A stretch of DNA of 64,000 nt, from positions 175,212,001 to 175,276,000 of the forward strand of contig OX597814.1 of NCBI GenBank assembly GCA_951406725.2. Reading direction: 5' to 3'. Position 1 is the first letter of the stretch. Each line of letters starts with the position of its first letter. Source of the stretch: Octopus vulgaris. Lineage: Eukaryota. Positions 1-64,000 of this stretch are shown here, in pieces. The position numbers and the translations under genes are program-made. The notes under the pieces are model-generated. The model did no database searches, had not been told where the DNA came from, and saw only the letters and a program-made list of their open reading frames with translations.

Positions 1-549
1 GGTTCTTGTTTTTAGATAAATGAAAATTATTAAGAAATCTGTCTTCGTATTATTCATTAGAAAGTCTAATATAACTCTACATTGAAAGCCTTTGTGGTTA
101 ATTCATGCATAATCCTTCAAAATTTAAGGTAAAATGGAAAAAAAAAAATACAGGAGCAATAACTTTTGCATATTTTTAAGAAGTTTTCTCTCTCTAAATG
201 TCTCCATTATGAGAGCTCTCTCTTGCATTGCAAGCTGCAAGGTAAACCCACTAGTGATGATGCCACAAATAGCACTCAGTAGGCATATGTTATGTTTTTA
301 TGCATGTTTTTCCATGATTGTATGGACTAGGTGAATATATTATTATGGAATTGTTTTCCTGTTGCCAACACCTTTATCTCTTTTTCAAGTAATAAATTTT
401 ATTTTTCACACTTTCGAAAGTACAAAGCAAGGTAATTTGATAGTTACAACACCACCACCACTTGTAGCTTGTGACTTGTATAGAATGCAAATGTAAACAA
501 CATGGATAGGGGAAACACACATGTTATGTATATGTGTGTGTCAAATTTC

Positions 550-1001
550 TCTTTTACTTGTTTCAGTCACTTGACCGTGACCATCCTGGAGCACCACCTT
601 TAGTCGAGCAAATCGACCCCAGGACTTATTCCTTGTAAGCCTAGTACTTATTCTATCAGTCTCTTTTGCCAGACTGCTAAATTACGGGGATGTAAACACA
701 CCAGCATCGGTTGTCAAGCAATGTTGGGGGGATACAGATACTCAAACATATACACACACGTACATATATATACATGCATAAATATATACGACGGGCTTCT
801 TTCAGTTTCCGTCTACCAAATACACTCACAAGGCTTTGGTCGGCTCGAGGCTATAGTAGAAGACACTTGCCCAAGATGCTGTGCACTAGGACTTGAAACA
901 AGACTTGTTTCAAGTCCTAGTGCACAGCATCTTGGGCAAGTGTCTTCTACTATAGCCTCGGGCCAACCAAAGCCTTGTGAGTGGATTTGGTAGACGGAAA
1001 C
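550..1001 (-). mobile_element. CORE-type tRNA-derived SINE with fold-back duplication
   Basis: Matches the full-length SINE at 29126; 805-902 is inverted at 904-1001. Confidence 0.8.
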
Positions 1002-4000
1002 ACTAATCTACCTTCATGAACTTTACAATTTTTGCATTATATGTGTGAGACACATCAGGACTCGGTTTCATATCTAGGGGTCTAGGATTTTGAAATATCA
1101 AAAACACCTATGAATTGTTTTCTTATGAAGTTTTTAGTATTGCATTCTGCATTTGAAGATCTGATAAGAAACGTAACTCATTACATATCGATTTTTTCAT
1201 TGTTTGAAGTAAGTTATTTCCCTTAGGTTGATTAAAATATATTTCAAGTTAGACTTACAAAGTATGGCAAGGTTAAGGGAGGTGTTTCTGTAACTGCGAT
1301 GTAGTAAAAAGTAAGAAATATAATGAACTACAAGATAAATGAATTGCTGGCAAGGATTGACACTATAAGACTATAGGTAAAGTAAATGAGATAACAATAT
1401 GTGGGTATAATTGAAGAAAATTTGAACAAAGATTTGTCAACTATACTTTTTCCTTCAGAAATTTAGCAAAGAGAAATGCAAGCAAACTATCCTATTACAT
1501 CTGTTGTTTGAATGGAGTAGCGTTCTACTCCATTCTTCAAGAGCTGCAGACAAAACAAATAGTACAAAAAGCTGTGTGTTATGCACTGCTTAAAAGAGCC
1601 TCAGGATATGTGGATTTAAGATTCTTGAATATCTGTCAGCTCAGAGATCATCACCAAATGTTGCCACTTTAGTAAATATTTTATCACAAGGCTTTGGTTG
1701 GCCCAGCATTATAGTAAAAGATACTTGCTCAAGGTTCTGTGCAGTAGGACTGAACTTGAAATATCTACACTATCGTATATACAATACTGAAAAGAATTGG
1801 AATTTTGCATATTGATGGAGGATAAGGGACTATGAAATTCTGTTTTCTGCTTATCAAATATTGTGAAGAGGTATTACTACATTTATAGTTATTGTTATCT
1901 GAGTTCCAGTATATGTGCAATAAGGCTTGTTTATGTAATTTTATATCCGCAGCTGGTGAACAGTGCTTATTGGACCTCCAGGAGATCAAACACCAGTACT
2001 TATTGCAAATCCACGTGGAACTTCATAAAGCATTAGTTTTTCAGTTACCTTACAGATATACACCTGTATAGTCTCTATCTACCAGATTCCACTTACAAGG
2101 TATTGGTCAACTCAAGGCTATAGTATGTGCTGCACAGTGGATTCAAATTCAGAATCACTTCTTGTGAAGTAAATTTCTTGACCACAGAGTCATACATGTA
2201 AACATTGATTTTTGACTGATGAATTTAAGGGTCATTATAGTTATATTATAGTCTGATTTGACAGTTTATTGAAATATCATTTAATGTTAATTGGTTCATA
2301 CATTATCTGTGCTACACATCATCTCTTCAGTATACAGTTTGATTCCACTGGTTAGAAAGTGTTCTTGCAATAGACTATTATCATTTGCTTTCTTCTCTTT
2401 TACCTATTCTGGTTTGGTTATATCTTAAGAAATTTGTTTTGCCTTGAGATACTCTATCGTCTTGTAATTATCTTGATAAGTAGGTGTTTCCACTGTTTAC
2501 ATCAGAAATCACAATGAAATGGGGATAATGAAAAATATTACCAGTTAGCTCACATTATACAACAATTGCAACATGGAAGGTGTTTATAAGCCATTTAAAA
2601 CACACACAAAAACCGTTAGATTCACTTCCACATATTTAATTTGCCGAAATATTTTTGTGTTTTATATGGCTTATAAACATCTTCCACACTGCAATTGTTT
2701 TTGTTTCAGCACACGATCTCCGATCAGGTGACGTGCTATGCAAGTGCATCACATACAGCAATTGAAGAAACAAGGGAGGCAACTCGAAACGTTTTCATTT
2801 ATTAAGCTTCATTAGCAGATGTATTGTTGCTATTGCATCTGGTTTGCTCTCCAAAATGTTCATAAAAAAAAAAAAATTCTATATAGCAATGATATTAATT
2901 GGATATTTCATTATAAAAGGGGCACTGATCATATATTTAAGTAAACGGGAAAAGGTGTATTATCTGAACTGATTCTTTTTCTTTTTTCAATTCCCCCACA
3001 CATTTCTCTCAATAGATGGTTAGTAATAGTGTTGATGGTGGCTGCATTGAAACTAGTTGGTTCTGAAACAATCTTGCAGTCCCATATATTTGACATTAAT
3101 ATATAAAATTGTTTGTATTGGCTTTATTTAGTTGAATGTTTACTTTTTTTTGCCTTCTACACATGCAGTGAAGATTATAGCAGCAATCACTACCGAGAGA
3201 GCTAATTAAGTATGAGTGCATTAAAGATTTTGTTTCTTTTGTAATTTAAAAAAATTGTATGGAAAATAGTATGTGGATTAACTTTCATAGTTTTAATATT
3301 TTATATTTAATTAAAATAAGTTGCTCAGTTGGATTTGGTTTAAAATATTTCAGTTTAGTGATTAAATACCAAAATACCAAGTGATCATTTCAAACTATAC
3401 ACATTGAAAAACAGTTCATTTCATAAAAATAATAATCCGTTGCCAAAAAGCTTAAAATACTTTTTCCAAATGTGTCATTTTCTAGACTTGGGCTAATGTA
3501 TTGGGCTGGTGCATAATTATTGTGGCTTTTTTCTGCAAATTTTATTCAACAAAAGCAATAATATTTAACAAAAACATCTTTAAATGACGGTCTGACTGTC
3601 TGCCAAGCAAATGGGAAGCAGTAATTGAAGTAGATGGTGAATATGTTCTGGAATAATCATTAAAAGATGTTTTTGTTACATGTTGTTTTTGTTGAATAAA
3701 ATTTGTTGAAAAAAGCTTGGATAATTTGTTTACCTTCTCCATAATTTAGGTGGCAGCTCCTCTGTAGTCTCTCTGTTGAGATATTATCTATACCATAATA
3801 CTGTTCTGTTCTTTTGTAGCTTTAGAGCCTTTAGTATCTTAAGTACTGAATACATTTTTGTAAGGAATAAATGCTTAATCGCAAAGAAAATTCTTAAAAT
3901 AGTCACTTAGTTTTTTAAAATATTAAGATATAATCTTATGGTAAATTAGAGATTCCTGTGGTAAGGCAAGCTTGAGGAAGAATCAGAATATCACGTATTA

Positions 4001-5267
4001 TTATATCAAATCTTCTAAATAGTTGCGTTTATTATATTACTCATCAATTACTAATTGGGCTCTGTTCATTAATTGTGGAGAATTGAGATTTTTAATGTTG
4101 CGAGGACTTAATTGTCAAAAAAGATCACATTTTATTTTGAAATTCTTGTGTGTTAAGTGATTTTGCTCATTTTCTACAACTACAGGTTTAATTTGTCCAA
4201 CACTTTGTATTTCTTCAATTTGTTGATTTTGTAAACTGCTGTAGTCAATCCATCTGCCTTTTATGCTGCCGTTATGTCTTGTCATGCTCTTATTACTAAA
4301 AATAACTTTCTGTAATGTTTTGTTGTTGCATGTTTTCCAGGTCTTGCACTGTGCCAAGATATAATTTATAAAAAAAGGTTGGGGCGGGAAGCATAGGACA
4401 TAATATATTAGTGAAAATGTAATTGAAAATAGAATGTGGCAGATATTTGGCATCTCTTATTCTGCGACTATTGAGATGTTTCCTTTTGAATTAACACTTT
4501 AAATCTAAATAACATTATCCTACTACAACCACATCACAAGGAGTAAAACATAGTTTAAAACACATTAAGTGCTGCAATATAGAAGTTTATGGGGATGGGG
4601 AGGTGAAATGGTCAAAGTATTGGATAAATATCTCAGGCATTGAGCATCATCTTCATGTTAATTTGTCTCACCTTTTACTGTTGAAAAAATGACTGATTTA
4701 TAAAATTACATGTTCTTTTAGTGGTTTCAGTCATTAGACTGTAGCCATACTAGGGTACCACCTTCAAGGGTTTTAGCTTATCACATCAATCTCATATTTG
4801 TATCAATTTGTATTTACTGAATCACTAAGTTGCAATTTTTTAACACATTACCAACAAACAGATGCACTTCTTCACTGTAATTTGTTTACTGAATTCTGCC
4901 TACAAGATATTGTTCAGTCTGAGACTATAGTAGATCACATAGCCAAGGTGCCACACAATAGAATTCCACTTGGAACCACATAGTTACAAGGTGAATCTTT
5001 TAACTATATGGCTATGTTAATATATATATATATATATATATATATGCATGCATGCACATAGATGTTTTTAGGGAATATTTACTTCTCTATAGTCATGGAC
5101 TTATTTACATTGTTTCTGACCATGGCTAATTAGCTTATACAATTTGTAATATTTGATATAAAACTAAATTGTGATGTTTTTGTTTGCATGATTCTTATTG
5201 ATTGAAATTGATTGACATGGAATGTGGCTTTTTTTTAATATATATATATATATTTTTTTCCTTTCAG

Positions 5268-5393
5268 ACTCCCTATGAGGGTAGAATATATAATTTGAAG
5301 ATAGAATGTAGTCCTAAATACCCAGAAGAACCTCCTAATATTAAATTTCTCACAAGAATTAAGATAAATGGTGTTAATGATACAAATGGAGTT
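5268..5393 (+). CDS. UBE2V: Ubiquitin-conjugating enzyme E2 variant (UEV1/MMS2), penultimate coding exon; upstream exons lie outside the window
   Basis: tttcag|ACT...GTT|gtaagt; 126 nt, phase 0/0; [42 protein letters not shown] matches the UEV family (no HPN motif; Asp at the catalytic Cys position after splicing). Confidence 0.95.
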
Positions 5394-5847
5394 GTAAGTT
5401 TAAATTCTTTTTCACTAATATTCTTTATGCTGTTCTTTGATTGTGATATAATGACCAGTTAAGCATTGCTTATTATTTTGTAAAATGTTGTTTGTGTACT
5501 ATTAGGTCAGCTCTGATTGAGCAGGCTTAAGTAGTTGGCTGCACAACTAGATTGCAATCTACAGATCTAGAGCTTTGACTATTCCCTACCACTGCATGAG
5601 GTATGGCATGTATGAGGGTCTTGCTGCACATTCTGACATGCAGGTGTTAATTGTACTTGGTGCAGTATTGCAGTATGGGCAGCTTGTGTCTAGTGTGTTT
5701 CTGTATGTTTAGATTCTGGTGGCTACCACACTAGATAGCAGTAAGCTGAAGTCTGTCTGTTTGTCTGGCAAGTGTCTTCTACTATAGCCTTGGACTGACC
5801 AAAGCCTTGTGAGTGGATTTGGTAGGTGGAAACTGAAAGAAGCCCGT

Positions 5848-5882
<35 letters not shown>

Positions 5883-7774
5883 ATGTGTGTGTCTGTGTTT
5901 GTCCCCCCAACATTGCTTGACAACTGATGCTGGTGTCTTGATACTTAACACTGGTGCCTATCAGCAGAGTATATGGGGCTAATGAAGCTGTTGATGCTAT
6001 TTTTTAATCTTTTTCCTGTCTTATTACTATGTGAGCGAAATAGGGTTCTAAGAATGATGTTATAGATATTTTTGCTTGTTTGGGAGTGTAGTAGCAGGGG
6101 CAGTGAAGGTTGGATCTCAGAGCTCACATAACCAAGTCTTCTATTTTTAGTATTTTTGTTTTGTTGTGCAGGTAGTTGGTTCTTGAGAAAATGAACTGTA
6201 GCTATGTCGGGTCACTGCCTTGAAGGGTTTAATTGAATAAATTGACACAGTACTTATTTTTTAAGTCTGCTACATATTCTATCAGTCTCTTTAGCTTAAC
6301 CATTAAGTTAGGACGTAAACAAACCAACACCAGTTGGGGTACAAAAACAAAGACATGCACACATGAATACACACACACACACACATATGATGGGTTTTTC
6401 TCAGTTTGCCTCTAACAAATCCAGTCACAAAGCTTTGGTCAATCCAGGGCTATAGTAGAAGACTCTTGCCAAAAGTGCTGTGCAGTGGAACTGAACCCAA
6501 GACCACATGGTTGGGAAGTAAGTTTCTTAACCACACAGCCACACCTGTGCCTGTATGTTTAATTTTTTTTAGTTTCGTTTAAGTGGTGAATATTTTTTTG
6601 TTGCCATTGTGTGTATAAATTCACTGTATAACTGCTAATGTTAGAAGGGAGATAATGGTAGCACTTCTGGCTTTTTATGGTCTAGGTTCATTTGTGTGTT
6701 TTGATATTTTGTGTGCATGTGTGTGTTGTTGGGTTGTAGTTTCATTTCAAAATAGTTTTTGTTTCATGCAGAGCCATCATGTGTTTGATGTATAATTGTA
6801 TGGTTTTTTCATGTTCAACTGCTATGACTTTCTGTGATAAATCTTTAACCACTAATCAGCCATCTAGCTGTGACCATACCATCTTTTCTGGTATATTATA
6901 TCCAGGACTGCATTATCTTGTAATTGCAGTCATTTTAAATACATTTGGATGAAGTTTGAAGGAAATTCAGCTTCTCTTTCTCATAGGTCAAAGGACTACA
7001 CAAGGGCTTCCTCATTGACTCGTATAAAAATATTTTATGAAATGTAGGCAAGTTTTATCATTTAAGAACTAACTAATGTAAAAATTATTGCTTGTGATTG
7101 CATAAGATTTTACACTAAATGTATTTGTAACCCTTTAAGCTCTGATCTCAAGATTCCTGATAGCAACTAAAATATTTTTGTGACTTAATATAAAGTGATT
7201 AACTGGTGCAAGAAAAATGCTTGTTAGTAGCAATCCTGTGATTGTACTTTTCCTTGCAAAACTTATACTTCTTTTGTTTTATATATTTGATTGTTATGGA
7301 AATCTTTTCATCTTTATCAGTCAAAAAATGCAGTTAGGATGTGAAAGAACCTTTTAAAAACACTCAAAGCTGTGTTAGTTCCACATAAAATTTATTTGAG
7401 GTGTCAACATTTTTGTCACATAATTGTAGATTTGATCATTGACACAGTTCCATCATCTGTGTCAGTGACTAGTTCACAGTTGTACGATGAAAATTTTCAT
7501 ATCACATTGATTATATTTAAATTTAAAAGGATTTTTTAACTGCTTTGTGACTCCTTAAATGACTCCTTCACTACATAGTTGCTTCAGTTTCAACACAATC
7601 TCAGATCAAGTCACTTGTTAGTCAGGTATAACTCAGAAACATTATTTTACAATTTTTAATTAATTTTTATCTAAATGTGGAAATTTCAAACTTTTAGTAG
7701 GTTATTGATTTATTAAAAAATATTCCACCAGTTCTTTTAATTTCGTTGTCTTCTCATTTGCCCTCGTTTTGCAG

Positions 7775-7921
7775 GTTGATCGGAAAAAAGTGTGTGTTCT
7801 TAATTGCTGGCAGAAAAACTACACAATCAAACATTTACTAACTGAAATAAGACAATTGATGTACATGAAGGAGAATCAGAAGTTATCACAGCCTCAAGAT
7901 GGTTCTATGTTCCAGAATTAG
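7775..7921 (+). CDS. UBE2V: UBE2V terminal coding exon
   Basis: ttttgcag|GTT GAT...CAG AAT TAG; VDRKKVCVLNCWQKNYTIKHLLTEIRQLMYMKENQKLSQPQDGSMFQN* matches the UEV C-terminus (W..Y.I...L...M...EN.KL.QP..G); in frame with the previous exon. Confidence 0.95.
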   Translation, partial: VDRKKVCVLNCWQKNYTIKHLLTEIRQLMYMKENQKLSQPQDGSMFQN

Positions 7922-10170
7922 CAATTTTTCTCTACCTCTCTTTTTACAAATCTAGCAGTGGGCTGAACGAAAATCTATTTCTACTACTATTACACAACAC
8001 CTATTATTTTTCTTTTCTTTCCCCCCAGCTGCAACCAACATCACTTAGCCTATCCACTTCCCCTCTGTTTCTTTCTCTTTCTCTGTCCAGTTGACTGATG
8101 TAGTTATGGTCACATTCCTGTTCCCTCTATCTTTACCAATCCTTTATTACCCCCTTTTTTTGAGGACCCATGACTAAAATTAAGTCTCTATTTGTTCCCT
8201 CTTTCAATAATGCCAAGAAAAGAAATTCTGTTAACATTATGGCTTGTCTCCATTATTATATGTCTAATTATTGCTTCTTTCTGGAGAATTTAATGAATTT
8301 ATGTGCATAATTACTGTGCACTAGGCAAACCAGTTTCAATATACCAGTAAAGTTTAAAAGATTAGAAGAAATATCTGAGTGTAACTATGACAATCTTTAT
8401 CTACAACAAAGTAATAATCCTCTTTCTCTTGATTTAAAAACAAAATCCTTTGTTCTTTCTTTAATCTAGTGATTCTGTTAAAGGCAGTGATCGGTAATTC
8501 TTGTGTAGGCTTTCTTTTTTTAAATTCTGAGCATTGCACACTCTGGATCACTTTAATCTTTTCTGGAATTTCTGGTCTTTAAAATGAAAGCAACTCTATA
8601 AGATAATCCATTTAAAAAAAATACTTTGTGAAAGATACTCTGAAAAGAAAAAAAAAATTTTTTTTTTATATTTTATATTTTGCAAATAACAATAGAAAAG
8701 TGTGAGGGCTGGATGAAAGCAAACCTTATTTTGTGAATATGTGCTTCAATTGCTTTAGAGATGGCTTACATTTTTTAGAGCCTAAAAACAGCACATTCAC
8801 TCTGGGAAAAATGAAGTTAATGAAATAAATTCAACTTTTCAAAGATAGTGGTTCGTTATATAAGTTATAATTAAAGATAGAAATATTTTTCTTTCTCTTC
8901 TTCTTCCTCTAATCAGCTTAGTTGTTGAAAAACACATAACTCCTGGACATTGTTATTCTGGACAAAAAGGAAGAAAGTCAAAACAGTTCTTTTATTTGTC
9001 CAATAATCTGAATCAATAAATTTGGTATAATAATAACTAATGAAAAGGAAAAAATCATTTTCTTTCAATAAAAATGGTTTACTGTTACTTCAGATTTAAA
9101 TGAAAAAAATATATTTTCCCTAACATTAATTTTGGCATTCATCTTTTCCTCTTGCTAATGCATTTTTGTGTTAAGTTCCAGGTGTTGACTTGGCAATCTC
9201 TGTACAAGTGGATAATAGCTGATGTAATTCTCAAATTAAAAATTATGAAGCATATAATCTCATGAGAATGTAAACGATTATAACATTGACATGTATATCT
9301 CCATAAACACTTTTTAATGCATATGAATGCATGTCCTAATGTGTAGATTTTCAATGCAGGAGTATTGCTTGTGTAGACGTGTAAATACACATCTTTAGAA
9401 ACATTAAATATATAGCCCTGTGCACTCTTCCATTTGTCAGCATTGATGTACATTTGTAAACTATATTGTTTGCCAAGGTGATTCATTTTATTGAGGATGT
9501 AGTAAGATCTAGAAAAATGTCATTTGTAACAGCTAAGTTAAAATGATTTCCTTTTTTTTTTTTCCATTTGTTTCCTAAAAAGAATACTAGGTTGGTCTGT
9601 TGGTTTCATATTTTATCTGAATGGACCTGTTAAAAGATATTTTTGCTTCGCTATCAAAAAAGCCACTGCAAATTTGGAGAACACTACCAAGACTCTTCTT
9701 CACTATGTTGGACTTGGCTTTTAGTAATTTTGATTACTCTTCCAAATAAAGCTTAAAAGAACTAAGTTTTGTACCTCATGTGTCAGTTTTTATCAAAATG
9801 TATCCTTGGTACGGCTACAACAGTTCTACCTACTTTTCAAGTTTAACTTTTTAGTTCTTACTATCTTAGTTTTTTTTTTTTTTTAACGATTAAGCAAGCT
9901 TTTTTTTTTTTTTAAATTAGATTTGTTTTGAATAAATTTATTTCTAGGTTTTCAAGAAATAAAATGTATGTCTTATAATTTGGAATAAACATACTGATAG
10001 TATTCTATAATGACTCTTGAGTAAAGCAATCTACTGCTGTTTCCCAGCTTTCTGTTTCTGTATGATGATGTTTTATGGAACATGTCATTTGATTAATTAA
10101 AACCTGTTGTTAAGCATTTTCTGTAGTTTGCATATTTAAAATTATCCTTTAAGGCAATATAATAAAAATA
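7922..10170 (+). other. Probable long 3' UTR of UBE2V with several AATAAA signals
   Basis: AU-rich, no recognisable TE; AATAAA near 8824, 9015, 9067, 9745, 9931, 9958, 9983, 10161; end point uncertain. Confidence 0.55.
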
Positions 10171-11108
10171 CAGTAAAAATATCAGGTTTTAATGTATGCA
10201 TGTATGGCACTCTGTATGGGACTTGTTTAACTGTCTTTTCTGTAGCCTTATTTTATTTTTGCTTTAGATTGTCAAGTACTTCATTTATTTGAATAGCTAA
10301 ATCTAATTTTTGTTGATTTTTTTTTTTTTATTTATAATAATCTTAGTTATCTATTATGGTTTCTAAAATCAGGTTGCTTGATATAAAGAGTTGTGATTTA
10401 TTGGAAATGGTCATTTGATGAATGACATCAAAATAAACATAGGAACTTTTTCAATCTCCTTGTTTTCTGATAGTTTTTTTTTTATTACACTTGTCATATA
10501 ATACAAGTATATACATCATTACAAAGAAATATGTTGTCATTACTTCCTAGTCCTTTCAATGAATTTTTTCGCAACTGTTCTCGAATTGAATCTTAGATGT
10601 TCAGTTGGCCAAATGAATCATTAGTAAGTAGTCGAGCTGCATAGATATTATATAACTAACATAGGAATTATGCCATTGTTCAGTATCCTGAAATCTATTT
10701 ATGTCTTTGCTTATTTTGGAAAGTATACAGTTTCATTGGTTTGATGTTTTATTATACTCTACTATCAAAACTTAAATTATTACCTTAAATATAATATATA
10801 TTAATCAGATGAACCTTTTTATAGATATTTTGCTGTATGTAGCAAAATCTTGATGATTGACTTATTGTGTGAGGAGTTGTGGGTGATATCTATATTCCTC
10901 AATTGAATGTTTGTAGAGATGAGTTTGGGAATTCTGGTGTTAGATTTTGATTGATATCAATGATCCTGTGTTAATTTATTTGGAAAATGACATCTTTACA
11001 TACCTGCTATTGTAAATTGACTTCTAATTTTTTAAAACTATTCCTTACCAACTTAACCCTCATATCGTGTTTACTATTTCAATATTTTGCTTTGATTTGC
11101 AAGTTATG

Positions 11109-12127
11109 TACAAGGTGTCTCAAAGGTCACTGAAGGGTTAAAATTTTTTAATAACTTCCTTAACTTTACAAATAAATGCATGAAATTTTGATACAATATC
11201 ATCATCATCATCATCGTTTAACGTCCGTTCTCCATGCTAGCATGGGTTGGACGGTTCGACCGGGGATCTGGAAAGCCAGAAGGCTGCACCAGGCTCCAGT
11301 CTTATCTGGCAGTGTTTCTACAGCTGGATGCCCTTCCTAACGCCAACCACTCCGTGAGTGTAGTGGGTGCTTTTCACGTACCAAAGGACATAATGGCAAT
11401 TAATATGCACAAGTCAAATTTTGCAACCCCACTACATCACATGAAAATGACATTGCTTAGATGGTAGCCATTTTTGGCTTCACATGCCTGTACTCTTTCC
11501 AAAACTTGCACCATAACACCCTCAAAAGTTTGACCTCACTTCTCTGATTTCTTTATTGATGTTCTTCAGTTGCACCAGGGTCTCTGGTTTGTTGACAAAC
11601 CCTCTCTTTCAGGCATCCCCACAAGAAAAAAATCCAGACTAGTTAAGTCTGGGGAACATGAAGGCTAGTTGACATTGACATAGAGGGAGATTATTCTCTT
11701 GCCAAAGCACTGCTGTAACAACTACATTGTTTCTCTTGAGGTATGAGAAGTTGTTCTACTTTACTGGAACCATGTGTGAGGTCTACTTTGAATGACCTTC
11801 ACATTCCCCAGACTTGACTAGTCTTGTTTATTTCTTGTTGGGATACCTGAAAGAGAGGGTTTACCTGAGATCCTGGTGCAACTGGAGAACATCAATAGAA
11901 AAATCAGAAGTGGGGTCTGAAACTCTTGAGGGTGTTATGGTGCAAGTTTTGGAAAGAGTATGGGTGTGCAAAGCAGAAAATGTGATGTAATGGTGTTGCA
12001 GAATGACTTGTGCATATTAATTTCCATTATGTTCTTTATACTGTATCAAAATTTCATGCATTTATTTGTAAAGTTAAGGAAGTTATTAAAAATTGAAACC
12101 TATCAGTGACTTTTGGAACACCCTGTA
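11109..12127. mobile_element. Palindromic non-autonomous Tc1/mariner (DD37D-like) derivative, left arm interrupted by a SINE
   Basis: TA-caaggtgtc...gaacaccctg-TA ends; both arms carry the SPDL..DFFLWG.LKERV transposase 3' relic in opposite orientations. Confidence 0.75.
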
Positions 12128-14935
12128 GATAATAAGTCATATGCTATTTGTATCCTCTAATTCTGTCTAGTTTATCTTCCAGCTTTAATAATCTGTTCTA
12201 CGAACAAGGCTAGTCCTTGTAGGGATGCTAGAATTGTCAGACCAAGCAATTTAAAATGGCACCATTATTAAAAATATACCAGTATCTAAAAACATCAGCT
12301 GTTACCATTATTACTGACTACTATGCTTCTCTGTATGAAACAGCAAGTGATTTTGTATGCAAGTTACACATAGTATTAGATAATTGTGAACTGAGATTTC
12401 AAACTCTTTAAGGTCATAATAGTTTGATAGTTTTGGAAAGCTAACTTTGGTGTTTTTTTTTTTTTTAAGACCTTATGTCTATACTGAACTAGTCATATCT
12501 TCATGTAATGGTATTGTGACAGTGGTTAATTTATTGGGCTGCTGACTTCATCCATTTTAGTGGGAAATGATTTAATGTGGGCACTGTAAGTCTTTCCCCA
12601 TGCTGGTGGGTTGGTTACCATATTACACAGCCATCACTTTTTGTGGCCAGATATGACAGGTTTTAAACAACTTATTGCATCCTGGACCATAATTTCTCTG
12701 AACAGAATGAAAGCATAATGCTTTTTACGTATTGGAAAACAAATTTGCCCTTTGGAATAACCATAAAATTCATATTATTTAGAATTCATACCTACCTGCT
12801 GTGTTTCTCTTTTGTTCAGCTTACTTGCTAACCCTAACCCTTATCTTGTGCTATGGAGGTTCCTCCCTACCATCATTTAAATAGTTTCATTCTTAGCCAT
12901 CTGCATTTAGTTCATAAAGACTAATTTTGGCAAACTTCAGTCTCAAATGAGACAAGCTAGTAGTTAAATATCCTACACTGAGGAAATGTCATACCACAGT
13001 ACCCGAAGCATGATCAGTAAAGGAAATCAGGTCACTTTATTCAGAATGTCTACCTACATAAATTCTCACCCTATCATCACACTGAGTACCTTCAGAAGAA
13101 TGATGCCAGGATGAGGGACTTGACAACAACCTTCTGGGAAAGCAGTAACTTTAAACACAATGCTTCATGGGACAATGGACTCTATAGGCTAGGTTGGTAA
13201 CTTAAATGGACATATTGGGAATATTGTAATGATTTTTCTGATGTATATGGTGGCTATAGTTACAGTACATAACATGAAAAAGGGATCAAGGTTCATGGAG
13301 TTCTGTGATATTAAAGACCTACTATTTGCAAGACTAACATCAAAATGTCAGCCAATCATCTGATAGGCAAATACCATAAATCTTATGAACTTTCAAATAC
13401 CTCATGAAATGGGAAAGACATGTGAATACTGTCTTTTGTTTTCCATTATCATTCCACACAGATTTGTGATGGTACTTGTCCTTACTGATGTCAAAGAAGC
13501 ACAGACATGTTACCACAGAAAGTTGTTCTGTAATCTGGTGATCACTAAGAAAACTTAACCATTTGAATCCTGTGTCTGGTCTCCTGAGCCATTTGTGCTT
13601 GGTTTTGACAGGGATTAGTGGCATGGCATATATGATACAATTTACAAACTCAGTTGGCTTAGACTTGCCATTTATGCTAGGCCTGTGCTTATTGTATCTG
13701 CATTGTCTTTGCTGGAATTTAGTTTTGTAGTGCCATGCCCCCTTTCACATTGCTGGATTCATTATCTGAATCATTTTTGCTGTCACTCACTGCCTTCGCT
13801 TCCTATACTATACCTCTCGTTGTCATGAACAGATTTCAAGTCACTATCCAGGTAATCTGCATCATTTTCAGTGTCTAATTCACTCCAATATTTCAAGCAG
13901 TGTATGGCTTCTGGCTCTTGCATTTTGATCCTGACAGCCCATGCTCATTTTCACACTGGGACTCATTTCATTGTGAAATTTCTCCTTATTTCTACAAGGA
14001 CATGCTGCCAAAACAATTGCACAGAGTGTAGATATATCTTGGGTATAACAGATGTTCTGATTGGTCTATCAAAACAGGGTTAAAACCTGCATAATCAAAC
14101 ACCTGTGGCACTCAATGATCCTGCACAATTTTACTGGTGCTATGGCATGTGCAGGCCTACGATTATCATAGCTATACCAGTGTTACAGGTTCTAAGGATT
14201 AAATGAAGATAACTTGTTCAGTTCTCAGAAATCATTTTTGTACCGATATGCTGTTAGCAAGGTGAATCTTCTGTAAATAATTTTGGAATGTAGGTTGGCA
14301 TCTATAAGGGCCCAGTTCTGGTTGTAAGCTGATGTAGTTTCCATTGCAAAATCATTTAAAGAACTAGGGAAGTCATAAATGTGGAAGTAAAACCTAGGAT
14401 TGAGAGGTCTTAAAGGAAATCTAGCAAAGACAAGTTTTACTCAGAAAAGACTGGAATTTATTGCCATCTGGAAAGTGGCCATGCTCAATCTGCAGTTCCA
14501 TGTATAAAGTATGGGTGTAGTGGCACAAGAAGCAAACTCATAGAGAGTATGTAGTAGATGCACAGGAATAAAAGTAGTTAGCAATGAGGGCACCCATGAA
14601 ATACTTGCAAATGCTTGGAGGGTACTCCAGCAGTTGAAAGCTTCTGTTTGGTGATCTAATTGACAGTGGATGAGAACATTTTGAAAGACTTGTAGTCTAA
14701 AAATAGGGTGGATGGGTCATCCTGCTGAGTCCACAGAATTATTGCCTGCCTGGATGAAATGGAGGACTGTGTGTAACTTGTATGTTCCAGTTTTTTTTAA
14801 TGGTTTCTATTCTAACATCAGCCACTTAGCTATATGCTGCATCTATTTTATTGTTGCATCATCATTAAAGAGGTTATTATGCCCCAAGGAATAACAAAGA
14901 GTCCTTGATCCTATATGATCCTTCATTTGTATACC

Positions 14936-15152
14936 TATTTCTTTACTACCCACAAGGGGCTAAACACAGAGAGGACAGACAAACGGATTAAGTCGATTAT
15001 ATCGACCCCAGTGCGTAACTGGTACTTATTTAATCGACCCTGGAAGGATGAAAGCAAAGTCGACCTCGGCGGAATTTGAACTCAGAACGTAACGGCAGAC
15101 GAAATACGGCTACGCATTTCGCCCGGCGTGCTAACGTTTCTGCCAGCTCGCC
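14936..15152 (-). mobile_element. Nin/Deu-domain-type SINE with long flanking direct repeat
   Basis: gccgaggtcgactttgc(c)tttcatcc...ggtcgat motif; further copies near 17601-17786, 32240-32440, 39590-39803, 40730-41108 (tandem), 43660-43829, 48046-48272, 55875-56090. Confidence 0.75.
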
Positions 15153-15249
15153 GTCCTTGATCCTATATGATCCTTCATTTGTATACCATTTACTTAACAG
15201 ATTGTACTGGGTACATTTTATTATGACAAGCACTAGTAAAGCTGCCTTA

Positions 15250-16707
15250 TATTGGGTTCACTAAAAAAAAATTTTTCCCATATATTTAATCTGTTTTATC
15301 AAAAATTTTAAACCATTGATACATTCTCCATTGCTCATGACTTTTTGCCCATGTTCCACTAGCTTGTCAATGACAATGGTAGAAACCACAGGGTTTTGAC
15401 TCAGAGAATTTATGGAGGCACGTTTTCGTTTCACATCATTGTTGAACAAAATGCCTCACAGACTGTTGGAGAGCAACTGAAAGGTGATAATTAAGGGTGC
15501 TATATCAGGAGAATACAATGGATGTAGTAGAACTTTCCCACTAAGCACTTGAATAGCATTTTTGATCAAATTAGCAACATGGTATTTATTGTTGCTATGT
15601 TGAAGAAGCATGCAATGTTCTTGGTCAGGTTGTTTCAGCTAGATTGCCTTGTTGAGCCAGTGAATTTGCTGAACACATTGACCATGTAATTGCTTTTGAG
15701 TATTTCGTAACAGATTATCCCTTCCCAATCCTTCCAGACACAGATCATTGCTTTGTGTGGATGCAGATCTGGTTTGGCTTGCTTTTCTGTCATTTTTTTC
15801 ATCTACTTCATATTGACATAGATGCACCATTTTTCATTGCCAGAGATCATCATCATTGCTTAACGTCCGCTTTCCATGCTAGCATGGGTTGGACGGTTCA
15901 ACTGGGATCTGGGAAGCCAGGAGGCTGCACCAGGCCCAGTCTAATCTGGCAGTGTTTCTACAGCTGGATGCCCTTCCTAACGCCAACCACTCTGTGAGTG
16001 TAGTGGGTGCTTTTTACGTGCCAGACGAGGCTGGCAACGGCCACGATCGGTTGGTGCTTTTTACGTGCCACCAGCACGGAGGCCAATTGGGGCAGCGCTG
16101 GCGTGGTAAAGAAATCTCTGTGTACAAGTAACCAGGTGTTGAGCAAGCAAATTGGTGATAAGAGAGCACTGGAATTTGTCTCATTCAGTCTGTGGCACCC
16201 ATCTAGAGTTTTGGAACCTTACTCTGAGTGAAGGTGAAGGGTGATGTTAACATGAGAGCATCCCACATGCTGGGCCACTTCACTAGTGAATTGGTATGGA
16301 TCCTTGTGGATAAACTCATTCAATTAGCTTCATTGAAGTGAGCAAGTCAGCTGCAATGTAGAGTACTTGAGATCAAATTTCTCCTCCTTGGAGCATGAAA
16401 ACCATTTCTGTGCAATTCTTTCTGTAATAGTGCCTTCTTCGTAAACAACACAAATATCTTGAGTGACTTTGGCAGGTTTGGAACCTTGATTCGAAGAGAA
16501 GCAGGTGTTGAAAATGATATTTTTACTTGGCACTCTATAATGTCTGAAAAGAGGTAAAATTTATTCAACTTTTCAAAAATGATTAATAAGTGTTGTAGAC
16601 GAAGAACTGAGCTACAAACAAATCTATAAAACACTGTGATACTAAAAAAAAAATTGTATTTATTCAAATAATGTTAAGAAACAAACCATTTTATCTGATA
16701 AGTCAAT
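15250..16707 (-). mobile_element. Decayed mariner element with nested SINE
   Basis: Mariner HTH relic QDICVVYEEGTITERIAQKWFS..EKFDL; tattg...caata termini. Confidence 0.7.
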
Positions 16708-17939
16708 ATCTTCTAAGACTAAAGTGTACTCTTCTGCACTGTTATGACCTTTGCACAGTGGTTCCCAATTCTTTTATTTAAATGAGTTTTTCCATGGACT
16801 CCTTTTAATATGCTTATCCTTATGTAATTTTGAATTTAGTTCACAGACCCCCTTTGTGGACCATCAGGGCTCAGCAGACCCCAGGTTGAGAACCACTGAC
16901 CTAGAGGATGGATAGCCAACAATGATGAGTGTGATAGGAAAGATAGAGTAATTGGAGTGAAAGAATGGTAGAGGAGGAAACAATGGAAGAGATAATGATG
17001 GCTAACAGTAGAGAAGGGTGATGATTTGGTGTATCAAAAACAATCTCATATTACATGTAGACGGGTATTATCTAAATCTCAGTTGATGGGTAATCAAATA
17101 ATGAAGACAAAAGACTTGGTGTGAATAGCTTATGATCTCTATCAGCAAAGTATACTTCGCAATAGTATTTGTATGACCTGTTGTATGAATTGGAGGCCTT
17201 AATGTAACACTGCAAACATTAAAAAAAAAAAATGAAAACTGCACACATTCATGCTGAGGTGTTGGGGGCAGATCATGAAAATCACTTGAAAAGACAAAGT
17301 CAACAATTCCATTATTCTAAAGAAAGCCAAACTCCCTAGCATGGAAGAGGTATTGGGTGGAATGAAACCTCTGCTGGTTTGGAGATATCCAAAGAATGGC
17401 CAAAATACTCTTTTTACACTGGATTAGGAGTATGAAAGAGCAGAATAGACTCTAACTGAGAAACAAGAATGTATTTAAACACACCATGAGGAGATTGAAG
17501 ATTTGATTTCTACAGCTGAACCACAATGGTTCAGAAAAGAAACTTGTGGAGGAGAGTGATCAATTTTTGGCACTCAGACTTATAACTATATATTAATCAT
17601 AAGGTGGTGAGCTGGCAGAAACGTTAGCATGCCGGGCGAAATGCTTAGCGGTATTATGTCTGCCTCTACGTTCTGAGTTAAAATTCTGTAGATAAATTAA
17701 GTACCAGTGACGCACTGGGGTCGATATAATCGACTTAATCTGTTTGTCCCCTCTGTGTGTAGCCCCTTGTGGGCAGTAAAGAAATATGTATATATTAGTC
17801 ATTATCATTGACAGCCTATGATGATTGATGATTTCACTAGTTTGGAACATGACAAAATGCTTCTTGCATACAATTATGATGGAAATTCTTAATTTACATA
17901 CAGAACATGTTAAATTTGAATAAATATTCACAGCACCAA

Positions 17940-18620
17940 ATGTAAGATATGGACTCATAAGAGATGCAGTGGAATCACAGGTAGATTAACAGATGAGGTC
18001 ACCTTTGAGTGTGGCAGATGTGCAGGAACACTAAGCATAAGAGCACATGAGACTTGGACTCTCAAATGTCCAGGAGGCTCTCTTGAGGTAGTAGAGTTTC
18101 TGTTACCTAGGTGACCAAATTAGCAATGGGAGTGGATGCTCTGGAAGTATTGTTTCTAGAATATGAATAGGATGGAAAAAGTTCAGAGAGCTACTACCTC
18201 TGTTGGCAACTTAGAGTGAAGGGTAGATTGTATGATGCTTATGTACAAATGGCTATACTCCTTGGTAGAGAGACATGGTCTTTGAATGCAGAGGACATGC
18301 ATAGACTAGAGAGGAATGAAGGTAGTATGCTCTGGTGGATGTGCATGAATGACAAAGCATAAATGTGTTGAGAGATAAGTTGGGCATAAGACGAATCAAA
18401 TGCAGCATGCATGAAGAGACATGATGTGTATGAATGAAGACAGCTGTATAAAGAAGTGTTAGTCACTGAAAGTGGATGGCACCTGCGGAGGAGGGAGACC
18501 CAGAAAGACATGGAATCGAATGTTGAGGACTGATCTGAGGGTGTTGGGGCTCATGAAGGAAATGACAATGGACTGAGATGTCTGGCAATATGAGGTTTGA
18601 GAGAAGACCTGCCCACATCA
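17940..18620 (+). mobile_element. RTE-clade LINE 3' fragment
   Basis: CKIWTHKRCSGITGRL...CGRC (PHD-like finger) and GWKKFRELLPLL relics with stops; related pieces near 14150-14700 (+), 42885-43230 and 43470-44000 (-). Confidence 0.7.
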
Positions 18621-20696
18621 GCAAACCTGAGCTCTAGAAGCATTGTGTTCCACCCACACATCACAATAAAATTTTCACACACCCTACCCCAACTGGCCAG
18701 GCAAGCTCTTGCATCATGCTAAAACAGACACAGAAGCATGATGCAGGAGTCTGGCCAGCTTCTGTCAAACCATCCAACCTGTGCCAGCATGAAAAGAGGA
18801 TGTTAAACGATGATGATGATATATTGTGTTGAAAGCTTCAATTGTATCTAAGGAAAGTAAAATTGAAATAACCAGTTGCCAAATATTCTTTATTTTGTTT
18901 GATAAATTCCATGATATTTTGATAATATAAATGTGAAAACCTAAAAGAAAATTTTGGTTGATATTAAACTTCCTATGCTGAAATAATTTCTTTGCTTGTT
19001 GAGACAAGGAATTATCAACATTAACCCTTTCATTACCAACCCGGCTGAAACTGGATCTGGCTCTGAGTACAAATGAGTTTTCATAAGTTTTGAATTAAAA
19101 TTCCCCACCAAAACTTAGTTGCAATTTATGTTCCTAACACTAACTTAATGATAACTAAGTTATTTCACTAAATTCTTTGTTATAGTTAAAGTAATTGAAA
19201 GAAACACAGAGCATCTCAAAATAAATACAGTAACAAAAGGGTTAAAACTGTTAATCTTAAGTCAAAAATATCAAAAATATGAAGGAAGTGTAAGAAGTGA
19301 AGAAGTATTCAATGTTTTATTGACTGGTGTACAGTTTTAGTAAAACAAATTAAGAGTCAAAAAAAGTTAGTTACAATAATAAAATGCTTGACGAACTTGA
19401 ACAGGGAATTACTTGAGTGATAGTCATTGCATACACATTCAAGTAAAAATACACCAAAAGCCAGTGTTCTTTTCTTTATAAAAATTCTAAATAGAAAGGT
19501 TTTTGTGTTAAAAAAAAAATAAAATGTAAATAAAAAGGAAAACACATTCTTTTAGCAACCTAACAGAAGCAAGAAACAAATTAAACCCTTGCTTAATTGT
19601 TTTAGAAGTGTAGATGTGAAGATTAAAAAATTTAAAAAGAAAAAAGTTAATTTATTTTTTTAGTGCACTTGGGAAGTGGTTCTCAAGGAAAGGTTTAAAA
19701 ATCACTGTTAAAACATAAAGAGATATTGAAATCTTGCAAACGGAATAAATTTAAAGCAGCTTTACTCTGATAAAGTTGGCATTTTCAAAATAAACAATTC
19801 TTCATAGTAACAGCTTTAAAAAAAGTGAAGATATTACAAAGTGTATAAAATAGATTCAATATTTAAAGAACCTCATCAGTAAGTAAAAGCAAGCTGTCGT
19901 AATAATCAATGTTATTCAAAGACTCTTTAGTAATGTAGCTGCCATACAAAAGATGATTACAATTTAAGAGTCAATATCAAGAAATATTTTCTTTATATAA
20001 GTAGAGATTGTTTATCACATAACCAGAGTCATCATATCTTTGATAGGTTCTTCAATAATATAGCTGTCAAAGAAGCAAAGAACAACAAGGAATCAACAGT
20101 GTTGTTGAATATTTTTTTTTCTTAATCCCCATTCTAATGTCAATATGAAAGATCAATACTATAGCTGTCAGTGAAGTTTAAAACAAAATTATTTACATGT
20201 TCATTTGTTGGCAGCTCTGCTAACTGCAGACAGCATGGTTTAATAGGTAACATAGATAAATTAAATTGGAAAGATTTAAATCATAGATCATAGTACAACC
20301 ATCAGCAGTCCTAAAGTTTTCCCAAAGAAGGGTTGAGCAGTTAAGACGTTATTCTTCAAAATATAAAGTGTAATCAGTTTGGTGCCTCAACACCACCTAA
20401 ATGAGGAAAATAAACTTTTCATATGATCAATTACATTTTATAAAATACAGGGTGACTTGCTTATGGCCTTTGCTGGCCTTCTAGACTGAAGTCGATGCAA
20501 TCAATGTTCCTCTTCCACCTTTTGGAAGTCAACACTTGTGGGAAGGAATTCCAGAGGGCTAACATTCTTTGGAAGAAAGGGTCGGGTATAGTGATTAAAG
20601 TGAGGCCTGTTGGAAGGCGCACAAACCCAGTCCCACTCAAGTCATGCTTTAATCACTGCACCCAGATTTGTTCATTCCTTCTCGAGCCATACCTGA

Positions 20697-20950
20697 CTCA
20701 TTAGGGCCGGTTTCATTGGCGTATAGGTTCCCCACTTGGATGGGACACCGGTCTGTCACAGGTGAGCTGCAAGATGCAGGAGGAAAGAGTGAGAGAAAGT
20801 TGTGGTGAAAGAGTCAGCAGAAGTTCGCCATTACCTTCTGCCGGAGCCACGTGGAGCTTAGGTGCTTCGCTCATAAACACACACATCACCCGGTCTGAAA
20901 TTCGAACCTGCGAGTCCGCTGCTCTAACCACGAGGCCATGTGCCGCCACA
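20697..20950 (-). mobile_element. Fourth tRNA-derived SINE family
   Basis: Minus strand tggcctcgtggttagagcagcggactcgcaggttcgaattt (pol III A/B-box-like head). Confidence 0.55.
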
Positions 20951-22475
20951 CTGCACCTAGATGAGAAGAGACGGACAAGTAGGATGGGAATATTTAAATG
21001 GAGGTGGCATGTGGTTAGCTAGATCCAAGGAGCAGAGCTTATTATAGTAGTAGCAGAAAAGGCAGAGATAGGAGACAGCAGGATTGTGGACCAGTAGCTG
21101 GAATATATCTATGAGTGACTTCAGGCCAATTAGTTGAGTAGCTCTTTTCTGGATGCAGTCGCTTGGGCAACCCTGTATAGCTCATTAATGGCATCTTGGT
21201 CAAGTACCTTTACCAAACCTTGTGAATGAATCAAGAGTAGAGCAAAACTGTGAAGAAGCTCATCAGATGGACTATATCTATAATTCAAACAGTCCAGCCT
21301 AGTCATACTGTATCATACTGATTCCATTTGTGCATATGTCTGGGAAGGACTAAGCCACCTCACATGCTAATTTTCAATAAGTAGGTTCTTTAGTTGATTG
21401 AACAACTGGACACACACATCAAAATCAACATCATTATCATATTTTTAATGTCTGCTTTCCATGCTGGTATAGGTTGGACGATTTGACTAAGGACTAACGA
21501 ACCAGATGGCTGCACCAGGCTCCAATCTTGATCTGGCAGAGTTTCTACAGCTGGATGCCCTTCCTAACGCCAACCACTCCAAGAGTGTAGTGGGTGCTTT
21601 TGAGTGCCACTGGCATGAGGGCCAGTCAGGTGGTACTAGCAACGACCACGCTCAAATGGTGTTTTTTACGTGCCACCTGCACAGGAGCCAGTCCAGCGGC
21701 ACTGGCAACGATCTCGCTCAAATATGAAAGTATATATTTGTTTTATTTTACTTGCTAGCAAAAGTTAGATGGAGAGGTAGTAGAAGTAAGAATTTTATGG
21801 AATGCTATTCCTGTCACCAACCCTTATCTGTGTTTCAAATAAAGAAAAAAAATTTCTATTTCAGAACAATTTCAAAGCAAGGAGTTAACAAATGATTTGT
21901 TGTTGGGAAATGTCAACAAAACTCTCCAGTAGTAGTCTAGCCACAAATGGTGACATCATCATCATCTACAGCTCAGCCACAAATCATGACGCCAACATAT
22001 GTGGTATAACTAACTAAGGTCTGTAAATATCTGTAGACACATATATGTAAAAATACTTGATTCAAAGAGAAAGGGGACCAAAAATAAATATGTACAATAC
22101 AATGGTATAATTATGCGTACGCACAACTGGCAGACTTCTTTCAGTTTCCATCTGCCAAATTCCATCACAAGGCATTATTTAGCCAAAGGCTATGGGACTG
22201 AACTTGAAGTCACATAACCGAGAAGTAAACAATGTATGCATGCATATAGATACACACACACGCATCTGAAAACAAAATCGTCATTTCACATCTATTGTTC
22301 AAGCTGGCAGGGATTGGATGGTTTGATTTGGCATAGTTTCTATGGCTGGATGCTTTTACGTGGCATTGCCACGAGTACTTTACAATAACAGAAGGAATGG
22401 TCTTAAAACTTTTGCTGTGGAGTATGATATAAGATATATATATATATACACATGCAAAATCAATCATAATAGTTA

Positions 22476-22945
22476 GTTGAACTTACAGTGCACTGAGAGA
22501 AAAGACCTGACATTTCTCACCAGCTGAAGGAAACCAAATTTCAGGACTTGGTTCATGAGGCACTAGTTAAGGGATGGCATGCAGCCTCATTCCCTACTGA
22601 AGTCAGCTACAGCAGCTTTCTAGCTGCATTGGTGCACTATTTCCTGTAGAAGACTGGTCTGGGACCCTGACAAATAAAGAAGGCCACCAAGGAGAGAGGC
22701 ATGGCAGCTGAAACCAGCTCAAGGTGGCTGTGATTAAACAAGAGACCACAAGTGAAATCTTCCAAAAGCAAAGACTAATTCAGTCCCCACTGCCCCATTC
22801 AAGCAAAGCATACAAGTTAAAGAGTAAAACTCTTGTGGTCCTGAGATACCTGCTGATGATACAGAAGAGTTTCCAACACTGATGGATTCAGAAAAGGTTG
22901 CAATATCTCTGAGTTGCAAAGCATCTCTGATGTATTTTTCCACCT
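22476..22945 (+). mobile_element. HERO/R2-like RLE non-LTR retrotransposon 3' relic
   Basis: VELTVH*E...KFQDLV...GWH...PTEVS...AAETSSRWL*L resembles ELTVPWE...KY..L...GW...P.EVG...AAE.SS.WLW. Confidence 0.65.
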
Positions 22946-22960
22946 GTATATATATTAATA

Positions 22961-23611
22961 TATTAGGGTGTTTGTAAAATAATAGTGCTTTTTCACCATT
23001 ATGAAATACAAATCAACCATTCACATCAGAACCATGGTCAAATGGGCGGGTGCTGTCTAGAAATAGTATATCATCTCCTCTATTCGGCAGTTTGTCATTC
23101 ATAATCATTTCGGTAATTAATCCCATGGAGAATAAGAACTTTATGAAACAAAAGTACTGTTACAGAAGCAATGAAAAACATTTGTGAAGTGTATCTGAAT
23201 GCAGTGAAATCTCATACATGTCAGCTGTGGTTTAAAAGGTTTTAAGATAGTGATTGTGGCATATCCAACAAGCTTTGCTCTGTTACACGATCGTTAGGAC
23301 GGGAAGTTCTTCCACATCTTCCATGCTCACCTGACTTAGTACCTATGGATTTCCATCTGTTCTGATCACTAGAACCATTTTATAAAAGGTAAAATATTCA
23401 GGATGAGGAAGTTGAAAACAGACTTTCAGACTTTTTTCAGGAAAAGAAATAGGTTTCTTTGAATGTGACATAAAAAAGTTAAAGTTACTTTCCCACTGGG
23501 CTGTGGTCATTGCAAACAATGGTGATTACATTCTTGATTAAAACTATTCAGATAAATGTAGTTTACATTTGTCCTTTCTGGTAAAACAAAACTACTTTCC
23601 GAACACCCTAA
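22961..23611 (+). mobile_element. Internally deleted mariner
   Basis: TIRs tagggtgtt/aacacccta; EVLPHLPCSPDLVPMDFHLF relic. Confidence 0.7.
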
Positions 23612-24819
23612 AACATACATACATTCATACGTATGTACATACGTCCACTACAATTTCAAAAAGATCCCCCACACAATATAATATTTACTGAAGTTGGAAA
23701 ATATCCTATTTAAATGTTGTACCATATAAACATTTCCCAAAAATACATAAAAGATGGATAACATTAGAAAGTTAAACAAAATTCTCCTTAAAAATTATAA
23801 ACAAACAATGCAGGTGGATTGTGAAAGAAATACTGTTCCTAACAAATGAAAGCAATAGCCTTAGGCATTGACTTAGACATTTATTAGCGAAGCAGACAAT
23901 TTGACAGAAGTGATGGTCAATATGAATTTATAATCCAGATAACATACAAACATGAAATTTTAAAAATCAATTCCTAGTCATGAGTGAAGAACACACAAAA
24001 TGTATGCATTTTGAACAAATATTGTACAGCTTTATCACACAGTAAAAAATATAATCTCTTATTTGAAGTTTCTCTAAAATTAAACAACCAGATAATTTGT
24101 CATGACTGAAAGCAGAAAGGTGTGTCCTGCTTGTGCACACATATGGAGGGTCTGGCAGGAAAATCTAATGATTTTTAAAAGGTAATAAATTTAATTGACA
24201 GTGATTGGTGTTTGCAAGCTTGGTGATGTCGAGTAGCAAAAATGGCACCATTTCAATAGCTGTTAAACAATGGAATGCATACTGTCATGCCTCTGCGATT
24301 GAGATATAAATTTTAAGAGTGGGAACTCAGTTACTCAAATGCAACAAAATTTTTATTTGTATTTCAATACGAGTCATCACGGATAATTGCGTAGTGGGAA
24401 TATAATACCGTTGTTGGTAAAAATATCAGAGAATATTGAAGCTGTTGTGAGAGTCATTCTGCAGTTGGCATTTCAGGTTGTAGTATAAGAAGTATACGGA
24501 ACTTTGATTTAAAATTTCACTTTTGTACGATTGTGATTGTGCAAGAAATATCATTATCATTTCATGTCCACTTTCCATGTTAGCATGGGTTGGACAAGGA
24601 ACCAGTGAGCTGCAAGGCTGCATCAAGATCCAATGCCATCTTCAGCATGGCTTCTATAGCTGGATGCCTTTCCTAATGCCAGCCACTTTACAGAGCATAC
24701 TGGGAGCCTTTTTTCATGCCTCTGGCACTAGTGAACTTGCAAAAAAGAAAAGAACAAAGAAGGGAAAGAAGAAAAAAGCTCTCAGGAAAAACCAGAATGC
24801 ACCTGAAGAAAGCATGCTT

Positions 24820-25030
24820 GCAATGTGCATAGATGATATGATTCCTTCCATAAGTGATAAAGTGCATTTCCATCTGTCTGGTTGCATAAATAATCAAAAT
24901 TTCTGCTATTGGTTGTACAACAATCCTCGACAGCTTTATGACCAATTCTCTATTGTGAACTTGTAACTTTTATGCAAATATTTGACAGCAACCACACTGT
25001 TTTGAAATGAGAGAACATGCAGTATCAATG
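24820..25030 (+). mobile_element. Tc1/mariner (DD37D-like) transposase fragment
   Basis: SDKVHFHLSGCINNQNFCYW resembles SDEAHFHLSGYVNKQNFRYW. Confidence 0.55.
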
Positions 25031-25064
25031 AATTCTCATCATTATTTTTTTTTTTTCTCTAGTT

Positions 25065-25430
25065 TCAGCTCAGAGCTGTGGCCATAATGATGCACTGCTG
25101 TTTTGCTACACTGTTATTACTAAGAGCCTCCTCTCTAATATGTGGCACTTGGTGAAGCATGGAGTTTGATATAGCTACCCTCATTTGCACCTCTTGCCGT
25201 GAGGTAGGTTCATCTGAGATTCTCGACAGGAAGAGGTCCAGCTTTGATTTAAAAACCCCTACATCTACTTTGTGCAAGTTCCTCAGACTCCTTGGGAGAA
25301 TATCAAAAAGCTGTGGGCCCTTGAAACCCAGGCTGTTGCAGTAACTGGTCTTGAAGCATGATGGCATTGCTGGGACCTTTGGCACAATTCCTTCCAGGAT
25401 CTTCCAGATATATATTATTGCATACCTCTC
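25065..25430 (-). mobile_element. CR1/L2-clade LINE 3' fragment
   Basis: SLGFKGPQLFDILPRSLRNL...FKSKLDLFLSRISDEP. Confidence 0.7.
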
Positions 25431-26171
25431 CTGTCAAATATAGTTAAGCTGTGTACCTACTGCATAACTTCTTTCCTCCAGAACTAAATAGATGTGGTAT
25501 TAGTATAGAAGTATCATTCCACCAACATGGCATCACCACCTATACAACAAGAACTCCCATGGCTTCCATACAGCTACAGCTCCTAATTCCAGATAGGAAA
25601 ACATTACAAAGTTATATTCAAGTTCTCTATAAAAATTATAGATAGGTAATGCAGGAAGACTGTGGAAGCCATTGTGATTAAAAGAAAGAATTACTGTCTC
25701 TAAGAGGTGATGGCAATATTTTTATGCATTAATTTTGACCATCACCATCAACATCACGATTGTCATCATCTTCCTCCTTTAACATATTTTCCATGCTGGC
25801 ATGGGTCAGACGGTTTGACCACAGTTGGCAAACCAGAGAGCTGCACCAGGTTCCAGTCTGACTTGGCCTGAATTCTATGGTTGGATGTCCTTCCTAATGC
25901 CACCCAATGCTGGGTGCTTTTAATGTGGCTTCAGCATGAACAGTAAGCATCAAAGAATGTCTATAATTTCCATGGACTTTATAAAGACATTTTAACTAAG
26001 CTTGTAATTTTCCTGTGTTGTAAAATAATCCTAGACTTTTGTGAATATTTCCTTTGGGGTTACCTCAAAGAGAGAGTCTTTATCAATGAAAGAGATGGAC
26101 TGAGCAAACTATTATAAATTTCAGCAAAGGTATAAGAATGTATGTGAAACAAGGCAGGCATCTGGATGATA

Positions 26172-26512
26172 TCTCTATATATATAAACGGCAAAATGTCT
26201 GTGTGTGTGTCCTTTATACAAATCCGCAATTTTTCAGTTAGAGGGCTGGCACTTTCTATGGTCATTAAAAACCGTCCAAGGGTGGTCGTGCACATCTTTA
26301 CATTTCCCCAGTCACCCTACAAAGCCATTAAAAAAAAATCAATAGAAGTGACTTTTTTTGTGAATTTTCTATCCAAAACCCCAACAAAATGCCCAAAACT
26401 TGATACGCCAATTGAATGCCAGCCAGCTGTATGTGATTGGTCGGAGATTTGTCAGTACTCGCGTGTATGTGCGCACGCACTAGCACTAGTTGTTGCCGGG
26501 TCATAGTGCTAG
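26172..26512 (+). mobile_element. Non-autonomous Helitron-like element
   Basis: a|TC tctatatatataaa...CTAG|t termini, A-T insertion site, GC-rich subterminal segment. Confidence 0.65.
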
Positions 26513-27035
26513 TATTTAGACTAAATGAGTAGTTACTTATGTATTCCCTATATGTTTATAAATGGCAGACACCATTCTGTACCTGAACAAAGGTTGTCAA
26601 AATCTATTGGATCTTCTTGCTGGACCATATGTATGTATGTGTGGTAAGAAGTTTGCTTCCCAATCACAAGAGTCTGGGTTCAGTCCCACAGCATGGCAAC
26701 TTGGCACCTTGGGTAAGTGTCTTTTATTTACTATAGCCTCAGGCCAACCGAAGCCTTATAAGTGGATTTAGTAGACGGAAACTGAAAGAAGGTCATTATA
26801 TATATATGTGTGTGTGTGTGTGTGCATGTCCTCCACCATCACTTGACAACTGATGTCGGTGTATTTACATCCTCATAACTTAGTGGTTCAGCAAAAGAGA
26901 CTGATAGAATAAGTACCAGGCTTAAAAAAAAAATAAGTGCTGGAGTAATTCATTCAACTAAAATTCTTAAAGGCAGTGCCCCAGCATGGCCAGGCATTAG
27001 ACTGTGGCCATGCTGGGACATAAGTAAAAGATATA

Positions 27036-27512
27036 TCGTCATCATCGTTTAACGTCCACTTTCCATGCTAGCATGGGTTGGATGATTTAACTGAGGTCTG
27101 GCGAACCAGATGGCTGCACCAGGCTCCAGTCTGATCAGGCAGAGTTTCTACAGCTGGATGCCCTTCCTAACGCCAACCACTCCGGGAGTGTAGTGGCTGC
27201 TTTTGTGTGCCACTGGCACGAGGACCAGTCAGGCGGTACTAGCAACGGCCGCGCTCAAATGGTGCTTTTTATGTGCCACCTGCACAGGAGGCAGTCCAGT
27301 GGGACTGGCAACGACCTCGCTCGAATGTTTTTTCCCTGTGTCACCAGTCACCAGCACAGATGCCAGTAAAGCAATGGAGGTAATGATCACGCTTGAATGG
27401 TGCTTTTTATGTGCTACTGGCACGGAAGCCAGTTTGTTGCTCTGGCAACAATCATGCTTGGATGGTACTCTTAGCGCTCCACTAGCACGGATGCCAGTCA
27501 TCAAATTTGATT

Positions 27513-27515
<3 letters not shown>
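27036..27515 (-). mobile_element. SINE with tggttggcgttaggaagggcatccagc domain (Meta/Ceph-type, RTE-related), internal ~60-bp subrepeats and (GAT)n tail
   Basis: Further copies near 11198-11380, 15847-16100, 21435-21720, 31660-31913, 44750-45097. Confidence 0.7.
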
Positions 27516-27554
<39 letters not shown>

Positions 27555-27795
27555 AATACATACATGTTTTATTCTTTACATTTGCTTATATACATGTAAC
27601 ACTTATAAGATATATAAATATATATATAATTCTGGTTCATTCCCACTGCGTACACCTTAGACACGTATCTTCTGCTGTAGCCTTGGGTTAACCAAAATTT
27701 TATTTGTGAGTGGATATGGTAGATAGAAACTGAAAGAAAACTATCACATACACACACACACACATATGTATATATGTATGTTTATATATTTGTAC

Positions 27796-27828
<33 letters not shown>

Positions 27829-28418
27829 CATAAATGTATATAGGTATATGTGTGTTTGAGGCTCTTTGGATAGTTGTAAATGAGTATCACAATCATATAA
27901 TTTGGTCATTCATTTTCACTCATCTGTGAGAAACCTATTTGGAAATAATACCATTCTTGAAAATAAATGAGGTTTGGCAACAGGAACAGCATCTAGTTGT
28001 AGAAAAATCTGACACAATGTATTTTGCCTGACCCTTGTAAACATGGCACAAGTGCATGCTAAAACAATGAGGACGATAATACATAATTAGTAATAAAAAC
28101 AAACTGAGACAAGAACTCATTACCATTTTTTCAGGTGAGTAATAGAATTGGTTGAGAGAGAAATGTGGGATTAAAAAGAATAAGGGCTGGGGATAGATAT
28201 GAGAGTATGTCTTTGAAGGTATAAATCAGTAGATTCAGCCTCTATAGACCAATAAATAAAGCTTGAAAGGATCAATGAGATATGTAACAAAAACCATTTA
28301 CCTGTATGTATATATGTGGAATTAGTTAATCCTTAATCATCTAAATTAATCATTTAGATGATTAAGGATCATTTTGTAAAACTTGATTCTTGGAGGGTAG
28401 GCAATAGCAAGCAGCAAT

Positions 28419-28421
<3 letters not shown>

Positions 28422-28484
<63 letters not shown>
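28422..28484. repeat. (TG)n microsatellite in the presumed MEGF9-like 3' UTR
   Basis: About 31 perfect units. Confidence 0.95.
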
Positions 28485-28485
<1 letters not shown>

Positions 28486-28728
28486 GAGAGAGAGTATGTG
28501 AGAGTGACATTGTTAAGTTCAGATACTGAACTTTTCAAAAGTCTTGTAGAATATTACTTGTCCACTGATTAACAATGGACATGAGTAAATTTTTTTTCTT
28601 AACACATACTCACACATATAATGTATGTATGTATGCATATACACAGATATGTATGTATGTGGAGAAATACAACAATACAGATATTGGAGAGTATAAAAGT
28701 AGTTAATTGCTCGTATTGAATATATCTG

Positions 28729-29030
28729 TCACAAACACTCTTTCAGTGGAGAATACTGCATGTCTCTTTGTTGGCCTGGTATACGGAATCCACTAGAACA
28801 AGCAATGTTATTACCATCATCAAATTCTTGGTTATTCATATCAATGAATCTGATGCCAGCTTGGTCATCTTTCCGCTGATTTCTGTTGAGTCGTTTGACT
28901 TTGGTACAAATACGATGGTAGTATAAACAGACAGAAAGGAAAACTAACAGGAAACAGACAAGAACAATAAGAAAAATCAATGTGCCACTCAGTTTCTGAG
29001 ATTCCACAGATGTCTTTTTTTTACCAAATC
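28729..29030 (-). CDS. MEGF9-like exon 7 (transmembrane helix and cytoplasmic tail, stop)
   Basis: ttttttcag|GA TTT GGT...; TLIFLIVLVCFLLVFLSVCLYY TM followed by basic HRICTKVKR; ends QYSPLKECL*. Confidence 0.92.
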
Positions 29031-29125
29031 CTGAAAAAAATTAATAAATGTTAGAGAAACATCAGAATGAAAAAAAAGCAGAAAAGTTATAAATTTTTTC
29101 TTTTTGTTTAATATTAAATAATATA

Positions 29126-29530
29126 GGCGCAGGAGTGGCTGTGTGGTAAGTAGCTTGTTTACCAACCACATGGTCCCAGTTCAGTCCCACTGCGTGGCAC
29201 CTTGGGCAAGTGTCTTCTACTATAGCCGCGGGCCAACCAAAGCCTTGTGAGTGGATTTGGTAGACGGAAACTGAAAGAAGCCCGTCGTATATATGTATAT
29301 ATATATATGTGTTTGTGTGTGTTTGTGTATCTGTGTTTGTCCCATCCAACATCACTTGACAACCGATGCTGGTGTGTTTATGTCCCCGTTACTTAGCGGT
29401 TCGGCAAAAGAGACCGATAGAATAAGTACTGGGCTTACAAAAGAATAAGTCCCGGGGTCGAGTTGCTTGATTAAAGGCGGTGTTCCAGCATGGCCGCAGT
29501 CAGATGACTGAAACAAGTAAAAGAGTAAAG
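29126..29530 (+). mobile_element. Full-length CORE-type tRNA-derived SINE (octopus OR-like family)
   Basis: A-box-like tggctgtgtggtaag, B-box-like gttcagtccc, CORE-like ggcaccttgggcaagtg, internal TA/TG run; further copies near 4713-5010, 5765-5945, 6190-6555, 26637-26995, 31443-32040, 36678-37090, 40255-40645, 42243-42450, 61460-62160. Confidence 0.8.
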
Positions 29531-30345
29531 AGGGTATTGTAATTTTCATCAACTATATTGGCACAGGTATAACTCTGTAGTTAAGAAATTTACTTCCCAA
29601 TTTTACCAAAATCTGGGTAATCTATATGAAAAAAACAAAAAAAGCCCAACTTCTTTGTTTTTCTTTTTTTTTACAATATCCAGTTTCATACTCTGACCAA
29701 GAATTAACTAGGTATAAATGATCATACATCATGGTTTCAAAATTAATGCTAATTTAAAAATTGCCCCATGAAGTTTTGATACCTACACAATACACTGTGT
29801 AACAAAAGTTCCTTTTTCTTTTTATCTTTGGTCAGTAAGTGTTATATCTTATTTGCTTCTATCTAGAAATCAAAGGAAATGACTACTATTCCCTTCAAAG
29901 TTTGCTTTTGTGACCCAGACATCAATGTTTTGAAACTGACCTATCTTCCATTGCAGTTCAGACAGGTTCAGCATTGAGTTGCTGAGGCAGAAATATCATT
30001 ATAGCAAATATTCTGCTCAATACCAGAGATTTGCTTGTCAGTTACTTGACCTTAACCTCTTGAGCATTTCCCTTAGTGGCTGACAGTAAGTGCACCTCTG
30101 ATCATGTGCAGGCATAGTAGGGGAGCATTATAGTCATGTGCCAAGAGGGATTCTTTGGGGTTTGAATAAATGTAACAAAAGCAAATTTTGAAGGAAATAT
30201 TAGCTATTTTTCATACTTTCTAAGGGTAAGCAAATAGGAAAAAAAGCTGCTACCCAAGGACGAAAATTGTGTTATGCTGTGTTATAGAGGCGAAACATAG
30301 GTTAGAATTAAAAATAAAGAAAGAACTCAAACAATAATAATTCAC

Positions 30346-30450
30346 CTTCATATGTGCAGTTCTTGTGTAGAATTGGGTCACCAACAAAACCAGGAAGGCA
30401 GTCATCACAAGCAAAACCAGTAGTATTACGAAGGCAATGCATACATGCAC
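30346..30450 (-). CDS. MEGF9-like exon 6 (laminin-type EGF, second half)
   Basis: tttctttag|GT GCA...GAA G|gtgaat; GACMHCLRNTTGFACDDCLPGFVGDPILHKNCTYE (a different frame from the ORF-track entry); 105 nt, phase 1/1. Confidence 0.92.
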
Positions 30451-30919
30451 CTAAAGAAATATAAAACACAGATTTTTTCTTTTCACCTTCAAAGACTGTA
30501 GAAAGGAAATGACTACTATTCCCTTCAAAGTTTGCTTATCACTTGGTCAGGATGTATGAGCTTTTAATAATGTTTAACACAATAGATTTGGCCCAGGCTG
30601 AATTTAACTATGTAGCTGCAAAACCACTTTAGCCAATCTTCTGACAAACCATCAGTGTGTCAGTCTGTTCTACAAGGCTCTCTATGTTTGGTTCACTTTT
30701 ATCCTATGTTTTTGTACATTATTTTGTCAGCACTCGTGAAAAATCAGTTGAAAACATGTGTTATTTGTAAAACTAAAAGTGAGCGTGTGATTTTAAGATA
30801 GACTGTTTGAACTAAAACCATATCAGGATGAAAGCTTGGTTGAATATCAGATACAGAGGAAGAGTTACAACAAAGTTCCTAAATTATAAGAAAATTAACA
30901 GAGATGCAGCACGAAGTTT

Positions 30920-30966
30920 TGTCAGTGAACAGGTCGCGGTCTCAAAGTGAGGAAAATATTTCGGCA
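30920..30966 (+). ncRNA. Hammerhead-like motif with G3:C8-swapped core (partly decayed copy)
   Basis: tgtca-GTGAACA-g-gtcgc-ggtctcaaa-gtgag-GAAA-atat-TT-cggca; intact consensus reconstructed from the copies at 51990-52085 and 56536-56560. Confidence 0.5.
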
Positions 30967-31176
30967 AATTAAATTTAAATGTTGAAGTGAATCTAACGGT
31001 TTTTGTGTGTTTCTTAAATGGCTTATAAACACCTTCCATGCTGCAATTATTTTCGTTCCAGCACACAATCTCAGATCAAGTCACTTGCTATGCAAGTATA
31101 CCTCTATAAGAATATTATATGTCAGAAAATACAAACATTGCCAATAGTAACAAAGGTGAAAAGCTTAAAACCTTAC

Positions 31177-31335
31177 CAGTGCGGGGATCGCAAATCTCGG
31201 GGGAGTTAAGGTCAACATTGTCATTGCAAATGCACTTGGCACACTTGTCATAATACGAGAAGTAGCCATTGTCACAAACTTCACAATTTTTACCATTATA
31301 ACCCTTCTTACAGTAGCAAGTAGCTACTTCTCCCA
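31177..31335 (-). CDS. MEGF9-like exon 5 (laminin-type EGF)
   Basis: ctttcag|TG GGA...ACT G|gtaagg; CYCKKGYNGKNCEVCDNGYFSYYDKCAKCICNDNVDLNSPEICDPRT, resembling the distal LE repeats of vertebrate MEGF9; 159 nt, phase 1/1. Confidence 0.92.
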
Positions 31336-33708
31336 CTGAAAGAAAAATAAGTTAAAAAATAATAAGTAGTGTAAGAAAAATTAAAGCAATATAATAAAAA
31401 AAAATCCATTTTAAGACAAAAAGATTATTATTATAAAAGTTCATTCTTTTACTTGTTTCAGTCATTTGACTGCAGCCATGTTGAAGCACCGCTTTGAAGG
31501 GTTTTAACTGAACAAATTGACCCCAGGACTTATCTTTTAAAGCCTAGTCTCTTTTGCCTAAATGCTGAGTTACAGGAAGGTAAACACACCAACACTGGTT
31601 GTCAAATGAGGATGGGAGGACAAACACAGATACAAAGACACACACACACACATATACATGTGCCAGAGGCACGTAAAAAGCACCAACCGATCGTGTCCGC
31701 TGCCAGCCTCCCTTGGCACCCGTGCCGGTGGCACATAAAAAGCACACACTACACTCAATGAGTGGTTGGTGTTAGGAAGGGCATCCAGCTGTAGAAACAC
31801 TGCCAGATCAGACTGGAGCCTGGTGCAGCCTCCTGGCTTCCCAGACCCCTGTCGAACCATCCAACCCGTGCTAGCACAGAAAACGGATGTTAAACGATGA
31901 TGATGATGATGATGGGCTTCTTTGGTTGACCTGAGGCTATAGTAGAAGATACTTGCCCAAGGTGCCATGCAGTGGGACCGAACCTGGATCCATGTGGTTA
32001 GGAAGCAAGCTTCTTATCACACCGCCACGCCTGTACCTATGTGCTCGGGTGGTAGTATTTTTCCAAATTAAAGTCTACGCTTGAAAATATAGTCAGGTGG
32101 GCAAGTGTTTGCATAACATTGAGTTGACCAATGCCTTGGGAGATAAATTTAGCAGGTGGAAACTCTGTGGAAGCCCATGAATGTGTGTGTGTAAATTGGT
32201 CCACTGAACAATAGCTTGAAATATCTAAGTTATGAGTAAGATGGTGAGCTGACAGAATTTTAAAAGCACCAGCAAAATGCTAATGGCATTTCATCCACCT
32301 CTATGTTCTGAGTTCAAATTCTGCTGAGGTCGACTTTGCCTTTCATACTTTTGTATCAGTTGAGCACTGGGGTTGATGTAATCAACTGGCCCCCTCTGCT
32401 GAAATTACTGGCCGTTGTGTCAAAACGTGAACCCAACATTTAAGTAACAAGTTATGTCCCTTTATGACATTCATTAAATATAGATAGATATACCAAAGTA
32501 CAAGGAACAATATAATCAATCATAACAGTTGACGGTGGTGCTCCAGCTTGGTTACAGTCCAAAGACTGAAATCTGTACAAGAATAAAAAAGAAATATAAC
32601 AAAATTATCTCTGTTGTTGTTAGCAATTTATCTAGTCACATTCATTTCCATTCTGAGTTCAACTTGCACTGAAATCAAGTTTTGTCTTATATCCTTCTTT
32701 AGTGTCAACCAAATAGGGTATTAGTCAAACACAGATGTAGATTAAATCACCTTATACCCTCCCACAAAATCTGCTCACATGTCTGTATAAGAAATCATTG
32801 TAATATTTAGTGTTCAAATTACACAGGGGTTGAGAGCCTGCTTTCTTTATTTCCAGAGTCGACATACAGAAGTAGATTCAGTTGATTAGATACTCCCTAC
32901 AAATTTATAATTTTGCCCCAAAGTATGAAATCATTATTATAAAAGGTGCTAGAACAACAAATTATTGGAAGTCAGATTAATATTCAGTTGTGTCCCTTCT
33001 TTGTTTTGTGTTTAAAATTCTGTTTCATTCCTCGTACCTCAGCAAATAATAATTACTATCATATCAAGCACAACAATAATAATTCTTTCTACTATAAGCA
33101 CAAGTACTTATTTTATTGATCCAGAAATTTGAACTCAGGGTACATAGCTGGAAGAATCGTTGGCATTCTATCCAGCATGCCAACAATTCTTCCACAAGAT
33201 ATTTTTTGCCGAGCTAGCAGAATCATTAGCACAATTGATACTTGATGAAAAGCAAAATCAACTTCAGCGGAATTTGAACTCAGAACGCAAAGACAGACAA
33301 AATACCACTAGGCATTTTGCCTGGCATACTAACGTTTCTACCAGCTCACTGCCTTCTGAAGCATAAATATTGTTATAGCAAATATTCTGCTCAATACCAC
33401 AGACCTGCTTGTCAGTTGCTTGACCGTAACCACTTCAGCATTTCCCTTCGTGGTTGACAATATGTGTGTCTCTGATCATGAGCAGGAGTAGTGGGGGAGC
33501 ATCATAGCCGTGTGTAGAGAAGGATTCTTTGGGGTTTGAATAAATATAACAAAAGTAAAGTTTGAAGGAAATATTAGCTATTTTCCAAATTTTTCTAGGA
33601 GTAAGCTACCCAAGGACAAAAATCATATTACACTGTGTAACGGACAGATTAACAGATTTGGTTATGTCATTGCTGAAGAAGAAAACTGATATAAAAAAAT
33701 GGACTTAC

Positions 33709-33900
33709 CTAAGGTACAAAAGAAACTCGAGTCTGATTTGCAAGGGCAGGACAGGCAATGGCCATCTTTTTCATAGAAAAAGTGCTTACATTGATGACAA
33801 AACAAACCAGTGTATCCTTCCCGACAGTGACATATATCTAAGGAATTCAGGTCACATTTCTCATCGCCAGGTTTAACTCCAGGAGGGTGACAAGAACAAA
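33709..33900 (-). CDS. MEGF9-like exon 4 (laminin-type EGF)
   Basis: atttcag|TT TGT...TTA G|gtaagt; CSCHPPG...CHCREGYTGLFCHQCKHFFYEKDGHCLSCPC; 192 nt, phase 1/1. Confidence 0.92.
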
Positions 33901-36060
33901 CTGAAATATTAGACAATGTCAGATTTTGAAATAAGAGCAATTGTGTAAAAGTGAATGCCAAACAAAGAAATATATAAAAAAAAAAGAAAGAAAAAACTTC
34001 AGAAATAAAGAAGAAATGTGTAATTATTAAGTATTTGGCTTACTGACAAATTACTAGAAACAAGCCTTATATTTGGCCACATCATATCTTGACCAATTTC
34101 TCTAAGATATTATATCTATAGTTTTAAAATGAATAAGGTTGTTTCCAAATAAGGCAATATTTACCCATGACCAGACATATAATTCAACGAAATTATCCCT
34201 AAGTCAGCTTCTACATGCCAGGATCAGATGATTCCTGTTTGTGCCACCTACCACAGCAGCTCCCAGACAGTCCTTGGAACAGTAAGGCTAAAGTCAACAC
34301 CCCACCAACAATTCCACACTCTAGAGGATTCAAATCAGGAGAGTAAGAGAGTCAAATGATCATAGAGAATATTGTGATCTTGGATTTAATTCGCCCTCTC
34401 CTCATAACATAACATTTGTATTAGATGTCCCTATGCACCACAAGTGAAAAAGTGAACTTCACAAACTTGATCTGTTTAGCAATGGCTTTCATTAACCCGC
34501 TGGAGTCATTGTTAATGATATCCTGGGCTTACTGGATGAACCCAGCCATCCTGGAGACATCTGGCCATTGAAAATGCTTTCTTTTGGCCTTGATAACACA
34601 TTCTCATCAGAGGTTCCCAGCTCTTTTCTCACCCTGAACACACAAGACTTAGCCACATTGAAAAACCAGTGATCTCCAAAGGACTGTAATCAGTAGCTAG
34701 TGTCATGAGTATAGTGTACCTTTTTATTTCTCAGTTAAGATCGAAATCTGCCATATTTATGATGTTTATATGTTAGTAAGTGAGAAAGTCAAATTTGACA
34801 CACACCATCATATGGCCTATAAATTCGTTCACAAGTACTTATAACATTCTGCATAATTTACTGCATATTCAAGATGCCATACTGCAGATTATTGGTAAGT
34901 TCCCAACAAGCTAGGTCTGTGATACTATTTCTACTTTCATTTATGCCGCATGTTTAATTTCTGGCTGTAATGATGGGCTTTGGCCTTGGCACATTATATG
35001 AAAATGAAGTCTTAAGTGGTGTGATCCAATGAGCTTTTAGGATTTATAAGCAGCCTTTTGTTTTACACCTTTGAAATCGTTTGGTAATCGGTAGCAGCTT
35101 TACTAATAATTTCCCCATATATCTTTTATGGTGATTCCTCCAGAAAAGATTGTAAAAATATATACATGGTTCTACCACATGTTGATAAGAACACAGGAAA
35201 TTGCTCTCAAGACAATTTAGTTATTGTATAGAAAACTTTTAGTTTCCTACATTTGAATTTAAGCTGCCTTTCTTCCAAATCTTGTCATTTTCTCAATATC
35301 CATGTTGTGCTTCAAAAATATGCAAATATTTTTTTTCAATTTGTGTTAGTTAAATGCTATTTAACCCCAAGTTCACACTGGTTGAACAGCCTACAATTAA
35401 AGCTGTCCTATCAATGACTTTCCCATCAATTCATATATATATATATTTAGCACTATATTGTCCAACATTTCCTTTAATTTTTAAGGCAGTTGGCTGTAAT
35501 TTTAAGATTTGGTTGCTAGATCTAGCAGGTTGACCATGTATAGACTGCTCTACCCTCATCACCACTATCTTTTTAGAAGGCTTAAATCTGAGCTTGGCAC
35601 CAGATATGTTGTGCATGGTGCCTGAGAAACTGGCAATCCAGCCATATGCTCTTTACAAAGTAATATGGACTAACCGTTATGCTAAACTAGCCAGAACTAG
35701 CCTCTCACACCTACCCTACAATGTCATTTTAAAAATAAACAATCACATCATTAAAGTCTTGAAGTTCCAAGATAATGCATGATTAATTCAAAACAATGAA
35801 TAAATAAGCATTGCATTTAACAGAGTAACCAGAATTTGGTTTATTTTTACTAGGTACAAGGATGATCCATGCAGAGAAAGAGGTATAGTTTATCAGGTTG
35901 AGAATTTTTCCTAAAGACCAACTTAAATTATCTATTTGAACATTTAAATTCAGAATCATAGAACTCATATCATCAAACAAAGAATTTGATAAAAAATGAA
36001 AAAATAAAATAAAACAAACAAACGAACAAATACAAAATAAACAAAAATTAAAAGCTCTAC

Positions 36061-36228
36061 CATTTGTTTTACTTGAGTTATTTTCATCTGTGTACAACAG
36101 GAATTCTGCTGACCGAAAAGAGGAAGTGGAATAGTTGGCTGATACATATATAGAGTAAAATGTGTGATTGAGAAGACCCTCAAGGCAAAACCACGTGACA
36201 TCTGCTTTCACGGTTCTTTTGATGCTGG
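36061..36228 (-). CDS. MEGF9-like exon 3 (C-terminal half of FN3)
   Basis: atttcag|CC AGC...; LEGLLNHTFYSIYVSA fits FN3 strands E-F (L.gL...t.Y.i.V.A); exon ends at 36061 (gtagag) or 36073 (gtaaaa), both phase 1. Confidence 0.85.
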
Positions 36229-37805
36229 CTGAAATTGATAAAGAAAATTCCAAAATTGATAAAAAGCAATTTTATTGTGTGTGCGTGTGAGAGAGAGAGA
36301 TGTATTTGATAAACTTTGTGAATGGATTTGGTAGACAGAAACTGAAAGAAGCCTTTCATATATATGTATGCATATGTGTGTGTGTGTGTGTGCATGCGTT
36401 ACTGTCTCCTTGCCTTGACATTATACAACAGTCGTAAACAAGTGTCACTGATGTGTGAATGGTGTCCCTACATTTCCAATTTCCTGTCTCTGGTCATGGG
36501 GAAATGTTAACAAGTGACAGTTGGCAAAAGGTGTGGCAACCAGCCATAGAAAATCTGCCTGACCTATATGAACATGGAAAAGTGGATATTAAACTGATGA
36601 GGATGATCATATGATTCCTACCATGCATTTAGGAAGTTGAGGCAAACATCGTCATGTTCTTTCTAAACATTATTAGAGGTGCACAGATGGCTGTGTAGTA
36701 AGAACTTGCTTCCCAACATGGTTTCAGGTTCAGTCTCACTGCAAGACATCTTGAGCAAGTGTCTTCTACTATAGCCTCAAACCGACCAAAGCCTTGTGAG
36801 ATTGGATATGGTAGACGAAAACTGAAAGAAGATTGTTGTGCATATATGTATATATATATATATGTATGTATGTATGGCTTTTAAATGTCTGTGTTCCCAT
36901 CACCCATCACTGCTTGACAACCAATATCGGTGTGTTTACGTCCCCCTGTAACTTAGTGGTTAGGCAAAAGATACTGACAAAATAAGTACTAGGCTTTAAA
37001 AAATAGTCTTGGGGTCAATTTGTTCGACTAAAACACCTCAAGGTGGTGCTCCAGTATGGCTGTAGTCAAATGACTGAAATAAGTAAAATAACAAAAAAAT
37101 TAACAGAATTAAGAGTTTGAAATATTAAATAAAAAACTCAATGTTTTTGTTCAGTGTAGGTTTTCCAAAATATCTCTCAAATTTGGGGGTAGGGCATAGT
37201 CAGTTATCCCAATCCTATTACTTGACTGACATTTATTTTATCTACCCTAGAGGGACAAAAGGTAATAATGATGTTGGTAGTATTAAAACTCAGAATGTAA
37301 AAGATTATAAGTAAATACTTCATGGGATTTTGTCTGATGTTCAAATGATTCTGCCATACCAGTGTCCTAAATATAAATGATCCAAAATTATTTTGATATT
37401 GTTGGAAGATTTGGACATAGAAGCAAAAACATCTAAATGTTTGATATGAATTGTTCTTAAGATTATCAATCTCATTCTAATAACTGAAAGATTATTTTCA
37501 ATTTATTCAAGCTCAGTGGTTGAATGGACAGTTTACCTTGAAATAAAGTTCCTACTTTGAATCTAGAACATATCAAAGAGTAAGAGCTCTGATGATGATT
37601 GTAGATAAAATTAATGTAAATTTTGAAAAACCACTTTCATTTCTAAAGATGAGGTTAAAAAAAAAAAAAAAAAAAAAAAAAACACTGCCATCTTGCTGGA
37701 ACATCAGGCACTAAATTAGATTCTAAAAATCCTTTATCCAAGTTTACTGTAACCAGCATAATCTTCAGCGATCAGGTCAGCTTAGATTAAAACAAAATAT
37801 TTTAC

Positions 37806-38210
37806 CTTCTTCTGAATCCTTTTGTTTGTATTCAATTATATATTCATGTATATCACCAAATAAACCAATTTTGTTATTAATCTTTCCATGGTGGGCTTTG
37901 TATGAGAATCCCTTGTTTACAGAATTAGTACTGTTTTCAATTGATTGTTGTTCATTTTTTCTAAAGTTAACAGGTTTATTTTCTGCTGTTTGATATGATT
38001 GATTTGGTTGACTTTCTTCTGGTAATGGAATAGTAAGCTGGTGCAGTAATAAATCATTGGCATCTTTGTCAATGTTTGCATGGCTAATATAATTGCTAGG
38101 TAGAAAGTACACAGGACGTTCCCAGATGAGGTAGTATTTATTTGAGGAATCATTCTCATTGGAAAATTGGAATGCTTCAAGTTCAAATGGAGCCAAGGCA
38201 GATGATATAG
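37806..38210 (-). CDS. MEGF9-like exon 2 (N-terminal half of FN3 with long insert)
   Basis: ttctttacag|CT...GAAG|gtaaaa; 405 nt, phase 1/1; APFELEA...YYLIWERP...GDIHEYIIEYKQ. Confidence 0.85.
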
Positions 38211-41150
38211 CTGTAAAGAAGAATAAAAAATTAACAAAAATGAGACAAGTGAAATCTAACAATGTTCTTTTTAGAAAAAAAGAAAAGAGATTTACTTCAG
38301 AAAATAAGATTACTAGATTGATTGCTCCTGTTATGCCAAGAACACTAGATTTAATACAAGTTTATTACCCAGTATTGTAAATGTTGGTCAGTTTTGCTAT
38401 AACAAGTTCATGTCTTTGAGATTCTTTCACCACTTGCAACGTAGCAAGTAGAACTTTTCTTATTAAGTTGCCAAAATATATTGTAGTCCCTATATATATA
38501 TATACACACACACAAAGTAAGATAGGGGTTATGGGTGTAACCCACTATGGGATAGTATTTATCCAATATACTATTGGTAAAGTACCCAGATTCTTAATAC
38601 ATAAATGTTTTTAATTGCAATGCAATTAACTCATTTATTGTATTAAATGGGTGAAGGTAAAGAAATATTTTTACCGTAAATTTATAATACAAATAAGAAA
38701 ATGGAGAAACAAATTTAGTTTGTTCATCAACTTTCGGATATTAGAATGTTGGATTATTTATTCATTCAACAAAATGAGAACCTTAATATTATACATATAT
38801 ATCTTATAATTCCATACATATATATATATATGTATAGTTCAAATTTACAGAAAATAAAAGATGAAGACAGGTGAGGGAACAACAAGATGCATTAGTTTAA
38901 TGCTTGGGAAGAATGGAAAAGTCTTTGATGTTCCAAGCCTACACTCTTCGACAGAAAGGATTGAGAAGAAGAAAAGGAGAGAACAAAAAAAAAGTGTAGG
39001 AATCAATGGTTTAATATGATGAAACGAACCCCTATACAGTTATCACAAGCATATTTTCCTTTCCTTTTTTGCCTAATGAACATTCTTATTATTATCAATC
39101 CCCCCTGTGTATACTACAAAGTACTTATTTTGCTAACACAAGAGAGCAAAACAATCACATAATAATAAATGTAGCATTCAAACTCAAGAGTTGCGATCTG
39201 GAGTAATTTGTCAATTATATAAATCTGCTCAAGTGTTTGACATTTAGGTGTGTTGTGTTGTCTTGTATTATAATCTCATTCAAATTTCAAGTTTACAGTA
39301 ATATAAATCAACTCAGTACTTAATTGGTGTTACTTTATTGACCTCAGAAGAATGAAAAGCAAATCTGACCTTGATGGAATTTTGAACAACAAATGTAAAA
39401 AACTTTAACTAAATACAATATGGTATTTTGTCTGATGCTCACATAATTCTGGTGTATGGCATTTTACTAACATTCTAACAATGTCTATACTATGTATGTT
39501 AGACTTCGAGCTGTAGATTTTAGCATTATTGTGGGGCTTCTGATAGACCAAAAAGAGGAAAACAATAAAAGAGTATGATGGTATTAATGCGAGTTGGCAG
39601 AATCGTTAGCACGCCAGGCGAAATGCTTAGCGGTATTTCGTCCACTGTTACGTTGTGAGTTCAAATTCCGCCGAGGTCGACTTTGCCTTTCATCTTTTCA
39701 GGGTCGATTAAATAAGTACCAGTTACATACTGGGGTCGATATAATCGATTTAATCCGTTAGTCTCCTCTGTGTTTAGCCCCTTGTGGGTAGTAAAGAAAT
39801 AGGTATTAATGCAATTAATATGAAATTTGCAGTCAGTGCATTCTAAAAATACATGGTGGAAAGAGGGTCCTAGGAATAAAGGATTGCATATATTAAATGC
39901 AGAATTTATGGCAATAAATGCTAGCAAGCAGGTGTAAGGTGAGAGAGACAGAGAAAGAGAGAGACTGGAGGGAGATAGACTGGGGGGAAGGAGATAGAGA
40001 AGGAGAACAGTAGTTTTTAAAATGAAGATTTGATCACTATAAACTAGTCAAGCAACTTATATTTTGATGGTTCAACATTTTCGTTTGAATAAGATAACAC
40101 TTCTAATTTTTCACATATGTATAGTTCCCCAGACAAACTCGATTACTAATAAAAACTAATTATGTACTAATTATAGAAGTGGTTCCCAATCTTTATGACT
40201 GTCATATACTGAAAATGAAACAAAAAAGCATTACTGGTAAACTTCACATGGGATTTAGGCATGGCTGTGTAGTTAAGAAGCCTGCTTGGCAACCACGTAG
40301 TTCTGGGTTGAGTCCCAATACATGACACCTTTGGCAAGTGTCTTCTTCAAAAGCCCCAGGTCAACCAATTGCTTGTGAGTGAATTTGGTAGATGGCAACT
40401 GTGAAAGCCTGTTGTGTGTGCATATATGTGTTGGTATTTGTCTCCACTTTCACTGTTTGACAACCAGTGTTGGTTTGTTTACACCATATAACATAACGGT
40501 TTAACAAAAGAAACTGACAGAATAAGCACCAGACTTAAAAAAAAAAAAAGAACTGGGTGTTAATTGGTTTGACTAAAAACCCTTGAAGCCAGCGCCCTAG
40601 CATGGCCAGTATCTAATAACTGAAACAAGTAAAAGATAAAAAGTAAGGTGAAAAATAGAAAACTGTTGTTTATATATTGTTTTGTTAATTCTAACAAAAT
40701 TCTTGTAATATAGAATTCAATATGTTATCTTATTTCCTTATTGCCCACAAGGGGCTAAACATAGAGGGGGACAGACAAAGGGATTAAGTTGATTACATCG
40801 ATCCCAGTGTGTAACTGGTACTTAATTTACTGGTACTGAAAGAATGAAAGGCAAAGTTGACCTCGGTGGAATTTGAACTCAGAACGTAACGGCAGAAGAA
40901 ATACCTATTTCTTTACTACCCACAAGGGGATAAACACAGAGAGGATAAACAAGGACAGACAAGCGGATTAAGTAGATTATATCGACCCCAGTGCGTAACT
41001 GGTACTTATTTAATCGACCCCAAAAGGATGAAAGCAGAATGTAATAGCAGAAGAAATACCGCTAAGCATTTCGCCCAGCGTGCTAATGTTTCTGTTAGCT
41101 TGCCACCTTAATTCAATGTGTTATCTATCCATATTATGAATTTTCTAGTT

Positions 41151-41376
41151 TAACCCTTTAGTGTTCAGATTATTCTATCAAACGTAATGCTTATTGATTC
41201 ACATTAATTTGAATTAATCATACATTATCTCATATCTTCAAGATCTTGATGGTGTAATTACTTAATGTATAATAGCATTGTAGGGTAGGTGTGAGAGCCT
41301 GGATCTGGTCAGTTTGAACATAAAACTGATTAAATATTTTGGCCAGATATGGCCGGTTTAAATACTAAAGGGTTAA
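41151..41376 (+). mobile_element. piggyBac-like MITE (TTAA-CCCTTT...AAAGGG-TTAA)
   Basis: Inverted close copy at 43241-43466; related family at 19021-19244 and 48809-49026. Confidence 0.7.
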
Positions 41377-42446
41377 ATTATATTATTAAAAATCTACAGT
41401 GCACCAGGATAACTTTTGTGACGTGTGGAATACAAAAACATTTCTGTTTGACAAACTTGGTTAACCTTTTCAAATATAATTTCATTCAAAACACATTGAT
41501 GTGCAGGTATAATTTCAATGATGCCACATCACACACATACACCATTACTACATTTGTTATTCTTATGTGACATAGAGCACTTAGTGAAAATCAGGATATA
41601 ATTGTAATGCAACATGTCAAATAAAACTCAAGGTAAAGGTAAACAAAACAGCTTTTATAGATCTCTGTATAAACACACAGGCTTTATATACATACAGCCA
41701 TGCACAAGATAGACACTTATTAAAACTGGAGCTAAAAGGAGCGCCTCTATGTAGTCAGTCTGCTAGAAAGAGAAGCTAAATCTTCCTTAAATCATACACT
41801 GTTATCTTAGAAAAGGATACATTCCATGTGTTCCTAGGTTCTTTGCTCATAGGAAGACTGGATGTTGCCAGCTGGAATGCCATGGATTATAGATCTGCCC
41901 CCCACCCATTCTTGACCTCTGGTACAAAATGAAGCAAAAAGAAGTAATCTAAACATGCAACAAAAACAACAAAAAATTCTTTCTTATATGACAACATAAT
42001 GTCTGTTCACATACAGGCAGACACACATATATACACATGTATATATATATATATAAATACATAGTAAAAGAATACAAATAGTGTGGAAATGCTCAAATCC
42101 TGCTACACATGTTTTCATATTGTGGCTATTAATTTGTTCATTAATGTATCACACAACCAAAATATTTTGTCTAGCATTTTGAATAACTGACAGGTAAAAC
42201 TGGTCTATATACATACATACACACACACACACACGTTCTTTTATTCTTTTACTTGTTTCAGTCATATGACTGCGGCCATGCTGGACCACCACCTTAAAGA
42301 ATTTTTTAATCAAAGAAATCGATTTCAGGACTTATTCTTTGCAGTCTCTTTTGCTGAACTGCTAAATTATGGTGACGTAAACACATCAACATCTGTGGTC
42401 AAGCGATGGTGGGAAGACAAACACAGACACAAAGACACACACACAC

Positions 42447-42489
<43 letters not shown>

Positions 42490-42496
<7 letters not shown>

Positions 42497-42822
42497 GGGT
42501 TGGACAATATAATGGAAACACCTAGCATCATAATTTTGAAATATCTATAAAACCATCAAAAGCTTCGTCATTTTTATGTTTTTGATTTATTATTAGTGTT
42601 GCTTAATACGTCTTGTTAAAATTGCTGTTTCTTTGCAGTTATCATCAGAAAAAGGTAATTAAAATTCATTAAAATGACAGATCTATTGGACTTTCAAAGA
42701 GATCAAATTGTTGGTGCTAGTATGGTATTAGTGTAACGAAAACAGCCAAAATATATCTGTTAAAACGAGAGGTCATGGTTATTTTTATTTTTGCATAATT
42801 TAGACAATTTATTCACTGCACC

Positions 42823-42827
<5 letters not shown>
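42490..42827 (+). mobile_element. Tc1-like non-autonomous element in (TA)n
   Basis: cagggg...ccctg-TA ends; DLLDFQRDQIVGASM (Tc1 N-terminal relic). Confidence 0.55.
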
Positions 42828-42872
<45 letters not shown>

Positions 42873-44346
42873 AAATAAAAAAGCAAGCTGAGTGTTGAAT
42901 ATAGCAGGCCCTTACTTCAATACTAAACTTGTCTCTGAATTCATTACTGATTTTCATCTTGCTGACTGCATCTCTGTACATGGCTTGTAATGGCTCTCAA
43001 AAGCCACTCATCTACACTTAGTTCCCTTATTGACCACCTTTTCCAGGTCAACAAAAGTTAAGTATAGTGGCTCGGTCTTAATTAAGTACTTCCCATGTAG
43101 GTGGTACCTCTGCTATGTATAAATATAGTCAAACTACATTTCATTTGGGCTAATTCTCAACCTAATTAGTTGAGCTATAACTCTTTCTGTAATTTTCATA
43201 ACTTAGTCCAATAGTCAGATACCGCTGTAATTACCTCTCTTTAACTCTTTAGTATTTAAACCGGCCATATCCGGCCAAAATATCTAATCTGTTTTATGTT
43301 CAAACTGACCAGATCCAGGCTCTCACACCTACCCTACAATGTTAATCTACATTAGGTAATTACACCATCAAGATCTTGAAGATATGAGATAATGCATGAT
43401 TAATTCAAATCAATGTGAATCAATAAGCATTATGTTTGATAGAATAATCAGAACACTAAAGGGTTAAAGCATCACTATTGCTTTTGCAGCAGTTGATGAT
43501 GATACTGGTATACCAGTCATTGGCTAATTCCATTCCTAATCAAATGTGCTATGATTTTTTCTCAATAACATTCATGATGCAGTCCAACACTATGATGTCT
43601 CTGTAATTGCCTCTTACTACTGCATTCCTTTTGATCTTGTAGCACTTTACAATGATACTTATTTCTTTACTACCCACAAGGGGCTAAACACAGAGAGGAC
43701 AGACAAGGACAGACAAATGGATTAAGTCGATTATATCGACCCCTGTGCGTAATTGGTGGAATTTGAACTCAGACGAAATACGGCTACGCATTTTGCCTGG
43801 CATGCTAACGTTTCTGCCAGCTCGCCGCCTTACAATGATACTGCTACACCAACCATTTGCTATGATACATCCTGCATTAGCTGATTTACCATTTTAGTGA
43901 GTCGCACACACCCTACTTTGCCATTTATTTTCGGTATATCAGCCACTATTCCTAATAGACAAGCAGCTCCCCAACCACATTGCTGTCAACTTGGATGCTT
44001 GTTTGTCTACATCAGAAGTTCTCAATGAATTTTTACCTATGGACCCCTCTGATTCCTATTTTGCTCAGGTGAAACATCATAACCATTCAATGTTTAAAAA
44101 ATCTTATATTTTCATAATCAAACATTAGGAATTGTATTTTAAAAATGTTAAAATATTTTGTGTGTTGTGGAAGTATAACCAGTTCATCGCACAAAAACTT
44201 TAACAACAATATCTTATATGGACCCTGGTCGAAAACCACTAATCTGCATGATATAGGCCAGGCATGAGCACTTATGTATGTGATATAGCCCATCATCAAA
44301 CAGGTCAGATGACTGTAAAAATTCAAGGTAATTTTTTGTTAGGTGC

Positions 44347-44650
44347 GTGCGTACTCGACAGAGTGTAAGTACCTTGAGAGAAAAGTTGGACCTAAGAAGC
44401 ATCAGATGTGGTGTGCAAGAGAGACGACTACGCTGGTATGGTCATGTGGCAAGAATGGATGAGGATAGCTGTGTGAAAAAGTGCCACACCCTAACGTTTG
44501 AGGGAACCTGTGGAAGAGGTAGACCCAGGAAGACCTGAGATGAGGTGGCGAAGCATGACCTTTGAACATTGGGCCCCACCGAGGCAATGACTAGTGACCA
44601 GGACCTTTGGAAATATGCTGTGCTTGAGAAGACTAGGCAAGTCAAGTGAG
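44347..44650 (+). mobile_element. RTE-clade LINE 3' end
   Basis: RRLRWYGHVARMDEDSCVKKC...GRGRPRKT; another 3' end at 63900-64000. Confidence 0.8.
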
Positions 44651-46499
44651 ACCATAACCTCATGGCCTATGCCAAGGGTGTAACCAGCCTACTTATGCAT
44701 ACCTTTCCTTCATTAGACACTAAACTCTGCTTGCGAAGACCTGTTGAGGCAAGTGAAATCGAAATAAAATTCGATGACTGGCATCCATGCTAGTGGAGCA
44801 CTAAGAGCACCATCCGAGCGTGATCGTTGCCAGAGCAACAAACTGGCTTCAGTGCCGGAGGTATGTAAAAAGCACCATTTGAGCGTGGCTGTTGCCAGTA
44901 CCACCTAACTGGCCCTCATGCCAGTGGCACGTAAAAGCACTCACTACACTCTCGGAGTGGTTGGCATTAGGAAGAGCATCCAGCTGTAGAAACTCTGCCA
45001 GATCAGATTGGAGCCTGGTGCAGCTGTCTGGTTCGCCAGACCTCAGTCGAACCGTCCAACCCATGCTAGCATGGAAAGCAGACGTTAAACGATGATGAAT
45101 TCAAAATAGTGTGAATAAATAACTAATACATTTGACAGAGTAAACTGAATGCTAAAGGGTTAAAAGTGAGAATACATTGACCAGTCTCAATACATTCCCT
45201 CCTCACTGGCACCTTAGTTTTTATTTTTATTTTTAAGGCACACTGTCTTACGATCCAGGAAATCACATGATCCTCATATTGCAGAACATGTGCAAATCTG
45301 TTTACTGCTTCTCCCTCAATTGAGAGACAAACATATAGAGAGAGTGGGGTAGAAAGTAACAATACACATGCTTTGGACAAAGACAAAACAATGTCCATAC
45401 ATATACAGACATACACATGAAAATACAAAGACAGAACTACACACAGACAAAAAAACACACACACAGGTACAGAGACATATACATATATATATATATATAT
45501 ATGACAGAAACAGGTATACACATATACATACACACAGGCACAAATATACCCTGACACTCACATGCACAAACGCACTTAGATACATACACATAAACATACT
45601 TACATATACATGTACATACCGATGCATACACAAAAATCGCACACACATACAAGCTTATACACAGACAAATACATATGCTGAAGGCTCCTACAGTTTACAT
45701 TCTTCACATCATCAAGCTGGTTGTTGTCTTTTCTAACCACAGTGCCTCCTATAGAAATGAACATTAACAGGCTTTGTCTGCAAACAAGTTTAGTACTTCT
45801 TGCCAAATATACATTTTGCCATTTCCATTGAATAGAAACTGGCCCTTTGGATAAGGATAAATATCCAAGTTTCACTTTCCTTCTGCTATGAAATCAATAT
45901 AGCCAATCAAGCTTTGATGGACAAATGCAATCTTCAAAGGTCAAGCAGTTGATATTGCCTATCACATAGTCAGTGCATTGAAGAAACAAATCTCAAAGTA
46001 AACAGAAGCGATGCCATCAGACATATGGAATGGTAGGTAGTGTATATACGAATACAGAAAGAATGTAAATATTTTGTCTTAAGTGGGGATAAGGTATTTG
46101 AAATTATAATCATTTGTTCTAAACTAAGGGAAAAATAGATCAATGGTTTCTCTCCTTTTTTTTTTTTGCATTTGTTATTACCCAATCAAGGAGACCTATG
46201 ACCTGAAGATGAACAGTTGGGGGTCATCCTAATTTTCTAAATAACTAGAAGATTTTTTAATAACAATAGTAAATATAATGGTATCAAATTTTGCCACAAG
46301 GGCAGCAATTTTGGGGAGTGTTCAACTGGTGCTTATTTTTTCCAACCATGAAAAGATGAAAGGCAAAGTGGACCTTGGCAGAATTTGAACTCAGAATGTA
46401 GTGATGGGCAATATACTGCTAAGCATTTCGTCCAGCGCACTAACGATTGTACAAGCTTGCCACCTTAATCATAATAATAATGATTTCATTTATTTGCCA

Positions 46500-47400
46500 C
46501 AAGGATGAGGGGGACAATATAAAGACAAAGTGAGAGGGGTTTACATATAATGAAATTTAAAAAAAGGGGGAGAAATGGAAAGAAAGAAATTCAGTATACA
46601 CTGAAAAAGAAGGGACATATTCATAACATATAAAGGTTAAAAAAAAAGCAGCAGGGAGGATGATAGAGATGTGACCCTTCCTGATACAGGAAGGTCTCTA
46701 GGGATAATGAAGGAACCCCACTGTCCGAGATTTCCCTGAAACTCCCAAGAGCAAGTGCCCTCTCCAATTCCTTCTCCTCAACTCACAGGTCTACACTTAG
46801 AGAGGTACCATCCACTCTTACAATTTTTGCAACTTTCACCTACATTTCAATAAACTCACTCGAGGACAGTACTTCCCTCTCCACTCTCAATTTCCTTTTC
46901 AAGTGAAACTTGAAGAAGTCAATGAGAGCTCTACTAATGAGGGATGTATCTGTCCTCATGCCTTTCAGTCTTGTCCACCAAACAACCTCTTTTGCCACAG
47001 CTATCAAGCAAAGGAAAACTGCCTTGCTTGCCTGATTGAAGGAGGGCCGCAGTGTACGATCATCACTAGACTTGGCTGATAGACGGATCTGTCCCACACA
47101 TGACAACAACTGTTCAACATAACCCCACAAGTCAGCAATGCCCAGACACTGAACGAGGGCATGCAGAATAGTTTCGACACTCTGCATGCACCTTGGACAA
47201 GCCTGTCTGTCAGCACATCCGTGCCTGTAGAGTTTACCTCGAACCAGTAGTGCCTCCTGGTAGAACTGCCAGGCCAAGCACATCTGGAAATTATCCATGA
47301 TAGTTCCCAACTGGAAAGTCCTCCAGAACAGACTAACCAGTTCATTCCAGTAATGTGAAATGGGCTACTCAACCTGAAGAAAATTCTAACTGGGCCCTAC
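46500..47400 (-). mobile_element. Tx1/L1-clade LINE 3' fragment
   Basis: zf-RVT-type CPRC....ETILHALVQC...LW motif in ORF 46840-47310; related 3' UTR piece near 49390-49745. Confidence 0.75.
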
Positions 47401-50400
47401 CTGCAAAGTCATGCACTGTTTATCTTGATATGAAATCACCATGTTGCGCACATATGGATGTAATGCATGGTGTACCCTTATCAGATGGGTAGTTATGATG
47501 GGTACATTGGGCTCCATATATTTGTACCCCAGTGTCACTTGGATGGCATGTGCTGCTCTCTTTCACTCAATAATAATCATCATCGTTTTAAATATCTGCT
47601 TTTCCATGCTTGCATGGGTTGGATGGAATTTGTTAGAGATGGATTTTCCAAAAGCAGGATGCCCTTCTTGTGCTGCCAACCCACTTCCGTTTCCAAGTAA
47701 GTTAATATTCCCTATAACCAAACATGTTTTCAAGGGAAACAGGAGACAAAAGTTACTGTTAGCATTGCATGATGGTAGTGCCATGCAGTGGAAATTAACC
47801 CAAGATTATGTGGCTGGGAAGCAAACTTCTTACTACATAGCTGCATCTACACCTATAAGTTCTCTTTTTTTTTTTTGAAAAGTAAGGTATGATTTAAAGT
47901 AGATTTGGTTGGTATTGCTAGCAGATGAAGTTACTGTGTTGAGTTTTGCTAGTTGGGTCATAGACAATGGACAGCCACAGCAAATAATCAAACTCAAATA
48001 ACAATTTTCCTAGATTGGCACAAGGCTACAAATATGTAAAGCAAAGGTGAGCTAGCAGAAACGTTAGCACGCCAGGCGAAATGCTTTGCGGTATTTCATT
48101 TGCTGCTATACGTTCTGAGTTCAAATTCCGCCAAGGTCGACTTTGCCTTTCATCCTTTCGGGGTCGATTAAATAAATACCAGTTACAAACTGGAGTCGAT
48201 ATAATCAACTTAATCCATTTGTCTGTCCTTGTTTGTCCCCTCTGTGTGTAGCCCTTTGTGGGCAGAAAAGACATTAAAAAAATATGTAAAGCAAAGGTTA
48301 TAGTTAAATGAATCGACTTCAGTACAAGACTGATATGAATGAATGTCAAAGTCAACACTGGGTGAAAAGTGGACTTTTCATAACCATTTTCTTCTGAACT
48401 TGCTTCAAGCCAGACTCCTCCTTTCTTCACTTTCGAAAGGGCGAAACTTGAAATATTACAATCTACATATATCTACAACTGACCTTATGAAACTGAAGAT
48501 TAGCCAGATTTGAACTAAGAATGTAGGAGACAAAATGAAATACAAGCTATTTTGGTGTGGTGTTCTTATATTTTCTGTCACTATTTTTCTCTTTCTCCTC
48601 CTCTTCCTACTATTAATGTCGACAATTTGTTTCTAACAAAAGCACAAGGCGTGAAATTTTAGAAGATGAGCTTAGTTGTTTATCATCCTCAGAGGGATAA
48701 AAGGTAAAACTAACTCCAGTGAAATTTGAATCTGGAATGTAAAGAGTTGAAAAATTACACTAACATGTTAACCTTCTCCAGCAGTCTCTATACTCTTCCC
48801 TGTCACCATTAACCCTTTCGTTACTGTATTTATTTTAAGATGCTCTGTGCTTCTTTCAATTACTTTAAATATAACAAAGAATTTAGCAAAATAACTTAGT
48901 TATCATTAAGCTAGTGTTAGGAATGTAAATTGTGACTAAGGTTTGGTGGAAGATTTTAATCCAAAACTTATGAAAACAAGGCATTTGTACTCAGAGCCAG
49001 AGCCAGTTTGGTAACGAAAAGGTTAAGTAAACTACTTGAACTACGGCCATCTATGACTAGACTTGGGATGACTATGGGAAAGGTTTTTGGTTGTCTTCTC
49101 CAAGCAGGTGGGATTTGAACTCAGAATGTAGAGAGCCGGAAAATATACCTGAAAGCATTTCTGCCAGTGCATCAATGACTCTGGCACCCTTCCACCCACT
49201 AGAGCAATGTGAAATGAAATGTTTTTGCTCAAGAACACAACATACTACCCAGCCCAGGAATTGAACCCATGGTCTAAAGAACACCCTAACCACTAAGTCA
49301 CTTGCCTTCACAATACAAATAATAATAATAATAATGATAATTTCTAACATTTACACAAGGCCACCTTGTTGGTGTGGGCTAGCCAAGGGTTTGGAATGCA
49401 GTAAATATGTTTCTTTATTAACCACACAGGGCTGCACATGGACGGGACAGATTACATTGTAGAGATTTTCTTTTTTGGGAAAGAGAGAAAAAAAAAAGTG
49501 GGATAGGTTTTCGATCAAAAGGGATCGTAAAAGGGAAAGAAGAAAGAACAGAAAAAGGAAAAGAAACAAAAGAAAAAAAAACGATCAACAGGGATCGTGT
49601 ATCACAGTGTCATGATGTAAAGTGTAAAGGGAGAAGCAGATAAGGTTTATCCATGGGAAAAAAAGCCTATGGAAAAATCCACGGTAACCTCGGTCAATAT
49701 TGTTACATGTTACCACATTTGTTTGCAAGTAGGTGGTAACCCTCTGTTTTAAATTTTCCGGGATCATAGGATTATGCTCTTGTCTAGAGCCTGAGTTCTC
49801 TATTCTTTGATGTCCAGTATCTATCTTAAAAGGCTTTATAAATTTAAAAAGAATTTGCCATAGACTTGTATTTTTATGCATTTGGTAATGCCTTCAGTCG
49901 TGTTGTTACTCAGAGAAATATACAGAAATTAAGTAAATGTTCATGGCGCTTTCATTCTTCACAATATTTTGTATTACTAACATAAAGGCGTATAATTTGA
50001 ACTATCCTTTGATACTTTTGGCATTCACATATTTTAATTTTAATGAGACAAGCAGCAGTGAAACTATTGAAAGTACAAACTTTAATAAATCTTCTTTGGA
50101 ATTCTGTATAATTTACCCAGCATAACTGAAGCTCTAAGCAAACAGTCATGTTCATTTTTATGGAGTATAAAAAAAAAAAAAAAGTAAAAATGAAGAATTG
50201 AACTTTTGCAAAAGCATTTCATGCTTGAATTTCTCTCTCTCTTTAAACTTTTCTACAAAGATATTTTCAGTAAATCTAATTTCAAAATTGCATTTCTTCA
50301 ATTTTTTCTTTTTTCTTATTCTCCCTTTATATATTTTGACATTTCGTTGAATGTCAATGAAAAATTCTGACATATAGGAATTAGAATATCAAAATGAACT

Positions 50401-51904
50401 TTCTATCTTTTAACATTCCTCATTGGGTTATAAGTCTATATTCGTAAAAATGAAGCCTCTTTTGAATAGATACGAAGATTTAATTAAGAAGTAAGTCAAC
50501 TGAACTAATAACCCTAACTTTAATAAGCTTTTGGTTTTTAATTTATTTATCCAGGAGTGACAGCATGGAAAACGTCTAGAGCTGGACAAAATATCTTTTA
50601 TTATCTATGTGGCTATGCAGAAACGAAATTTGCTTAGTGGGTACAAACCCAGGTCCAAAATTTCTCTCAGAATCAAGGTCGATTTTTCCAACCTTCGTAT
50701 CAAAAACAAACACAGGAATAATAATAATATAATATTATTATTATATTTGTACATTAATCAAATCATATAAATCCAATTATGGAAAAGTAATGATTCAAAT
50801 CAGATCAAAAACGTTTTCACTACCCCACAAAAATTTTCGAAGGTGCTTCAGTACCCGCTGTGTTTTCGAGCCAATGATCGATGTGGACAGAATTTGAACT
50901 AAGAAACATGGGACACAAATTAAAGAGTAAATAATAAATATGTAGTCTTGTTTTCAAACTCCACCAAAGTCTATTGAATCGGAGTTAAATAACAAAATAG
51001 GGCAGATATACAGTCTAATTATACTATCTTCATTATTTACACTCCTGTTCAAATAAATGTTGTATAGAAACACAGTTTGAATAGCTTTTAGTTAAGTAGT
51101 ACCTAGTTTCACGTGCTTTTCTATTTGTTGAACATCTGTCTACTTGCGAACAAATAAGAGCACTCTGGGAGTATAACGTACCATTCAAATTTTCACAGAA
51201 ACTTTTCGCCCTCAACCTCTAAAACATAGATATTGTAGTTGCCGGGCATTTGAAAAGAATAATGTTGATATAGCTAAATATTATTAAGAATTGTATTAAG
51301 ATTGTTAAAATATTTTCTGCATTGTCTAAGTATAACCAACTTATTGCACATAAATTAACAACATCTTATAATGATACGGTTAAGAACTAAGCATCATCAA
51401 TATTTGTGGAACTTGGTGGTGGGGTGTTAAATTTTACGAGAGAATGAAAACGGTATGTCATGCTCCGTTAAAAAAAAATTCTTTTTGCATATTCATAATC
51501 TCTGACATCTAAAACATAGAAATCCGAAAATTCGTTTAAAAAAAAAAAATGTATTTTCAAGGAGAGGTGCGAAACTGCATTAGCACCGGAGATTTGGCTG
51601 CTATTTCTACCAGATGGAGCAACAATATAGAAGCTCCTTCGTTGGTGTTTAACTCCAAATCCGCCTTGTCGAAAGCCCTATAATTAAACGTCCAGCCATG
51701 ACTATCCTGTTTCATATAATTTAGGACTGCATTCTCCTATGTGGCATTTACTTTTTGAGAGAGTAGCCGTGTAGTTTGTGCGAAGGGTGTTCGGACTAGC
51801 AGGTCGAGCGACTGCGTAGGGTAGCTAAGATACTTTCTCGGTGGTCCGATTTATAGTTTCAGTTATAAATAAATGTGCAGGTAGTACTTAGAGATAATAA
51901 TGAT

Positions 51905-52222
51905 AAACAATTGCAGCGTGGAAGGTATTTATAAGCCATTTAAGAAACACACAAATCCGTTAGATTCACTTCAACATTTAAATTTAATTTGCCAAAATAT
52001 TTTCGTCGCTTTGAGACCGCGACAAAACTCCGTGTTTTTGTCAGTGAACAGGTTGCGGTCTCAAAGCGACGAGATATTTTGGCAAATTAAATTTCAATGT
52101 TGAAGTGAATCTAACGGATATTGTGTGTTTCTTAAATGGCTTATAAACACCTTTCACGCTGCAATTGTTTTCGTTCCAGCACACGATCTCAGATCAGGTC
52201 ACTTGCTAAGCAAGTACACCTC
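51905..52222 (+). mobile_element. Fold-back dispersed repeat (Penelope-end-like) carrying the GUGAACA hammerhead-like motif
   Basis: About 119-bp inverted arms (51905-52023 vs 52052-52170); related copies at 2560-2750, 7330-7630, 30915-31100, 56490-56570. Confidence 0.7.
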
Positions 52223-52294
52223 CGCAAATAATAATAATACTTTCAAATTTTGGTACAACACCAGCAATTTGCGGAGAGGGGATAAGTCCATTAC

Positions 52295-52335
52295 GGCGGA
52301 GGTAAAGACAATGGACCGCATCCCCTTTTCGCACG

Positions 52336-52366
<31 letters not shown>

Positions 52367-53195
52367 GAACCCACTTTATCGAGTGCGGAGATTCCGAATC
52401 TGCATTTCAAAATTTAAATCACCACCACCACCAACAACAATTTCTTCAATTTTCACATCAATGAAAATTTTTTTTCTGGCGAAATACGTATAAAAATACG
52501 AAGATTATGATTCTGAAAAAAAATTTTTGTAAAATTTCAATTTTTCAAAAAAATAAATAAATACCCACCCCTCCACCCTTTGACAAGAAGTGGAATTAAA
52601 AGTGTTATCTCAAATGTTTCATGACGAACATAATAACCCAACATGTTGTTAGGGTCTTTTGGAATTAAGAGAAGTATGTAAAAATTAGATTTTTTGTTCA
52701 CATAAACACAACAAAATGACATTAAATTTTTTTTTTCTCTTTTGGTATTTAGAAAGTTGATCCTTGGTTTGGCTGTTGTTTCTAGCTTGTCTTTTTCTTT
52801 GGTAATTCGTATTAAAATTTTGAAAACGTGTTTCTAGCATTTCAGCTTTTCTGTTTAGACACTTTTTTGCGTCTGCTAGATAACACTTTAATTTCATTTC
52901 TTGTCATAGGGCGGAGGCGAGGGGCATTTATTTATTTATTTATTTTTGAGAAATTGAATTTTACATAATTTTTTTTTCAGAATCATAATCTTCGTATATT
53001 TCTACGTATTTTACCAAAATTTTTTTTTAAAGTTAAAATTTAAGAAATTCGGGAGGGGGGAATTAAAATTTTGAAATGCAGATTTTTTTTTGCAGATTCG
53101 GAATATCTGCACTCGATATAGTGGGTTCCTCTAAAAAAAAAAAAACAAGAAAAACCACCCCAAAGGGGATGCAGTCCATTATCTTTACCTCCGCC
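52295..53195. mobile_element. MULE/Merlin-like long-TIR element inserted into a SINE
   Basis: ggcggaggtaaag/ctttacctccgcc termini, arms about 280 bp, 9-bp TSD gtccattac/gtcgattac (1 mismatch). Confidence 0.7.
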
Positions 53196-53524
53196 GTCGA
53201 TTACATCAACTCCAGTGCTCAACTGGTAATTTATTTTATCGACACCGATAGAGCTCTAATCGACTCTGCGAACACTTGGATCCATAACAGAGTGGATAAA
53301 GCAAAGATATATATATAGAAATATATAAGCAGTCATGAAAGATTACATCGGTATAGAAATCAACAGAAATGTTACCAGGGAAAATACCAAAATATAACTG
53401 AAAATTTGGCGATCTTTAGTAGTATCACCAAAAATGTTCAGACAAGTTCATAATAAATTACAAACTTACTGTACACAAGACACTACTGTGTGTATATATA
53501 TATATGTATGTATATATTGTATAC

Positions 53525-53586
<62 letters not shown>

Positions 53587-54891
53587 TGTATACGTGTGTG
53601 TGTGTGTCTGTCTATCTAATTTAATGTCAAAATTACATAACGTTTATTCCAGCTGCAAAACTATAAAGAGGGTATCTATCGTGGCAAGTGCGCGCACCGG
53701 GATCGCTTTTCTTAAGTAGTACCTTATATATTTAGAGTGTATATGTTTTCTCTCCCCCATTAGTCACTTTAACACAGTCTATTGATATTAATCAAATGAC
53801 ATCGTGTAAATGTCTTTAAAACAATGCTGGCTTCGTCTGAGGATTAAGTGATATAACAAACTTCAGTTGCTCAGTAAAGAGAACACTGTAACATGCTCTC
53901 CCATGTTAATTATTTAGCAAAATAAAAGATCCAGCAGCTTCGTAGTGAACAAGACTCGTTAAAAATTATACTCACTGATAAATATATAAATATATATCTA
54001 TAACACTATTTGAAGGTTTTAAACAATATCTGCCGTATGTGTATACAAAACGTAAACACCATTTTTTTTCCATGCATACAAACATACACACGTACATATT
54101 ATGTATGTACAGTTTTATTTCCCGTTGCATCAAGAGATAAAACCACTATGAATATTTGCTGTCAAATGTGTGGAATGCCTTTTCCGATTAGCAGTGCATT
54201 ATAAATAAAAATATCTTTATATATATATAAGTAAAATTCCGCTAGTATTAAAACCGAGACAAAGGGGGGGAAATTAAACACGTGGAGGCACAATATCTAT
54301 CAAATGGAAAAAAGCACAGTTTTCTTCCTTTTAAAATATTTTTATGTTGTTCAGTCAGACTTAGGGTAAAAAGTGCAAAAGCGTTCCAGCCGTGACAATT
54401 TCGTCTTTTTTTTTCAGGCCTTGGATATTTTAGATTACATTTTTTAATGGGCATCTCCTTTTTTCAAGATGGTAGGGTGTAATTTAAAGGATATTTGGCT
54501 GTAGTTTCTAACCTTTTAGACATAGAAGTTCCATCGTTGGTTCGATAATTTCTGTAAAGCTAAACAGAAGCAGTCGCCCATTTATTCAGACACATAATAA
54601 ATAGAGATTATATAAAGTATCCCTTCCTTTACCTAAAAAGTTTTTCCAGGCAAAATAAATTATTAATATTGTTGAAAAACATTAATTCCACCTTAAGGAT
54701 TTTTGATTCATAGAACGTAATGTTGCTAAATAGAATCTCACAAATAAATAATAATTTAATATTTATATATATAATTTGATTACATATTACTTTAATTACG
54801 AAATTTCTATAGCTTCAATAACAATAACATTTCGTAAGTAATACACAAAACAGCAACAGTAGTCCGATATAAAAAGAAAAGACAATCATAC

Positions 54892-54976
54892 CTGCATTTT
54901 GTGCTTTGTAGCAAGATATACAGCAGAGATATAGTAGAGAAATGACAAAGTTCAGGGATATAAGAATATTAGACAT
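54892..54976 (-). CDS. MEGF9-like membrane protein, exon 1 (signal peptide)
   Basis: ATG in accgcaaccATG context (A at -3); MSNILISLNFVISLLYLCCISCYKAQNA hydrophobic leader; donor CAG|gtatga, phase 1, compatible with exon 2. Confidence 0.75.
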
Positions 54977-56666
54977 GGTTGCGGTAGTAGTTTCCACCAA
55001 CTTGCAGAATGAAATGGATCGACGATCCTGACGGCTGGTTCAAGTTTGGTTAGCAGGTGATAGTGATTTGCCCTTGATTTAGTAAGACAGTGAAAAAGAC
55101 GACTGGGATACATGTGATGCACTTTATGTCTTAATGTTCTGTTTGCAATTTCATTTCGCTCACTGTTCTCGTTGTTCAGAGAGATTTGTGTAGAAAATAA
55201 TGGTTTTATTGTGTAACCCCTCACCGCAATTTGAACATGATGTATCTCTTAAAGCTACCACTGCTTGATAATTTGCATTCTTGATTGAATTTGTTAATGA
55301 AAGAAGAGACAATATATTTTATTTATACGTTTCCTTGGGTATCATTCACAGACAATTTCAAACCAATAATTTTTTTTGTTACATAAGCGTAATACCTCAG
55401 ATTTATTGCAAGGTGCGCTATGAAGACGCAACATTTGCATATTTCCCATGGCTAATGATTGAAACTGATTCTCAGCGTTAGCTCGTCGGACATAATCCCC
55501 AACACCCAACTAAATAACCTACAACCTCACACATTGTTTACGAAGGTTATATAAGGATCAAGGCAGCAGTATGCGGTTATTGTATTTTATTTGGATAATT
55601 TAGCATTTTTTTTTCTTTTGCTTTAGCGTGTTGAACTTTCTCTTTCAGAAGTTGCGACGTCACTGGTGTTAAGCCGTATCAGCTTTTGCCTTTCCCTTAC
55701 ACAAAATTGGTGGCGTGGAATGGGCAGAGCGGTATGCATGGGCGACTGCTGCTTTTCTACTAACAATTTGCTGGGACTCGTGCCTCAGAGGGAAACTTTA
55801 TAGGTGTAATTTCATGGTCATTCGTGACCGAAGTGGGTCTTTACTTACACACACACACACATATATATATATTTTTTTCATTACCCACAAGGAGCTAAAC
55901 ATAGAGGGGACGAACAAGGACAGACAAAGGGATTAAGTCGATTACATCAACCCCAGTGCGTAATTCGTATTTAATTTATCGACCCCGAAAGGATGAAAGG
56001 CAAAGTCGACCTCGGCGGAATTTGAACGGCAGACGAAATACGGCTACGCATTTCGCCCGGCGTGCTAACGTTTCTGCCAGCTCGCCGCCTTTGACATATA
56101 TATATATATATACGTATGTATGTATAATTGATAGATAATTGCTTCATCTTGAGGGATAATAGCCGTCCCATCAACACACACACCACAGTACAATCACTCC
56201 TTTGATGGGCCCTTAGATAACTTTTAAGACGAGCTGCTGACTGACACTTGAATAATATCTGTCACTTGAGTTTAAAACACAAGTGACATATTATTCAAGT
56301 TTCTTCTATAACTTTGCTCGCTGGGCAAAGTTATAGAAGTTATATATATCGTTTGTAGAAAAACAAACCCGGATAAGAAGCACACTCTAAGATGTATTGC
56401 CTTTAATATATTATAACCGGCCTCCTCCAATTTAATATATATATATATTCTTTTATTATAATCTTTTACTTGTTTCAGTCATTTGGTTGCGACAGTTTTA
56501 AAAAACCGTTAGTTTCACTTCACAATTTTCATTTGTGTCAAAATATTTTCGTCGCTTTGAAACCACAACCGTAAAGGTACTTTAGAGGTCCTGGGCTCAC
56601 TAAAAAAATAATGTCACCAGTAATTGAACAAAGATTCAGTGGAGATTACCAATCGTATCTCAATTG

Positions 56667-57517
56667 GGTTAATATCTAGATCCGCACCCGGTGGGAAAAA
56701 TGAGATCCGCACCCGGTGGGAAAAATGGAAACGAAAATGTGTAACAGTTGTAAGGCATCGTATATTGACGGAATAAGACGGGAAAAAAGCGCGCTGACAA
56801 ACGGGGGGTGGGGTGGGGGCTCGGGAAATTCCCAGGATCAACCGTAGAGGCAAAAATGGAAAAAAATATGTGTAACAGGTGTAAGGCATCGTATATTGAA
56901 GGAATATGACGAAAAAAAAGCGCGCTGACAAACGGGGGGGGAGGGGGCTCGGAAAATTGCCTACGATTTAAAGAAAAATTTACCATCAATTTTCACCATT
57001 GTGTTTCTGATTCGCGACCCCATGTCGAATTTATCGATTTTTTTCAGAACTGGGGGAACTTTTCAAAATTTTCGCTGCGTTAGTTTTGAATTATGACATT
57101 GGGCTATGTGTGTGAAATGCGTTTAAAATGGTGAAAATTGATGGTAAATTTTTCTTTAAATCGTAGGCAATTTTCCGAGCCCCCCCCCCCCCCGTTTGTC
57201 AGCGCGCTTTTTTTTCGTCATATTCCTTCAATATACGATGCCTTACACCTGTTACACATATTTTTTTCCATTTTTGCCACCTGGGCGTGGATCCTCTACG
57301 GTTGATCCTGGGAATTTCCCGAGCCCCCCACCCACCCCCCGTTTGTCAGCGCGCTTTTTTCCCGTCTTGTTCCGTCAATATACGATGCCTTACAACTGTT
57401 ACACATTTTCGTTTCCATTTTTCCCACCGGGTGCGGATCTCATTTTTCCCACCGGGTGCGGATCTAGATATTAACCACAATTGGTTTTCCCACCGGGTGC
57501 GGATCTAGATATTAACC
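56667..57517. mobile_element. Young palindromic long-TIR element (MULE/Merlin-like), 8-bp TSD
   Basis: ggttaatatctagatccgcacccggtggg termini; arms about 330 bp, nearly identical; TSD ctcaattg at 56659-56666 and 57518-57525. Confidence 0.8.
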
Positions 57518-57786
57518 CTCAATTGTAATGAGTAAATAAATAAACAAATGGGTTTTCTTTAATCAAATGGCAGTCAGTAAAACTATTGTTTGCAGAATTA
57601 GTCATGCGCTTCGGTGAGCAGTGTGACCTGAGGAAATAAGAGAGTTGCACGACGAAAGTTTGTTGACTCAAGAAATAAACATTTAAGTTTCTTCCCATTC
57701 ATTTTGTTTCATATATCCTTTTTTTTAAAAATAAACTTTAAAAAACATTAAACTTCAAGATTTTCTTATATATATATATATATATA

Positions 57787-58215
57787 TATTGGCAGAGCAA
57801 GACTGCTAGGTAGTCGGCCGTATGCTAGAAATAGATCATTAACGATCAAACTACAAAGAAAGTTCTCTTTTACACTGAACGATTGTACTGATGAGGCCAC
57901 GGACATTTGAATTATGTTAGTAATTCTTTTGTTAAAGGCCGAAACCGAGGTATGCTTTAATTCTGTTTTTTATATAAATTTTCATCTGTCCTGCCCGCCA
58001 AATTTGGTTCTGGTGTTCACTGAATTTTTCCTCTAGAGAACTTTCTTTGTAGTTTGATCGTTGATGATCTATTTCTAGCATACGGCCGACTACCTAGCAG
58101 TCTTGCCCTGCCAATAAACACATATATTAGAATTTTCTCTGATTTCTCAGATTTTTTGTATGCTAGACTACTGGTTTTAAATTGATATTGAAATTAATAT
58201 TAATTTATCTCCCTC

Positions 58216-58219
<4 letters not shown>
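57787..58219 (+). mobile_element. Penelope-associated-type non-coding element: 82-bp inverted repeats enclosing a hammerhead, inserted in (TA)n
   Basis: 57787-57868 is the reverse complement of 58035-58116 with 2 mismatches. Confidence 0.65.
57885..57955 (+). ncRNA. Type I hammerhead ribozyme inside an inverted-repeat element
   Basis: gta-CTGATGA-ggcc..ggcc-GAAA-ccgagg-TA-tgc; stem I only 3 bp with one G:U; GUA cleavage after 57952. Confidence 0.7.
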
Positions 58220-58259
<40 letters not shown>

Positions 58260-58439
58260 ATTTTATCGCATTTTGAATTTGTTTACATATTTCTCGATAA
58301 ATTTTGAGCGTTAGACTATATACCAGAAATCCCTAGTTTGTCGGGTTCGTTCTGCGTCTGTGCAGTGATCTGATTAGTTAGAAAGAGCAAATTAGTAGAC
58401 GCACATGTGTCTATCGAGTTGCGCTTCATAATAACAGGA

Positions 58440-58514
58440 ATCTTACTGAAGAGCCTACCTGAGTAAATAAATATTATTTTTATTGCTGAAAAAGGTGAAA
58501 CTGCAGTCTAAGAT
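58440..58514 (+). ncRNA. Type I hammerhead ribozyme, retrozyme unit 1
   Basis: atctta-CTGAAGA-gcct..aggt-GAAA-ctgcag-TC-taagat: 6-bp stem I, 4-bp stem II base, palindromic stem III, GUC cleavage after 58508. Confidence 0.88.
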
Positions 58515-58838
58515 GAACAGAGTTAGTAAAAGTTTTTATTTTCACTTCACTAAATTTATCAAGCTTCTGTGTTTCTAGTACATACTTCGCCTTTAATGTA
58601 CTTATATATGAATAATATATGGCCTGTGCTAGAAACACCAGCGATAACAATTAATTTGATTTTATCGCATTTTGAATTTGTTTACATATTTCTCGATAAA
58701 TTTTGAGCGTTAGACTATATACCAGAAATCCCTAGTTTGTCGGGTTCGTTCTGCGTCTGCGCAGTGATCTGATTAGTTAGAAAGAGCAAATTAGTAGACG
58801 CACATGTGTCTATCGAGTTGCGCTTCATAATAACAGGA

Positions 58839-58913
58839 ATCTTACTGAAGAGCCTACCTGAGTAAATAAATATTATTTTTATTGCTGAAAAAGGTGAAAC
58901 TGCAGTCTAAGAT
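58839..58913 (+). ncRNA. Type I hammerhead ribozyme, retrozyme unit 2
   Basis: Identical motif offset by 399 nt; GUC cleavage after 58907. Confidence 0.88.
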
Positions 58914-59077
58914 GAACAGAGTTAGTAAAAGTTTTTATTTTCACTTCACTAAATTTATCAAGCTTCTGTGTTTCTAGTACATACTTCGCCTTTAATGTAC
59001 TTATATATGAATAATATATGACCTGTGCTAGAAACACCAGCAATAACAATTAATTTGGTTTTATCGCAGTTTGAATT

Positions 59078-59110
<33 letters not shown>

Positions 59111-59320
59111 GTTTAAAATACATTCGCCATGATAGATCGCTAGCCACCACACATTCTTTATTTTCTCTCCTTGTTTCTTTGTGTGTTCCTTTCTGTGGAA
59201 GAGCGTCGGCTCGAAACGTTAAAGACTTTTTCACTTCTCGGGCGTTAAACTAATATTATCTGTTAGTTGTCTACACCACCTGTCTTTGTCTTTTGTCTTT
59301 TTTTTTTGTGAATTCTCCCT
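59111..59320 (+). mobile_element. Short dispersed repeat with minimal HHR-like motif, inserted in (TA)n
   Basis: Homologous diverged copy on minus strand at about 38835-39010, also next to (TA)n. Confidence 0.6.
59189..59224 (+). ncRNA. Minimal hammerhead-like motif with atypical core CUGUGGA-A
   Basis: cttt-CTGTGGA-a-gagc-gtcg-gctc-GAAA-cg-TT-aaag; stems I and II pair fully; decayed second copy on minus strand at 38923-38958. Confidence 0.55.
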
Positions 59321-59327
59321 ATATATA

Positions 59328-59673
59328 TTTATGTATCAAATGAAATCAAAAGCAGAACACAGAGGATGTCGCGGTACACGTGTTTCAAGCTTTATAAACG
59401 ACCTATTCTTACATCAGTGTATAATAGACATAAAGGATGGTTTAAAGCTCTCTTCAGCCGCATGCAATTGTTATTCCAAAGAGTTACATCACACTATGAA
59501 AAATCCGAAAGATATATTTAGTATTATCCATTATGATAGGTATATTATGTCTCCCTGAGAAAGTGTATTTGTAAAATTTCATAACCAAATAGGCGTGTAG
59601 GGTATCATTGGATTTCGAAAATCTGTCCACCAGTCAACATAGAGTGAATGTTAAATATTGAACTTCAAGATTT

Positions 59674-59677
<4 letters not shown>
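59328..59677 (-). mobile_element. About 350-bp HHR-bearing monomer (retrozyme- or Penelope pLTR-like) between TA runs
   Basis: Contains the minus-strand hammerhead; bounded by TA repeats. Confidence 0.55.
59371..59461 (-). ncRNA. Type I hammerhead ribozyme, minus strand
   Basis: Minus strand gcgg-CTGAAGA-gagcttta..taaagctt-GAAA-cacgtg-TA-ccgc; 4-bp GC stem I, 8-bp stem II, palindromic stem III; cleavage between 59375 and 59374. Confidence 0.82.
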
Positions 59678-59734
<57 letters not shown>

Positions 59735-60179
59735 CAGCCATGTCAGAAAGACAGTAGTCTTCCTTCAAGTGTGGACGGCTTTCCTGTCTCTCTCTCTCGC
59801 CGTCCTCAAAAGCGTTCATAATATTTTTTCTTTCGTTTTGGTTTAACAACTCTCAATGTCTGTGTTACTGTTATTCTCCTTGTCCTGTCTTTTACTGTTT
59901 ATATTTTGTACTGTCTTTACTGTCCTGTTTTTGTTACCATTTTTACCCCTCCACAAAAAAATCTTTTGTGGGAAGGATTGTTTCAACGGAGTCGTGTCTC
60001 GCCTTTACCTTCGTAACGCGGAGTAAATGAAACAGAGGCGGCTGAAGAAGGGGAATTTTCCTTGTGTTGTATGTCTTGTACTCTATTTTTTCGTTGTTTA
60101 AGAAAAATGTCCATTTCCTTGGTTTTGTGTTTATGTTTTCGTTTCTCATTGTGTTCGACGTTTTTTTGGTGTCCTGTAC

Positions 60180-60316
60180 CCATATATGCATGTATATATA
60201 CATATAGATGTAGGTACGTACATATATGTGTGTATATATGCATATGTTTTATTTATTAATTTGTTATTATATGACCGAACGCACACATCCATTTCTAAGT
60301 AAGTTTTATCTATATG

Positions 60317-60347
<31 letters not shown>

Positions 60348-60396
60348 ATACATATATATATATATATGTATATATATATGTATACATATATATATG

Positions 60397-60469
<73 letters not shown>

Positions 60470-60630
60470 GTATGTGGGTATGTGTGTGCGTGTGTGCACA
60501 TATACATATGTGTATTAAGATTTACATGTGTGTGTGTACGGATACCTATATCTGTACATATCATTTGTTGTATGAAACATGTTTATATATATGCCCATGG
60601 GTAAGTATGTAGACACACACACATACACAT
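60180..60630. repeat. Compound (TA)n/(TG)n microsatellite tract
   Basis: Read directly; source of the spurious YI/HT/VC ORFs; similar tract at 45390-45680. Confidence 0.9.
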
Positions 60631-60968
60631 CTTAAAGCATGTAGTGGCAGATTGCTGTAAAAACTGACCACTCACTACAACAATATCAAATTTCATTTCC
60701 CCTCTCCCCCGGAAATAAGAAGTAATTTATGACACCACCACATCAAAACCAAAATCTTAACCTCAAACCTTTTAACATCTTATCTCTTTATCTCTTTATC
60801 TTAATTCTTTTGTTTTTACGATTACTTTGTATCTTTTTATATTTCCTTATTTTTCTTTATATCTTTATTCTTTACATTTTTATAATTTACGTTTTTTTTA
60901 TACTTTACGTTTTTATATTTTCGTGTTACTCCAGTTTTTTTAATATTTATTATATTCATATATATATA

Positions 60969-61366
60969 CTAGCAGTATCGCCCGGCGTTGCTCGGATTTG
61001 TAAGGGAAATAACTGTATAAGCATTTTTAGAGATGTAAAGTATAATAGCCATCTCAATATGGCTAACCACAAAGGGGGGGGTGTTACTGTAGCTTTTTAC
61101 GTTCCGAGATTTAATAATAGATTTTTAGAGAGTTACTTCCCTTATATATGCCAAAAATGCATTAAAAATGGGAAAAATTGATGGTAAATGTTTTTTAAAA
61201 TCGTAAACTCATCATAGACGCGCGCTAATACCCAGAAGGGCTCGATATGAATCACGACTATAAGATACCCGGTTTTGGTTAAACTGCACCACAAAATGTG
61301 AGAGTAGTTAGGAATCTAAATCGTAGGAGACAGACCGGCACACAACCTCACTTTTATATATAAAGA
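60969..61366 (-). mobile_element. Non-autonomous Helitron-like element
   Basis: Minus strand a|TCtttatatataaaag...ccgagcaacgccgggcgatactgCTAG|t. Confidence 0.7.
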
Positions 61367-62376
61367 TATATCTAACTTAGATCCAAGGCTCCTATTTATG
61401 TATGTATGTATGTATGTATGTATGTATGCATGCATGCATGTATGTTTATTCATATATCTTTTATTTATCTCAGTCTTTGAACTGTGGCCATGCTGGGGCA
61501 CTACCTTGAAGGGTTTAGCCAAATGAATCATCCCCAGTGCCTACTATTTTTACTAAGACTAATACTTTTGCTATCAGTCTCTTTTTGCTGAACTGCTAAG
61601 GTGTGGGGATGTAAATAAACCAACACTGGTTGTTGAGCATTTATGGGGGAACAAACACAAACACATAGACATACACACATTGGAACACAAACACAAGCAC
61701 AGACATTTGTATATTGGTACTCAAACACACACAAACACATAGACATACACCTATTGGTATGCACACACACACACAAGCACATATTTATTTACTTGTTTCT
61801 GGCATTAGGTTGTGGCCATGCTGGGGCACAGCCTTAAAAGATTTAGTTGAGCAAATTGACCCTAGAACTTTTGCCACAGTGCTAAGTTATGGGAACATAA
61901 ACAAACCAATACCAGTTGTCAAGCAGTCATTAGGGACAAACATAAATACAAAGACACTACTGCTTGACAGCCGGTGGTGGTTTATTTACATCTATGTAAC
62001 TTAATGGTTTGGCAAAAGAGACACATATGATGGTCTTTTTTCAATTTCAATCCACCATATCCACTCACAAGGCTTTGGTCAACCCAAGACTATAGTGGAA
62101 GACACTTGCCCAAAGTGTTGTACTGTGGGACTTAAACTCAAGGCTGCATGGTTGGGCCTTTTCTTTTCTTTGTCTTGCAAGTTACTTCATGTCATGAAAA
62201 GAACACCCACTGCACACTGAAAAGTGGTTAGCATTAGGAAAAGCATTCAGCTGTAGAAACCATGCCAAAAACAACATTGGGGCCTGATGCAGCTCTGTGG
62301 CTTGTCAAATCCTGTCAAACTGTCCAATCCATGCTAGCATAAAAAACAGCAGTTAAATGATGACACACACACACAT

Positions 62377-62656
62377 CGGTGTCAGCTGTGGGGTCACTCC
62401 GAAAAGCTCTATCTGCAACGATTTCATCTCAATCGAAGGAGAGGGGCTTTCTCCGTCCGGGTTGCGGATCCGTGGAATAAGCTGCCGAACGAGATAGTGA
62501 AGATGCCAACGACCGCTCAGTTCAAAGTCTCTCTTGCCCAGAAATGGCCTGAACTCTTTGCATGAACACCCTCCTTGTACATAACTCCATGTCCCCTTAC
62601 ATGGCCTTGCTTTTTGCTTTTTTGAGCCAAAAAATTAACTTAACTATTAACTTAAC
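62377..62656 (+). mobile_element. CR1/L2-clade LINE 3' end with (TTAAC)n tail
   Basis: GHSEKLYLQRFHLNRRRGAFSVRVADPWNKLPNEIV...FKVSL. Confidence 0.7.
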
Positions 62657-62658
62657 AT

Positions 62659-63872
62659 CAGACGTGGGCACCAAACTGTTAATCCGTTAATCGTTAATTA
62701 ATGAAGTTAATATTTTCGTTAATGCTCTTTTAAGTTAACTTTGGAAATCATTGTTAGGCTAATTAACTTACATTACATTTAACTTCTGCTAACTCAAGTC
62801 TGCTTGAGTTAATTTCCATTAACTCAAGTTGCTATGACAATTATTAGGCTCAAGGACTTGAGGTCCAAGGGCCTCATCTACTGCATCCCCTTGGTTGACG
62901 CACTTTTGGCAGGCATTGAAAAAAAGGTTTAGGACCCTCCTGGAAGATGAGGAATGCCATCTGGCTGCTGCCTTCCACCCCAGGTTTTGCCTCATCTGGT
63001 TGAATAAATATGACAACACCAAGGTGGGGAAAAGCATGGAGGGTAAAACCGAGGAGATCAGTCTGATGAAGTGAGCAGCAATGGTGAAGAGGAAGATGAC
63101 TTCTTTGGTGGTGTCACCCAGCCAAAAGAAAGCAGCAAGAGCCACAGGTCACAAGGCCCAGACTTTGGTCAAGACCTGGTTGGAGACCAACTCCAAGGAC
63201 TTGCTGATAGATGCTGCCTTCTTGGGTAAGCAAGTGTTGATAGACTTATTCAGCATGTTCAAAACAGCCATCCCCTCCAGTGCTGCAAAGGGGCATTTGT
63301 TCTCTATGGGCAAGGACATCTTGAGTGCCAAGAGATTATCCCTATCTGATGAAAACTTTGACATGCTAATTTTCATGAACAACATACATCTCATGAACAA
63401 AATGGAGAATGAGAAGAAGAGGCAAAATTAAATTATGTATATATTGTGTTTTTCATTATTTTTTTATGGCCAGTTTATAAATAAACTTTTTTAGTTTAAT
63501 ACTAATATTGTGTTTCATTTGAGGTTTTTTTCTAGCTCTAAAAGCCTTTAAAAACCTAAAAAAAAGGGCCAAAACTATAAAGTCAGCATTTTTAACTCTA
63601 AAGAAAAAAACATAGTTTTGGGGTTCTAAAGTCATTAAAAAGGCCCCAAAAAGGCTGATTTTATAGTTTTGGCACTTTTTGAAGGTGTTTTTAGAGCAAA
63701 AACTGATTTTTTGTTTTTATTTTCTATAACAGAAATTAACATTAATGGTTTATCAATAATTTCCATTACATTCTTAAAGAATTAACTGATTAACAGTTAT
63801 CAAACTTAGCTTTTTGGTTAACTGATTAACAGTTAACATAGTTAACTATTTGATTAATGGTGTACACTTTTG
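62659..63872 (+). mobile_element. Internally deleted hAT transposon with transposase C-terminal relic
   Basis: LAAAFHPRF..WL and dimerisation domain TAIPSSAA..HLFS.G..IL...R.SLSDENFD.LIF; imperfect TIRs cagacgtgggcacc/ggtgtacacttttg; gttaa-rich subterminal repeats. Confidence 0.8.
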
Positions 63873-64000
63873 ATACACACACATATATATATATATATAT
63901 ATATGGTCTGTGATGTGTATGGACAAGGACAGCTGTGTGAAGAAGTGCTGATCTGTAATGGTGGAGGGAACTGTGGAAGAAGCAGACCCAGGAAGACATG

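Follow-up and report, generated by a model that had tools for sequence, protein, structure and literature searches.

The stack of hammerhead motifs at positions 57768-59731 of the window, the 64,000-nt stretch of Octopus vulgaris contig OX597814.1 (assembly GCA_951406725.2, positions 175,212,001 to 175,276,000, forward strand) analysed here, very probably consists of four truncated hammerhead-bearing repeat ends, likely brought together by serial Penelope-type TPRT into one (TA)n run and likely functionless as a cluster. The features that make up the stack, which derive from four families designated A to D, are as follows.

57748..57767, plus strand: left copy of a 20-nt direct duplication, likely the insertion scar of D
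57767..57789, no strand: (TA)11.5 run before A
57790..57868, minus strand: inverted arm of family A, ending at the second fixed start site of the family (locus L304)
57869..58217, plus strand: main arm of family A, a 5'-truncated portion of the 546-nt non-coding tandem unit, ending at the first fixed start site; best relative 98%
57885..57955, plus strand: hammerhead A, with intact core, 3-bp stem I and non-palindromic stem III loop; predicted cut after 57952
58218..58256, no strand: (TA)19.5 run between A and B
58259..59083, plus strand: family B, 2.1 head-to-tail 399-nt non-coding units; best relative 99.7%
58440..58514, plus strand: hammerhead B1, with intact core, 6-bp stem I and palindromic stem III; predicted cut after 58508
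58839..58913, plus strand: hammerhead B2, identical to B1 and its predicted dimer partner; predicted cut after 58907
59084..59110, no strand: (TA)13.5 run between B and C
59118..59320, plus strand: family C, 5'-truncated 3' end (pseudo-LTR) of a putative Neptune-type Penelope-like element
59189..59224, plus strand: hammerhead C, with loopless palindromic stem III and a CUGUGGA core plus an extra A; predicted cut after 59220
59330..59657, minus strand: family D, a 5'-truncated 328-nt 3' end; best relative 95%
59370..59462, minus strand: hammerhead D, with intact core, 5-bp stem I, 8-bp stem II and palindromic stem III; predicted cut after 59375
59658..59679, plus strand: right copy of the bracketing duplication, with one mismatch and two extra T
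59679..59732, no strand: (TA)27 run after D

A structure scan of both strands recovered five type I hammerhead folds between 57768 and 59731, with cleavage bases at 57952, 58508, 58907 and 59220 on the plus strand and 59375 on the minus strand; these are the five sites, and the 556-, 399- and 313-nt spacings between plus-strand cuts, that the initial annotation had proposed. Two of the five motifs (B1 and B2) are two units of one tandem repeat. The core is unchanged in four motifs (A, B1, B2 and D), all of which have the features of a minimal type I hammerhead (CUGANGA and GAAA boxes, helices I and II, a short helix III and a NUH site), and the C motif at 59220 carries one core change and one extra base. 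Overall, the stack contains 4 strict and 5 relaxed hits, either count being reached by none of 300 dinucleotide shuffles, and the strict hits in the whole 64-kb window are those 4 and no others. Helix III has at most 2 pairs in all five motifs, and is palindromic, which permits dimer folding, in B1, B2, C and D and not in A. An internal CUGAUGU was rejected as the core of the D motif, with the structure scan placing that core further 5'. An Rfam search of the stack returned no hammerhead and no other credible match; when monomers and homodimers were folded by minimum energy, stem II came out in all four cases, and B, C and D also showed pairing of their palindromes between molecules, with the complete active fold absent from these structures.

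The four families are indeed unrelated, as had been suggested, their best pairwise match being 19 nt (E 0.009, not significant). The accompanying description of TA runs between successive elements applies before A, between A and B, between B and C, and after D, where 21 nt separate the element from the final run, and breaks down in the C/D gap, which has only ~10 nt of TA.

To place these families in their genomic setting, we used as background an unbiased 600-kb sample drawn from six contigs, in which (TA) runs of at least 5 units occur once per kb and (TA)4 lies within 40 nt of 5.2% of positions. Against this 5.2%, TA follows the 3' end at 78 of 88 junctions of A, at 66 of 70 of B and in all 10 unbiased C copies from the same 600 kb, bearing out elsewhere in the genome the proposed association with (TA)n. 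Counting against the association, TA lies within 40 nt of the query end in only 17 of 24 top-scoring C copies and in only 9 of 24 for D, where a longer tail form lowers the count. The background sample itself holds 10 C pieces, 2 of A, 1 B-like locus and none of D; first-look candidates number 2023, 583, 1817 and 1316 for A to D, figures that are not copy numbers.

The unit of family A is 546 nt long, non-coding and arranged head-to-tail (in L037 the units are spaced at 546 and 545 nt), in arrays that reach about 2.9 units. The 25-nt word just past its cut has 221 exact genome matches, and 86 loci, most of the first 100 listed of these matches, yielded 88 distinct junctions with the window copy included; all 88, a subset of the 221 pattern hits, fall within unit sequence. 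Their 3' ends are concentrated at two start sites about 100 nt apart, with 54 at one, 26 at the second and 8 at other positions. An inverted partner arm of variable length accompanies 43 of the 88 junctions and is missing at 45; because of this variable and often missing partner we read the inverted repeat of A in the window as a second arm rather than a MITE end, and rejected a MITE reading of the family. The hammerhead folds in 18 of 24 family copies, 16 of those 18 having a 7-bp stem I, of which the window motif, with 3 bp, has lost 4 pairs. Judged by its sequence organisation, A is a tandem non-coding retrozyme.

Family B, whose two units here differ at 3 positions, was followed through a 24-nt word with 93 exact genome matches, giving 70 distinct junctions, a subset of the 93 pattern hits, that likewise all fall within unit sequence. 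The 3' end is at one site in 66 of the 70, the longest array extends over 2,319 nt (5.8 units), and the hammerhead folds in 13 of 13 top copies, features that fit an animal non-LTR retrozyme. The insertion shapes of the two families differ, with an inverted partner arm in only 2 of 70 B junctions vs. 43 of 88 in A.

The 5' ends are variable, and the idea that cleavage by the hammerhead produces precise 5' ends in these families is not supported. In A the signal is weak and imprecise: 14 5' ends lie within 10 nt of the cut vs. 6.2 expected (2.3-fold, P 0.005; best-window scan P 0.04), an excess that may reflect polymerase pausing at helix I, and 2 lie within 2 nt vs. 1.6 expected, which is no enrichment. 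In B there is none (5 near the cut vs. 5.5 expected). Most copies read through the motif, so their templates were likely uncut or circular.

To judge from its relatives elsewhere in the genome, family C belongs to an autonomous Neptune-type element encoding RT and GIY-YIG, of which it forms the 3' pseudo-LTR. In L162 and L187, matches at 93% and 91% lie downstream of remnants of RT and of the endonuclease region. Upstream of a 93% copy in L048/L096 the sequence runs on into a degraded frame carrying RT motifs, a CX4CxxC linker and a GIY-YIG/CCHH region. A Pfam scan of four degraded L096 frames returned nothing. A search with the protein of this degraded frame gave 10,983 first-look candidates and many open frames of >1,000 codons. 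At ten loci picked for long frames (L192-L201), a C-like repeat of 70-75% identity lies on both sides of a 914-1214-aa frame in 10/10, TA follows the 3' C-like copy in 9/10, and in L193 the hammerhead motif is present in both pLTRs. The full-length relatives L192 and L193 match RVT_1 (E 2e-7) and, weakly and below the cutoff, GIY-YIG (E 0.007); the L193 translation contains DKG, CX4CxxC and CCHH-type motifs, and a CX2-5CxxC linker with CCHH is also found in L048. The Neptune-type label follows the motifs listed in PMC8557442 (this and the other papers cited by PMC number or DOI are drawn on for the portions available to us, and statements about them apply to those portions). The elements at L192-L201 are young and full-length, with near-identical RT regions at many loci, and are candidates for an active element.

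With C assigned to an autonomous element, the stack is not wholly non-autonomous, and the initial annotation's view that all four families are non-autonomous is not supported. The check that it named, a search for full-length Penelope ORFs attached to each family, succeeded for C, at L192-L201; for A, B and D no RT partner was found. In relatives of D, low-complexity sequence that is non-coding or 3'-UTR-like reaches upstream for 1.3 kb or more, and an RT frame sought in four 9-10 kb D regions gave none. D occurs mostly as single truncated ends, with two fixed 3' ends about 70 nt apart, and its hammerhead folds in 12 of 24 copies. One integration machinery shared by all four families, as originally proposed, is likewise not borne out, given the lack of a partner for A, B and D and the differing insertion shapes of A and B.

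We also observed an abundant Hydra-like family with a C-terminal endonuclease (L202-L231; 14,068 first-look candidates, labelled by motifs from PMC8557442), in which 8 of 30 loci carry a long-loop hammerhead of the family's own, about 0.6-1.3 kb downstream. As a partner of A, B or D it was rejected, its hammerhead matching none of their motifs. Upstream body of D is present at 60306-60963 (plus strand, opposite to D of the stack), 81% identical to L099 and ending at a TA run; we rejected it as a second arm of D because the duplication closes D at 59657, and it is probably a separate insertion. L099 itself contains, at 5640-8625, a TA-separated stack of a truncated D end, a two-armed further family with a hammerhead-like motif and a long D copy.

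A model for the stack can be borrowed from an Anolis element studied in vitro, in which priming is internal, at two RNA sites, both strands are extended, and ribozyme cleavage is dispensable and protein-assisted (PMC11167929). In such a model a Penelope-like endonuclease would cut (TA)n, and the freed DNA ends would serve as primers for reverse transcription, which would begin at fixed AT/AC-rich sites inside the element RNA, located about 100-270 nt downstream of its hammerhead. Synthesis would usually end early, leaving a stub that retains the hammerhead, and the TA left on both sides of each insertion would offer a fresh target; A and B likely borrow proteins in trans. (TA)n targeting has been reported for the Naiad and Hydra clades, and a linker-mediated microsatellite bias has been proposed for Neptune (PMC8557442). 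The Penelope-type origin first suggested for the stack is supported in outline, with C linked to an RT/GIY-YIG element and the families associated with (TA)n.

Two regularities within these families extend beyond the stack. Among 37 two-armed A insertions, 11 had an interrupted or unclassed end, and 26 of the 26 classifiable insertions, the window copy among them, have one arm per fixed start site (P 1.5e-8 against 0.5), a pattern to which loss of perfect palindromes from the genome or assembly could contribute. The second concerns the C-type motif pattern, which has 23,215 exact genome matches: a hand count of core position 6 among the first 100 listed gave 80 U, 17 A and 3 C, position 7 is free, and the window motif has U in place of the conserved A6. 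A natural A6C hammerhead variant, weak in Mg and active in Mn, has been described (PMC3088659, PMC7151607); a natural A6U core was not found in the literature searched, which was mostly open-access, and unseen supplements may list such variants.

It is conceivable, though we hold this joint reading only tentatively and lean somewhat against it, that the stack samples two unpublished Penelope-type rules, namely fixation of an A6U core in a Neptune-type lineage and two-armed insertion with one arm per start site by an enzyme dimer. Under this joint reading, A6U would be fixed in a thousands-copy Neptune-type lineage with long frames, with position 7 drifting and the helices kept, and the motif would be a protein-assisted or metal-shifted ribozyme, or a fold retained for recognition by the reverse transcriptase; the enzyme dimer would use one RNA molecule to prime both ends of a cut TA run. 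Catalysis vs. protein recognition can be tested on the C-type A6U core, for which A6 sister families provide a natural control, and family A can test whether both DNA ends are served by one RNA.

The initial annotation had also named co-clustering of the families as a check, and here a mild, roughly 2-fold excess was found, while a four-family stack recurred in 0 of 186 other loci. Strict hammerhead folds number 15 in the 600-kb background, or 22 with any U6 core allowed, i.e., about one every 27-40 kb; the 425 kb of flank around 186 family-centred loci contains 26 strict folds where 15.6 would be expected (P 0.01). Pieces of other A-D families number 22 there, vs. 13 in the 600 kb of background, which was not TA-matched. 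Another family lies within 100 nt at 9 of 141 A/B loci, and two further A-D families meet at none of the 186. Separately, three hammerhead-bearing families (A, B and another) occur within about 2 kb at L353.

These richer flanks and close pairs are what a true hotspot beyond target size would show, whether through open chromatin near a promoter or through elements attracting others, with all four families moved by one enzyme. An excess of this size is, however, what shared TA targets would give, the insertion geometry differs between A and B, and the genome has at least two distinct endonuclease lineages, so that we regard such a hotspot as unlikely. The mild co-clustering follows from shared TA targets, with four families in one run as a tail event. 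The cluster itself matters little, being the expected product of serial insertion by abundant TA-targeting elements, and it is a warning that ribozyme hotspots in genomes of this kind should not be taken for regulatory features.

A regulatory reading would make the stack a selected ribozyme cluster, its read-through transcript cut into circularising 556-, 399- and 313-nt pieces, or an insulator that cuts incoming or divergent transcripts. The four cuts on one strand at these spacings, the intact B1 and B2, and the location of the stack would speak for it, and the stated distance of 2.8-4.7 kb upstream of the neighbouring gene's start codon is correct. That gene, however, has a signal-peptide-like first exon from about 54975 (minus strand) and laminin-EGF-like exons at 30311-34039 (minus strand), i.e., it is transcribed away from the stack, making cleavage of its transcripts unlikely. 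Further against selection, A has lost more than half of its stem I pairing and the C core is changed, no second copy accompanies A, C or D in cis, each element is typical of its family, and motifs of this kind are found genome-wide. Single minimal motifs, moreover, did not cleave in vitro, and cleavage by dimers was weak (PMC4209133). The proposed chimeric 556- and 313-nt circles are thus unlikely, and a 399-nt monomer would be plausible, since only B1 and B2 have a partner here. We consider a selected cluster highly improbable; the young B dimer nonetheless provides a cheap test case for monomer release and circle formation.

The order in which the elements arrived can be approached through the 20-nt duplication that encloses A to D. 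The 17-nt core of this duplication has 4 occurrences in 2.8 Gb. Two of them are here, 1,910 nt apart and in direct orientation, each immediately before a TA run, pointing to serial insertion rather than a mis-join. Unique-sequence target duplications were found in 0 of 28 testable A copies, 1 of 16 for B (probably a common repeat), 0 of 23 for D and 0 of 24 for C, and we rejected target duplication as a trait of any of the four families; since it is rare in them, the 20-nt bracket is atypical. We infer that the duplication belongs to D. On this assignment D, as the carrier of the bracket, would have inserted first at the edge of a TA run, duplicating 20 nt of flank plus TA, and C, A and B would then have entered the left TA copy, with B likely last. 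Nearest-relative identities (B 99.7%, A 98%, D 95%, C 94%) mark B as the youngest and leave C and D, about equally diverged, not ordered.

An assembly mis-join across TA repeats is the faintest of the possibilities we weighed: every junction in the stack is a repeat and no contig from 4 short-read runs spans it, but such contigs cannot span a stack of this kind and also show no empty allele, which leaves them uninformative either way, and a mis-join is not expected to be bracketed by a duplicate that is specific to the locus and has diverged slightly (by a mismatch and a small indel), the stack sits within a 225-Mb contig, and two-family stacks recur at other loci. In two runs, the left flank (57518-57756) matched short-read contigs with depths of 41 and 63.

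We also observed further repeats around the stack. Right of the last TA run, at 59898-60180 (plus strand), lies a repeat family E with a fixed 3' end and three loci in the 600 kb, one background copy having an inverted partner; its CUGAAGA box comes after, not before, the GAAA box, an order that is possibly that of a scrambled hammerhead. To the left, 56667-57476 is a large nested inverted repeat with arms of 184 and 152 nt (98-99% identical) around a high-copy core, which we take to be a Foldback or Helitron-like repeat, and related ends are present at 60963-61367. A 116-codon frame at 63081-63431 (plus strand) presumably resembles the C-terminal dimerisation region of a hAT transposase.

The stack is thus best described as a graveyard of known element types, the cluster itself being probably without function. 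The literature searched, mostly open-access, held no description of octopus hammerheads, of this locus or of nested Penelope stacks, and hammerheads are unmentioned in the available portion of PMC13282606.

Comparison with known systems places each component near a described class. Like the hammerheads that metazoan Penelope pLTRs carry (Cervera and de la Pena 2014, PMC4209133), those of the stack have a short or loopless palindromic helix III and an extra base after position 9, and in that system too the motifs occur in thousands, mostly single, from truncated elements, with close opposite-strand pairs; unlike them, A, B and D carry long loop II inserts (36-48 nt), and C has A6 changed to U, a change absent from the variants given in the part of that paper drawn on, which do include U3-A8. 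With the Neptune clade (Craig et al. 2021, PMC8557442) the C-type elements share a C-terminal GIY-YIG, an upstream CX2-5CxxC linker, CCHH and flanking pLTRs, but the window holds only a 200-nt 3' stub of such an element, and the clade placement is by motifs, not by tree. The 5' truncation, inverted 5' copies, microsatellite targets and usual lack of a discernible target duplication are also as described for Penelope-like elements in the same source.

With tandem units that are non-coding and AT-rich and that each carry a single type I hammerhead, A and B resemble in sequence the non-LTR retrozymes of animals (Cervera and de la Pena 2020, PMC7229834; Li, Clavereau and Pollet 2026, 10.64898/2026.07.22.740005). 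The A unit, at 546 nt, is longer than the 170-400 nt of animal retrozymes (PMC7229834), and the strict (TA)n targeting seen here is unmentioned for them in the available portions of PMC7229834 and 10.64898/2026.07.22.740005. Finally, the two fixed internal RNA starts and AT-rich targets recall Anolis Poseidon PAc (Frangieh et al. 2024, PMC11167929), although its start sites are 30-40 nt apart, compared with about 100 nt in A and 70 nt in D, and the one-arm-per-site rule of A goes unstated for PAc in the portion of that paper drawn on here.
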